In this document: positions 1-64,000 of the stretch, piece by piece
Layout: each line of letters starts with the position of its first letter
How positions within the stretch are numbered: the first letter of the stretch is position 1
Assembly (NCBI RefSeq): GCF_000143415.4
Contig: NW_003314282.1
Coordinates: forward strand, 1,135,374-1,199,373
Length of the DNA stretch: 64,000 bases
Reading direction: 5' to 3'
From: Selaginella moellendorffii
Taxonomy: Eukaryota > Plantae > Lycopodiophyta
Notes under the pieces: generated by a model
What the model was told of the DNA's origin: nothing
What the model saw: only the letters and a program-made list of their open reading frames with translations
Database searches by the model: none
Made by a program: the position numbers and the translations under genes

Positions 1-149
1 ACATCGCAGGGCGATTTAGCATTGGAAGCATGGCAATCTTCGCGAATGTGGCAGCAAAATCGGTGGCAAGAGACCCAAACGAGCGACCCAAAATGAGCCA
101 AGTGTTGCGAGACCTCAAGGAAGCCCAAGCATTCGAAACTGCCATGTAA
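1..149 (+). CDS. 3' end of a receptor-like protein kinase (subdomain XI and C-tail), truncated by the window edge
   Basis: Frame from nt 3 reads IAGRFSIGSMAIFANVAAKSVARDPNERPKMSQVLRDLKEAQAFETAM*; the RPxMxxV motif is typical of plant RLKs. Confidence 0.8.
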   Translation, partial: IAGRFSIGSMAIFANVAAKSVARDPNERPKMSQVLRDLKEAQAFETAM

Positions 150-312
150 TTAAGAAACATATAGTGTTCGTCTCAAACAAACGATCATGCACACGTAATC
201 CAAGGATCCAAGGCATTTGCGAACAGAGCATAGCTCTGTTTTTAGGGTTCTTGGCAATGTATAGACGTAAAGAGAAGATATTTTGCTCCAGGGCTTTAGG
301 GTTTAAGCGGCA

Positions 313-1543
313 ATGGCTGCGACGGGCGCGCGTCTCCTCGGCGGAAGGATGCTGTGCTCCATTCTCGCCGAGCCTCGAGGCGCTTCCACTCGATGCCTGC
401 GCTTCCCGCTACCCAGGAATCCTAGCAGCTGCTCTCAGGTGGGTTGTCGATCAGCAATAGACTGAGCGAGGCCTTTTTCTTCTTATTCTTCGCAGGGAAT
501 GCCGCCATTGCTCGTGAGCCGGAGGTTTGCTTCCATGTGTATGGCGACCGATCGAGTAAGTGCGCAAAATACAATGCAATGCTGGTGGAGTTGAATCGCA
601 TTCTTGTAGAGTGATACATTCTTGGATTGTCTTGCGCAGTCTACTTGAAGGTCTGAGCAACTAGCTACTCCAGGTTTTGTTGTGTTTCTCCTTCACTTCC
701 ATTGCTTTCTCCCGTCTCCTTCTCCATTGCTTTCAGAGTATGTTTGTGTGTGTGTTTGTTTCTTCTTTACTTCCATTGTTTCTCCCTTCCTCTCTTTCTC
801 CACTTCTTTCAGAGTCCTTTGTGTGTGTTTGTGTGTGTGTGTGTTTCTGTTGTTTTCCACTGTCTTCTCACTCGAATTTTTTTTTTCTTTCTAGAACGCT
901 TGGGAGGAGAGAAACCTCAACGACTGGGCTATCTCGAAGCTAAGGGTATGGTTCTTACGAAACCCACGACAAACGTCTGAGCTTTTTCTTTTGATCAGGA
1001 GCTTTTACTTGCTGCGGAGCCCATCACTTTTGGAGAGGGTTCAGCCTACGTGACTGATGTTTCTCGCTGCACTGGTGATGTAAGCACGAAGATTGGGAAT
1101 CTTACTGTTTCTTCCAACGCTCACTCTCTGTGTCAGGCGGCGATACTCACAGTACGTGGGAAAAGACGAGTGGATTACAGCTTCGACATTCTGCTGGACT
1201 TTCTCGGTATCCTAATCTTTTAAGATGAATGCTGCAGAGACCAACGTAAAACGTTGCGCAGGCAAGATCGAGGTCGGTGAGCCGTTTCAAGTGGAAGGGA
1301 CACTCTCGGTCGATACTTGCTTGGGTGATCTTGACGATCTTCGGGTATGTCTTGTTTCCTCTCAGCACAAAGCTTTGAGCCGAGCGGATGATGCAGATAG
1401 ACGTAGCCTTCACCGAAGTTCCAGAGACGCTGCCCGAGCCAGAACGCGAGCACCTCCGATCCCAGATGAGCCAGTTCCTCCCAAAGATCAGGACGCAGCT
1501 CGAGTGCTTCGAGAAGGAGATCAAAGAGCTCGTCTGCGATTGA
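313..1543 (+). CDS. Activator of Hsp90 ATPase (Aha1 N-terminal domain) protein with putative plastid transit peptide; about 7 exons
   Basis: Spliced GT-AG exons give NAWEERNLNDWAISKLR/ELLLAAEPITFGEGSAYVTDVSRCTGD/AAILTVRGKRRVDYSFDILLDFLG...FEKEIKELVCD*, matching Aha1_N motifs (WEE..W, GDA..VRGKR). Confidence 0.8.
744..845. repeat. (GT)n/pyrimidine-rich microsatellite tract inside an intron
   Basis: Runs of gtgtgtgtgt at about 746-755 and 820-844. Confidence 0.7.
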
Positions 1544-1608
1544 AAAGGAGGAAAGCAAACGAAGAATCCTACCAAGTTTTCTCATGTCTTTCACACGTTT
1601 TCTTTCGA

Positions 1609-1875
1609 TCAATTAACATCTTGATGATCTTCTTTCCAGATCATCTGCTGGACTTGCTCCAGTGCCTGTGTGATTTTCTCCTCGAGTTGCTGCATCGTCT
1701 CTCCAATCTCTTGCTCATGCCTCGTCATTTCACGCATTGTCCGTAGAATTTCCCTCTCGGCCTCTAGCATCTCCTCACCATTTTGCTGAAAGAAAAGAAC
1801 GCAGTAAAAACCACCCGCTTCATCAAAACTTACCGCCAACTCCTGTAATATTCTCTTCCAACTGCTATTGTCCAT
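1609..1875 (-). CDS. Small (~72 aa) acidic coiled-coil protein, 2 exons
   Basis: ATG at 1875; 48-nt intron 1786-1833 with GTAAGT donor and TTTCTTTCAG acceptor; second exon QNGEEMLEAEREILRTMREMTRHEQEIGETMQQLEEKITQALEQVQQ is heptad-like; telobox just upstream. Confidence 0.5.
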   Translation of the reverse strand: MDNSSWKRILQELAVSFDEAGGFYCVLFFQQNGEEMLEAEREILRTMREMTRHEQEIGETMQQLEEKITQALEQVQQMIWKEDHQDVN

Positions 1876-1961
1876 ATCACCACAAACCCTAAAATACTAG
1901 AACCCAAAATACTTCCAATTTGGGCCCTAAATTTTACTCTCTTGCCACCCTTTTTGTACAA

Positions 1962-3029
1962 ATGGCCAAGTTGATCAAGCTCAGCTCCTACCTTTGCGTG
2001 GGTGGTAAGTTCCCAAATCACGATCTCCAGGCTCTCCTCCAGCACAACAATGGCGATCAATCGTGGTCACTGCTGCTCAAGGACGACGACGAGATCATCG
2101 CCTTGGACGACGATCACAGCAGCAGCGACGTCAATCATCACCTCCTGCCCAAGCTCTCGCTTCGCAAATCCTTGAAAGCTCCTCCAAATCCCCGGTGTAG
2201 GATCCTCCACTGGTCGGCGCTGGGAGGCCTGGTTTGCACGGTCGGCTATCTCCGAGGCCTTGCTCACGAGATCCTCGTCTTTAATCCGCTCACGGGATCT
2301 AGCAGGAGGCTGCCGCATCCTTCCACTCTCGACTCGGGCCCTCTCGGCATGGCGATGGCGCGGGATCCAAGCTCCAAAGCCTGGAACAAGAGCTACACGG
2401 TTATAATCTTCGATGAGTTCTACATCCATACTTACAGCTCCATGCGCGGGGACTGGGCCACGACGCTGGCCGAGGAGAGTTTCAAGCCTTCCACCGGAGT
2501 GATCGTCGCCAGCGACGAGCTCGTCTACTACGCGTGCGATTCAGAGACGCTGCTGCTCAGCCTGTACGATTGGAAACTCCTCAGGAGAGTGAGCCCACCT
2601 TGCGGGTCCATTAGAGTCGACGAGCGCGACGTTTCTATCTCCAACAATCTCGTCGACTTTCGGGGGCGCTACGTGACGGTATCCGGGGTCCGGATAGAGG
2701 GCAGTGATGAGAACTCCATTGCGGTATGGGAGCTCGACCAAGGCAAGCGGCTGATCAAGAGCCCGTGGGTGCTCTGGCTGTGCATGCCGTGTAATCTCCT
2801 GAAAGACTTTTTTGTAAAGGTCGAGCAGACTGCGTCTGTAAGAGCTTACCAGTTTGAGGCGTCCTTCACCGGTCGGCTGATTGGAGCCTCTCTCAAGGGA
2901 CACCCAGAACTCGGGGGACTCGCTTATGACACGAAGCTTGATGTCTGGAGCCATGTCCCCGAGAGTGCATTTAGGATCGCCGTTCCGCCACTGGTTTGCT
3001 TTCAGCCGGACTTTAGAGCTATTCCTTGA
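1962..3029 (+). CDS. Intronless F-box-associated/kelch-like beta-propeller protein (no clear F-box at N-terminus)
   Basis: 355-aa ORF containing GGLVC, ILVFNPLTGSSRRLP, YSS..GDW, AYD...DVWS and terminal FQPDF, as in plant F-box/kelch C-terminal domains. Confidence 0.7.
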   Translation: MAKLIKLSSYLCVGGKFPNHDLQALLQHNNGDQSWSLLLKDDDEIIALDDDHSSSDVNHHLLPKLSLRKSLKAPPNPRCRILHWSALGGLVCTVGYLRGLAHEILVFNPLTGSSRRLPHPSTLDSGPLGMAMARDPSSKAWNKSYTVIIFDEFYIHTYSSMRGDWATTLAEESFKPSTGVIVASDELVYYACDSETLLLSLYDWKLLRRVSPPCGSIRVDERDVSISNNLVDFRGRYVTVSGVRIEGSDENSIAVWELDQGKRLIKSPWVLWLCMPCNLLKDFFVKVEQTASVRAYQFEASFTGRLIGASLKGHPELGGLAYDTKLDVWSHVPESAFRIAVPPLVCFQPDFRAIP

Positions 3030-3150
3030 CATATCTAGAAAGAACTAATGATGTAAAACGAATGACGTGATTAGAAACATGTAAGCTTACTTGCTATATG
3101 AAGAGCACAACTGCTTCGTAGTGTATGTATGCTGCGGCTCCCATTCTTAT

Positions 3151-6100
3151 CTATCCTTTGTTCCAGCCCCTTTCACGCTGGTGCATGGAACCCTTCCTGC
3201 CACTGAGAATTCGTTGGGCTCCTCCTGGATGCTTGTTCCAGGACCTGGCCACCAAACTTACTCGTCTCATTCTGGTACCACTGGACTGCTTTGTTTCCGG
3301 GAGGTTGTCGCACGTTTCCTTCTTCAACGCCATCAGCTTCTCCCTCGACCGCATTAACGGCGAGCTGAAGTGTACTCTTCTGTGTTGCCTTAGCCTTGTG
3401 AGCGTTCCAGGAACGTCGATACCTTTCCAGGCTACGGAAGGGACGTTGCTATCTTCTACCTGGAAGGTGCGGCTCTCTGCTTGGACGATACTCTGCACTG
3501 TCTTAATGTCCTCTTGCACCTCCGATGACTTAAGCTGAGTTGATGGAGTCTCCACGACGAATTTCGTTGGAGCAGGAGCCAAGGACGTCCGTCGAGTGAT
3601 TCCGCACAGCGAAGTTCGGCGGGGCATTGGCATAAGCGGCGGAGAATTGAATCTCGAAGGTACCACCTTCAGCCTTGCGTGTGGAGGCTTGCGTAGAACC
3701 GAAGTAAGACCATCTGGATTTTGGGGATCGATGTTCTCGTTTTGCAGAGCACGGTTTTCACCAAGGACTTTGGGAGCTTTCTCGTCTTTGCTTAGCGGCT
3801 TAAGCTCATTCTCCAGCGCCCGCTCTTGTAACGGTTGTCTGTAACTATTTTCCTTGGGGTGAAAACTAGCGGCTGTTTTAAACGCAGCTTCAAGAGCTTC
3901 TTCCGCATTCGCCCTGTCAGCCCTGTCCCACGATCCTTCTCTATCAGCTTTCAGACGCTTTTCCTTGAGAGCCACTTCTGCTGCAAGACGAGCTTTCTTC
4001 TCGGTGGCTAGCTGGAGCTCCAGTTCAGCAGCAACTTTGTCTCGGTCCTTGACCTTTTCAGCTAGGCTCTGACACAGTTGTTCTTTTACCTTCAGTTTAC
4101 TTTCGGTGGTACGTAAGCTGTCTTCGAGCCTTCTGACGCTATCATCCTTGGTTTTCACATCTTGCTTAGCCTTCTCTGCCTGCATGCTCTGGGTTTTAGG
4201 AGACTGAGATTCACAGAGAAATACTTTACCATTTGCTTATACTTGAAAAACTCCGAGGAATCGAGCTGCTTCTTTGCCGGACCCATCTCTACACCACGTA
4301 CTCTGCTAGCAAAATTTAAGGAGCACAACGTTTCCCCGACATCAGCCTCGGTGGGGCTTATCTGTACGAACATAAGAGTCTTCGATTCTCCTCCTGCACA
4401 AAAGAATGAATGGACAATTGAAGAGGGAACGCCAGACATACCAAGCGAGTCTTGCAGAAGATGTGTTAACTTCGAGTTCCTGCACAATGCCCGACTAATT
4501 AATGTCTGCGTTGCTCTAGACCTGAATTACCTGTAAGGCACGTGGTTACTTTTCGTCGTTAGAGCGTGAATAACATCTCCCAGGGCTGATAACGACTTGT
4601 TGATGTTCTGAGCTTCTTTCAGGCGATCACCCTGAACATCACTTTTTGCAACTCTCTCGCTTCCAGCAAGATCGACAAGCCAAAGCTTGCTGCGAGTACA
4701 TTCTCCTGTAGTCATGTTCTCGCCTCTTACTTTCACGCACAACATGCTGCAACGGCATCATTAGAGACCAAAATTTAAACTTCAAGACGTTATACAAACC
4801 AGTGAGAACGGCTACTATGTTCGTTAGCATTTGTAGAGCCAACAGCTCGAGCAGCGCTCCCGCTTTGGAGAACCTCCCATACTTCTGTCATGCTGTGTAC
4901 CTCAGCCTCGACGAGGCCAGGAACACGATGGCCACCATCAGCGTCTTGCTTAATTTCTAGCCTGAACAAAATGTGTTAGCAAGCCGCAATAATAGCTTTG
5001 CCTACCTCTTTGGCGCCAGACCAGCTTGAGATGGTGTTGTCAACAAGTCTCGGATCTGCTCATTATAAACTTCTAGAACACTAACTTTTATCTCATAGTT
5101 GACCTCTCCTTTGCGTACAGTAGATAGTCGAAAAAGTTCCTCCAATGTACGATAGTTGACACCTCGGTTTCCTGGAATGCCTTCCATCGTGAATGTTTTG
5201 CCAGTACCTGTTTGTCCGTAGGCAAATATGCACACGTTGTAGCCATCCAGGACAGATACAACGACCGGAGACGTGTCTGCAAACACTTCAGCTGCACAAC
5301 GGAAACGAGGATCAGCTTGTGAATATAGACTTTGCCATATACTCACGTTGATCGTCTTCGGGAGTGAACACTCGATCAAACTTGTAGAGCTTTTTCGGAT
5401 TGGTGCCAGCCCGAATGACGAGTTCATTCTCTCTAGCGGAGTCAAACTCGACTACTGACACCGACGATGCTGACGCTTCTGATGCATTCAACGGTCTGCA
5501 TCTGCAAAACACCCTAACGTTCCCTGGAAGAAAACTCATGAAATCAATTATACAGATGTAGCAAACTTGCCTTTCATTTCAATCAACTTGTTGTACAAAA
5601 ACTTCCGTTCTTGACTCTCGTCTAGTAGTCTTTTCTTTAACTCCTTCTGTTCATTCACTGACAAAAACGATATATTCAGCATTGAAGTAAGTCCAACTGC
5701 GCTCGGCCTTACCTAAAGCTTGAACCGCAGAAACCATGCCATGGGGATCTGGAAAGGAGCATATACAATCTCTTGCGTCCTTGGACAGGAGACTATAGAG
5801 TATTCTGAGTTCCTGGATTATCAACAAATGAATAAGTATCAGAAGACAGAGAAAGAAATGGACGCTAACCTCGACTTTCCTCTGGGCATCACTGACGGCT
5901 AGCTTCAACTTCGTCTTTTCGTTCATTTCTTTTTCCTTCAAATCTCTTAGCTCCAGCACCTGAGTTTCCACGGCATTTGCTGATAACAAAACAAAAAGCA
6001 TAAAGTCTTAACTCAATCTAGATAATCGTACCGAGTGTATCGACAGTAAGAGACTTCACGGAAAGTTCATCACGTAATTTTTCAGCTTGGCGATTGGATT

Positions 6101-7250
6101 CTTGAACAGAAATCCAGGCCTGATGGCACTCGTTTCTGAGTTCTTCCAATCTTTGCTCGCTTTCAGTAACTGCTCCTCGACTTTTATCCCTCATCTGAAG
6201 CAATCCAAACCATCATTAATAGTTTGAGAAAAAGTAGCGCTGCATTACGAACCTGCTCACAAAACGTGAGTCTGCGAGCATTCTGCTTCTGGCAGTTTTC
6301 CAACGCAAGCTCGTAAATTGGTCGTGGCTTACGACCGGTTCGCTTAGCTGGATCAAACAAAAAAATCAACAAATTATTTACTACATTGAAGAAACGCACC
6401 AAGAGGAGGAGCTCTGTGAACGCAGATGGCGCTGATGGTGGGATTTCCAACAACGCCACGAAATGCCAAAGTAAGAACACCGCCGTCGACTGCAGCTCGC
6501 ACGTTTAGCAAAATCAAGGGCCTGTTCGACCCCACCCGTCCATAGACGTCAAGATCCGAGACAACCTATACGCAAGAAGGACAAACGTAAAAAGTGAAAA
6601 GAACATGAAAAAATTCCAAAGACTCTCACCTTCTCGTCCTGAATGTAGACGTCAAAGATCCTCATCCCAGGAGGACCATTCGTGAAAATAATCTCGGCAA
6701 AGTGGATATCCACGTAGTAATCTCCACTTTCCAGTCCATCTAGGGCGTAAGTAACCTCCCCATACCTTGCTGTGCGGTATAGCGAAGGCTCCTGCGCATC
6801 AACGATATCTTCGGCAGTTCTAAGCACATCTCCACCAGAGAAAAATCGATCGTCCACGAAATCGATGCCGAAAGATGTATCTAGAATCGATGAGCCACCG
6901 GCATTTATCGCGGCCACGACCTTGTCTGGAAATAGGCATAGGCATGGCGGCAGAGTATTTCGCGATGCTTCTCGCAAGAACAAGAACATACCTGGAATGT
7001 AATTGAACGAGAGCTCGTTCCCCTCGCAGAAACTGCTAAGAATTTCCTCTCCATCTCCCAAATCCAGCTCGAAATCTCGCACCGGGCTCGAGAAAACCGT
7101 GATTTCTTCGTCATCCCTGGCCGCGACCCTGGAATCCTCTGCCGCGGACGCTTCTTCGATCATCGGATCCTGGCGAGCAGCGTCATCAGCTAGATCGCCG
7201 CCACAGCCCTCTCTAGACGCTCGACGCAAGAAATCTAACATCGCTGCCAT
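3151..7250 (-). CDS. Kinesin-14 with N-terminal malectin (di-glucose-binding) domain
   Basis: Malectin motifs [27 protein letters not shown]; coiled coil; motor motifs [54 protein letters not shown]; many short introns. Confidence 0.93.
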
Positions 7251-7487
7251 TCCCAAAACCTAAAAGAAACAAGGGCAAAAGGGCAAATAGACTAGCCGTT
7301 GGCTTTAAAATGTCCCGCCCAAATGGTCGGATTTGTTTAGTCAACTAAGCCTATTTACCACAATAATCACGATTAAGCTTTTCCTGGCATTCCAAGAGAG
7401 AAAGCAACACAAGAAGCCGCGATGGCGCTCGCGAATCAAAGAAACACACGGACACACATGAAAGGAAATTTCTTCACTGCGACGCGA

Positions 7488-7712
7488 TCACTTCTTGCTC
7501 GCGGGCGGACTGTAGGTCGCGCTGCCTTTGCCGCTGTTGTAGTACGTCGATCCATTGGGATTGGAGTAGTAGTAGGATCCGTTCTGGTTGGAATAGTGGT
7601 ACGCGTTGGGATTTGGAGCCGAGGCGCCATAATCGCGAGAGCAGTAGTGATTTCCCTGCGAGTTCGTCCCAGAGCCCTTGTAGGAGTAGCCCTTCTCGCC
7701 CGATCCAGACAT
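7488..7712 (-). CDS. 74-aa Tyr/Asn/Ser/Gly-rich microprotein (GTNSQGNHYCSRDYG...YHYSN.NGSYYYSNPNGSTYYN), unknown function
   Basis: Intronless ORF with ATG at 7712 in good context (ACAATGT), internal repeats, pyrimidine-rich leader and upstream G-boxes. Confidence 0.75.
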   Translation of the reverse strand: MSGSGEKGYSYKGSGTNSQGNHYCSRDYGASAPNPNAYHYSNQNGSYYYSNPNGSTYYNSGKGSATYSPPASKK

Positions 7713-7874
7713 TGTAGCAAGCGCGCCTGCGAGAAAGGCGAGAGAACAAGGAGGAGAATCGAAGCGATCGAGAGATAGAACCCTACCTCGAAAACCGAAA
7801 AAGCCCACGGAAAGAATGGCACAAAACCCTCTTTGCTTGGTGATCTATAAATGCCTGCTGACGGCGGTTTTATT

Positions 7875-7906
7875 CCACGTGGCGGTTCGTTACTCTGCCA
7901 CGTGGA
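7875..7906. promoter_or_regulatory. Pair of G-box/ABRE elements upstream of the microprotein gene
   Basis: CCACGTGGC (CACGTG 7876-7881) and GCCACGTGG (CACGTG 7899-7904), about 30-55 nt upstream of a TATA-like element at about 7845-7851. Confidence 0.55.
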
Positions 7907-7999
7907 CACTTGGGAATTTACGGTCACAACGAAGAACTTCCAGTTCTTCGAGATAAATATCTCATATTTACAAACTGCTGCCTGTAAAAATTTCTTGTG

Positions 8000-9665
8000 C
8001 TACGCGAAGACTGGAGCGCTGGAGGAAGACGACGATGGCGTCTTGTTGTTTGATTCTTCTTTTCCCCACCAAGTAGCCAGCGTCAATCCCATCACTGCCA
8101 TTATCACCACCGAGCAAGCCGGAGGAACTGCTTGAGTGTCGCCCAAAAACTGGGTGGCCAGGAGCATTGCTAGCGTCGAGCTTTGCATTCCAGTGCAAAG
8201 TGACAGTGTTCTTGACACCTTGTGATTTTGCCTGAGATACAGAACAAAAAGGAACTCGAAGTAAGGATTAACGGAACTAGAAGCGAAGAACTTTAGTTAC
8301 CTCCAGAAGGGAAGTCTCGAGATGAAATAGCCAAGACCAAAGCCAAGGGCGTGGAATACCAGCACCGGGAACAAAAGCTGGAGACCTTCCATTGATATGA
8401 TCTTCGACTGGTTGAGAGCCAGAGGGCTTCCAATGCACAGCGACGTGCAAACCATGGCAACCAGCGGCATCACGGGACGTATTCTGTCCACCAGCGGCTT
8501 TGCGTAAGTGTTGAGAGTAAGTCCTGTTAGAACCGGAAGAAAGACCACCTGAAACAAGGAAAGGATTTGAGTTACATGAAATCTCGAGGCCATAGTTTAC
8601 CTGGAGAATTGATTTCGCCATGGCTACGACGTCCACTGGCACAACTGAGCCAATCAAAAACTGCGTAAGAAAAGGCGTGACGATCACAGAAGTAATCGTG
8701 CTGATGCTCGTAAGCATGATGCTGAGAGCTATGTCGCCTTCACTTAAGTAAGCCGCGTAGCTGGAGAGCTGAGCACCCGCAACACAAGCCGTGAGAATGA
8801 GACCCGCGGCAAACGAAGGAGGAACACCGAAGCCTCTCACTACCAAAAACCCGAGTATTGGCTTCATCACGTATTGAAGCACGTAGCCCATGCATAGAGG
8901 CAAAGGCCTGAATCGAAAAAAGAAAAGGAAGAACTTCTCAGTGCAAAAAAACATGGACTGTAAGCTCACCTCTGCAAAACAATCGCGAAGTCGGATATGG
9001 AAAGCTGGACGCCTATAGAGAGCATGATTCCTCCAAGTGCCGGAGCATAGTGCTCTTTTCTGACCCTGAAAGTTCATCAAAGTTTATATCCAATCTCAGT
9101 GATAAAACCTTGATTTGGATGGACAGAAGAAAGCTAGATCAATCTCAAAAGTTCTCGGTGAGAAATTCTCTTACGTACCACGCAAATGTAGCTGGGTGGA
9201 TGAGCGCCGCGGCAGCAGTGGCCACCACAATGTATGGCAGCATTTTGGAGAGCGACTTGGCTATGTCGATCTTCCTTCCTTGGCTGTCCCTCTTAACCTT
9301 CAAGCCAAAAGACGCCAGGGGATTCTCTTCTCTAGAAACCTTTCGGGAGCTATGATCCTTGGGAGCTTTGGAGAATACCTGGAGCTTCCCGATGCTACTC
9401 GCGCTGTTGTTCGCGCTGCTGGCTGGATGAAAATCGCCAAATTTCGAGAACATCCCGTCCTCTGCCTCGCTGTGCTCGATGCGAGAGCAATAGCGCCTCC
9501 ATCGCCTTCGACCTGGAGCGGCATTCGAAATATCTATCATCCATCGCTGCGAAACCAAATTGCCTCACACATACCTCTGGGAAGGACGCTTCTCGAGCAC
9601 AAAACCCTGAGAGACAAGAATGTGCCCTGCGAGACCGCGCTACTCGTCGTCAGCACGAATGCCAT
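8000..9665 (-). CDS. Plastid bile acid:sodium symporter family protein (BASS3-like)
   Basis: Transit-peptide-like N-terminus MAFVLTTSSAVSQG; motifs QYVMKPILG, GLILTACVAGAQLSSYA, SRTLSLCTGMQSSTLA, VPPACSVV. Confidence 0.9.
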
Positions 9666-10346
9666 CTCCGGCGAGGCAAAATAGCGGCGTCAACACCGCC
9701 AGAGCTTCATTCCGGGATAAAATCCGTGAGAACCGACCGAGCGCCGCGCCCGCCCTCTTTGCCTATCTATCGCGCCTCACCGCCATAGCTAAAAGCTCAC
9801 CCTATCAATTCATTCACAAAGCGGGGAACAAAGAAATTCCATTGCGAGTACGGTCGGATGCCATAAACGTACGAAAGAGAGGATATTTAACGATATTCCT
9901 AGAGATATATGCTGTCCTTTAGGTCATTCAAATGGCGCTCTTTCTTGTTGCTAAATAGACACAGTTGAGCCACAAGGCTCGATTGGTGGTGTGGAGACCA
10001 CTGTCGTGGAAGAAGCTCATTCCTACACGCTGCTTTAATAGTTATATTCGAACTCGTGCATAGAATCTATACCATAGAGATTTAAACAATTGAGCAAACC
10101 ATAGAGCATGGTAAAACTTAATTAGCTCCGTGACATCCTTCATGACTTGCTAATGTAGCAGGCACTCTTTTCCCCGGCCTTAATTATTTTCTTCGATTGT
10201 AATGAACACTTTGCTAGAGCTTTGTGGCCGCGTCTCTAATAAACAAGAGCTCACTAGTGTAAGCAGACAAAGAAAAACTGGGAGTTACCTTTGTTTTTCT
10301 ACTGCCCGTACAAGCTTATTCCATGCGTCGTCAGTGGTGCTTTTCT

Positions 10347-12786
10347 TCACGCTGGGAATGCTTGCTTTGGCGCTAGAGCACGCAATGCACAGGCTGCCGC
10401 TTTGACGCGTACAGGATTCTGGAAGACAGAGTTACCTCAGTACGGACTAAGAAATTTGCGAGCACAATCTTGCCTTTCCCATGATGTTAATGACAGGAGC
10501 GCCTTTGTCATCTTGCTGGTGGTAGCAACCTGTAAATTATATGAATCGACATGTTTAATAAGACAGCCATCATACCAAGTGTCAAATCCGGGTACTCTGC
10601 AGCCAATTGGGAGAAAGGCTTCGCTATTTCTACCTGTAAACAAAGGGCATAGGAGATCGAAACAAAAGCTTGTGAAATACGTACTTTAGACAATTGTGTT
10701 TCGAGCCGTATCAAGCAAAAGGGGTGCTGGGTAGCGAGAAAGTCGCGGCTTTTGCTCAGCTCCAAAAGGCACTGGTATTGTAGCTTGAAGTCCCTAATCG
10801 TTGGACCCGACAGTACAAACACGTTTCGACATTTTATCTGAGAAGTACATGGTAAGGAGAAAAAAAAGCACGTAATCGAGAGAATTTACCACTGGGATAG
10901 AGAGCCGTTTGTGATGCAAAAGCTCAGTGATTCCTTCTGGCAATCTCGCCATCTGCTTTTAAAAATTCTTTGGGACCCAGAAAAATAAAAAGAAAACCAC
11001 ACTACCGCATTCTGATCCCCTGCACAGTTGTCTCCAACAAGTTGACGAAGATACTCTTCAAACTCTTCATCGGGAGCCTGATTTCTAAAAATAAGATCAA
11101 GTTCACGTATACATTCTAAACTTACCAATCGAACTCCAAAAGCTTTTGCCACGCCGCCCAGGGTTACATCACAATGCAAAGGTCCAACACCCCCACAAAC
11201 TAAGACCTGTCAGCTTCAATGTTACTCCTGTACACAAATAAAATATTGGAGCTTACAATATCGCTCGCACTTGATCTCTGTTCGATTTCCTCGGCAACTG
11301 CGTCAATCTGCCTCGAAAAATAGCTTAGCTCACCTCTACATGCTAAAACACGGGAACCACTTACATCATTTGGAACGACTGCACGACGCGTAACAGTCCA
11401 GCCTAGAGAGAAAAGCTCTTTGCTTAAGAATGTACCCATCTGGTCGTCCATATCTCCTCTCCTGTAATACTGAAGTTAAACCAGCACAAAGCTCCAGGAG
11501 GAAAAACTTACAAGAGCTCATCACCGACTGACAAGACAGATGCAGCATATAAAGTATCAACGTTGGCCTGAGTATCCGTATTTTCAACACCATTTGCAAC
11601 ACCCGGGCCCTGATAGTCCTTTCTCGGTTGCTTTCTCAACCGTCCCGCCCTTTCAAGCCTTCCATCGCGCAATAAGTAAGCTGGCTTGTAAGCCTTCTTT
11701 CTCGACAATCCTAACTCAGGGCAATCTTTTTCCACCGAAGAATCGATATACAATGCTTCATTCGGAACGGTATCATGTACGCTTCCAATAGATGTGTACC
11801 TGGTATAACCACGAACTATATTAACCAGAGTCAGATGAAGATTCGTTCGATGGAAGTGCCCTCACCCTTGATCATATAATTTACAGTAAGGAACTTTGCA
11901 AGCCAGTAAAAATGCCCATACGTCTCTGAAAAGTACAAATAGTGGTGGCATTTCGTGTGAGTCTAAAAATCGTACCTGTAAGACCAATCTAGGATTGGAT
12001 TCACGCGCATGAACGGCGGCCAGCCAGTAGAACTTGGTGAGAACTGCTCTTGCCCCACCTACACAAAATAAACAAACGAAACGTTTTGCATCAATCAGTC
12101 GAGATACCACGAAACATACTGCATTCGGATCGCCAATTCTCGTGCCTAAGAATATAGCCTTAATAGGCTTGTTTTTTAATAGAGCTTCCAAACCTGACTT
12201 GAAGTCTTGCCTTAAAACTTCAAGCTCTAAGTTATATCTGGAAACACAAATGCAAAGTTAAACACAAAGTTAGAAGCAAGAGAAAAAAAAAAAGGAAAAT
12301 CGCGTACTCTTGTGCTGTCTCGTATGTGAAGGAATCAATCTCTGGGAAAGCATCGGGACCTTCGAAATAAATCGTTCGAATCCGATCTTCAGCATCTGCC
12401 GGCAGTGACAATTTAGACTTCAAAGCTGCACAGCCAGCTCTTAAAAGATGAAGAAGAACCTAAACCAGACAGAGAAAGATATAAGATTGACCTCTTATCA
12501 GCTCTTTTGGTATTTGTATCTCTATCTCAAGAATCTAACGCTAGAAAACACAAACGAATTCCACACAGTCCCACCATACCGTCGAGTCTTTTCCCCCATT
12601 GAAGCTAAATGCGACCTCATCCGGCCTGGAAAAACCAAAATCCCAGCTCAAAACCCCTCAATCTCTCCAAAATCAGCCGAAGCACCTGTAGAGCGCCAGC
12701 GTTCGATCGATCACAAACATCGCGTGCTTGTACTTGGCCTGGAGCCTCCGATCGCAGCTCGCGTCCACAGCCCGGCAAATCTCCAT
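10347..12786 (-). CDS. FAD synthase (PAPS-reductase-like domain plus molybdopterin-binding/CinA-like domain)
   Basis: MEICRAVD start, [55 protein letters not shown]; the last intron is GC-AG. Confidence 0.9.
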
Positions 12787-12855
12787 CCCTGTAGCTCCCA
12801 AGAGCCCTAAACAGGAGAACCCATAATAAACACAAGGGGTTTTTTTTGGAGCAAC

Positions 12856-12893
12856 GAATATTCCCATAGACGTGATCGACGATTCGCATATCC
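12856..12893. promoter_or_regulatory. Two P1BS (GNATATNC) motifs in the divergent FAD synthase/PHL promoter
   Basis: GAATATTC at 12856-12863 and GCATATCC at 12886-12893. Confidence 0.45.
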
Positions 12894-13308
12894 CTGGGTG
12901 CGCCTACAATATTCCCCGCGTCAACAGGCTCGGCTTCGCAGACCTGAATTTAAACGCCCGCCGGGGCTATACCGTAGCTCGAGCCTGAGGCTCGGTAGCC
13001 CAGGCCTGGGCCCTTGTTTGCTGGAGTTCTTTCTTCCCTTCCTCCATTCTGCTGAAAGCGCTTGGCTATGGCGTGCGCTTTCTCGACTCGACGCCAGGGT
13101 TTCTCGTCGCGACAGGGGGCTCGAGCTAGCGCGTGGGGTGTTGGAGGGCTGGATCGTCTTCGGCGCCGCGAGAGCTCGCTGTTGACTCAAGAATCGCGGG
13201 GAGGAATGAAATTTCCAGGTTCTGCTCGAGCATTGCTTCTTGCCTAGGTGATCCGGCGGTCCTAGATCAGCAGTAGGAGTGGTAATCGTCCATATTTCGT
13301 GCGCGTCG

Positions 13309-14554
13309 ATGATGCTGCAACCCAAGAACTCGCCGTCGAGCGTTGTGGCGGCAGCGCCGGTAGCTCCACAGGTCCCCAGCAGCCCAGCGGCAGCGGGGGA
13401 TTTGGTTTGCTTCTCCACACCTCCTCCAGCGGCGGCGGTGCCATCAACGCCAGCAGCGGCACTAGCAAACAATGTAGCAAGCACTCCAGCGGCATCCAGC
13501 GGCAACGTCGCGTCCGTTAAGCAGAGGCTCCGATGGACTCCCGAGCTCCATGACCGCTTCATGGAAGCCGTGAACCAGCTTGGTGGCTCTGACAGTGAGT
13601 ACTAGGACCACAGTCCATTTCTTTCTTTGATTCTTTCGCTTCTAAGAGCTAATGTTCTATTGTTGGTTTGTTTTTTTTCTTGCAGAGGCTACTCCCAAAG
13701 GTGTTCTTGGGCTGATGGGCGTTCAAGGACTCACAATTTACCACATCAAAAGTCATTTACAGGCAAGGATCTTAAATTTGTTGTTGCCAGTTCTGATGGA
13801 GACGTGATTGTTTCTATAGAAGTTTCGGCTCGCCAAGTATCTTCCTGACACTTTGGGCGATGGTAAGCTACTACGAGTCCTGTCGCCAGAGCTTTGTCTT
13901 TACGTTCTTTTTCTTTCTTCTGTGTCACAGGCGAACTCGAGAAAGGGAGGGACCTCGAGGCAGATTCACGGTACTCTCCTAAAGTTTTTTCCATTCTTTG
14001 CTTGTCTAGTACTATATATTTGTTTTTCCCCGTCCAGTGGCAGGCAACTTAGCGAGGCATTGCGAATGCAAATGGAAGTTCAAAAGCGACTGCATGAACA
14101 GCTCGAGGTAATCAAACGGTTGACGTCTTTGTGGATCTTTCTCAAAACATGTTCTTTTACTTCTCGACAGGTGCAAAGACACTTGCAGCTTCGGATCGAG
14201 GCACAGGGGAAATACCTGCAAAGGATACTCGAGGAGCAGCAGAAGATGAACAAGCTCTTGCGTGGCGACGATGGCCTCCCCCTCTCGCCGATCAAACTAG
14301 ACGCGGATCCAGACCCGGAGCCAGACCCCGCGATCGACCTCACGGACGACAGTGCAGAGGACGAGGAGCACAAGCCAACAACAGCGGATGTAATTCTAGT
14401 CGACGAGGAGAAGCTAGCAGGAGGATCATTGGCAGCAGCAGCGGTAGACAGTGGAGAAGAACCTCATGCAAAGAGGAAGAAGGTGGACGATCTTCAACAC
14501 TCGCAGCACAAGGACAATGGCGCGGAGGGCGATGCGAAGGAGAATGGCCGCTGA
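13309..14554 (+). CDS. PHR1-like (MYB-CC/GARP) transcription factor
   Basis: [14 protein letters not shown]...ATPKGVL...[14 protein letters not shown] and [34 protein letters not shown]; start codon uncertain. Confidence 0.93.
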
Positions 14555-15734
14555 CGAGATAAGCTTCTCTTCCATCCTTTTTTTTTTCCTTCTCTCGGGC
14601 TCCACACAAAACACTGACTCTACTTACAGCGATTGAATTTTAACTCTTAAAAGACACAGCGTTGCTAGCAGCAAAAAGTGTACCACTACATAGAATATAT
14701 ATCGAAAAGGAGAGATTGACAATGTATGAGTTGCTCCTCGCAATTGTTCTCCACGACATAAATGCTTTGTGAAGCAAGCTAGTGCTGTTGCTTATGCTGC
14801 CTAGTGCAGATGGACAGTAGCTTCACCAGTGTTCAAGTGTTCAAGTTCTCCGATAGCAGTTGTAATCTTTAGCAACAAGCAGGCTTCTTAAATGATTTTT
14901 AAGGTGGATTTCTAGAGATTCAAATGCTTTTTGATTATTTGTTTCATCCCTCTTTTACCTTAACCTTTTATTCTCCGTAGAATTGTTTAATAATTTAAAG
15001 AACAGTAGGATTAAAACCTAATTCAACAAAAGCAAAAATTGTGATTGAAAATTTCTTAATTAACTATTTGTATCCTAAATAAGTTAGATTTTGTTTATAT
15101 TCACAATTTTAAATATTAATTATTAAACTATTCATGTTTTTTAGTGTTATTTAGAGTGATATTACTAAAATGTTCAAATGTTATAAATGATAGTATTAGT
15201 TTTTATTGGGGATGCTTGTGCAAATTTGCAATTATACAAAATTAATAGTAGTAACAATTATAAAAGTTTAATTATCTCAAAAGTTGAGGTATATAAATAT
15301 TTGTAAATCTTTATAAAATGAAAATCTTAAAGCCTACCATATCCTTTAAAATGTTTCTTGTGATATATTAATATATATGATGCTATTGTTGTGTTAGCTA
15401 GCCTTATGAATATTTGCAATATAATTTTTTGTGCTTCACTTTCCAGTAAACGAAACGAAGTGATTTGCAATCCCAAAACTTATTGTGTTGAGCTAATAGA
15501 TTATGGATGTCTTTGATGGCATCATCAAATCAAAATCCAAAATTGGGAGAGATTTTAAATTCTATTTAATGCCAAGAGACTGAATATTTTTTATGTGAAT
15601 AACTTTTTTTAATGCTTTATGAATAAAATAATCAACTTTACCTAAAAATATTCTTTTCTATAAAGTATTATACTTTTTGAATAGTTTAGGTCAAAATTAA
15701 CTTTTATAATTTAGTTTTAATAGTATTTATAAAT

Positions 15735-16121
15735 TGTCAAGACCCTCAACAAGATCAAGACTGGAAAATGCTAAAGACAAAGAGAAAATGCTAGTGAAAA
15801 CAAAGAACAGGCCTTAGACTGGTGTTGATTCAGATTGTGGAGAAATGGAACAAGGCTAACCTATATATACTATAGGTTGATGAAGCTCCACCACTCTTGG
15901 ATCGAGGACGGCCTAAATACAGCTGAGGTCGAGGAGGCGCCACATCATCATCAGGAATGTGGCTCGAGACTTAGGAATCGGGAAGTGTCTCGAGACTTAG
16001 GAATCGGGAAGTGTCTCGAGAGTCAGGAATAGGGAAGTGTCTCGAGAGTCAGGAATGTGGTCTGCAGGTCAGGAATCCGGCGAGAGTCAGGAATGTGGCA
16101 AGAATTGAGGGATTCCTGATA
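15735..16121 (-). repeat. 3' LTR
   Basis: Direct repeat of 20578-20964 with about 7 mismatches by eye; adjacent to the PPT. Confidence 0.95.
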
Positions 16122-16132
16122 GCACCCCCTCC

Positions 16133-19100
16133 TCAAGAACGAGTGGAACGAGGATGTGAATGAGAACGAAGAGGAGGATGAGATGAGCGGCGAGGGATGG
16201 GAGAGGGAGAAAAAAAATGAGGACTGGGATGAGAAGGATAGCGGCGGTGGAAGTCCTGAACAAGGTCAGGAGAATGAATTAGGTTGTCCGCAGGTTCCCA
16301 AGTGCGTTCCTCAGGTCCGTAACCCTTCCAGTCCACTAGATAGTAGAGTTTAGACTGTGAAATCTTGGAATCAAGGATGTCCTGAACCTCGTACTCAGAC
16401 CCATCCTCGAGCTGCACTGGTGGAGGCGGAGGAATGACTCGATTTGGAATAGGACTGGGAATATAAGGCTCAAGGAGAGAGGAGTGAAAAACAGGGTGAA
16501 TTTGATATGAGGAGGGAAGTGCAAGGTGATAAGTGACAGGATTAATGATGGCAGTGATAGGGAAAGGACCAAGGCGTTTGAAATCGAGTTTTGGACAGGG
16601 CCTGGTGGTGGAGATATTTCGCCTGAGGAGCCAGACTTTATCCCCGATATTGTAAGGGGGACAATCCTGACGATGGACATTGGCAAATGTTTTATGAGAT
16701 TCCTGAGCACGATGGAGGTGGAAGGAGATAGAGTTGTGGATTTCCTGGAGGTTGGAGATAAATGCCTCAGAGCGGGGATTTGAACGAGAGGATTCAGATG
16801 GAGAAGGAAGTGAGAGATTGAATCGGGGATTTCGGCCAGAGTTCGCAAAGAAGGGGGAAACTCGAAGAGAGGAGTGAACAGAGTTGTTATAGGAAAACTC
16901 AGCAAGGGGAAGGATATCGAACCAGTTATCCTGATGATAGTTGATGAAGCACCTCAAGAATTGTTCCAACGTCTGAATCGTTCGCTCGGACTGCCCATCA
17001 GTTTGAGGATGATATGCCGAAGAGAGGTTGGCCTTCACTCCAAGCAGCTCCAAAAACCGTTGCTAGAAATGAGAGATGAACTGAGGCCCCCGATCCGAAA
17101 CCACATCTGTAGGAATCCCATGAAGTCGGAAAATTTCCCTGAATACCAGTTTTGCCATGTCCTCGCCCGAAAACTCCTTGGAACATGGCAAGAAGTGCGC
17201 CATCTTTGTGAAGCGATCCACCACGACTAAAATGCTGTTGAAGCCTCCAGAACTCGGAAGATCACTCAAGAAATTCATGGAGATGGATTCCCAAGGACCT
17301 GAAGGGACCGGAAGGGAACAAAGCAAACCTGAAGGAAGGTTGTGAGGTACCTTATTCTAGGCACAAGTGTCACAGGAGGTAACAAAAGCTTTGATGTAGT
17401 TGTCCATGTGAGGCCACCAAAAGTCCCGTGCAACTAGCTCATAGGTTTTCGCAATGCCAAAGTGACCAGCAGTCGGGCTATCGTGGCACGCCATCAGGAC
17501 CAACCTTCGAGCATCACCTTCAGGAACGTAAAGCTGCTCCCCACGGTACAATAAGCCATCTAAGAACTCGAACTCGTCAAATCGCCGGCAGTCGGGAGTC
17601 ACTGGGTGTCTAGCTTGAAGATGGGGGAAAATGTCGCTAGCGAGATCATCGGATTGAAGATTGTTTCTGATTGCATCCATCAAGGAGGAGTCCTGAGGGG
17701 CCAGGGAAATTGCCATAACTTGAAGCCGATCAGGACCGAGGATAACTTGATCCTGTTGATCGAAGGCAGGATTACCAGGCCTGAGACTGAGATAGGAGCG
17801 CCTTGAAAGAGCATCAGGAAGGCCTTGAAACTTTCCAGGTCTGTACTTGATAACAAAGTCAAACCGACTCAGGAATTGTGCCCACCTTGCTTGACGACGG
17901 CTTAAAACTTGGGAAGTGGCAAAGTACTCGAGATTTTTGTGATCCGTCCAGACTGTTGTTTGATGGCTCGCCCCCTCCAAAAAACGGCGCCACTCTCCAA
18001 AGGAATCCACGATAGCAAGGAGCTCCTTGTCGTGGATTTCGTAATTGATCTCCGCAGGCTGGAATTTCCGAGAATGGAAAGCGACCAGATGAAGTTCGTG
18101 ATCCGCTCCAAGTTGAGACAGCACAGCACCAATGGCAAAGTCGGAGGCGTCAGCCTCGATGAAGAAAGGTTGTGAGGAATCAGCATGGATCAAGACAGGA
18201 GCAGAACTGAAGGCCGCCTTGAGTGTGTCGAAGGCCTGCTGGGCAGCAGCAGACCAAGAGAAGGGAACATCCTTGCGAGTGAGATGTGTGAGAGGAAGGA
18301 CAATGTCAGAGTAGTGATCAATGAATTTGCGGTAGAAGTTGGCGAAGCCAAGGAAAACCTGAACGTCCGACATTGATTGTGGAGGCTCCCATTCGAGAAT
18401 AGTCTTGACTTTAGCAGGATCCATCGTGATACCCTTAGGAGTGACAATGTACCCAAGGAACTCCACAGACTGCTGATCAAAGGAACATTTCTCAAGCTTT
18501 GCGTATAGGCCGTGTTCTCGCAGCTTCGCTAGCACCTTGCGAACATGTTCGTCATGCTCCTCCTGAGTTTTTGAGTAGATGAGGATGTCATCGAGGTAGA
18601 CGATCACCATCTGATCAAGAAACTCCCGAAAAACATCGTTTGCCATGTGTTGGAAAACCGCTGGAGCATTTGTCAAGCCAAATGGCATGACAGTGTACTC
18701 GAAGTGGCCATAGCGGGTTCGGAACGCAATCTTCCATTCATCACCAGGCCGGATCCGGATCAGGTTGTATGCTCCACGGAGGTCGATCTTGGTGAAGAAA
18801 CGGGCACCGCTGAGGCGTTCCAACAGGTCCGAGATCAGGGTCAGCGGATAACGGTTCCGAACAGTCACCTTGTTCAAACCTCGGTAGTCGATGACTAGCC
18901 GCAAGCTCCCATCCTTCTTCTTGACAAAGAAGACAGGCGCTCCAACCGGGGACTGCGAATGCTGAATGTAGCCCGAGGCAAGGTTCTCATCCACGTACTC
19001 TTTGAGGGCCTTAAGCTCGGACGGGGATAACCCGTAGATAGGCCCCCACAGAGGTGACGCTCCTTCCTGTAAATCAATGGGACAATCATAAGGCCGATGA

Positions 19101-19535
19101 ACAGGAAGTACACTAGCTTTTTTCTTGTCAAACACATCCCCAAAATCATGATACTTCTCAGGAAGACTGACAGGAGAAACATGCAAAGCAAAAAGAAAAA
19201 GAGGTTCTTCATGAAGGAGTTCCAGAAGATGGAGACACAAAATGCCCGCCGATGCCTTCAACCCTCAGATCCCGTATGGTAGGAGAAAGAGGAACGTGAT
19301 ATCGGGCAGCAAAGTCCGTGTCCATGAAGCAGGAAGTTGCACCCGAGTCCAGTAGCGCCAAAGCCTTGAGTCCTGATTGTCCGGTGAAAGAAAGGAGATA
19401 TGGGACGCGGAAGTTGCGGGAATTGGTGGTGGCTTTGATGAAAGGTGGTGAGGAGCTTGATAAGGAAGAAAAGTGATTTTTATTTGGGGAGTCCAAACAG
19501 ACAGCTCCTACTCTGTTTGGACAGGGTCGTTTCCC
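16133..19535 (-). pseudogene. pol: pol (PR-RT-RNaseH-IN-chromodomain) with a deletion/frameshift in the protease and two TAG stops in the integrase
   Basis: LLDSGATSCF; LRLVIDYRGLN, MPFGLTNAPA, YLDDILI; EADASDFAIG; HHCC; SDRGPQF, YHPQTDGQSE; YEVQDILD...YLVDWKGY...TWEP; stops at 17357 and 17063. Confidence 0.92.
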
Positions 19536-20479
19536 AACTGCAACAGAAGTGGACTTTGAGGCAGAGTGAACTCGAGCAATCGGGGAGGCTTCCTGGGACA
19601 CACAGCTGCTTTGTGATTAGGATCAGCACAGTAGAGGCAAAGATTATGAGATATTCGACGTTGCCTCTCAGCAGGACTCAACTTCCCTCTAATGAGTTGG
19701 GGAGTACCAGAAATATCCATCGGGACCGGAGCAGTAGGTTCAGGACTATGCCCCGAAGACTCAAGCTGGGATTCCTGAGTCTGGGACGGAAAAACAGCGG
19801 CGCGGCGACTTTCCTGACGACGTTCAAAGAGACGATTGTCACATCGAACAGCTTTGTTGATGGCGTCCGACAGGTCCTTGGGATCCTCCATGGTGAGCAA
19901 CAAATCCTTGACACCGTTGTTGAGGCCGAAACGAAATTGGTCAATCAGGGCCTGCTCATGCCACTGAGTGTCCAAGGCAAGGAGTTGGAACTCTGCAGCG
20001 TAGATCGAGGCAGGACGAGACCCCTAAGAGAGACGTCTCATCTTTGTGGTAGCAGCCCGAACCCGATCCGTCTCGCCAAAACATGCCTCGAGCTTCTCTT
20101 TGAACAATTGAAGATCCATCAGCTCCAGAACCACAACCCCTTTCATGCTCTTCTCCAGAAGAGGAGAAAACCATGACAAAGCTGCACCCTTGAGCAACGT
20201 CCCAATCGCGCCGATTTGAGACTCGGGAGTGGGGTATCGCCGATGTTGAAGTGCAAAGATCAGCTCCATTTGGTTCAAAAATCCACGAAGCTCCGAACGC
20301 TTGCCTGAAAATTTCGCCGGGAAACTCACCTTCGGTTCAGGAACTTTGCTGGATCCTTGAGCCGAAAGTGAAGCAAGCTCCTGCTGCATGCGAAGAAGGG
20401 TCGCCTTCAGCTCGGTATTCTCAGACTGGATTTTTGCAAGGACTTCGGCAAAGAAATCAAGATGGCTTGGAGACTCCAT
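19508..20479 (-). pseudogene. gag: gag, interrupted by an in-frame TAG at 20024-20026
   Basis: FSGKRSELRGFL, GAALSWF, LS*GSRPASIYAAEF, FRFGL, CLYCADPNHKAAVC. Confidence 0.9.
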
Positions 20480-20577
20480 TGGCAAGAAGAAAGAAAAGAA
20501 AAGGGGGAAAAAGACAAAGGCAATTAAATAATCAAAACGAGCTAAAAGAAAAGCAAAAAACACAATCTGAATCAAAT

Positions 20578-20964
20578 TGTCAAGACCCTCAACAAGATCA
20601 AGACTGGAAAATGCTAAAGACAAAGAGAAAATGCTAGTGAAAACAAAGAAGAAGCCTTAGACTGGTGTTGATTCAGATTGTGGAGAAATGGAACAAGGCT
20701 AACCTATATATACTATAGGTTGATGAAGCTCCACCACTCTTGGATCGAGGACGGCCTAAATACAGCTGAGGTCGAGGAGGCGCCACATCATCATCAGGAA
20801 TGTGGCTCAAGACTCAGGAATCGGGAAGTGTCTCGAGACTCAGGAATCGGGAAGTGTCTCGAGAGTCAGGAATAGGGAAGTGTCTCGAGAGTCAGGAATG
20901 TGGTCTACAGGTCAGGAATCCGGCGAGAGTCAGGAATGTGGCAAGAATTGGGGGATTCCTGATA
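20578..20964 (-). repeat. 5' LTR (TATA box at 20705-20712; 26-bp tandem repeats in U3)
   Basis: Direct repeat of 15735-16121, upstream of gag. Confidence 0.95.
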
Positions 20965-22079
20965 TAAATATAATAAAAAAACTATATTCTGTACTCAACA
21001 TTAAGTGATGGTATATCAAATGTGGATTGACTTAATTTTAGAAATGTGTAGAATCATGATTAAATCTTTAAGTGTTAATACAAAAATATTAAACAACTTT
21101 AATAATAAAAGTATATATTATATTTTTATATGTAGCCTTAGCTATTTACAATATAGCTCATTATCAAAAAAAAAACTATGATAATGTATGAAGTATTTAA
21201 TTGAACAATAATATTTTAAAATCTTTTTACTAATTGCAAATATAGTTTATTAGAATGTAACTTTCTCATGAACGTTTTACTCAAAAAATAATATCCAGCC
21301 TAAGTAACAAAAGCATTACACATCTATAAAAATTTGACAACTATGAAGTAATTAAGCAAAAGGTGCAACATAATACTATGGAATATAAAATTTAAATTTA
21401 TAGTTTCTATAAAATATATATATACAAATATTTATTTTTTTGATTGGATATGGGTAGTTATATATTAATGTTCCTAAACACTTATTGTTTTATTTTCTGA
21501 GTAAAACCTATCATCAATTAATGTCTTGTAGTAATTATTCTCTTTTATTTGATAAAATCATAATAATTTATCCCAAGTAAAAATATAATTTAAATATATA
21601 ACATATTTTTAATAATATGAAATTCATTTTTACTTTTTTTCTTTTTCAGTTATTTTCTAAATATATTCATATTTCTGAATAATAATTTGTATATAATCTT
21701 TTTATGAATTAATATTTATTCTTACTTATGCCTAGGAATATATTTGTTCTAAATATTTATATTATCAAGTTTACAAGAATTGATTTTTATATTCTTCTAG
21801 CATTTTCTAGACATTATTCTCTCAATCAAAGTGGAATACAATATTTGTTGTTTTGATACTATTCCAATTTAATTTTTGATATATTAAAAAATCAAAATAG
21901 TATTTTGCTTGGCAAATGCTAGCCTAAACTTTCTGAGTCATCGGATCCAGCCAATTGCAATTGTCCAATGGAGGGTAATTGTGTGATAAGTGTCATATAC
22001 AATGTGTTAACTATGACTGTGCTTATCACCTGTTAAGTGAATTGGTTTTGTTTTGTAATTTTTTTCTAGGGTTTATGAA

Positions 22080-22950
22080 ATGGCGAAACAGCCCCTGCCG
22101 CTGCATGATCCAAATCTGAGGTGTTGTGTTAACGCTGTTGGAACAAGCCATGTCCTAGTATTGTTTGTGTCAAGATCTAATCGATTTGTCCATGCTTTCT
22201 TCTAATGTCTTCCATTTTACTTTCTTTTCTTCTTCTAGAACGCTTCAACTCTTGGTGTCTTTTCTTGCTGTTTTCATTCTTTTTTTAATTTGGTTTTTGC
22301 AATAGAACGCTTCAACTCTTGGTGTCTTTTCTTGCTGTTTTCATTCTTTTTTTTTTTTTCCTCTAGATTGGAGCTCGCTCGATGCATTGATGCATTGCAG
22401 ATGCTTCGTGTGCCGCCAACGTTGCATGCTTACAAACTTGTAACAATCGACCACCAAGTGCCTTGAGATTTTGTGCAGTTATTTGGAATCTAGAGGGGAT
22501 TTTAGGGCTTCTTTGTGTATGGGGAGGAGGCGACTGGAGCTGTTGCCGGGGTTGCCACCGTCGTGTTTGATACCAGTTTCTTCAACGCTTGAGTCGCCCA
22601 AGGATACCATGAAGACGCAGGAGTGCCGAAGTCTGTTTGCTTCGCTCGAAGAAGTCCGAGACACTTCAAGGCACCCAGGAGAGAGAGGAACCGGATCCGA
22701 GAGGAGGCGGAGAAAGAGGCTGTCGACAGAGCCCAGAGGAGTGTACAATCAGTCCCTGGCGCGATTGATATGGAAAAACATGACCAGGCTGTGGTTCTTT
22801 TCTCTCCTTTGCAAGCAGCATTTCTTCACATTGAACTCCAGCCGACAATGGTCGAAATCGTTTCGTTCATCAGTACAAGAGCACTGCCAATGCTTTGCTC
22901 ACCATCGCGTGATTAGAGGTCTGATTTATAACATACAATCGATTGTAAGA
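22080..22950 (+). pseudogene. Degenerate gene-like fragment (telobox, ATG, duplicated microexon/intron, short coding-like stretch)
   Basis: tagggttt then ATGGCGAAACAG..; duplicated ag|AACGCTTCAACTCTTG|gt unit; no recognisable domain. Confidence 0.25.
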
Positions 22951-24516
22951 GTCTGTTAGGTGTGAAGCATTCATTGTGGAAGAAAATATGCAACACAGCT
23001 AGAGCAATTGTTCATAATCATCTTACAGCTTTGATCTAGAAAGATATTGGGCAAGCTGCTTGGTATGGGCAATGGTGAATGGCAAGGTGTTGGGAATGGT
23101 GAGGATTTAGGCTATGAGGATATTGTGAATTGTTTTGGATCAGGCTTAATATTTGCTATCCACAGATAGTGAACATCACAAATGATGCTAGAACAGTTGC
23201 ATGGATTTTAATGTTGCTCTAGAGACATCAATCTTTTATTGATAATGTGAGGATAAAAAAAAAGTTTTGTTAACTAGGCAGCTTATGCTGGGCAAGTGCT
23301 AGTACAATAATATATTTTTAAAATTTTTTTAGTTATTCCATACTTTACATACATTGATATTTTTTATTTATTTCTTTTTACTATTAATTTCTGAATATCA
23401 AATAATTTTTAAAAAAACTTCTAATGGATTTACCACATTAAACATTTGATAGTAAAAAAATCTTTTAATAATTAATATAAATTGTAAGTAATGACAGAAA
23501 TAGTAACACACACACACATAAGGTTTTGTTTCAACCAATAGTTATTTAGCACAACTTTGAGTATATATTAGGTGTTGTGAGAGAAGAAAAAAATTTAACA
23601 CATGTAACATGCACATTTATGAGAGAATCAAAATAATGCTCCTTGCTCCTTCAATTCCATTCCCACTAAACAAGGCCACTTTATGATCTTTGCCAACAAG
23701 GCAACTTATGCTAGTATATGTATATAAAATATATATTAACCACCAAAGTTTATATTTGTTGTTTATTTGATCAACTATCTGTTATCATCTGTATTTTTGT
23801 TGGAAAAAGTTTTATTAAACATCTTATCTGTGGTTTTAATTAGAATTGCAAAATTATACATTTCAAGAACATTAATATCATGGATGAGGTTGAAGGCACT
23901 TATATTTGGATAAGGTGGGGAGGTGTATGCATGAGCCTAGATGAGAAGAGATTAGTGTAGTGATGATAGTGCATTCCATCTGGCATGGAGTGCTCTCCTT
24001 GATATCCACATGATCAAATACTGAGGTATATTTGCAGAAAATGTTTGTATAGAAGAATCCAGAAATATTTACCAACACTCATATTTGCATTCCATGGAAC
24101 TTCCAGCCAAAACTCTTGCCAAAAACCTTGTCTAAAACCTCCACCTTCAGAAGGATAGTAGCATCGTCATACAGAGTCCAAGTCTGGGCTTTTGGCGAGA
24201 CAACCATGGGCAGCCACCACAAACTTTTGCTCGTGTCCTCTCTCAGGTTACCCAATGGAAGAACAGCCCCTTCCTCAATTAAAGGCAAAAAATTCGGTGA
24301 GACAAACAAAACCCTTTAATTGATTTTACTCTATCAATGCTTCTTGGTTTAAATTTGGGGGTTTGGGTTGTTTAATTAGGGTTTGGGTTGGGTTAATTAG
24401 GGTACACGCGGCTGCCACCTCAGACTTGTGCTTCAATAAAAGTATCCGGAGGAGCCCTAGATTTTAGATTTTGGCGCGAATTCGAGCTCCTCCTAGGGCT
24501 TGGTGTGGGCGGCGGG

Positions 24517-25080
24517 ATGTCTCTTCTTGTCAAGAAGCTCTCGGCGTGCGCCATTTTGCCGTCCAGAGGCTCGGCGCTCGCCGCCGGCTACGATCTCTCC
24601 AGGTTTGGGCAGCTCTCGCGTTCATTCTCGCGTTCTAAAGCTTCGATTTTGGGGGCGGCAGTGCGTATGATAGCGTTGTTCCTGCCAGAGGCAAGGCGCT
24701 TATTCAAACCGATCTCTCGGTGGCAATTCCGGAAGGAACTTATGGCCGCATTGGTGAGCAAATCCTCTCCTCTTCATGAAAAGAGAGATCAAGGCTAAAG
24801 CTTTTTTTCTTTCGCAGCTCCACGCTCTGGACTGGCATGGAAGCACTCGATCGACGTGGGCGCTGGTGTTATAGACGCCGACTATCGCGGACCACTCGGT
24901 GTCATCCTTTTCAATCACTCTGACACGGAGTTTTCGATCAAAGCCGGGGATCGGATTGCTCAGCTCATACTGGAGAAGATTGTCACTCCTCCCGTCCTGG
25001 AAGTCGAGGACCTGGATCTCACCGTCAGGGGAGCTGGAGGATTTGGCTCAACCGGAGTGACCCTCAAAGTTGTTGCTTGA
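24517..25080 (+). CDS. DUT: dUTP pyrophosphatase
   Basis: [45 protein letters not shown]; 2 introns. Confidence 0.96.
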
Positions 25081-25197
25081 GAATCGATCGAACACTAGTA
25101 AGTTTCTCTTTGCAAATTCTTGTAGCTCAAGGGATGTTTGCAAAGTTCGTTCTTTTGTCTATTGACAGATGAGATGAAGCGAAGATAAATGGTTTCT

Positions 25198-27427
25198 TTA
25201 TTTCCCTGGTTTGGCCCCTGTGAGCTTTTGTAGAAGGATCTCCTCGTAGCCCGGATCGTAGTACTGGACAACTTCTTTGGGATAGCTCGCATTCACGCCG
25301 TCCACCAGGCTCTTCATCTCTGGATCCGGCCCGAAATTCATCTGGAGCAGCTTCTCGAGGCCACCCGACGTGACAAACTTCGTTCTTCCCTCGGGATCGT
25401 TTGGAAGAACCTTTGCGAGCTGCGCTATCACGTACTTCAATGTCTCGATTGGCAACGGTGGCCCCTGGAGAGAGAGCTCAAGAACAGTAAGCTGAGAGGA
25501 AATAGTTTTTCAAACAGCGTTACCTGGAGAAGAGAATCTAAAGCCGGGATGTGAGTCAGGTGCTCTATGATCGCCTTAAGAGCTCTCTTGCACTTGCTAC
25601 GAAGATCTTCGCTGCTTGTCTCGGCCAAAAGTCGGGTGACCAGCTGGGGAAGAACTCCGGCTTCAGCAACGGCGAGCGAGTGAACCGGACTGTGCCTTCC
25701 GACTTGTCCGAGTGACCACGCACTGGCACTTTGGATGTGATCTTCCTGCTCGTTGGTGAGAGCGTCTACCAGTGGCTTTACACCGTTGGACTGGATGATG
25801 GTTGTAGACAAAGACTCGTCAAAAGCCGCAATATATCCCAAAGCCATGATAGCTGCGCATAAACGAAGAAAACTTTATTGTATACGGACAACAAGCCTTC
25901 AAGATTGCGAGAACAAAGCTTGTACCTGGTAAGCGATCATTGCCTAAACATTCGGCACAGTTATCCACTAGTGCTGCAACACCACCAGTGGAGACGATGA
26001 ACTGTGCCATTTGCGGTGTGTGCTTGGCAACTTCTCTCACGACAATGGCCGCTTGCCGTCTTACTTGGTGATCTATATCTTTTAGACACAAAAACAGCTT
26101 GGGGAACAGCTCCGCTGCAAGTAAAACCTGTAAGAAACCGCAGGGTTGCTGTTGAGATCTCAACTGGTCTGTGATAAAGATCGTACCTCAGCAAGATCGA
26201 CCGTGTGTCTAGCGATTTGGCCCAGGCACAAGCAAACCTGAGAGATAAAACAAAGCGACGAGACGCGCTTAGACTAAAAACTGAAGAGAAGAGTTCTTAC
26301 CCGACATTAGCTGCGATGAAGAAAAGCCTTAGAAGCAAATTACCTGCCTCTTGATCTTGGCGTCAATATGTACAACGAGAGGAGCAATGAAAGGAACAGT
26401 GCCAGCATCAACCACGAGCTGTGCAAGCTCCGGTGCATGCTTTGCGATGTCTGCAAGAGCAGCCAAGGCTGCACGTTTTAATATAAGTTCCGGCTCCTGA
26501 CAGCATACAAAAGAAGAAGAAGAAAACTTTACGGCATATGTGGAAGCGAAATAGATGAATATCGCACCTGGACACAAAGAACAAGGAGCGGGACGGCACC
26601 GGCATCCACAACAGCCCGCGCAAGCTTCACGTTGTGTTTGGCAACATTACCCACTGCTGTAGCTCCAACTTCCTTCACCGAAGGATCAAACTCCTCGAGG
26701 CATGAGACCAAGTCCTCCAAGGCACCGGATTCAACGACTGCCTGTGCAAGCTCGGCATTGTGTTTAGCCACGGAGCGTAACACAGATGCCGATGCCTTCT
26801 TGCTATATCTATTTTGGTTCCTGGCAAGAGCAGAAAAGAAAAACACTTCTTAGTTCTTGGTAAGAAGAAAAGAAGCTCACACTAGAAAGACTAGCAGCTA
26901 GAAAACTCAGCAAGAGAAGTGGAAGACTGAGAAGAAACCGAGGAAAAAACTTACTTCAAGGACAAGACAAGCTGGCGCAAGAAAAAAAAAATCTTAGTTT
27001 TTAGAAGGATAAGAAGAAAAGATCACGCTTGAAAAACTTAGAAAAATCAGCAAAAAAACTGAAAAGAAAACTTACTTCAGGGAGAAGACAAGCTGGACCA
27101 GGAGATGATGCGACACAACCTCCTCCGCCATGTCTTCGCTCCAATTGGCGAGCCTTCCCAATCCCAGCGCCGAGGTTTGCTGGATTGTGGGAATGGAATC
27201 GATCAACAAGGGGCGCAGCAACTCCAGGACCCCAGCCGTGTGAAGAATCTCCACATTCTAGAAGCCACAAGGCGAAACGCGTGATCTGGGTGCCCCAAAT
27301 CAGGGTTTGATGGATCCGAGCGCCAAACCTGTGCATTGTTGGACAACTCAGCTACCGTCTGGGAGAATGTGATACGCGCCTTCTGATACGACTCGAGAAT
27401 CTGGAGGACTTGCCTCGTCGTCGCCAT
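25198..27427 (-). CDS. SPAG6: Sperm-associated antigen 6 / PF16, axonemal central-apparatus armadillo-repeat protein
   Basis: RQVLQILESYQKARITFSQTVAEL, LLRPLLID..IQQTSALGLGRLAN, CLEEFDPSVKE, FVTSGGL, terminal YYDPGYEEILL. Confidence 0.93.
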
Positions 27428-27574
27428 AGCCGCACAGCCAATCTAAAGCATCGCGCCGCGATTCGAATTTCCCCCCTGCGGGCAAATGAAAATAGTTAGG
27501 GCAACTTTATAGGGCTGAACTGGAAGCGGACACGTGGAAGAAGATTATCTTAAGAAAATCGATTAGCATAACAA

Positions 27575-27648
27575 GCTCTTTTAGCTCAGTTGGTCAGAGC
27601 ACCCGTTTAGTAAGCGGGAGGTCCTGAGTTCGACTCTCAGAGAGAGCA
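27575..27648 (+). tRNA. tRNA-Thr(AGT)
   Basis: Cloverleaf GCTCTTT...AGAGAGC-A, D arm TAGCTCAGTTGGTCAGAGC, anticodon arm CCCGT-TTAGTAA-GCGGG, T arm GAGTTCGACTC. Confidence 0.95.
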
Positions 27649-27711
27649 AAACACATTCATTGACGTTTTAGGGTTTTGGGTTTGGCGCGAACCCTAGGAG
27701 CTCGGTGAGCG

Positions 27712-28216
27712 ATGGCGGTAAGCGATCGATGGTGCTGCGCGTTTTCTCGGCTGATTCTCTGTCTCTTTTTCTCGATTTCTTGCAGACCGTGCCTGTGAAT
27801 CCCAAGCCGTTTCTCAATGAGCTCACGGGGAAGGCCGTCATGGTTAAGCTCAAGTGGGGCATGGAGTACAAAGGTAAACTCGCAATGCTGTTTCTTCTCA
27901 TTGTCTTCTAACACAAAAAAATCTGGTCTTTCGCGTGGCAGGGTTCTTGATCTCGGTCGATTCTTACATGAATTTGCAGGTTTGCTCTAGCTTTGGTCTA
28001 TCTTTGGTAGGATTGAAATTCGTGTTTCTTTCTTCGCAGCTGGGCAATACGGAAGAGTTCATCGATGGGCAGTTCGCAGGAAATCTGGGCGAAGTGCTGA
28101 TAAGGTTTTTCCAAGTTTTTTTCTCCTCTCGGAGGTTTGATCGTTTTGCTTCTACCAGGTGTAACAATGTACTCTATCTTCGTGGAATTCCGGAAGAGGA
28201 AGAAGGCTCTCAGTGA
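27712..28216 (+). CDS. SmF: Small nuclear ribonucleoprotein F (SmF)
   Basis: [70 protein letters not shown]. Confidence 0.95.
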
Positions 28217-28225
28217 GAATGGAAG

Positions 28226-28444
28226 ATGGTGTAAGAATTTTGCTTGACAAAATTTTTCCAAGCTAATCTTTTTTGTTCCAAGTGTTTGATTGTTTCCAAA
28301 GGCAAATCTGCATGGGCAGGGTTTTAGGGGTTCTTGGATATTTTTTGCCCTTTAGGAGGAGTGATGCGATGGAAGAATTTTGCTTGACAATATCTTTCCA
28401 AGCTGGGGTTTTAGGGGTTCTTGGATATTTTTTGCCCTTTAGGG
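28226..28444 (+). repeat. Short imperfect tandem duplications between SmF and the next gene
   Basis: aagaattttgcttgacaa..ttccaagct occurs twice and ggggttttaggggttcttggatatttttgccctttagg occurs twice. Confidence 0.7.
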
Positions 28445-28465
28445 TCTGTTAGGGTTTATGCGCGA

Positions 28466-29482
28466 ATGGAAGGCGCGACGAGCGGCGGCCATGGAGACGA
28501 GGCGGCCGCCACGGCCGCCGCTGCCAGTGCCGCTCTCGTCGCCGCGCGCGTTGTCAAGCCCCAGGAGGTGCTGGAATCGCTCATGAACGACGGCACATTC
28601 GACGCTCTGCGCGGCAAGGTCACGGCCCAGCTCAAGAGCAATGTAAGAGCAAAATTCTCGTGAAATTTCGTGCTCAGCTACCGAAATTCTCCAGGAAGAT
28701 CTCAAGCGATACACGCAATCGCTGGTGGAGAAGAGCCAGTGTCTCAACAGCCCCGGGGCGGACAACAAAACGCGGCGGGAGCTCTTTGATGCGCTGCGCC
28801 GCGAGCTCGAGTAAGTGAATCGTTTCCATCTTTGCCGATAGGAAGAAGAAGAAGAGAATTAAAACCTTTCATCTCCAGGGGTCCTGTTCTTGACAGAGCT
28901 TCCAAGGCAGCATGGGAGCTAATCCTCTCGAAAGAGAACTTGGGCAAGGAGATTGCCGAGGCTGTGGACTCGACTTACAGCAAACTTAGCACGCAAACGA
29001 TCGAGGAAGAGAGAGCGCCATCGCTAGAGAGACCCAGCAACGATCATGGCACCGAGAAGAGCACGCCATCGCAGGAAAGAGGTGATTTGCCAGGAGCTAG
29101 CAAAGGATTGAATGGGCATGGTGGCTACTACCACCCGGGAGGAAGCGCTTCGAATGGCCGGGAGGGGAGCTTGAAAAGGGATAGAGATCAATTGGAAAGG
29201 ATGGACAGGGAGCGAAGCAGCCGGATGCCGCTGGAGCGAGAGAGCTCCCGGGACAGGGATCGAGAGTTCTCGCGGGATAGAGATTATCCCGAGAAGACGA
29301 GGAGCAGGGATAGAGATCTATACGAGCGCCGGGACGCTGCGAGAGAAAGAGAGAGGGAGCAGCACCACTTTGGTGGTGGAAGATCTTCCTATGATGGCCA
29401 GGATTTCTCCAGGGACAGGGAATTCTCGCGGGAGCACAGTGGAAGAGATTTCTATGATTCGAGGAGAATGCCGCGATCGTGA
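28466..29482 (+). CDS. BOD1/Shg1 (COMPASS) domain protein with RD/RE-rich tail
   Basis: VLESLMNDGTFDALRGKVTAQLK, SQCLNSPGA..TRRELFDALRRELE, VLDRASKAAWELI. Confidence 0.8.
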
Positions 29483-29756
29483 AGAACACACTGCTGGAGT
29501 AGTGTTGTAAGGCTTGGCAAGCTTGGCTATGGTGGACGTTTAAATTATGCTAATGAGATTGAATTGGTTTATCCATTTGTATGGTGCAATCCAACGCATG
29601 CGATCGTTCCACGTGTGCTAATTGGCATCCGACGGTAAAGAGAGGTTTTTGCCTTAAAAAGCTTGTCACGCGAGCGTCATGGAATGCTCGTTGTGCGGAG
29701 CTCCGGCTAGGGTTTATCACGCGCCAAGAGGGAGAATGCTCCCGGCATAGTCGAGT

Positions 29757-31137
29757 ATGGCGAAATCTCTGCTCGCATTGGGCTCCAGGCACCAGCGCCG
29801 GCTCTATTCGTCGACTTCGAAGCTCACGCATCATGGAATCCATGTCTTGCAGTGCCCGGTATGTGATTATCGCGAGTATTTCCAGGATCTTCAACGCGAT
29901 TGTTCCAGGATCAAGTGGGAATTGTTGCAAGGATATCGGATTGCATCTCTGGTCACGGCGCGAATATCACAAGCACGGACATTTTCGTGGACATGGACTC
30001 CCGCGATGAGCCGGTTTTCAATTCACGATGGTAAGAAGCAACAATCTCTTTTTGTCCTTTCGTGAAATAGGCAGGAGGAAAATTTTCTAGTGGCCGCCAT
30101 CACCCAGTCAGTTTTCTTTTAATCCCGTGCAGTGGACGCGGGAGGAAATGGAGAGCTCGTTCCAAGAGATTGGGAAGCAATTCGTAGGGAAATCAGTCGT
30201 CAGTGTTCCTGGGATGGACAGGGATATGAAAGTCGCCGTCTTCGCATCTTTGCAGGTAAATCAATCGTTTTTTTCGTGCTATAATAGAAGAACACGTTCT
30301 AAAACTCAATGCGTTCCAGGATCACTGCTTGGTAAATCTGCTCCATCGCTGGCAGGATGGAATGCTTCCAGTGCAAATAGAATGCGTGATAAGGTAAGCT
30401 CGCAAGCGTGAGAATCGATTCGCTATCGTGTTTTACGTGGTTTTTTCGACAGTAACCATGCTCGAGGGGAAGATACTCACATATGGCGCTTCTTAAAGCG
30501 TCACGGCATTCCATATCACTATCTTCCAACAACGAAGGCGAACAAAAGGGAGGACGATATATTGGAGCTTGTTTCCGGGACAGATTTCCTGGTTTTGGCT
30601 CGATACATGCAGGTATTTCCAAACTCTCTCAAGCGAAGAGATCAGGTTTTTCTTTTCTGTCAGGCAGATTCTCTCTGGTGATTTCATAGCTCGCTATGGG
30701 AAGGACATCATCAACATCCATCACGGATTGCTACCATCTTTCAAGGGCGCCAATCCATACAGACAGGTACCAAAAGTCTCCTTCATTCTTCCACTCGTTT
30801 ACGCTTTGTTCTCGCAGGCTTACGAAGCTGGAGTGAAGCTGATCGGTGCCACAACGCACTTTGTGTGCGAGGAACTGGACGCTGGACCCATAATCGAGCA
30901 GATGGTAAGCACCAAGTTGCTAGATTTGCCTGCCAGAGTTTGCGAGTTTCCTGACAGTGAATCGATGATCAAACAACGCAGGTGGAGCGCGTCTCACACC
31001 GTGACACACTGGAAAGCTTCGCCATGAAATCCGAGAGCCTCGAGAGACAGTGCCTGGATCGAGCGATCAAGTACTACTGCGAGCAGCGCATCTTGCGATA
31101 CGGTCGAGACAAAACAAAGACGATTGTCTTTGCGTGA
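29757..31137 (+). CDS. PURU: Mitochondrial formyltetrahydrofolate deformylase
   Basis: Mitochondrial-like presequence, ACT domain [58 protein letters not shown]. Confidence 0.93.
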
Positions 31138-31166
31138 TAGAAGAAAACGATAATAAAGACGCCAAA

Positions 31167-34011
31167 ATGGCTTCTTGTATAGCATTTGGATTCTCTGCCT
31201 CGAGCGTCTCGCGGAGAAACCCTATCGCGCGGGCCATCGCGTCGCCCAGCCGGCGCCAGGTGATCGCATTCCATCTCGGCCTTGGTCTGTGCTGCCGCGG
31301 AGGATTGGAGCTAGTTGCCGCCTTAGCAGCTGACGGATCGACCGGCCGTGTCGCAGCGATGATTCCACCGGTAGCGCCTCGGCTCAAGCAGGAATTCGAG
31401 CTCTTCGGCGATTCTCGGGAGGATTTCTACTTCTGGCTTAGGGATGACAAGCGCGCGGATCAAAAGGTACTGGATCATCTCAAGGCCGAGAATGCGTACA
31501 CGGAGCAAGTCATGGCAGGCAAGCCTCATACATTGCATTGCTCGCGCTTATCTTCTTCTTTGCGCAGACACGAAGAAGTTCGAGGAAGAAATCTTCGCGG
31601 AGATGAAAGGGAGAATCAAAGAGGATGATACGAGTGTTCCTGTGAGAGATGGGCCTTACTTCTACTATGAGAAGGAATTGGAAGGCAAGCAGTACAAAGT
31701 CCACTGCCGGAGGAAAATTCCTGGAGGTGAAGGCCCGGGCTCGATTGACGAGATCATGGACGAGGCTCAAGAGGAGGAAGTTCTTCTAGACGAGAACGAG
31801 AAAGCTGCCTCTCACAAGTTCTACACTGTGGGGGATGTCCAAGTAAGTTTTCTTTTCTAGCTTTTATTTGGTTTGTATATGCGTGGTTTCTTCAGGTGAG
31901 TCCAGACCACACGAGATTGGCTTACACCGAAGACACTAAGGGGGATGAGATTTTTAGCATCTACGTCGTGGACATTGCGAGCAAACAGCTGCTGGGACCT
32001 GTTCTTAAGGGTGCTGTCGAAGATATCAAATGGATTGACAACGAGTCGATAGCTTACGTGACTCAGGATGATATTCATCGCCCTTACAAGGTCTGTCAAA
32101 TGCTTTTCTTCTGTGTCTTTCTCATTGGAGACTCGTGCTTTTGCTAGGCTTGGTATCACAAGATTGGAAATGAACAATCGGAGGACGTTTGTCTCTACCA
32201 CGAAGAAGATGAGACGTGCTTTCTGGACATGGGTTCGTCGGAAAGCAAAGAGTATACGTTTGTGCACTCCGGGACTAAGACGACGTCTTTTGTTCTCTAT
32301 CTGGAGAACAAGAGTCCGGTGAAGGAGTTGAAGTACTTGACGCCACGCGTTGAAGGTGTTGATACGAGTGCAAGTCATAGAGGAGAGCACTTCTTTATCA
32401 CCAAGAGGACAGATGATACTTACAACTCCGAGCTTTATGTGTGTCCTGTCAATGACGTTTCGTCCACAACGCTGGTACTCCCTCACCGGCCGAGGTTTGT
32501 TCGACCTTTGACGGATCTTCGTGACTCATACTATTGTCTTGCAGTGTTAAACTTGAGGAGGTTCAGGCTGCAAGGGATCATCTGGTAGTCTATGAACGGG
32601 AAAATGCCTTGCAGTCCATCACAGTTTTCAAACTACCTCCGGCAGGAGAGCCGATCACTAGCCTGGATCAAGGTGTACGGATAAAGTTTCCAGAGGCTGC
32701 GTATGCGTTGTCGCCAAAGGAATTTCAGTTCAACTCGCCGATTCTACGGTACCAATATTCCTCCTTGTCAACACCTTTTTCTGTTTATGACTATGACATG
32801 GAAACTGGAAAGTCGATGCTGAAAAAGAGGCAGGAGGTAATCCAGCTATTGTATTCTGGTTGACGTTTACTAAAACTTTGTGTGTTTTTCAGGTTCTTGG
32901 CGGCTTCCAGCCTGAGAAATATGTAACACTACGCAAATGGGCAACTGCACAAGATGGCACGCAGGTGCCGATTTCTATGGTTTATCGAAAGGACCTTGCA
33001 AAACTAGACGGCTCTGATCCACTTTTGCTTTATGGATATGGTTCCTATGAGGTATTCCTTTTTTCACTCTTTCCTCCGACACCCTGTTACTTTTTCTTTT
33101 GTCCTCGTACAGGTCTGCATTGACCCTGATTTCAGAATGCATAGGTTGTCACTAATAGACCGTGGCGTAACCTTTGCAATCGCTCACATTCGAGGCGGGG
33201 GCGAATTGGGAAGGAAATGGTACGAAGACGGAAAGCTGACTAAAAAGATGAACACATTCGAGGACTTCATTTGCTGCGGCGAGTACCTCATTGCAAACAA
33301 GTTTTGTGCCAAAGACAAGCTTTGCATTCAGGGGAGAAGTGCGGGTGGTCTTCTCATCGGCGCGGCTCTCACCATGAGACCAGATCTGTACAGATGCGCA
33401 GTCGCGGAGGTGCCTTTCGTAGATGTTCTAACAACAATGCTGGACTCGTCGATTCCTTTGACTACTGCTGAGTGGGAGGTGAATATTTGATCTTCGCGTT
33501 ATATTTTCTAATCATTTTCTGTCCAGGAATGGGGAGATCCACGTAAAAAGGATGACTATTTGTACATGAAATCCTACTCCCCAGTTGACAATGTGATTAT
33601 GAAGCTTTACATTTGTTTTCCACTGCTGAACGGGTTCACTTACAGGTCTTGCCTCGTGAGTATCCAGATATTCTTGTAACCGGAGGACTTCATGGTGAGT
33701 GGCTTGATTTCCGTTGCTTCAATTTTGTAAACACTCTCGCGACAGACTCGCGAGTTGCCTACTGGGAGCCTGCAAAGTTCGTCGCCAAGCTGAGAGAAAA
33801 CAAGACGGACAAGAATCTACTGCTGTTCAAGTGTGATTTTGGAGCTGGACACTCCTCGATGTCTGGAAGGTACGAGAATTATAAGAAAAGCTTAGCAACA
33901 TCCGCTTACTCCATCCATTGCAGATTTGACAAACTCAAGGATCTAGCACTTTCTTATACGTTCATTTTGAGAAGCTTGGGCCTGGCGACCAGGAGCACTT
34001 CTTCTCTATAG
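31167..34011 (+). CDS. Oligopeptidase B / protease II (S9A) with N-terminal targeting extension
   Basis: REDFYFWLRDD, LKAENAY, YGYGSY, HIRGGGELGRKWYEDGK, GRSAGG (catalytic Ser), DSRVAYWEPAK, GAGH. Confidence 0.94.
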
Positions 34012-34569
34012 GTATTCTGCCACTTTTGATGGGTAAAACGATTTTCGTTATAATCAATGGCACTAAAAGCCAATTTTTCTTGCGAGCTGCTTCATTCCTT
34101 GTTTAGTAGGGAAACTTCTGTCAACCAGCTTCCATTTTGCTCCAGCGTCTTTTCGTGATTTTACAGATTGGTGTTATTTCGCTATTCATACCACCTAGAT
34201 CGACTCAGAAGGTACTGGATCTTTTTGCGTTGCTCGTCACGAGATCTTCACTCTGTTTTGCTTGTGGGAAGAATATCCGAAGGCAATCGTCATGCGTCCC
34301 TTTCTCCTGCAAACACGAAGTGTGAGAGATGGGCTTAATTTGATGGTGAAGGCCACTAGGCCTGATGAGACTTCTATGTAATGCTTCCAGGTTTGTCCGG
34401 TTTATAACAGATTGCTATTTTATTTCGTGGCTGATAACTTCTTTCGTTTTGTGTCCTATTTTTCTAGTACCAGACTTGAGGTTCAGGCTCCAAGATTTCC
34501 TTAAACTTGAAGGTTGTACTCGAAGGTTTCTCGTTCATCTGTTTTAGCTCCTGAGCACTCTTGCTACAG

Positions 34570-34790
34570 ATTCCCAAGTTCGTTCCGAAGATTAGCGAAA
34601 ACAAAACGGACAAGAACAATTTTCTACTTTTCAAGTAACAGGAGACTGCTCGATGTCACAAGGTACGGGAATGGCAGAAGTGGCTCGACTTATTGTTTCC
34701 GTTCTGTATTTTGTCTTTTGCAGACTTGACAAAACTTAAGGACTTAACATTTATTTTGAGAAGGTTGAGCCTGGCAACCAGGGGATTTTA
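34570..34790 (+). pseudogene. Decayed tandem copy of the last two exons of oligopeptidase B
   Basis: aagttcgttccgaagattagcgaaaacaaaacggacaagaac and ttgacaaaacttaaggac..ttttgagaaggttgagcctggcaaccagg parallel 33775-33995. Confidence 0.75.
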
Positions 34791-35189
34791 GGTACTGGTA
34801 CCACAAGCAATTTATTTGCAACTGCATTTCTAGTATTCTTTCTCAGGGTTTGGTCAAAGAGGAGTCTCTTTCAGTAATTATTGGCCGTTCTCGGAGTAAT
34901 GGCCAGGGCTCAAACCGCCACGATTTCATTCAAAAGGAACTGCGCCTCTGTTGCTGTCCGTTTAGTTCAATAGTGACGAACCAAGCAGCTCTAGCTATGG
35001 CGTATTAGATACTTTTTTCCCAACATGGTTTCATTGGAAGGTATGATTTAAGCTAACTCTCGGATCATATCAGACGCATGCTTCTTTCTCGTCCTTACGG
35101 TCATGCATTTTCTATGCTCTCTCATCAACACTCATTCACGGTTTTTGCAGAAATTTGATGCCTTCCAGGTAACCATCTACCGTCCCACA

Positions 35190-36891
35190 ATGACTACATT
35201 TGCAGCAGCGCTCGGTGCTGCTATTTTTTTTCAAGCAGCAACGGCAGTAACTGGTGGATATGAAAGCGCTTTGGGAGATCCAGGGATGAGAAGCCCAAAC
35301 TCCAGAGTGTTGCTCGAAGGCTGGAACTTCTGCAATGGTGCTGAGAGCATTGGTTCAGGACAGCCCAGTCCTCGATGGGCTGATTGCACTGATAAAGTCT
35401 GCAAGCCCGGTAAGTTTTCTCAACTGACCCTTTTCTTTTTTAGTTGTTTCGCCTAAATTTTTTCTTTTTTCATGTGCAGATAGTGTCTGTTCTCCTTACA
35501 GTTTCGTGTCAAACAATGACAACCAGCTACGGACAGGAGATATATTTCCAAACCGGGCATTCAAGAGCTACCAGAATCCAGACCTGTACGCTGTTGAGAA
35601 GGAGAAGTTCCTGGCTTCGCTCTGCCAAGTCTCCGATTTCAGCAACCATCATCCCTGGTACTTCTGGAACTCGATGCTCAAAAATGGCAACTTCGACATG
35701 AGCTCGGGGCTATGTCCGGCGACTTCGAAAGCAAGTTCTCTTCAAGTTCACACTCGGCTGACGAGACCTTTCAAGAAGATTGTCAACGCATTCCCTTGCT
35801 TCGGTGATGGCTGCATGAACCAACCGGTTGTTGTCCACGAACAGTCCACAATCCAGCGGAACTGCAGTTCCCATGGCTGTGTGGATGATCTCAAAGGCAG
35901 ATTTTACGGCACCTACGACTTGAACAGGAGCCCCGAGAATGTGACAGCGGGCATGTCGTTCTTCTCGGTGGCGTGGGAGAAGAACGTATCGTCTGGAAGC
36001 TGGATTTTCAAGCACAGGCTCCAAGTATCCAAGAACTATCCGTGGCTGATGCTTTATCTCCGAGCCGACGCAACTTCTGGACTTTCTGGAGGCTATCCAT
36101 GGGACACGCGAGGCATAATGACACAGGTAAAGTTCAAACTATTTTATCTACGCTAATCGCTTTGCCTTCCAGGTTCCCGAATCACCAAACTTCAAAGTAG
36201 TCGTCACTCTCAACGTCACCAAAGGCGGCGGCCCCCAGAGCCAGTTCTATCTTCTAGACATCGGTGGCTGCTGGAAGAACAATGGCCAGCCATGCGACGG
36301 TGACGTGAAAACCGACGTGACACGCTACAGCGAGATGATCATCAATCCAGAGACGACGAACTGGTGCACTCCATCGAGGCTAGATCTCTGTCCGCCATAC
36401 CACGTAACTTCGACCGGCACCATAGTCTACCGCAATGACACCGTCAACTTCCCATACTCGGCTTATCATCTCTACTGCTCGCCGACAAATGCAGAGTTTC
36501 CAGAGCATCCGTTCTCCGTGTGCGATCCTTACAGCAATCCGCAGCCACAGGAGCTTGTCCAGATTTTGCCTCATCCCGAGTGGGCGGTGAATGGCTACCC
36601 GAGCCGGAAAGGAGAGGGATGGATTGGTGACGCAAGGACTTGGACTTTAGAGGCAGGAGCTCTCTCGAGTAGGCTCTATTTCTACCAGGCAAGTCTCTTT
36701 TGTCTTTTTTTTTTTTTTAGTTTTTCTTTTTTCTGGACGTTGTTTTGCCTTCACAGGACCCAGGATCGTTCCCAGCAAGAAGAGTCTGGCCTTCGATAGA
36801 CATCGGGACAGAAATATATATTAGTTCGAGTGAAGAACTTGCTGAATGGACAGTGAGTGATTTTGATGTTTTAGTTCCAGTGAGATTATGA
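35190..36891 (+). CDS. Conserved plant secreted Cys-rich protein of unknown function
   Basis: Signal peptide; ALGDPGMR, EGWNFCN, DLYAVEKEKFL, MLKNGNFD, YPWLMLYLRADAT, SQFYLLDIGGCWKNNG, DVTRYSEMIINP, AEWTVSDFDV. Confidence 0.85.
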
Positions 36892-37009
36892 GCACATTGT
36901 TTTTTCCTAAGCTAACAGTAGTATTATAATTGCCTATTTATTTACACAATTGTTATTTTTCCTAAACTACTAGCTTTATTATGCTTATTCATTTTTGAAA
37001 TAAAAGCTC

Positions 37010-38629
37010 CTACACCATAATGACGTTCTCTCCCACGGTGTAATAAGTGATATCTGTAGAGATTAAACTCTTGTGATAGAGTTTAGCATCAAATTTGTCT
37101 TCTGCTGAGGAGAAGACAAGTTTGATAATCTCGTCAAATACTTTTTCTGATACTGAAACTTCTGCCAGTAATCTCCAAGCATACTCCTCGGTGGCCCTCT
37201 CAAAATCTTCTTTCCGCTTCAAAACAATGTGACCACTTATTTCCCACACTGCAGGATTCACTTGAGTTTCTAAAATCTCAAGATCAACCTCACCACGAGC
37301 TTGTTTCTCAGCATAACACTGAACAAAAATAATAATTAATATGATATGATAAAACTATAATATCTAAATCTTACCTGTGGAAATAAAAAGATTTGACATC
37401 CTTTATTAGCAATAAGAATATTATAAGGAATGTTTCGTCCTTGAAGCCCCTTGCAAACCTTGATAATATAAAATGCTAATTCTTCAAAGTTGCTTTCTCC
37501 AACCTCATAAACAATACCCTTAACTGGATAGTTTTCTAGTTGATATACTTTAAAACCTTTATAGTGGTGAAGTATTAATTTGGTTGGAGCTTTCTCCACA
37601 GGAAAACAATTTCCCAAATAATAAGCCTATAAAATAAAATAGATAAATATAAAATTATAAAATATAATAATATTACCTGAAAATGGAGATGATTTATTGT
37701 TGCAAATGCACCCAAACTATTATAGCCCAAGCGAAAGAATGGACTGCTTGCTTCTGCTGCCATATAAATTGCCAAAAGAAATGTATCAGTCTCTAAATGT
37801 TGTGGTATGCAATCCAACACTCGAGGGACTAATAATATATGCCCATATTCAATTGGACTCACCTATAAACAAAAATTTAAAAATTCAAGAATATAAAGAG
37901 AAAGAAAAAAGAAATACTTACATTAATCACCACCACATTTGGACTACCTCTAATATATGCTTTTGAATGATAATGACTTTTATCATTGTTACTTTGCTCA
38001 AAGCAAAATAACATTTCCTCCTGACCAACCTTTGTAAAATTGAATTTCTTATGATCAAAAGGTTGTAAGACTTGATCCACACGAAATTCAGTTGGACGTT
38101 TCTTCAAATGTCGGCCCTCATTTAATTGAGCTATAAAGCCATATTTTCCTGGTAAAACCTTTAAAATTATAATAATATTAATATCATCAACTTTATAAAA
38201 TAAATAATAATTACCTTTGTAGCACAAGCAGTGACATCATAACGAAAAAGTCCTTCTGCTTGCTTATCTGCCCACTATATTATAGCACCACAAAAACATT
38301 AAATTCACTTAAATAAAAATAATCTTTAAAAAAGCATACTTGACCAAGAATTGCTGAATCAAGAAAGGAATTTTGCCCCAACTCTTTTGATTGAATTTCT
38401 CCATGTTCATCCAATTCCTGATTTCCAAATAGATAAAGAGGCAGTCTAGCTCCTACAACAAAATAAACAAGTATGAGAAAACCATATATATAAAGAAATA
38501 AAATTTCTCACCAGGAATGCAACAAGATCCCAAACAATTCTTGCCACATCCAATCTTGGATTCAAGACTCTCCTGATAGTTGGATACAATTGTTGGAATC
38601 CTCCTGATTGTCAACATCTTTGACTCCAT
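37010..38629 (-). CDS. VTC2: GDP-L-galactose phosphorylase (VTC2/GGP, ascorbate biosynthesis)
   Basis: MLTIRRIPTIVSNYQE, GCGKNCLGSCC, FIAQLNEGRHLKKRPTEF, SPIEYGH, GYNSLGAFATINHLHFQ (HIT-like), NPAVWEISGH. Confidence 0.95.
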
Positions 38630-38680
38630 TGACTGTGTCCTCAAGTTTGCCTTGCAAGATTGCAAGAGCAAAATGATTGC

Positions 38681-38878
38681 CTAGAGGCAATCAAGAGAAA
38701 ACAGAGCTCCGGAACCGCCCCCAGCCAAATTCAGAAGATCTGATGGGTGCCCTCCTGCAGCAGGAGCGGCCCCGCGACCACCGTGGAAAGAAGGAGAACT
38801 CAGAACGCGTGCTATGCAGAAACTCCTGGCAACATCCACACTCCCTACAGAGTTCCGAAACTTGAGATTCAAAGCCGT
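38681..38878 (-). CDS. Conserved non-AUG (ACG) uORF peptide of GGP, 65 aa
   Basis: In-frame ATC-ACG-GCT start context at 38878; peptide HGGRGAAPAAGGHPSDLLNLAGGG matches the known GGP uORF core. Confidence 0.85.
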   Translation of the reverse strand, partial: TALNLKFRNSVGSVDVARSFCIARVLSSPSFHGGRGAAPAAGGHPSDLLNLAGGGSGALFSLDCL

Positions 38879-39028
38879 GATGAAAGATTGAAAAGCTCCA
38901 GCACGCAGAATTTTGCTCCCTGCTCCCTCACACCAATCCTTCCACTCTGAAATGAACTGCTCAAACCCTATAAAGGATTACAGACTACACTTTTCCTTTA
39001 GTATTGGGATATGTGATGCATGGGATTG

Positions 39029-39037
39029 CCACGTGGC
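39029..39037. promoter_or_regulatory. G-box (GCCACGTGGC) in the GGP promoter
   Basis: Palindrome, CACGTG at 39030-39035. Confidence 0.45.
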
Positions 39038-39255
39038 AAACTCTCGTTTCTACAAAAAATTTCTGGCTAGCAGCTCTCTTTTTCTACAGCCAGCTTCCTT
39101 GGAGCTTCCCCGTATCCAACCCGGAAAGAAAGCAAGCGGTCCTTCAAAAAACATATTCTTCTCTAGATGCAAGTATTCGGTGGTGGATTCGTCTTTCGAC
39201 AAGATGGCACAATTTCAAAGAATATGAGCGCGGCGAGATTTGGCCGCTATCAACT

Positions 39256-39730
39256 TAGCAGGAAGTTTGTCACAAAGTTAGGCACCAACCAGGGTCTTCT
39301 TATTCCCTTTGAATTTTAGTGAGAGAAGAAATTTACAACGCTCAAGATAGCGACAACCTTCTGGAAACTCGAATGGTACTAGAACGAGACGTGTACGTTC
39401 TCACATACGCAAAAAAGCCTTTCAGGAGATTCTTGATCATCCGCTGGCCTTGGTCGAGCTATGGATATGGAGTTCTCATCACTGTTCTCTCCCTCGGACG
39501 CCGTCAATGACAAGCATGGTGACGAGTTTCCAATCGTAGAGGCCGAGCACCAGCGCCTCCGACTCGCACTGGCTAGAGTGGCATGGACCCCGGAAAGACA
39601 AGGATCTCGTGAGCGATAGAGAGCCGAGCGTGCAAACCAGGCCTCCCAGCGCCGACCAGTGGAGGATCCTACGCCGCTTTCAAGGAGACAGGATCTTCGC
39701 CGTGATCTTCATCGAGAGCGATGATCTCGG
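39256..39730 (-). pseudogene. Deleted pseudogene paralog of the F-box-associated-like gene at 1962-3029
   Basis: Reverse complement shares taggatcctccactggtcggcgctgggaggcctggtttgcacg, tacgattggaaactc and cagtgatgagaactccat with that gene. Confidence 0.85.
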
Positions 39731-39806
39731 CAATTACACAAGAGTGACTTTCCTTTACTCTTGATGGGCTTCTCTTATATACACTTTCACTTCTAGCACT
39801 AGTCTC

Positions 39807-41338
39807 TCATTGTACAGTGTTCTCTTCGTTGACCAGACAGGAGATCGTGATTCTTCCGGAGCAATCCTTGTCTAGGACGTTGAACTGCCTACACACGTCC
39901 ATGATCTCCTTCTCACTGATCTTCCCCATCTCCTTGAGCTTGTATATCACATACTCGGACTTCCTGTACGCAGCAAAGAGAAAACATATATACTTGAGTC
40001 AAGATCACTGGAGAAAAAAAAAAAGACTTTGAAAGCTTACGTGACGAATCCGTTGTTGTCCATGTCCGCAGCAACTAGATCCGCCACCGTCATCTCCCTG
40101 TGCAGCACCCACTTTGCGATCAATCGGTTCCTCTTATCGATCCTCGCCTCGGCTAGAAACAGAAACGATCGAGCAACCGCCAGAGTGCTCACGAGCAACC
40201 ACCCCGCAGCAAAAAGCCTGCCTTTGAAAGTCTTGAACGTGTGATCCCCGTAGCCAACCGTCGTCACGGACATGGTGGAGAGATAGAACGAGTCGAGCCA
40301 CCCGAGCTCTTCCATCCAGTGCATGAAGAGAGTCCCGATCGCGAGGCAGAAGAACACGACCCCGAGCGCCAGGCCGACTTTCATCCGGATTCTCATCCTC
40401 CCCTTCTCCGTGTTCACCACATAGTTCTTGGCCGTCTCGTGGTGACTCCCCTCCACAGCACTGAGAAGGAGGTGTTCTTGCCGCTCGAGAACGTAGGCCA
40501 CCATTCCACTCAGGAGTATGTCGATGAAGCCGAAACCAACAAGCACGAAGAAGCACGCGAAGAGCTTCGCCGATGGAGAGGTCGGGGTGATGTCGCCGTA
40601 GCCGATGGTACACATCGTCACGATGCAAAAGTAGAGCGCGTCGATGACTGGATACGTCGAAGATCCTGAGAAGTCGTCCGTCCTCCACACGTAGATCGCG
40701 ACCCCGATAGCGAGATAGATCATGAGCCCGATGCTAGCTTGCACCACCACGGTCGTGGCGCTCTCCAGCTTTGGCCTCGTGAGCTTCTTCGACTTGTCCC
40801 GCTTGGTGTAGTTTACGTTGAGCGCTGGCGCTGTCCGCGATTTCTTCAAGTACTTCCTCTTCACAGGAAACCCCGGATGATCGCATTCCTTGGCGTCAGG
40901 CAGCTTCTCCAAAGTCTCGGAGCACTCGCTGGATAATCCCGAGAGAGTAGCAAGCAGTCCAGTGGTTTCGTCACCGCCACCGAAAAAAGAAGAGCCCCTT
41001 CTCTCCATCGGCGTCTCCTCGTCCTGTTCGTCATCCCTGCTCTTGCCCGAGTAAAGCATCCATTGTTTTTCCTCCGCGGTTGGGTATAGATTATATGCTC
41101 GCCGAGACCCTCCCTGGCTCAAGAAATCCTCTGTCTCGTCTTGGCCCTCGCAAGCGTTGAAAAGCCTGGGGAGATAGAACCCTGCGGGGCTCTCCAGCGA
41201 TCCATAGACCAGCTTCTCCTTGAATGCCAGAGGTGTGATCGGGATTGCCACTTCCCCCGGAGCCGCTGCTTCATCTTCCACCACTAGCCGGTGCAAGGAG
41301 AATGGTCGGCGCTGGCTGCCGAGAAGTGGCTGCTCCAT
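39807..41338 (-). CDS. TPK: Two-pore K+ channel (TPK/KCO) with C-terminal EF-hands
   Basis: Two pore loops TIGYGD and TVGYGD, KSRTAPA (14-3-3-site-like), ADMDNNGFVT/KSEYVIYKLKEMGKI. Confidence 0.94.
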
Positions 41339-41704
41339 CCCCGGGAGCTGGAAATCCTCATAAAACCGAGAGCTTCCGGAGAAAATCCTCGCAATGCCGA
41401 TGGGCCGCGGGGAGAACTCCTGTGCTCCCGGATTGAGATTACTTACAAGAATCGCTACGCCATCGCGGAGGGACGACGAAGTCAAGCTCTCCGATAATAG
41501 GGTTTTCTTCTCCTCCGGGGAGCTTCCATCCCCGCCGTTGGTTTGAGCGAATCACCGGGTGACACGTCAACTAACGTATCTCCGAGGATATTCTCAGCTT
41601 TTCTATTTTGTTTTTATGGGCGCGCCAAAATTCAAAGATTTGTGTCTGGCCCAATTTTGCTTTCCGTTACAATCTTTTTATTTTCTTTCTTTCTTTTAGG
41701 GTTT

Positions 41705-43240
41705 ATGGCGCCACTGCGCGTCTTGGAGTTCTACAGCGGCATTGGCGGCCTGGTAAAGAGATTATCGCGCAGATTCGTGGATCCACACACTCTCGCATTC
41801 GTTCTTGCAGCGATTCTCACTCGAGGAGGCTAAGATCGATGCCATGGTCGTGGAGGTGTTCGAGATAAACGAGCTCGCCAACGATGTGTATGAGCGGAAT
41901 TTCGGCCATCGCCCTAATCAGGTGTGTGCTAGCTAGGACAGTGCTTTGGATTGATTGATTTGAGAATCCAGGGAAATATCCAAAGGCTTTCCGTCAGCGA
42001 TCTAGACAAATACGAGGCCGACGCATGGCTGCTCTCTCCGCCGTGTCAGCCTTACACTCGACAAGGTGTGCGATTCTTTTGCTCTTTATTCCTTTCATGT
42101 GGAAAATGTGGACAGGGCTACAGAAGGATTCTGCCGACGCTAGAGCTTCGTCCTTTCTCAAGCTTTTGGACACGATCTCTTCGCTGTCGATTCCTCCGAC
42201 GCATGTTTTTATTGAAAACGTTGTTGGATTTGAGGTAATGGGATTAAGTTGCGATTGCTTTCTCCCTCACCGGGGTCTGTTTTTCTTGCTATTTTTTCCT
42301 TTTCTAGACTTCGCATACACGAAGTCAGCTCATTAAAGTGCTCGAAGACACCGGTTTTAGAATACAAGAGTGTATCATCAATCCGCTCCAGTTTGGGATT
42401 CCATATTCTCGGCCCCGTTACTTCTGCCTGGTAAATCACATTGGTGTTCGAGAGAGAGCATGACTTACCCGTGCGATTTCTCCAGGCCAAGCGTGAACCT
42501 TTCCAGTTTTCACGTTCCGACTTAAACGGGCAACTTGTTTCCTGCCCTTTCGATTTTTCCACCAACAGGGACTTCCATGTTGAAACTAAAACTGTCGGCG
42601 AGTACCTGGAAAATGCTTCCGACTGCACGGAAGACTATATGGTCCCGTCCACTACAATTGCAAGATGGGGAGAAGCTTATGGTATCCTTGACAGCTGGTT
42701 GATCGTTTTGTGAAGTTGTTCTTAACAGTGGCGACAAAGATATTGTTACACCCGATTCCGGAAGATGTTGCTGCTTTACAAAGAGCTATGCGCGATATGC
42801 CAAAGGCACTGGTTCCATTTTAGTCACAAATCCATCCTTTTACAAGGTAGCTTTGGAAAGATTTCTTTTCTTTTCTTTTCTGTGATTGAGCTAACATAAT
42901 GGCTCTCGTGCTCGCAGTATTTTAGCAAGGACCCGGCTGAACTCAGTGACCTGACATGGTTGCAGTCTGCTGGCTTACGCTATTTCACACCACGCGAGGT
43001 ATTTCCTTGCGACTTTTTCTGTATATGTTTGTGATGCTCGAGGTTGCAGGTTGCAAATTTCCATTCTTTTCCAAAGGGATTCGACTTTCCTGATCACTTA
43101 TCTATCAAACAACGGTACGTTTTAGCTGTTCTCATTGCAGATTGGTTGTGTTACGGTTCTTGCACAGATATGCTCTTCTTGGAAACAGCCTCAACATCAA
43201 AGTCGTGGGATACTTGTTAAACTACCTTTTTTCTACGTAA
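41705..43240 (+). CDS. DNMT2: tRNA (cytosine-38-C5)-methyltransferase DNMT2
   Basis: [59 protein letters not shown]. Confidence 0.95.
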
Positions 43241-43430
43241 CGCTGGCGTAGCCATCGAAGCCTTGGTCCAAACAAAGCCGTGGTTTTCTTTTCCTTCTCA
43301 TCTCACGATATTTCGTACGAACATACGGTATATCTATAGTTAATTTGGGCTTGTATTTAAACTGTCCATTTGTGGCAGAAGGGGAGATCTGGTCTGGGAG
43401 GCGTTTCTTACATCTTTGAGCAAGTTTGCG

Positions 43431-44502
43431 ATGGCGGTCAAAGTTTACATTGTGTAAGCCTTCCTGCCTCTCTTGCCTTTGTATGCGATGCATTGCTCCC
43501 GCGTTGTTTGTGCTTTTATTGTCGCTGGAACTGTGTGGATCGGCCCCAAATTGCCTGTTTCTCGCATTCGGGTGCCCTAGATCCACACAGATCTGGGTTG
43601 ACTTCCTTAAGCAATGCGATGCCTCGTTTTACTTTTGATGGGCTCACTGAAGAATCAAACTTTTGTTTTTGTTCTTTTCCATGCCGCGCAGGTACTACTC
43701 GATGTATGGTCATGTTGAGAAGCTGGCTCAGGAGATCACCAAGGGCGCTAACTCGGTGGAAGGTGTCGAGGCTTCTCTTTGGCAGGTAAGCCGCAGATTT
43801 TCGTGCTTGTTTGTCAACTGAAAAATAAAAGAGAGGGAGAGAGTGATGGAGAAGAGCTTGCTTGCTTGGTCGAAAAAAAACTATGTACTGAGTTTGCGAT
43901 CGAAATTTCCAGGTGCCAGAAACATTAAGTGAGGATGTTCTAGGCAAGATGGGAGCACCTCCAAAGTCGGAGGTCCCAATCATACAACCTGGCCAGCTCG
44001 CTGATGCTGACGGACTGATATTCGGCTTTCCCACGCGATTTGGCATGATGGCTGCACAATTCAAAGCTTTCATGGATGCCACTGGGGGCCTCTGGCGTGC
44101 CCAAACACTCGCCGGTAAACCGGCCGGAATCTTTTACAGCACTGGCTCCCAAGGAGGCGGTCAAGAAACTACAGCGTACGTATTTCATTCTCGTTTCGTT
44201 CTCGTGCACGCATCTAAAGCATGGATTGTTTTTATCTCTCACTCTCACTCTCTCTTTTTACGTGCAGGTTGACAGCTATAACCCAGCTTGCTCACCACGG
44301 TATGATCTTCGTGCCGATCGGCTACACTTCTGGCGCTGGGATGTTTGAGATGGTCCAAGTGAAAGGCGGCTCTCCATACGGTGCTGGAACTTTGGCTGGG
44401 GACGGGACCCGGCAACCATCAAAGCTGGAGCTGGAGACAGCGTTCCACCAGGGGAAATACATTGCCGCCATCACCAAGCGCCTGGCCACTAAATCCGATT
44501 GA
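43431..44502 (+). CDS. FQR1: Flavodoxin-like NAD(P)H:quinone oxidoreductase (FQR1/WrbA)
   Basis: [49 protein letters not shown]. Confidence 0.95.
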
Positions 44503-46579
44503 GAGAAACCATCTCCGCGAGCTCTAAGGTATACTTTGCTCTTTCTTTGTTTGGTTCTTTTTCTTATGCTGGCTGTGATTGCTAACAGATAAAACCGCGG
44601 GACTTTGATATATTGTTCTTCCTCTTTGGAGATTCCCGTGGAAGGAATCTCAGGGATGCTTTGGATTGTTTATAAGAAGACGATTTTTTTGGTTTTTGCT
44701 TTTACTATGTTTTCTTTCCAGTAAAGAAGAAGAGAGAATCACGGTGATGGTATGGAACTGGTAAAAGGAAAGGGTTTCGTGGCCCCGGTGAGTTTCTCCT
44801 TTTACTTTTTAGGATTTCTTTTCTTGCTTTGGATGCAAGGCAAGACAAAAAATACACAGTGGAATGATTTTCTCGTGTGGAAAGCTCTTCGCGAGGTTTG
44901 ATTATTACATCACGACCTCAGGGTCAATAACACAAGAAAAAATCTTTCAAGCAAAATCCGATTCTTTTGCTTAATTTCTCGTCAGCACTTTCTTCCAGCA
45001 CAAGATCTGATCTTGCTGCTTGAATTCCTGTTTACTCTTGGATTGAGACGTGAAATTTTCTTTCCCTCTGCGAGTACATACTAGAATCTTAGTAACTTGA
45101 AAAGGTGGCATACTCTATAGGGGAAACGAGAATGATCTGGGCCTGGGTCGCTCCCATGGCTCGCATGATGCAAAAAAGACATTGTACATATTGACTTCGT
45201 CGTTCTATACATCGTCCTTCTCGCTACAAAGTATGCAGCGTAGACCAAAGCTCATCAGATTTGTCGCTGCTTCGCGGGCATCTTAGCATTTCTAGCTCCA
45301 ATAGCTGCCAGCGAGCCAATGAGGCTAAAAGCTTGCAAACCCTACAACTAGTTTCTACTGAAAGCAACCAAAGAGATGGGAGACAATGTAAACAAGTAAG
45401 GACAGGCAAAAGGAGAAGTGTAAAGTTTTGGTATTAAACACACATACACGCACAAAAGTCTTTCCAAGTGTATAGACTGTCACAAAGTTTTGGCTGCGTT
45501 CCTGGAATTTTCATGTGCTTGTCCACGGCCCAGTAGTGGAGAGTCAATGCTGAGTTTTGTCTTGCACATATGGAAACAGGTGATCTATCAACATTCTTCT
45601 TGTTCTTGTTGTTCTTGGCAATTTCTTTTGCGTTTCTTTGGGTGTGAAGAGGTTCTCCTAGTTGACTAGTTTGACTCTAGTTGCTTTTCTAGCTAGGTTG
45701 TGATGATTCGCTATGTATCCGCTGCAATAGGCCTTCGTCGTGGTGTCTTGTCTCGGTATAGATTTGTCTATGCTGTTTGGAATGTTCAAAAGATTAACAA
45801 ATAGATGTTTCAATGTTTGTGCACACACATGTGTTGTGATATATCAAGACTGTAGTTTGAGAGGGAGAGGAAGAGGAATTCGGATGAGCGAGGAAACGGA
45901 CCTTCCCCATGTCCCTTGCAGGGATATTTCAATCTATTAAACGGATTCAGTGCAGAGCGGCATCTCGCCTAGAGAGTCACACCAAAGCGAGAGAGGAAAA
46001 TATTCCACACGATCTCCAAAGGGAAGCTCGTGGTGATGTTTATGTGGGTACAACTTTTAACAATGTTGCTGAAAGGTGGCACATTTCCTCAGAAGGGTAG
46101 TTGCCATCGATCACATTCGTTATCACATGGATATTCCTCTCTCTTTCTTCAGCATGTTTAGGAGCTTCTTGCTGTTTTGGATCAAGATAGATCTAGATCA
46201 TCGATGATTATGGTTCTGCAGTGAAAGATTTGGCAAAACTTTCATATGCTAACCAAGCATGGATTGGGACCAGTAAGTACTTTCATTCGCTGATCAGGCA
46301 TGGATTGGGACCAGTAAGTACTGGCGAAAGTGATTGTCTGCAAAAAGAAAACTCTAGAAATTTGTGTGGCCTGTTCTTCTTCTGGAAAACTTGGAACAAC
46401 CAGCCAAGACTGGTGCAAATTCCTAGAAAACGAGATCTTCCTGCTTAAGGAGACCGTTTGTTGACCAAAGACTGGTTTGACCAGGCTTATACCTCCCCAA
46501 AGTACGTATAGCAGAGAGCGTATATGTCGTATATAGTGTTCTCAAGGACATCATGATTGTATGGTATGGAGGGAGAAAG

Positions 46580-46860
46580 AAGGGGGCCCATGCCACATGC
46601 GCATGGGGCCCCATGCCAGGTCGGTCGGTCACTTTATTGACCGGGGGCCCACGTGGAGCGTGCCGTGCCACGTAGGTAAAATTCCCCCGCCCCTTTCCCC
46701 TTTCACACCTCCAGTAGTCAACCAATAAAGAAAGGTAAAGTGGGCGTCACCCGTCAACGGCTGACGTGACGTGGTGATCTGTAGGTCGGCGGGAACGTGG
46801 GCCCCAAGTGGCAGGCCACGTGGGAATATGACGACACGTCAGCGGGCCCCAACCCAGAGG
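46580..46860. promoter_or_regulatory. GC-rich cluster of ACGT-core (G-box/ABRE) and GGCCC(A) motifs, putative distal enhancer
   Basis: CCACGTGG, CCACGTAG, TGACGTGACGTGG, AACGTGG, GCCACGTGG, GACACGTCA and several GGGCCC within 280 bp. Confidence 0.45.
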
Positions 46861-48149
46861 TCAAACTGTGGTCCCTCCCGTCCGTCACCGCCTGGGTGGT
46901 GTTCTCCGGCAAACGCAACGGATGCCCAGCGTTTACATTCTCCTTTAAGTTTTTCTTTTTTTTTTGCAAAAGGTGGCGTTGACTTTGATGGTTGACAATG
47001 TGATTTCCTGAAACGATTTTTCTGATTTAAAGCTGCAACCTTGGCTCCCAAGCATCAGGCGTTTTTTGTGACCAAAACAATCACTGCTTTGTTGCTGGCT
47101 GCAAGAGATTGGGGCAAATGGATTTACTTATTGGATCCATCCAGCTTTCAACTACAGATCGACTCTTCTCATTCTTAAGCTCCAAGTTGTTGAATGAATC
47201 CGGGTGGCCAAAGGCCAAAGGTGGTGGTACAAAAGATTATTATCATCACCCCAAGCTTTTCAAAAAGAGAGTCCTCATCATTCAAGCGATGCCGAGTAAA
47301 GATTCCGGGGCGACATATGGCGAGAGTTTCCTTGCTGATGCTTACTTCTTTTTCTCCCAATAGTAATTTCATTCAAAACTATATATCAAAGTTGCCCGGT
47401 TTCGCCATCTTGACTATAAAACGTGTCAACTTATGCCCACAAAACTATAGAGTTGGATTAACTTGTCTTGGGATTTCTTCCTATGCGATGCGGGGACATG
47501 ATAGCTTCTATAATAATTGGCATGGAAGCATCAAAAGCAGTCGAGAGAGAGGTCCATCCATCAATTCGATTCATGGATGCCATATAAATCAATCCTATAG
47601 GATCATAGTCCTCGCCGGGCGGAAAGAGATCCATGTACGAGATGATCCTATTCTCTTCACCCCCTAAACCACCAACATGGAGAATACTAAATCTCCATGA
47701 GGTTATTTCCATTTCATACTTTTGGCCTTCATTTCCCCTTTAAAAACACATTGCTTGATGCGAAGAGGATTGATTAGACAAGTTTCCGTGTGTGTGTGTG
47801 TGGACCCAATGCTGCATCCCAAAAAATGCATACACAAACAATGCAATGTTTAAGTAACATGGTAGCTATCGAAGAAAAAAATCTTCTTCTTTAGAAAAAG
47901 TGGGAGAATTCGATAGAACTTGATGGAAAAACTGGCTGTAATGAAGGGTGGCACAAGGATTTGTATGAGGCACAAAGAGCCAACCACAAAACTATATGAA
48001 AAAACCGCCAGATTCTTGTCCCAGTCGCGTATAGATTTCGCTTCCAAAATCAAATGCCAAAGAAAGGAGGGAGAGCGAAAGGAATAAAATAACGCGGGGG
48101 TCCGGCGGGGGTTCGATACCGGCCAGGGCCATGAGGATGCTGCCCGCGG

Positions 48150-48362
48150 GCACCATCACGCGTGGCCCCTCGAAAACGCGGACAGCTGCACGCGTGGCAT
48201 GGCCATGGCGGACGGGCAGCTGCCCGTGACGACCACCGCGAAATGCGGGAGGGGGGCTGACGTCATCCTGCCCGTTACTGGATCCAACGGCTATGATGCG
48301 GACACGTGGCATGGGCATCCATGACCCATTCATGCTGGGATAACTATAACTACATATATATA
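48150..48362 (+). promoter_or_regulatory. Proximal promoter of the bHLH gene: CE3-like CACGCGTGGC x2, ABRE GACACGTGGC, TATA
   Basis: Motifs at about 48157, 48189, 48301; TATATATA at about 48354. Confidence 0.5.
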
Positions 48363-48830
48363 CTCATTGGCCTGGGTTGACTCCTCTTCTTCTTTGTTTT
48401 GTTGCTCGGGAGAGAGCTTGTTCGTCTCGCTCCAAAGATTGCCCCGGTCAAAGCCCAGAATTTTATTTGGATTTGTGGAGCGCAGGGATCGCTCGCTGGA
48501 TCCAGTTTGGCAATCGCATTTTACAAATTCTCACTCTTCTTCTTCCAGCGCTAATGAAGAATCTCCTGTGTTGTCGTTACTAAACGCGCCAGGGAGGAAT
48601 TCCCGTTCGATCTCCACGCTATATATTCTAACAATTCTCCTTGGTGGGAGACGTTTGGAGATCTTCCTCTTGTCAAGACCCGTGGCCCCGGCTCGCCACA
48701 AAGAAAAATTGTTTTCTTCTTTCTTTCTTAGGAGGAGGGGAAGGGTTGATGCAGTCGATAGCAAGACTTATAACTCTCCTCTTTCTTCTCCGGAGTAGTG
48801 TTTCTCGAGAGATCTCGCGCCGCCGCCTCG

Positions 48831-51800
48831 ATGTTGCATCACGCAGATAGCCGGCTGCTGAATGCGTTCCCGTTTTCAGGAGCAGAATCAGCAATTGCGG
48901 CCGTCAATCTGTCTCAGCTGCTGCTCTCGTCCACCACATCTGCATCCAACAATCCACAGCAGAAATCAGCAGCAACAGCTTGCGCTAGCGTCGCTCACAG
49001 CCCTCTCAATTCCGAAGGCTCCTCGACGAACAGCACCACCACCACCACCACCAATCTTGAATGTTCCACATCCATACAAGCTCCACCACCGCAAGCCATC
49101 CATTCCTCGGTGTAAGTTCTTGAAGCACTATACCGCACAGTGTTCCATAGTCTTATCCGATTGCCGTGTGAGAGAATTCTTACTGATCGTGTGCTCTCTT
49201 CTTGCAGCTGGTCCGAGTTCTTGAATGGTGCTGCTTCTAATTCCTTCATGGGTGACAACTTAGAGAACGCGCTTCCAACTTCGTCCAGTTTGAGCTCCAC
49301 CGCGCCGCCGGTGACGAGCAGCGGCACGGCAGTCTCATCATGGTGGAGCGGGCGAGATCAGGATGATCAGCTCCCAGCCGTGAACTGGAACCAGACCGCT
49401 GGATCCACCCAAGGCTTGCCCGATCTCGAAGGTGGAGACTGGTCCCCGGGACAATTGGGTTGCCTCCCCACGGCTCCAGAAGTGAACGAGCAGCTCCCCA
49501 GCCACCATATGGCGATCGAGCACAGCGATTTCACCTCCACAATGAACACCACCCTGGTGGATCCCGATCAGATTTCCGGCAATCCGGCTTCATGGGGCTC
49601 CATTCTCATGTACGAAACTTCTCGCTATTTCTTTCTTACGTTAGCTATGCCGTGATTTGCGGACGTATCGCGGGGAACTAAATTCTCTTTGTTTGTGTCT
49701 GCACAGAGGGAGCTCCGGGAATGAGGAAGCTAGCCTTGACAACGAGGCCTTCTTCTCCAGCATGAAGCTCTTGAACAAGGCCGTGTCAGAGCCGTGGCCC
49801 GAGTTTAATCCTCTCAAGAGCTCGGCCGCTGCTTCTGGATTCGAAAGCATCGACGACATGATGATCAAGCAGCAGCAGCAGCAATTCTCGCTGCCGGGCC
49901 ATCACTTAAACATGGATTCGAGCACCAACTGGTCATCGAGAGCAGCAGCAGTTACCAGCAGCCTGGACGTTTTTGGAGGCTCTCAACTCATTGGAGGCAG
50001 GAGCAAGATCAAGCAAGAGATGGATGCACAGTTCCTCATCACCCAACAGCAGCAGCAGCAGCAGCACTCGATGCTTCCGCCACCACCGACGATTCCAAAT
50101 CCAAACAACGTCATGATGAGCAGCGAGGTGCCCAGCCCTAGCAGATGGGGAGCTCACTCTAGCAGATTACCAGCCATGCTCTCGCAAGTTCTTCCCTCAA
50201 CTTCGAAGCGTGGTGGAAACCTGTTTGGATCCGGTTCGAGGTCTTTTGGAAACTATGTGAGCCCGAAAGCCGAGCCAGCTTTGTACTCGAGCAGCAAAGG
50301 CCAGCAGCAGCAGAGAGAACAAAGCTGCTCCATGTCCCAGCACAGCTCGGGAATCACCTCACAACATTCGCATGACAGCAAAGATTCTCATGCCAGCAAA
50401 CACTTGGTAAGCCACCACACAAAACTTTAGACACTTATCTTCTTTTTTCTTCTCTTCTTGTCAAGGCTTGTTGTTTTTCTTGCTCTTGTTCTTGGAACTT
50501 CTATCACTGCACTGCAAGGATCATTTCTCAAAAGGAGAGGAGTAAAAGAAGAGAATCATAGATATGATCATGCATGAACTTTAATTTTCTTTTTCCTTTC
50601 CTTGCTGCTTGTCTGTGTGTTCAAGCGGAACTCGAGTAGTGCAACTTTACCTAGCTGGATGATCTCTTTGCTAAGTTGCTGTTGTTCATTTTCTACATGA
50701 TATAGATGGATGAAAGCCGAGAGGTTTTGTCGTCCGAGCCTGTTTCAAAGCGAGGATCAAACAGCAGCAGCGATCATCCAGAGACATTCTTCAAGAGGCC
50801 AAGGATAGAGCAACAGCAGCAGCAGCAGGCAGCTCCAACTTTACCTTTCAAGGTGAATTTCTTTCCTTCTCTCTGTTCTTTGCTAGTACTGCTTTTCTCT
50901 TTCATAATCTTCTCCTTTGTTTTTCTTTTTTAAGTTGCTACCTTTTGTTTTTCCACAAAAGAAACCTTGTGAACTGAGAGTTTGATGAACAGGCCACCAC
51001 ATTCGTTTTGCAGGTGCGGAAGGAGAAACTGGGTGAACGGATCACAGCACTCCAGCAGCTAGTGGCTCCATTTGGAAAGGTGTGATAAAAACTCCCTCGA
51101 AATTCTTTACTTGGCTGTGGAATTTTTTCGCTGGATTCAAGGCTGATGGGTGTTCTCTCTCAGACTGACACTGCTTCTGTCCTTCTGGAGGCCATAGGCT
51201 ACATTAAGTTCCTGCACGACCAAGTCCAGGTAATGTCCCAGATTACTTTAAACACATCCCCAAGTGAAGGAGCTTACCTCCGGGATCATTGCATATCACA
51301 GCTATTTGTTTCTGTGGGTTTGATCATTGTATCACGTGTGTCTGTGTGTCTTACTGCCTGTTTATACATCTTCCATCTCCTGGCACCGTGTTACTGCTTG
51401 TTTGTCTTACTGCTTGAGAGACAAACAAGCAATCACAAAAGAAAGAAAAAAGTATAGAAAAGAGAGGAAAAGAATGCTTAAATCTGCTTGCTGGGCTGCC
51501 TGTGAATGATCCAGACGTCTGCCTGTGTGAGGCTGCATCGAATCAAGCAGCCCAAGCTTTGGTGGATGGGATGATTGCATTCTCTTGCTGCTCCCAAGCT
51601 CTGGAAACTGGGCCTGACCGTACAACTGTTTTGTTCACATGCTGCCAGGTTCTAAGCACACCGTACATGAAGAACGCAGTTGCAGGCGCTGGAGTCCCGG
51701 GGAGGCCCAATGTAAGTGATTGATCAGCCCTCGTCGCTCTCGTACTCTTTTCTCTTTCGCAGCTTTATCTCGCTCCCGCTCTCTCTCTCTCTTTTATTCT

Positions 51801-52375
51801 CTCTTCTCGTTATCAAAAGATAAAGTTTACAAACGCTATAGATTGCCAAACTACTCTAATTCTCCGCTGCAAGAATTCTCTTCTTACTTCTCGTCCCTTC
51901 TGTCTCGCTACTGCAAGCTGTGTGTTAGAATCATGGCAGCATCTTTCCTGTCTCGATTGCTTGGCAGCGGTCAGTAGCGGCATGGGTTTTCTAAAGCATT
52001 TAGAAAGATGCTTTTGTCAAGTTGATCAATGCATATAGATCAATTCCTGGTTGATCGATACGGGATAGAATTTCCAATATATACTAATTAATGTGTGGCT
52101 TTCACCACAACTTGCAGGTGGTGGAGGGTGCGATGAAAGGATCGTCCTCGTCTTGGGCGATGAGTTCTTCCGATGCATCGAACAAATCCAGAGACAACGA
52201 CGAGCCAAGGCAGGATTTGAGGAGCCGAGGGCTTTGCCTGGTTCCAATCTCCTGCACACTCCAGGTTGCCAATGACAATGGTGCCGATTTTTGGACTCCG
52301 AACATTGGGGGAGGAGGTGGCGGTGGTGGCGTTGCTGGTGGTGGTGCCGCTGGAGGTGGCGGCTCCGCCAAATGA
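48831..52375 (+). CDS. bHLH transcription factor, subfamily X-like (bHLH110/112/68 type)
   Basis: [54 protein letters not shown] and [20 protein letters not shown]; poly-Q N-terminus; start approximate. Confidence 0.92.
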
Positions 52376-53142
52376 ATGGGATCAATCCATCATAGATCTT
52401 TCAGCGACGTTAACGCGCACGTCAACTCTCCAAGTACGTATATAGATTATGTACGTTAGATCAAGACTTCGAGCATTTGATCATTCGATTTAGCTATGTC
52501 TACGCCCAACGTTCTCTATTCTACTACTGCACTACGTACAGCCGCTTGCGAGAAGATCATCCAAGACACACAAGCTCACATTGGTGATCGACCGCTTCAT
52601 ATGTGAGTGACCGTATAATTATAAATATTGTAGATAGCCATCTAACAACATTTTCGTTGGACACTCTAACTTGATTATTTCGCTAATTACCAAATTAATA
52701 AAAGGTTCGCCACCAACCATGTATCTAAGAGAAAGAGTTTTAACAATTCTCACTCAAGTTCTCCCATTCAAGCACAGTAAAATAGAAAAAATTCCATTAG
52801 TAAATTCCTGATCTTTATCCTTTGAGGAACTACAATAGTATAATGGAGCGTGTGATAACGAAACAAGGCCAAGAAATATCAAACGATTCCCTGCAAGCCA
52901 CAGCAAAGAAAGCGAATATGCTGGGCACTTGACATGTGCAGATGCTATCATGAGCGCACGCGGGCTGTACGGACTGCCCGCCCGTACCAACGGTACCAAA
53001 ATACGGAATATTCTAACGAACGTTCTAGACGCCAACGTGGAATGACCTAGAAGCTTTCAAGCGCGTGAGATTAGGGTTTAAGGCGAAGAACGAAGAGGAG
53101 AGGAAGCGTTGCGCGCCGGCGATTCACGCGGGGTGCTTTGGA

Positions 53143-54212
53143 ATGGCTGCCGACGGCGAGGTATGTCGATTCCGCGAGCGATCGATCGAGGATTTTCTTG
53201 CGCTGATCGCCGAAATCTTGCGTTGTAGGCCTCGCATTCCGTGGTTCTCTACGTCTACGACCTGAGCCAGGGCCTGGCGCGGCAGCTCTCGACTTCGCTG
53301 CTCGGGGCAGCGATCGAGGGCATCTGGTATGTCACGGGCAAATTTCCCTCTTTAGCTCAAAGATCCCCAGTAACTTCCAAGCTTATAGTTCCAAGTTTTT
53401 CTTCACAGGCACACTTCGGTGGTGGTCTATGGCACCGAGTACTACTACAGCGGTGGAATCACGACCAGCAATCCGGGGCGCACGCCCTACGGCCGTCCCG
53501 TGAACACGGTCGAGCTTGGAAGAACTCAAGTGCCAAAGGAGGTGTTTGCGGATTACCTCAGGGAGATCAGTCCCCGCTACACGGTCCAGACTTACAGCAT
53601 CCTGTCGCACAACTGCAACAACTTTAGCAACGAGGTGGCGCAGTTTTTGCTCGGAGTGGACATCCCGGACTACATTTTGCGGCTGCCTCAAGACGTGATC
53701 ACCACTCCCATGGGATACTTGCTCCGTGAGTGCCAATTTTTTTTTTGCTTTTGTGGATCTTTTTCTTCACTGACTGTTTGATTCTCTCAGAGCCGATGAT
53801 CCAGCAAATGGAGACCACCCTGAGATATGGAGGAGTCCCGCAAGTGCCTGAACTAGCAGAGGCGACGGGGACGCCACAGCGTGTAGCGATGGCCAGACGT
53901 GCCAAGGAAGAGTGCCTCACCACCACCATACCCGAAGACGAGGATCTAGAGCTCCAGAGGATGCGCTCTTCGCGAGCAGTCAAGACGGCTAAGGTGGCTT
54001 CTCGCGGCGATGAGGGAGGAGCTGGACGGAAGAAAGCCGCCGCCACCAAGATGGAGGACGCGAGAGCCAAAGTCCAGGAGGAGATCACTCGCGAGTTTAC
54101 TGCGCTCATGGCCGCGGGAGGGCTGCGAGCCAGCGAGGCGGCGGCTCTTGCCGCGCGGAGAGTGATGGAAAGGCACGGCATTGGTGGCAGTGGCACGGCG
54201 ACGCAGTCGTGA
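53143..54212 (+). CDS. DeSI-like PPPDE thiol peptidase (desumoylating isopeptidase 1-like)
   Basis: VVLYVYDLSQGLA, GIWHTSVVVYG, YSILSHNCNNFS. Confidence 0.92.
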
Positions 54213-54608
54213 TAGATACGACGTACGAGAAATTCTTTTGGGTGTGAGCGATTCTTCTACACCCCCATTGATCACACAGTTCCTTGATCGATAACAACGA
54301 CGATGATATGTTTCAATCAATATTGGGTTTTGCCGTGATTGTGGATGTAGTTTGAAACACGTGTTAAAGACTGGATCTCTGGATCGTATAGTCGACTTTG
54401 AATCTGATTTTTCCCATCGGACAAGGGAAAAATCAAAGTTGCAAAGTAAAGTTGCTATCATACAGGGTTATCACTCCATTAACTTTGTAAGCAGGTGTCA
54501 AGCAAGCGTAGTTCATACGTTCTTGCTCTGGAACTTCAGCTATTTGAGAGGTCTAGCTGAAAGAATTGAGCGGTTTGTGATATCTTCTTGCTCTTTAGGT
54601 CCAAGGAA

Positions 54609-57600
54609 ATGTGGTCGACAGATTATCTCCTTCTCCTTCTCACAGTTGGCTTCCTCGCAAAGATTTACGTCTCAGCCCAACCAGGTCAGTAGTATTGCAT
54701 AAGGGTCAATCTGAAGATTGTTTTTGCAGGATTTCTGAGCCTTGACTGTGGAGCTTATGACACTCACAGGGATGAATATGGTATCGAATGGACGCCGGAT
54801 GACAAGTATATCACCACTGGAATTAAAGCCTCCATTTCAAGTTCGGAAAAAAATGGGACAGGTTTAGCTTCGCAGCGTCTTCGCTTCTTCAACGACACCT
54901 CTCGGAAGCACTGCTATGCTCTGCCAGTGGTGGTAAACGATAGCTACATCGTGAGGCCATGGTTCTACTACGGAAACTATGATGGGATGGAATCAGCTTA
55001 CACAGAGTTCAACATCATAATTGATGCAAACGATGTGGCAAACTTCAGCATGGATTTAACCAAAAGAATAGCTTACTATCACGAGTTTGTGATTAAAGCC
55101 AAAAGCTCGACCCTGGATCTATGCTTTGGAACCGGCTCAAATTCACCGGCAAATATCCCCTTCATCTCCGCAATCGAGCTCAGAAGGCTGGATCCCGGTA
55201 TGAGAATAAGTTCTTTCAATTCTAGTGAGCTTTTGATCACTTGGAGAAGGATCAATTTTGGAGCAGCTATAAATAATCCCATTTGGTAAGAAATTCTTCA
55301 GAAGGTAAAAGTTCTTTTTGACTCGTATCAAACAGGTACCCTTCTGATGACTATGATCGATTATGGTTAGCTGATAAAAATTTCCCAGACATCATGGGAG
55401 GATACCAACAGATTAATACTACCTCAAATGTTTCGGTGGGAAAAACATTTGACAAGCCTCCCACAGCCGTGATGAGTTCCGCCATCACCTCCCATTCCAC
55501 GATGGTTTTCCAGTTCCCACAGCTTCCCACAACGCCGACTGAATTCTACGTTAGCTTTTACTTTGCTGAGTTTGCCGCCCTGGTGAACAACACGAGGGAG
55601 TTCCAAGTCCGTTTTAACACAAGCTTGCTTGAATCTCCCCAGCTTTTGGCAACCATCAACGTTGAGAAGTCTGTACAGGCTCCTCTAACGTCATTGCAGA
55701 TGTATTACAACTCTCGAGTGGAACTTTCTGAACCAACAAACTTCTTGTTTGTGCCCACGGTGAACTCTACGCTTGGTCCGATTCTCAATGCTGCTGAGCT
55801 GTGGGAGTACAAAGGAGGTCTCCTCCCAGGGACGGAAACCAACGATGGTAAAGCATATAAATTTAAATAATTGTGATCTCGTTAACATTGTCATAAACAA
55901 TGCAGTGGCAGCTGTACTTGATGTGATGAAAGATTTTCACATGACTGAATGGTCAGGAGACCCTTGCTTGCCTGATGCTTACACTTGGAAATGGATTACT
56001 TGCGATGTAGCTCAAATCCCAGCAAGAATTATAGAGCTGTAATAAGTGGACGCATTTCTAGCGTGATCACATTAACATCTGTGCATGACAGGAACTTGTC
56101 TAGCAGTGGACTCAAAGGAACCATATCACTGTCCATCACAAAGCTATCGCATCTAACAAAAATGTATGTATGGGTCTTTTGACGTAATTTTTCGTTCTTC
56201 TGATCTTTATGTCTTCAGCTATCTGGATAATAACGCATTGACAGGGCATGTTCCAGATTTTAGCTCCTTGAAAAACCTCACGGTTTTGTGAGTACCACCA
56301 TTCAGTATGCTAGATGATAGAATTTTACTAATTCTTTTGCAGGTCATTAGAAAACAACAGTTTGGATTGCCTACCACCAGAACATGTACACTTCTCTTAC
56401 AAGTCAGTTTTTCTCTATTGCCATTGAATTGTTTATCACCTATATGTTTTTTCAGCGCTACTTTTAGCTTGTGTGAGAAGAAACATACAACACTTATATT
56501 TGAAGTAGTGGTACCATGTGCAGCCATATTGTTACTTGGAGCTGGACTTGTGGTTTGTTTCTTCTCCCGTAGAAAAACTTCGAAATCCATCACAGTACAG
56601 AACAGGAATCCAAGTAAGTTCCAAAAGGTGGCCTTGTGGGTAATTCATTTTTCTAATGGCATATTGTTCCATCCAGGCTTGTCTCTAAAATCTCCAAACT
56701 CTAGCACTAAAATGATTGCTTACAAGGATGTGATTGAGGCCACAAGCAACTTCAAGAGAGTCATTGGTGAAGGAAGTTTTGGACCCGTGTACTATGGCTG
56801 CCTTCCAAATGGTGTTGAAGTTGCAGTCAAGGTTTTATCCAGTAACTCAAAGCAAGGATATCAAGAATTTCAAACTGAGGTGAGTTTGATCATCAACAGG
56901 TACAAATCTATCTAATTTTCCTTGATAGATTGATATTTTATCAGTTGTACACCACAAGAACTTAGTGCCCTTTCTTGGTTACTGTACTCAAAAGTCCAAG
57001 CTCATACTGGTCTACGAGTTCTTGTCAAATGGAACGTTGAGGGAGCACTTGTATGGTGGTAAGAATTTTTTGTGTTGAAACGTCCTCCTTTAATGTAATG
57101 TCAGAAGGTAAAAGATATCCAACTCTAAGCTGGAAAACTCGGCTTGGAATAGCTCTAGATGCTGCTCAAGGTAAGCTAAATCTCTGAATTGATATGATAT
57201 AACTCTCTCTCATAGGATTGGAGTATTTGCACACATCTTGCAATCTACACATAATCCATCGAGACGTCAAAACAAGCAATATACTTTTAAGTTTTGATAT
57301 GGTTGCAAAAGTCAGTGACTTCGGTCTCTCCAAGTTTTATGACAGTAACAAAGCATCTCATGTCTCAACTGGCATCAAAGGAACTCCAGGATATCTTGAT
57401 CCAGAGTGAGCAAAAGTTTTTTTTCTCAATAAGCATGATATTTTACTGAATTTAATGGTTTTACAGGTCACAGAGAAATCAGACGTATACAGCTTTGGAG
57501 TGGTACTATTTGAGATTGTTTGCGGACGTGAGCCCCTCAATTTCACACTCCTTGAGGAACAAATTGTTCTTTCGGAATGGGTAAACGATTAAGAGAGCTA

Positions 57601-57879
57601 AGTTATAAACATCTGTTCTTGATGAGCTTTGCTTCCTCCCAGGCATGCAAGGAACTTGAGAAAGGCAACCTACGAACAGTAGTCGATCCCAAGTTATCCG
57701 ACTATGGAGAGAAAGCAGCACTGAAGGTTTTGGAGGTGGCAAGAAAATGTGTGGAACGTTCTCCCCACGGGAGGCCTAACATGAGCACTGTCGTGATCCA
57801 GCTGAGAGAGGCCATCCAACTCGAGGAGGACGGAAGTTCACTGCCAAAATCCATGGAAATATTCACTGGAGGAAGATAG
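54609..57879 (+). pseudogene. Malectin-like LRR receptor kinase (LRR-I), copy 1; 19-nt deletion frameshifts the kinase after subdomain VIII
   Basis: [63 protein letters not shown]; lacks taccattcctatagcaggc present in copy 2. Confidence 0.75.
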
Positions 57880-58344
57880 ATATGCAAATATACTTAAATT
57901 CTATAAGATTGTGGCTATGGCATTTTTAACTACATATAATAATAATAATAATACTTTTACTTTAATGTTTTAAAAGTTGCGACTGAGTGACGAAAGAGAA
58001 GGGATATTGGAGTCAATTCGTTCTTATCAAATGCGGGTTGCTCTTCTCAGGAAGAGAATACTACACCGGTAAGTGCTAGTGCTTTGTATCCTTGGTAGAA
58101 AGAGGCCGCTGGACACTATCTTTCTTGAGCGCAATGAATTTCTGTTCAGTGTTTGTGCCCACAAGATCCACGATCACCAAATTTCCGAAGTGTCAACCCG
58201 TCTATGAAGCGAATCGAATCCTTGGCACCGCTGATCCCATCCTGGTGGCTCTGCGATGGCTGTTCCTGCTGCTGGATGCTGGAGGACAAGTCAGCCTCGC
58301 CGATCTCAAGAGCGCCAAGGAACCTGTACGAGATGCTGGGCTTG

Positions 58345-59452
58345 AACGCCAGGAAGAACCGGGTGACGGTGGCGGGCTGGATGACGGCCGTGTCCTTCCA
58401 CCCGACTTGATCCACGTCGGCTCCCTGTGCCTCGCCCGTGTAGCAGCTCCTCGAGTCCGGGTAGTCGTACTCGAACGAGCACGACCCGGCAGCGAATCGC
58501 CCGGTGTCGAATCCCTGCTGCTCGAGCACGAGAAAGTTGATGAGATGGATGTGGATCGGATGGGATGCTGTCATGGTGTTGATCATGCACCACACCTCGT
58601 TCGTGTAGAGCAGGACTTGCTCGGTGGCCGGACGCGTGAAAGAGAACCTGTCCTGGAGGAAGAGTCCCGTGAGCGTGTTTCCAGAGTCGTGAACGAAAGG
58701 CCGGTTGTAAGTTGACGCCCAGTCGACGTACGAGAGATCTACTCCGGCCGTGGCTTTGATGATCGATAGCGTCGGCAACTCGGCCAGCTCGCTTGGAGTG
58801 AGTGCTTGCGGGATCTCATTGGCGTCTTCGTCGACGGTAGCGTTGGTCTGCCAGTTGATTACGTTGAACAGGAGAACTTCTTGCTCGGTGACGCTTCCAC
58901 TCGGGAATGGAGCCGACGGGTTGTTGTACAAGAGAACTCTCTCCCCGGGCTTCACTCCGCGAAAGTCGATAAGAATGTCGACTCGTTCGGAAGGAGAGAG
59001 GCTGAGCTTCTTCTGCCGTATCGGAGTCGCCAGGTATCCCCCGTCCGTGGCAATCTTGATGAAGCTCAAGCTCGTGTCGTTCAAGGTGAGGATGAAGAAT
59101 CTCGAGTTTGCCGCAAGCAGCACCCGGAACCTCACCACCACCGGCCAGACTTCGATGTAAGGCCACACCTTCCCGTTCACCAGAATGGTATCACCAAAGT
59201 AGTCCGCACACCACTGCGGATGAACTGCCGGATTGCTGGGATAGTTTATGGAGCCATCGCTGAAGAACTGCTTGTCTTGGATCACCAGAAGTAAGTAGTT
59301 TCTCGGGACCCAGGATGGATCTTCCCAGGGCGACTCTATCACGTAAAGTCCGACCAAGCCAGCAGCCATATTGAGCCGGGTCATGCCGTAAGTGTGGTCG
59401 TGATACCACAGGAGCAAGTGGCGCTGAAAGTTGGGATAGACGTAGTTTTGCG
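58345..59452 (-). pseudogene. Multicopper oxidase (LPR1/CotA-like), middle and C-terminal part, lacking the HCHxxxHED motif
   Basis: LLWYHDHTYGMTRLNMAAGLVG, FGDTILVNGKVWPY, ATDGGYL, HPIHIHL, GWKDT; then unrelated sequence. Confidence 0.85.
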
Positions 59453-59471
59453 CAGGTTGGAGGAGTGCCCA

Positions 59472-60006
59472 ATGTCTTGGAAGTTCGTAACGCTGTTCAT
59501 CCTCGAGATTTTAGTCGCAGTAGAAGCGGATGAGGTCTGTCTGCAACTGTCACCGTCCCCGGAGCTGGAAAAGTTCGTCGACGTTCTTCCAACGCCACCG
59601 AAGATATACTTGACCCCACGCTACAGAGTTACCATTGGAGCTTACAAAATCACCCAGGTCCACTTGATTTCCAGACTCTTCCAAGACTCGTTTTTTTTTG
59701 TTGACGCAGAAACTGCACAGAGACTTGCCACCAACAACACTGTATGCATTCGGCACGAGCGAGTATACAGCTTCATATCCGGGTCCAACTTTGATAGCCC
59801 AAAAGAGACAAACATCCTTTGTCCGATGGGAAAATCACATTCCAGATCGTGAACACTCTCTTCCAGTCGACTATACGATCCTAGGGGCGGTACGGCTACA
59901 TTCCCGTGGTCCCTCATCTCCATGGACAAGAGGGCTCGAGATGGTCCGACGGGCATCCAGAAGCCTGGTTTACATCAGTTGGCGAGCGGGGCCCGGGTTA
60001 CGTAAC
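59472..60006 (+). pseudogene. Multicopper oxidase (LPR1/CotA-like), N-terminal part, inverted and frameshifted
   Basis: Signal peptide, LEKFVDVLP, KLHRDLPPT, YPGPT, WENH; after a frameshift VVPHLHG..SDGHPEAWFT. Confidence 0.85.
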
Positions 60007-60257
60007 AACACTTGGATCGTATAGTCGACTTTGAATCTGATTTTTCCTATCGGACAAAGTTGCGAAGTAAAGTTGCTATCAAACTTTCAATCGTACAGGG
60101 TTATAACTCCAGCATTAACTCTGTAAGCAGCTGACAAGGTAGCGTAGTTCATACGTTCTTGCTCTGGAACTTCAGCTCTTTGAGAGGTCTAGCTGAAAGA
60201 ATTGAGAGCTCTGGTTTGTGCTATCTTCTTACTCTTTTCGAAAATAGGTCCAGGGAA

Positions 60258-63200
60258 ATGTGGTCGGCAGATTATCTCCTTCAACTTCTCACGGTTGGCT
60301 TCCTCGCAAAGATTTATGTTTCAGCGCAACCAGGTCAGTAGTATTGCATATATGGTCATTGTGAAGAATGTTTTTGCAGGATTTTTGAGCCTGGACTGTG
60401 GAGGTTATGACAATTACACGGATGGAAATGGTATCGAATGGACACCGGATGACAAGTATATCACCACCGGAATTCCAACCTCCATTTCAATCTCTGCTAA
60501 AAATCAGACAGATTTACTTTGGCAGCGTCTTCGCTACTTTAATGACACCTCTCGGAAGCACTGCTATGCTCTGCCAGTCGTGGTAAACCAGAGCTACATC
60601 CTGAGGCCATCGTTCTACTACGGAAACTACGATGGGATAGAAACAACTTTAACGCAGTTTAACATTATAATTGGTGCAAACGATGTGGTAAAGGCCGGCG
60701 TGGATTTAACCAGCAAAGAACTGAAGTACTATTACGAGTTTGTGATTAAAGCCACAAGCTCGACCCTGGATCTATGCCTTGGAACCCGCTCAAATTCACC
60801 AGCAAATATCCCGTTCATCTCTGCAATCGAGCTCAGAAGACTGGATCCCGGTTTGAAAATAAGTTCTTTCAATGCTAGTGAGCTTTTGATCATGTGGAGA
60901 AGGATCGATTTAGGAGCAGCTACAAAACATACCATCAGGTAAGAAATTCTTCAGAAGTTAAATGTTCTTTTTGACTCGTATCAAACAGGTACCCTTCTGA
61001 TGACTATGATCGAATATGGAGACGTGATACAGATTTCCCAGGCTTCATGGGAGAATACCAACGGATCAATACTACTTCGAATGTTTCTCTGGGAAAAACT
61101 CTTGACAAACCTCCCACGGCGGTGATGAGTTCCGCCATCACTTCCAATTCGACAATGGTTTTCCAGTTCCCAACAAAGCTTCCCACAACGCCGACTAAAT
61201 TCTACGTCAACTTTTACTTTGCTGAGTTTTCTGCCCTGGTGAACAACACGAGGGAGTTCCGAGTCATTCTTAACACCAGCTCGCTTGAATCTCCCCACCT
61301 TTTGGCGACCATCAACGTGGAGAAGTATACTCAGGCTCCTTTAACTTCATTCCAAATGTACCTCAACTCGCCAGTGGAGCTTACCGAGCCAACAAACTTC
61401 TTGTTTGTGCCCACGGTGAACTCTACGCTTGGTCCGATTCTCAATGCTGCCGAGCTGTGTGAGTACAAAGGAGGTCTCCTCCCAGGGACGGAACCCAACG
61501 ATGGTAAAGCACATATGAAACTTTAAATAATTGTGATCTCGTTAACATTGTCATAAACAATGCAGTGGCAGCTATACGTGATGTGATGAAAGATTTTCAC
61601 ATCACTGAGTGGTCAGGAGACCCTTGCTTGCCTGACGCGTACACTTGGAAATGGATTACTTGCGATGTAGCTCAAATCCCAGCAAGAATTATAGAGCTGT
61701 AATAAGTGGACGCATTTCTAGCGTGATCACATTAACATCTGTGCATGACAGGAACTTGTCTAGCAGTGGACTCAAAGGAACCATATCACTGTCCATCACA
61801 AAGCTATCGCATCTAACAAAAATGTATGTATGGGTTTTTTTAACGTAATTTTTCGTTCTTCTGATCTTTATGTCTTCAGATATCTGGATAACAACGCATT
61901 GACAGGGCGTGTTCCAGATTTTAGCTCCTTGAAAAACCTCACGGTTTTGTGAGTACCACCATTCAGTATGCTAGATGATAGAATTTTACTAATTCTTTTG
62001 CAGGTCATTAGAAAACAACAGTTTGGATTGCCTACCACCAGAACATGTACACTTCTCTTACAAGTCAGTTTTTCTCTATTGCCATTGAATTGTTTATCAC
62101 CTATATGTTTTTTCAGCGCTACTTTTAGCTTGTGTGAGAAGAAACATACAACACTTATATTTGAAGTAGTGGTACCATGTGCAGCCATATTGTTAGTTGG
62201 AGCTGTACTTGTGGTTTGTTTCTTTTCCCGTGGAAAAACTTCAAAATCCATCACAGAACAGAACAGGAATCCAAGTAAGTTCCAAAAGGTAGCCTTGTGG
62301 GTAACTCATTTTTCTAATGGCATATTGTTCCATCCAGGCTTGTCTCTAAAATCTCCAAACTCTAGCACTAAAATGATTGCTTACAAGGATGTGATTGAGG
62401 CCACAAGCAACTTCAAGAGAGTCATTGGTGAAGGAAGTTTTGGACCCGTGTACTATGGCTGCCTTCCAAATGGTGTTGAAGTTGCAGTCAAGGTTTTATC
62501 CAGTAACTCAAAGCAAGGATATCAAGAATTTCAAACTGAGGTGAGTTTGATCATCAACAGGTACAAATCTATCTAATTTTCCTTGATAGATTGATATTTT
62601 ATCAGTTGTACACCACAAGAACTTAGTGCCCTTTCTTGGTTACTGTACTCAAAAGTCCAAGCTCATACTGGTCTACGAGTTCTTGTCAAATGGAACGTTG
62701 AGGGAGCACTTGTATGGTGGTAAGAATTTTTTGTGTTGAAACGTCCTCCTTTAATGTAATGTCAGAAGGTAAAAGATATCCAACTCTAAGCTGGAAAACT
62801 CGGCTTGGAATAGCTCTAGATGCTGCTCAAGGTAAGCTAAATCTCTGAATTGATATGATATAACTCTCTCTCATAGGCTTGGAGTATTTGCACACATCAT
62901 GCAATCTACACATAATCCATCGAGACGTCAAAACAAGCAATATACTTTTAAGTTTTGATATGGTTGCAAAAGTCAGTGACTTCGGTCTCTCCAAGTTTTA
63001 TGACAGTAACAAAGCATCTCATGTCTCAACTGGCATCAAAGGAACTCCAGGATATCTTGATCCAGAGTGAGCAAAAGTTTTTTTTCTCAATAAGCATGAT
63101 ATCTTACTGAATTTAATGGTTTTTCAGGTACCATTCCTATAGCAGGCTCACAGAGAAATCAGATGTATACAGCTTTGGAGTGGTACTATTTGAGATTGTT

Positions 63201-63550
63201 TGCGGACGTGAGCCCCTCAATTTCACACTTCTTGAGGAACAAATTGTTCTTTCGGAATGGGTAAACTATTAAGAGAGCTTAGTTATAAACATCTGTTCTT
63301 TGCTTCCTCCCAGGCATGCAAGGAACTTGAGAAAGGCAACCTACGAACAGTAATCGATCCCAGCTTATCCGACTATGGAGAGAAAGCAGCACTGAAGGTT
63401 TTGGAGGTGGCAAGAAAATGTGTGGAACGTTCTCCCCACGGGAGGCCTAACATGAGCACTGTCGTGATCCAGCTGAGAGAGGCCATCCAACTCGAGGAGG
63501 ACGGAAGTTCCCTGCCAAAATCCATGGAAATATTCACTGGAGGAAGATAG
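60258..63550 (+). CDS. Malectin-like LRR receptor kinase (LRR-I), copy 2, apparently intact
   Basis: Same domain motifs as copy 1, with intact [26 protein letters not shown]. Confidence 0.9.
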
Positions 63551-63613
63551 ATATGCAAATATACTAGAATTTTATAAGATTGTGGATATATAGTTTACGA
63601 TGGCATTTTTAAC

Positions 63614-63644
<31 letters not shown>

Positions 63645-64000
63645 AACTTTTACTTTAATGTTTTAAAAGTTGCGACTGTTTAGGGACTGAGTGGGATACT
63701 GCAGTCAAATCGTTGTTATCAAATGCGGGCTGCTTTTCTCAGGAAGAGAATACTACACCGGTAAGTGCTAGTGCTTTGTATCCTTAGTAGAAAGAGGCCG
63801 CTGGACACTATCTTTCTTGAGCGCAATGAATTTCTCTCCAGTGTTTGTCACTCTGCCCACAAGATCCACGATCACCAAATTTCCGAAGTGTCAACCCGAA
63901 TCGAATCCTTGGCACCGCTGATCCCATCCCGGTGGCTCTACGATGGCTGCTCCTGCTGCTGGATGCTGGAGGACAAGTCAGCCTCGCCGATCTCAAGAGC

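What the first reader, a model, noticed from the sequence alone, without database searches (positions are those of the whole stretch)
7488..7906. Fungal-like Y/N/S/G-rich 74-aa microprotein under tandem G-boxes: candidate HGT stress peptide
Seen: intronless, unlike its immediate neighbours; has GTNSQGNHYCSRDYG followed by repeated YHYSN.NGS/YYYSNPNGS/TYYNSG units, no signal peptide, and two CACGTG boxes just upstream of a TATA-like element. From memory (unverified), very similar small hypothetical proteins are widespread in filamentous fungi and not in angiosperms. Inference: a horizontally acquired gene, domesticated under ABA/desiccation or light control. The aromatic-polar repeats suggest beta-hairpin/amyloid or phase-separating behaviour.
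Basis: partly seen in the sequence, partly recalled or inferred. Interest (0 to 1): 0.75.

Follow-up and report, generated by a model that had tools for sequence, protein, structure and literature searches.

The report
Fungal-type microprotein gene in Selaginella
The spikemoss Selaginella moellendorffii carries and strongly expresses a 74-residue tyrosine-rich protein otherwise found only in fungi and two amoebae, so it was probably gained by horizontal transfer, although the protein is too short for a tree to prove this.

Summary
The ORF is real: window 7488-7712, minus strand, 74 aa. The genome is Selaginella moellendorffii. The gene lies between a BASS transporter gene and a malectin-kinesin gene in two assembled haplotypes that are 97-98% identical. 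They differ in the CDS by four synonymous changes and one replacement. Stranded RNA-seq covers it 146-308x, against 2-7x (kinesin) and 15-40x (BASS). It has its own 5' end (~7804) and 3' end (~7384). The CDS has no intron, but the transcript has a 60-nt GT..AG intron in the 5'UTR, so "intronless" needs correcting. Two perfect CCACGTGG G-boxes lie about 71-101 nt upstream of the mapped 5' end.

The protein is 73-81% identical to the best-matching members of an uncharacterised family with no Pfam model. Named members come from Dikarya, chytrids, Acanthamoeba and Planoprotostelium; S. moellendorffii is the only plant. The five homologues with inferred gene structure carry an intron at or within one base of one site that the Selaginella CDS lacks. 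Trees are unresolved, and an AU test does not reject Selaginella lying outside fungi. Transfer is therefore the best reading on distribution alone.

AlphaFold2 predicts a six-stranded beta-meander (pLDDT 85). Function, ABA or light control, and amyloid or condensate behaviour remain untested. Earlier scan notes list other fungal-type candidates in this genome; I did not check them.

The parts
7488..7712 (-). Coding sequence of the 74-aa microprotein: ATG at 7712-7710, stop at 7490-7488, no intron
   Evidence: translation; 99% identical to SELMODRAFT_443235 and 73-81% to the best fungal proteins. RNA depth 146 and 308 across it.
7384..7487 (-). 3'UTR, about 104 nt; transcripts end near 7384
   Evidence: table 6: molecules begin at 7384/7385 on the plus-strand axis, which is the 3' end of the minus-strand RNA. 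Depth falls from 74-163 to 6-10 in the next bin.
7713..7726 (-). The 14 nt of 5'UTR that lie in exon 2 (GCGCGCTTGCTACA before the ATG; A at -3)
   Evidence: position of the joint.
7727..7786 (-). Spliceosomal intron of 60 nt in the 5'UTR (GT..AG on the minus strand); 63 nt in the other haplotype
   Evidence: Joint 7725->7786 in 2 and 10 reads. Loose ends at 7728 in 51 and 77 reads read CGAAAACCGAAAAAGC, which is window 7789-7804. The same joint is seen in contigs of X1 and X3. A TCG insertion at 7757 marks the other allele.
7787..7804 (-). Exon 1, about 18 nt; the mapped 5' ends of transcripts lie near 7804
   Evidence: The loose-end consensus stops at 7804 (median 16 nt), and reads end at 7804. 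The true start site could lie a few nt further upstream.
7846..7852 (.). TATA-like element: TATAAAT on the plus strand, 42-48 nt upstream of the mapped 5' end
   Evidence: Identical in the other haplotype. Function is inferred.
7875..7882 (.). G-box 1, CCACGTGG followed by C (the ACGTGGC ABRE core on the plus strand), about -71 to -78 from the mapped 5' end
   Evidence: 5 copies in the window against 0.52 expected. Identical in the other haplotype. The region is barely transcribed, at depth 1.4-3.4.
7898..7905 (.). G-box 2, CCACGTGG preceded by G (the ACGTGGC core on the minus strand), about -94 to -101, 23 bp from box 1
7980..9900 (-). Upstream neighbour on the same strand: BASS/SBF-family transporter gene with 52-113-nt introns; its transcripts end near 7980
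   Evidence: PF01758 SBF on the syntenic haplotype. (joints, and molecules beginning at 7980).
3159..7256 (-). Downstream neighbour on the same strand: malectin-kinesin gene; its coding sequence starts about 230 nt after the microprotein stop. Coordinates are approximate, mapped from the other haplotype.
   Evidence: PF11721, PF16796, PF00225. (synteny). (spliced reads at depth 2-7).

Best explanation
This is a real, single-copy, highly expressed nuclear gene of Selaginella moellendorffii. It encodes a member of an uncharacterised, very strongly conserved microprotein family of fungi, which is also present in two amoebozoans. The plant most likely gained it by horizontal transfer from a fungus or another soil eukaryote. 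The transfer is old: synonymous sites look heavily diverged from the fungal genes, and the gene now has a Selaginella-sized intron in its 5'UTR and a plant-type promoter with a TATA-like element and two CCACGTGG G-box/ABRE elements. The coding sequence lacks an intron that the examined fungal and amoebal genes carry at or within one base of one site, which fits entry as a spliced copy or later intron loss. The product is a 7.9-kDa, basic, cytosolic protein with no aliphatic residues (Ser 20%, Tyr 16%, Gly 15%, Asn 12%). It is predicted to fold into a six-stranded single-layer beta-meander whose last strands are joined by 'N-x-(N/D)-G-S' turns and display rows of tyrosines. Shown here: integration, two alleles, expression, splicing, family membership and taxonomic pattern. 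Inferred: the direction and mechanism of transfer, and the fold. Speculative (about 0.3): that it acts as a stress-induced hydrophilin-like protectant or a small tyrosine-faced binding module, switched on through bZIP or bHLH factors at the G-boxes.
For: Integration. The same gene (one S68T difference) lies on the 1.85-Mb scaffold GL377596.1, between the same SBF/BASS and malectin-kinesin genes. That locus is collinear with the window at 97-98.4% identity, i.e. a second haplotype. The CDS differs by 4 synonymous changes and 1 replacement, and both G-boxes are identical.
Expression. Depth is 146 and 308 in two stranded RNA-seq runs, against 2-7 (kinesin) and 15-40 (BASS). The strand is minus, and the gene has its own 5' end (~7804) and 3' end (~7384). 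The 60-nt intron is spliced. Letters of both alleles appear in the reads. Contigs of two further studies hold it.
Family. 204 word-search hits; the best matches are 73-81% identical over 77-100% of the query. The profile search finds 602 representatives at E<=1e-3. All invariant and nearly invariant family positions are kept. Queried with an Aspergillus protein, the Selaginella protein ranks 34th of 265.
Distribution. Named hits are Ascomycota, Basidiomycota, chytrids, Acanthamoeba and Planoprotostelium; the only plant is S. moellendorffii.
Gene structure. An intron lies after GTNSQ: phase 0 in Rickenella, Acanthamoeba and Geranomyces, one base earlier in the Terfezia solution, and apparently read through in Planoprotostelium (P0330). 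A second intron after YHYSN is seen in Terfezia and Rickenella. The Selaginella CDS has neither.
Age. Nucleotide identity to five homologues is 60-70%. About half of the codons for identical residues are identical.
Fold. AF2 gives pLDDT 84.9 and six strands.
Composition. GRAVY -1.41, Gly 14.9%.
Promoter. CCACGTGG enrichment.
Precedent. Three fungus-lycophyte transfers are credited to Richards et al. 2009 in the review PMC12448838.
Against: The phylogeny gives no support. With about 82 columns most forks are open. The nearest neighbour of Selaginella changes between runs (Penicillium brevicompactum; Savitreella and Terfezia). Chytrids nest inside Ascomycota with a star, which shows that starred nodes on this alignment can be spurious. 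The AU test does not reject Selaginella plus Acanthamoeba outside a fungal clade (p = 0.61). The family is also in Amoebozoa, with the shared intron site, so it may predate fungi. Genomes of other lycophytes, ferns and bryophytes could not be searched at the DNA level. Genes of 74 aa are often left unannotated, so 'only one plant' is a statement about named proteins in the collections. An intron-free CDS also exists on an environmental, probably fungal contig (L006), so lack of introns does not prove a spliced intermediate. No stress expression data and no study of any family member were found.
Confidence: 0.65

Rival explanations
1. The gene is an ancient eukaryotic gene inherited vertically. 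It would have been present in an early eukaryote, kept in fungi, some Amoebozoa and the Selaginella lineage, and lost (or left unannotated) in all other sampled plants.
For: The family occurs in two amoebozoans as well as in fungi, with the intron at or within one base of the same site. The AU test does not reject Selaginella plus Acanthamoeba lying outside fungi (p = 0.61). Conservation is so strong that 75-80% identity carries no information on time. Tiny genes are easily missed by annotation.
Against: It requires many independent losses across Archaeplastida. No plant, alga, animal or SAR name appears among about 190 named hits, although amoebal proteins of the same identity are listed. The Selaginella CDS lacks the shared intron.
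Confidence: 0.2
2. The sequence is fungal contamination or an assembly chimera, not plant DNA.
For: The protein is typical of fungi, and plant tissue samples often carry fungi.
Against: The gene lies about 230 and 270 nt from intron-rich plant genes on a 1.85-Mb scaffold, and again in a second, 2%-diverged haplotype. Its transcript carries a Selaginella-sized 5'UTR intron and both allelic forms. One RNA contig runs from the BASS 3' region through exon 1 into the spliced exon 2 (X3 record 7 and its loose end).
Confidence: 0.02
3. The ORF is not an independent gene. It would be translated, if at all, as an upstream ORF of the kinesin mRNA or as part of the BASS 3'UTR, and its resemblance to fungal proteins would be a low-complexity accident.
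For: All three genes are on one strand with very short spacers. A few reads cover the spacers, and contigs extend across them.
Against: Coverage is 20-100 times that of kinesin and 4-10 times that of BASS, with its own sharp 5' and 3' ends. The match runs the full length, including the non-repetitive N-terminal motif, at E = 3e-26 in a database of 5.8 billion proteins. The alleles differ by 4 synonymous changes and 1 replacement.
Confidence: 0.02
4. This rival concerns function only. The protein would be a low-complexity, prion-like or amyloid-forming sequence that phase-separates, not a folded mini-domain.
For: It is rich in Tyr, Asn, Ser and Gly with no aliphatic core. A single-layer sheet cannot bury a core by itself and may stack.
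Against: Ten positions are invariant and 22 more are kept in at least 90% of 68 sequences spanning fungi, an amoeba and the plant. That is unlike fast-evolving low-complexity regions. AF2 gives one confident topology (pLDDT 84.9).
Confidence: 0.15

Closest known systems
Unnamed fungal microprotein family (e.g. Penicillium rubens Pc16g06240, Fusarium oxysporum FOXG_00891, Cordyceps militaris CCM_05491, Acanthamoeba ACA1_366970); all are annotated as hypothetical and none has a Pfam model
   Same: Length of about 70-90 aa. The GTNSQGNHYC(S/A)RDYG motif, the YHYSN-x-(D/N)GS-YYYSN-x-(N/D)GS-TYYN repeats and the TY(T/S)PP...KK tail are all present. The best matches are 73-81% identical.
   Different: The host is a vascular plant. 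The CDS has no intron, whereas the fungal and amoebal genes have one or two. The 5'UTR intron and the G-box promoter are specific to the plant copy.
Fungus-to-lycophyte or fungus-to-moss horizontal transfers (Richards et al. 2009, Plant Cell, as cited in PMC12448838)
   Same: A gene typical of fungi is found in a non-seed land plant, is integrated in the genome and is expressed.
   Different: As I recall, those cases are enzymes and transporters long enough for supported trees. I did not check the paper's gene list. Here the product is a 74-aa protein of unknown function whose tree is unresolved.
Hydrophilins / LEA-type stress proteins
   Same: Small, very hydrophilic (GRAVY -1.41) and glycine-rich (15%). 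No signal peptide. The promoter carries ABRE-type ACGTGGC cores.
   Different: There is no LEA or dehydrin Pfam match. The protein is tyrosine-rich, is predicted to be folded beta rather than disordered or helical, and is far more conserved than typical hydrophilins. Induction by water loss was not tested.
Single-layer beta-sheet domains: CPAP/SAS-4 G-box (TCP10_C), MORN repeats
   Same: The predicted six-stranded open beta-meander superposes on the CPAP G-box at Z 6.4-7.0, rmsd 2.6-3.4 A, over 58-62 residues. It also resembles Tcp10_C and MORN clusters in the ESM Atlas.
   Different: Z is below the level (about 8) at which such matches are informative. There is no sequence relationship (7-13% identity; no Pfam hit among 68 members). 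The CPAP domain is part of a large centriolar protein.
OCRE domain (RBM5/RBM10; PF17780)
   Same: It is a tyrosine-rich, all-beta mini-domain built from short aromatic repeats. UniRef labels one family member (P0088) 'OCRE domain-containing'.
   Different: No member of the 68-sequence alignment hits the Pfam OCRE model at E<=10. No OCRE structure appears in any fold-search list.

Membership tests
Fungal GNHYCSRDYG / YYYSNPNGS microprotein family (unnamed) | Full-length similarity to family members, well above chance | tested here: met
   E = 3e-26 to 1e-15 in a 5.8-billion-protein search; the best matches are 73-81% identical over 77-100% of the query; the profile finds 602 representatives.
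Fungal GNHYCSRDYG / YYYSNPNGS microprotein family (unnamed) | All invariant positions (N21 R26 H39 Y40 S41 N42 Y49 S50 N51 Y57) and the nearly invariant ones (G15-G20, H22, C24, D27, Y28 and others) are retained | tested here: met
   (alignment A1, 68 sequences). The Selaginella sequence itself is one of the rows, so invariance includes it by construction.
Fungal GNHYCSRDYG / YYYSNPNGS microprotein family (unnamed) | Intron after GTNSQ | tested here: not met
   the intron is present in Rickenella, Acanthamoeba and Geranomyces (phase 0) and one base earlier in the Terfezia solution; apparent read-through at the same site in Planoprotostelium P0330. It is absent from the Selaginella CDS and from the environmental contig L006, so it is not universal in the family.
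Horizontally transferred gene (fungus to plant) | Physically integrated in the recipient genome, not a contaminant | tested here: met
   two haplotypes with the same plant neighbours; plant-type 5'UTR intron and both alleles in RNA.
Horizontally transferred gene (fungus to plant) | Absent from the recipient's relatives | tested here: inconclusive
   no other plant among the named hits. The big search gives no names. Genomes of other lycophytes, ferns and bryophytes cannot be searched with these tools.
Horizontally transferred gene (fungus to plant) | Nested within the donor clade with statistical support | tested here: inconclusive
   unresolved trees with unstable neighbours. AU p = 0.61 for Selaginella plus Acanthamoeba outside fungi.
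Hydrophilin (criteria recalled from Garay-Arroyo et al. 2000: Gly >6%, hydrophilicity index >1, induced by water deficit) | Composition criteria | tested here: met
   Gly 14.9%, GRAVY -1.41.
Hydrophilin (criteria recalled from Garay-Arroyo et al. 2000: Gly >6%, hydrophilicity index >1, induced by water deficit) | Accumulation under water deficit | not tested
The drought paper's supplements do not list the gene.
OCRE domain (PF17780) | Match to the Pfam model | tested here: not met
   no hit at E<=10 for the query or for any of the 68 family members.
TCP10_C / CPAP G-box | Sequence or clear structural match | tested here: inconclusive
   Z 6.4-7.0, below the informative range; no Pfam hit.
G-box/ABRE-regulated plant promoter | ACGT-core elements within about 100 nt upstream of the start site | tested here: met
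   two CCACGTGG at -71 to -101, each with an ACGTGGC core, conserved between haplotypes.
G-box/ABRE-regulated plant promoter | Response to ABA, dehydration or light | not tested
   No treatment series could be laid on the locus.

The most novel reading that the evidence does not exclude
A pan-fungal, ultra-conserved cytosolic 'tyrosine-ladder' beta-sheet microprotein is missing from Pfam and from the searchable literature. It could be a self-contained stress-protection or binding module that has moved between kingdoms into soil-dwelling eukaryotes (a lycophyte, and perhaps amoebae). In Selaginella it would have been rewired to the plant ABA/G-box circuit, making it one of the smallest functional inter-kingdom transfers into a plant.
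Probability: 0.3. Interest if true: 0.7.

Novelty: new member of a known kind. Interest (0 to 1): 0.55.

Why it matters
Transfers from fungi into early-diverging land plants are known but few, and pipelines based on trees miss very short proteins. This case shows a tiny foreign-type gene that is fixed, under purifying selection and among the more strongly expressed genes of its neighbourhood. It also has a host-type promoter and a host-type intron. The case draws attention to a very conserved fungal protein family with hundreds of 50%-identity representatives, no Pfam model and no published function. A plant copy with a simple promoter offers a second system in which to find out what the family does.

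Tried and rejected
1. Pfam scans of the query and of all 68 aligned members gave nothing meaningful: DUF7028 at E = 0.3 in 4 members and no OCRE, LEA or Tcp10_C hit.
2. A profile search of PDB sequences gave only chance-level matches (choline-binding repeat at E = 0.84; antibody CDRs).
3. Foldseek against PDB gave no match at E<=0.001. VIA-align, wide search and second look, reached at most Z 7.0, on generic open beta-sheets.
4. Donor identification by tree failed. The careful 70-row tree and the quick 35-row tree disagree on the nearest neighbour. One AU-test script did not return and was repeated on a smaller set.
5. Cluster look-ups on ten unnamed hits, to see whether any came from a plant, returned no organism names.
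6. Paper searches found nothing relevant for the Selaginella locus tag, a sequence motif, six fungal and amoebal locus tags, or the supplements of a Selaginella drought paper.
7. No target-site duplications or terminal repeats flank the gene; only short chance repeats were found.
8. There is no second copy in the window.
9. Contamination and the uORF/UTR reading were rejected.

Full report
**Observation**

Its composition is unusual: Ser 20%, Tyr 16%, Gly 15%, Asn 12%. Apart from Met1 there is no Leu, Ile, Val, Phe or Trp. GRAVY is -1.41, pI 9.2 and mass 7.9 kDa, so there is no signal peptide or membrane segment.

The two upstream 'CACGTG boxes' are both the full palindrome CCACGTGG, at 7875-7882 and 7898-7905. 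The window holds five copies of this 8-mer against 0.52 expected, and no shuffle out of 100 reaches five. The bare hexamer is not enriched. A TATAAAT lies at 7846-7852.

**Whose genome, and is the gene really in it?**

- The best database hit (99% identical; it differs by S68T and lacks the last Lys) is SELMODRAFT_443235 of Selaginella moellendorffii.
- That protein is encoded on the 1.85-Mb scaffold GL377596.1, between an SBF/BASS transporter gene and a malectin-kinesin gene.
- The scaffold region is collinear with the window at 97.0-98.4% identity, so the window is the other haplotype or another assembly of the same locus.
- Within the 225-nt CDS the two copies differ at five sites: four synonymous and one replacement. 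The two G-boxes and the TATA-like element are identical. A 10-bp indel lies just upstream of the boxes and a 3-bp indel lies in the 5'UTR intron.
- There is one copy in the window, and only this one Selaginella protein cluster appears among the hits.

Contamination is therefore excluded.

**Expression and gene model**

| Feature | Result |
|---|---|
| Depth over the CDS bin 7564-7710 (two stranded RNA-seq runs of 2026, about 12% of each read) | 146 and 308 |
| Depth over the kinesin gene | 2-7 |
| Depth over the BASS gene | 15-40 |
| Strand | First mates all lie on the plus strand, as expected for a minus-strand RNA |
| 3' end | Near 7384 |
| 5' end | Near 7804 |
| Intron | 7727-7786, 60 nt, GT..AG on the minus strand, 14 nt before the ATG |

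The intron is supported by 12 joint reads and by 128 reads whose loose ends read exactly 7789-7804. The joint is also present in assembled contigs of two further studies. This intron is the same size as the 52-69-nt introns of the neighbours.

So the coding sequence has no intron, but the gene is not intronless. The spliced leader holds no upstream AUG, and the start codon has A at -3 (read).

BASS transcripts mostly stop near 7980, and the stretch 7858-8004 has depth of only 1.4-3.4. The G-boxes therefore sit in a real promoter gap, about 71-101 nt upstream of the mapped 5' end. Each carries an ACGTGGC core, on opposite strands.

Reads carry the letters of both haplotypes; for example, 7510 C>G is seen in 57 of 79 and 150 of 193 reads. 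Both alleles are therefore transcribed.

**Relatives**

- The word search found 204 proteins. The best matches are 73-81% identical over 77-100% of the query.
- A profile search of 1.84 billion representatives found 602 at E<=0.001 and 197 at E<=1e-10.
- Every named hit is 'hypothetical' or 'uncharacterized'.
- The organisms are Ascomycota of many classes, Basidiomycota (including rusts, smuts and Tremellomycetes), the chytrids Geranomyces and Thoreauomyces, the amoebozoans Acanthamoeba castellanii and Planoprotostelium fungivorum, and S. moellendorffii.
- No other plant, alga or animal name appears.
- Queried with an Aspergillus protein, the Selaginella protein ranks 34th of 265, ahead of many ascomycetes.
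- The family has no Pfam model.
- The ESM Atlas neighbours are unnamed fungal clusters.
- No paper mentions the Selaginella tag, a sequence motif or six locus tags of fungal and amoebal members.
- The alignment of 68 members shows 10 invariant positions and 22 more that are kept in at least 90% of rows.

**Gene structures**

I worked out exon structures inside a script by finding the GT/GC..AG splits that reproduce the annotated proteins. The joined coding sequences were used only there, for intron mapping and base counts.

- Rickenella, Acanthamoeba and Geranomyces have a phase-0 intron between GTNSQ and GNHYC. The Terfezia solution places it one base earlier.
- The Planoprotostelium protein (P0330) carries an insert at the same site that looks like a read-through intron. 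Several fungal proteins in the hit lists show similar inserts, which suggests mis-annotation.
- The two Dikarya examined (Terfezia, Rickenella) have a second intron after YHYSN.
- The Selaginella CDS has neither intron.
- An environmental, probably fungal contig also has an uninterrupted CDS (L006).
- Nucleotide identity between the Selaginella CDS and five homologues is 60-70%. Only about half of the codons for identical residues are identical, so any transfer is old.

**Phylogeny**

With about 82 usable columns the trees are largely unresolved.

- The careful 70-row tree places Selaginella beside a long Penicillium branch inside a weak Eurotiomycete group. It also puts chytrids inside Ascomycota with a star, a warning that starred nodes on this alignment are unreliable.
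- The 35-row tree gives different neighbours (Savitreella, Terfezia).
- The AU test does not reject a tree with Selaginella plus the Acanthamoeba pair outside all fungi (p = 0.61).

Transfer is therefore inferred from the taxonomic pattern, not from topology. The donor cannot be named.

**Fold**

- AlphaFold2 with the 68-row alignment gives mean pLDDT 84.9 and pTM 0.62. It predicts six strands: 10-16, 22-27, 36-41, 47-50, 56-59 and 65-68.
- The last four strands fall in the YxYS-type stretches, joined by turns containing N-G-S or K-G-S (read).
- The best structural look-alikes are single-layer open sheets. The CPAP/SAS-4 G-box scores Z 6.4-7.0 at rmsd 2.6-3.4 A over 58-62 residues. Phage spike tips, polo-box 3, and MORN and Tcp10_C clusters also appear.
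- All of these are below the level at which such matches are informative.
- One UniRef label suggests an OCRE domain, but neither the Pfam scans nor the fold lists support it.

**Interpretation**

The firm result is a real, fixed, strongly expressed plant gene for a protein of a fungal-type family. It has host-type regulatory and splicing features and shows signs of purifying selection: four synonymous changes against one replacement between alleles, and full retention of the family's conserved positions despite heavily diverged synonymous sites.

Horizontal acquisition is the most economical account. Fungus-lycophyte transfers have precedent: three cases are credited to Richards et al. 2009 in PMC12448838. 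Vertical descent with massive loss remains possible, at about 0.2.

Function is open. The hydrophilin-like composition and the paired ABRE-type G-boxes fit a stress-induced protectant. The very strict conservation and the confident fold fit a small binding or self-assembling beta-sheet.

Earlier notes of the scan (s1-346889, s1-398862) report other fungal-type candidates elsewhere in this genome. I did not test them, and they do not count as support.

Noticed in passing
window 39029-39036, 46649-46656, 46816-46823: Three more perfect CCACGTGG G-boxes, two of them 167 bp apart. They may mark other G-box-regulated promoters in the window.
   Followed up: no
window 9064-9178, 9106-9177, 9295-9377: The BASS gene shows alternative splicing. 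Two competing joints share nearly the same acceptor (skipping 113 or 70 nt), and an 81-nt joint is seen in one run only.
   Followed up: no
window 7758-8230: RNA contigs of X1 and X3 run from the BASS last exon across the G-box promoter. In X3 the contig continues into the spliced exon 2 of the microprotein gene. This suggests some BASS read-through transcription, or merged assemblies.
   Followed up: partly
window 7921-7930: A 10-bp indel between the two haplotypes lies just upstream of the G-boxes. It is also seen in the X3 contig.
   Followed up: partly
P0075, P0083, P0087, P0089, P0093, P0107, P0108, P0112, P0114, P0115, P0330: Many deposited fungal proteins and one amoebal protein of this family carry inserts at the two intron sites. 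They look like unspliced introns, i.e. mis-annotation of a tiny gene.
   Followed up: partly
L004 (Acanthamoeba castellanii KB008073.1) and P0330 (Planoprotostelium fungivorum): Two amoebozoans, one of them a fungus-eater by name, carry the family, with the intron (L004) or an insert that looks like it (P0330) at the same GTNSQ|GNHYC site as fungi. The Acanthamoeba protein is 82% identical to that of the lichen fungus Endocarpon pusillum. It is open whether these copies are ancestral or also transferred.
   Followed up: partly
window 7510 and linked sites: In both 2026 RNA-seq runs about three quarters of reads carry the other haplotype's letters and one quarter the window's. This could be allelic imbalance or a mixed sample.
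   Followed up: no
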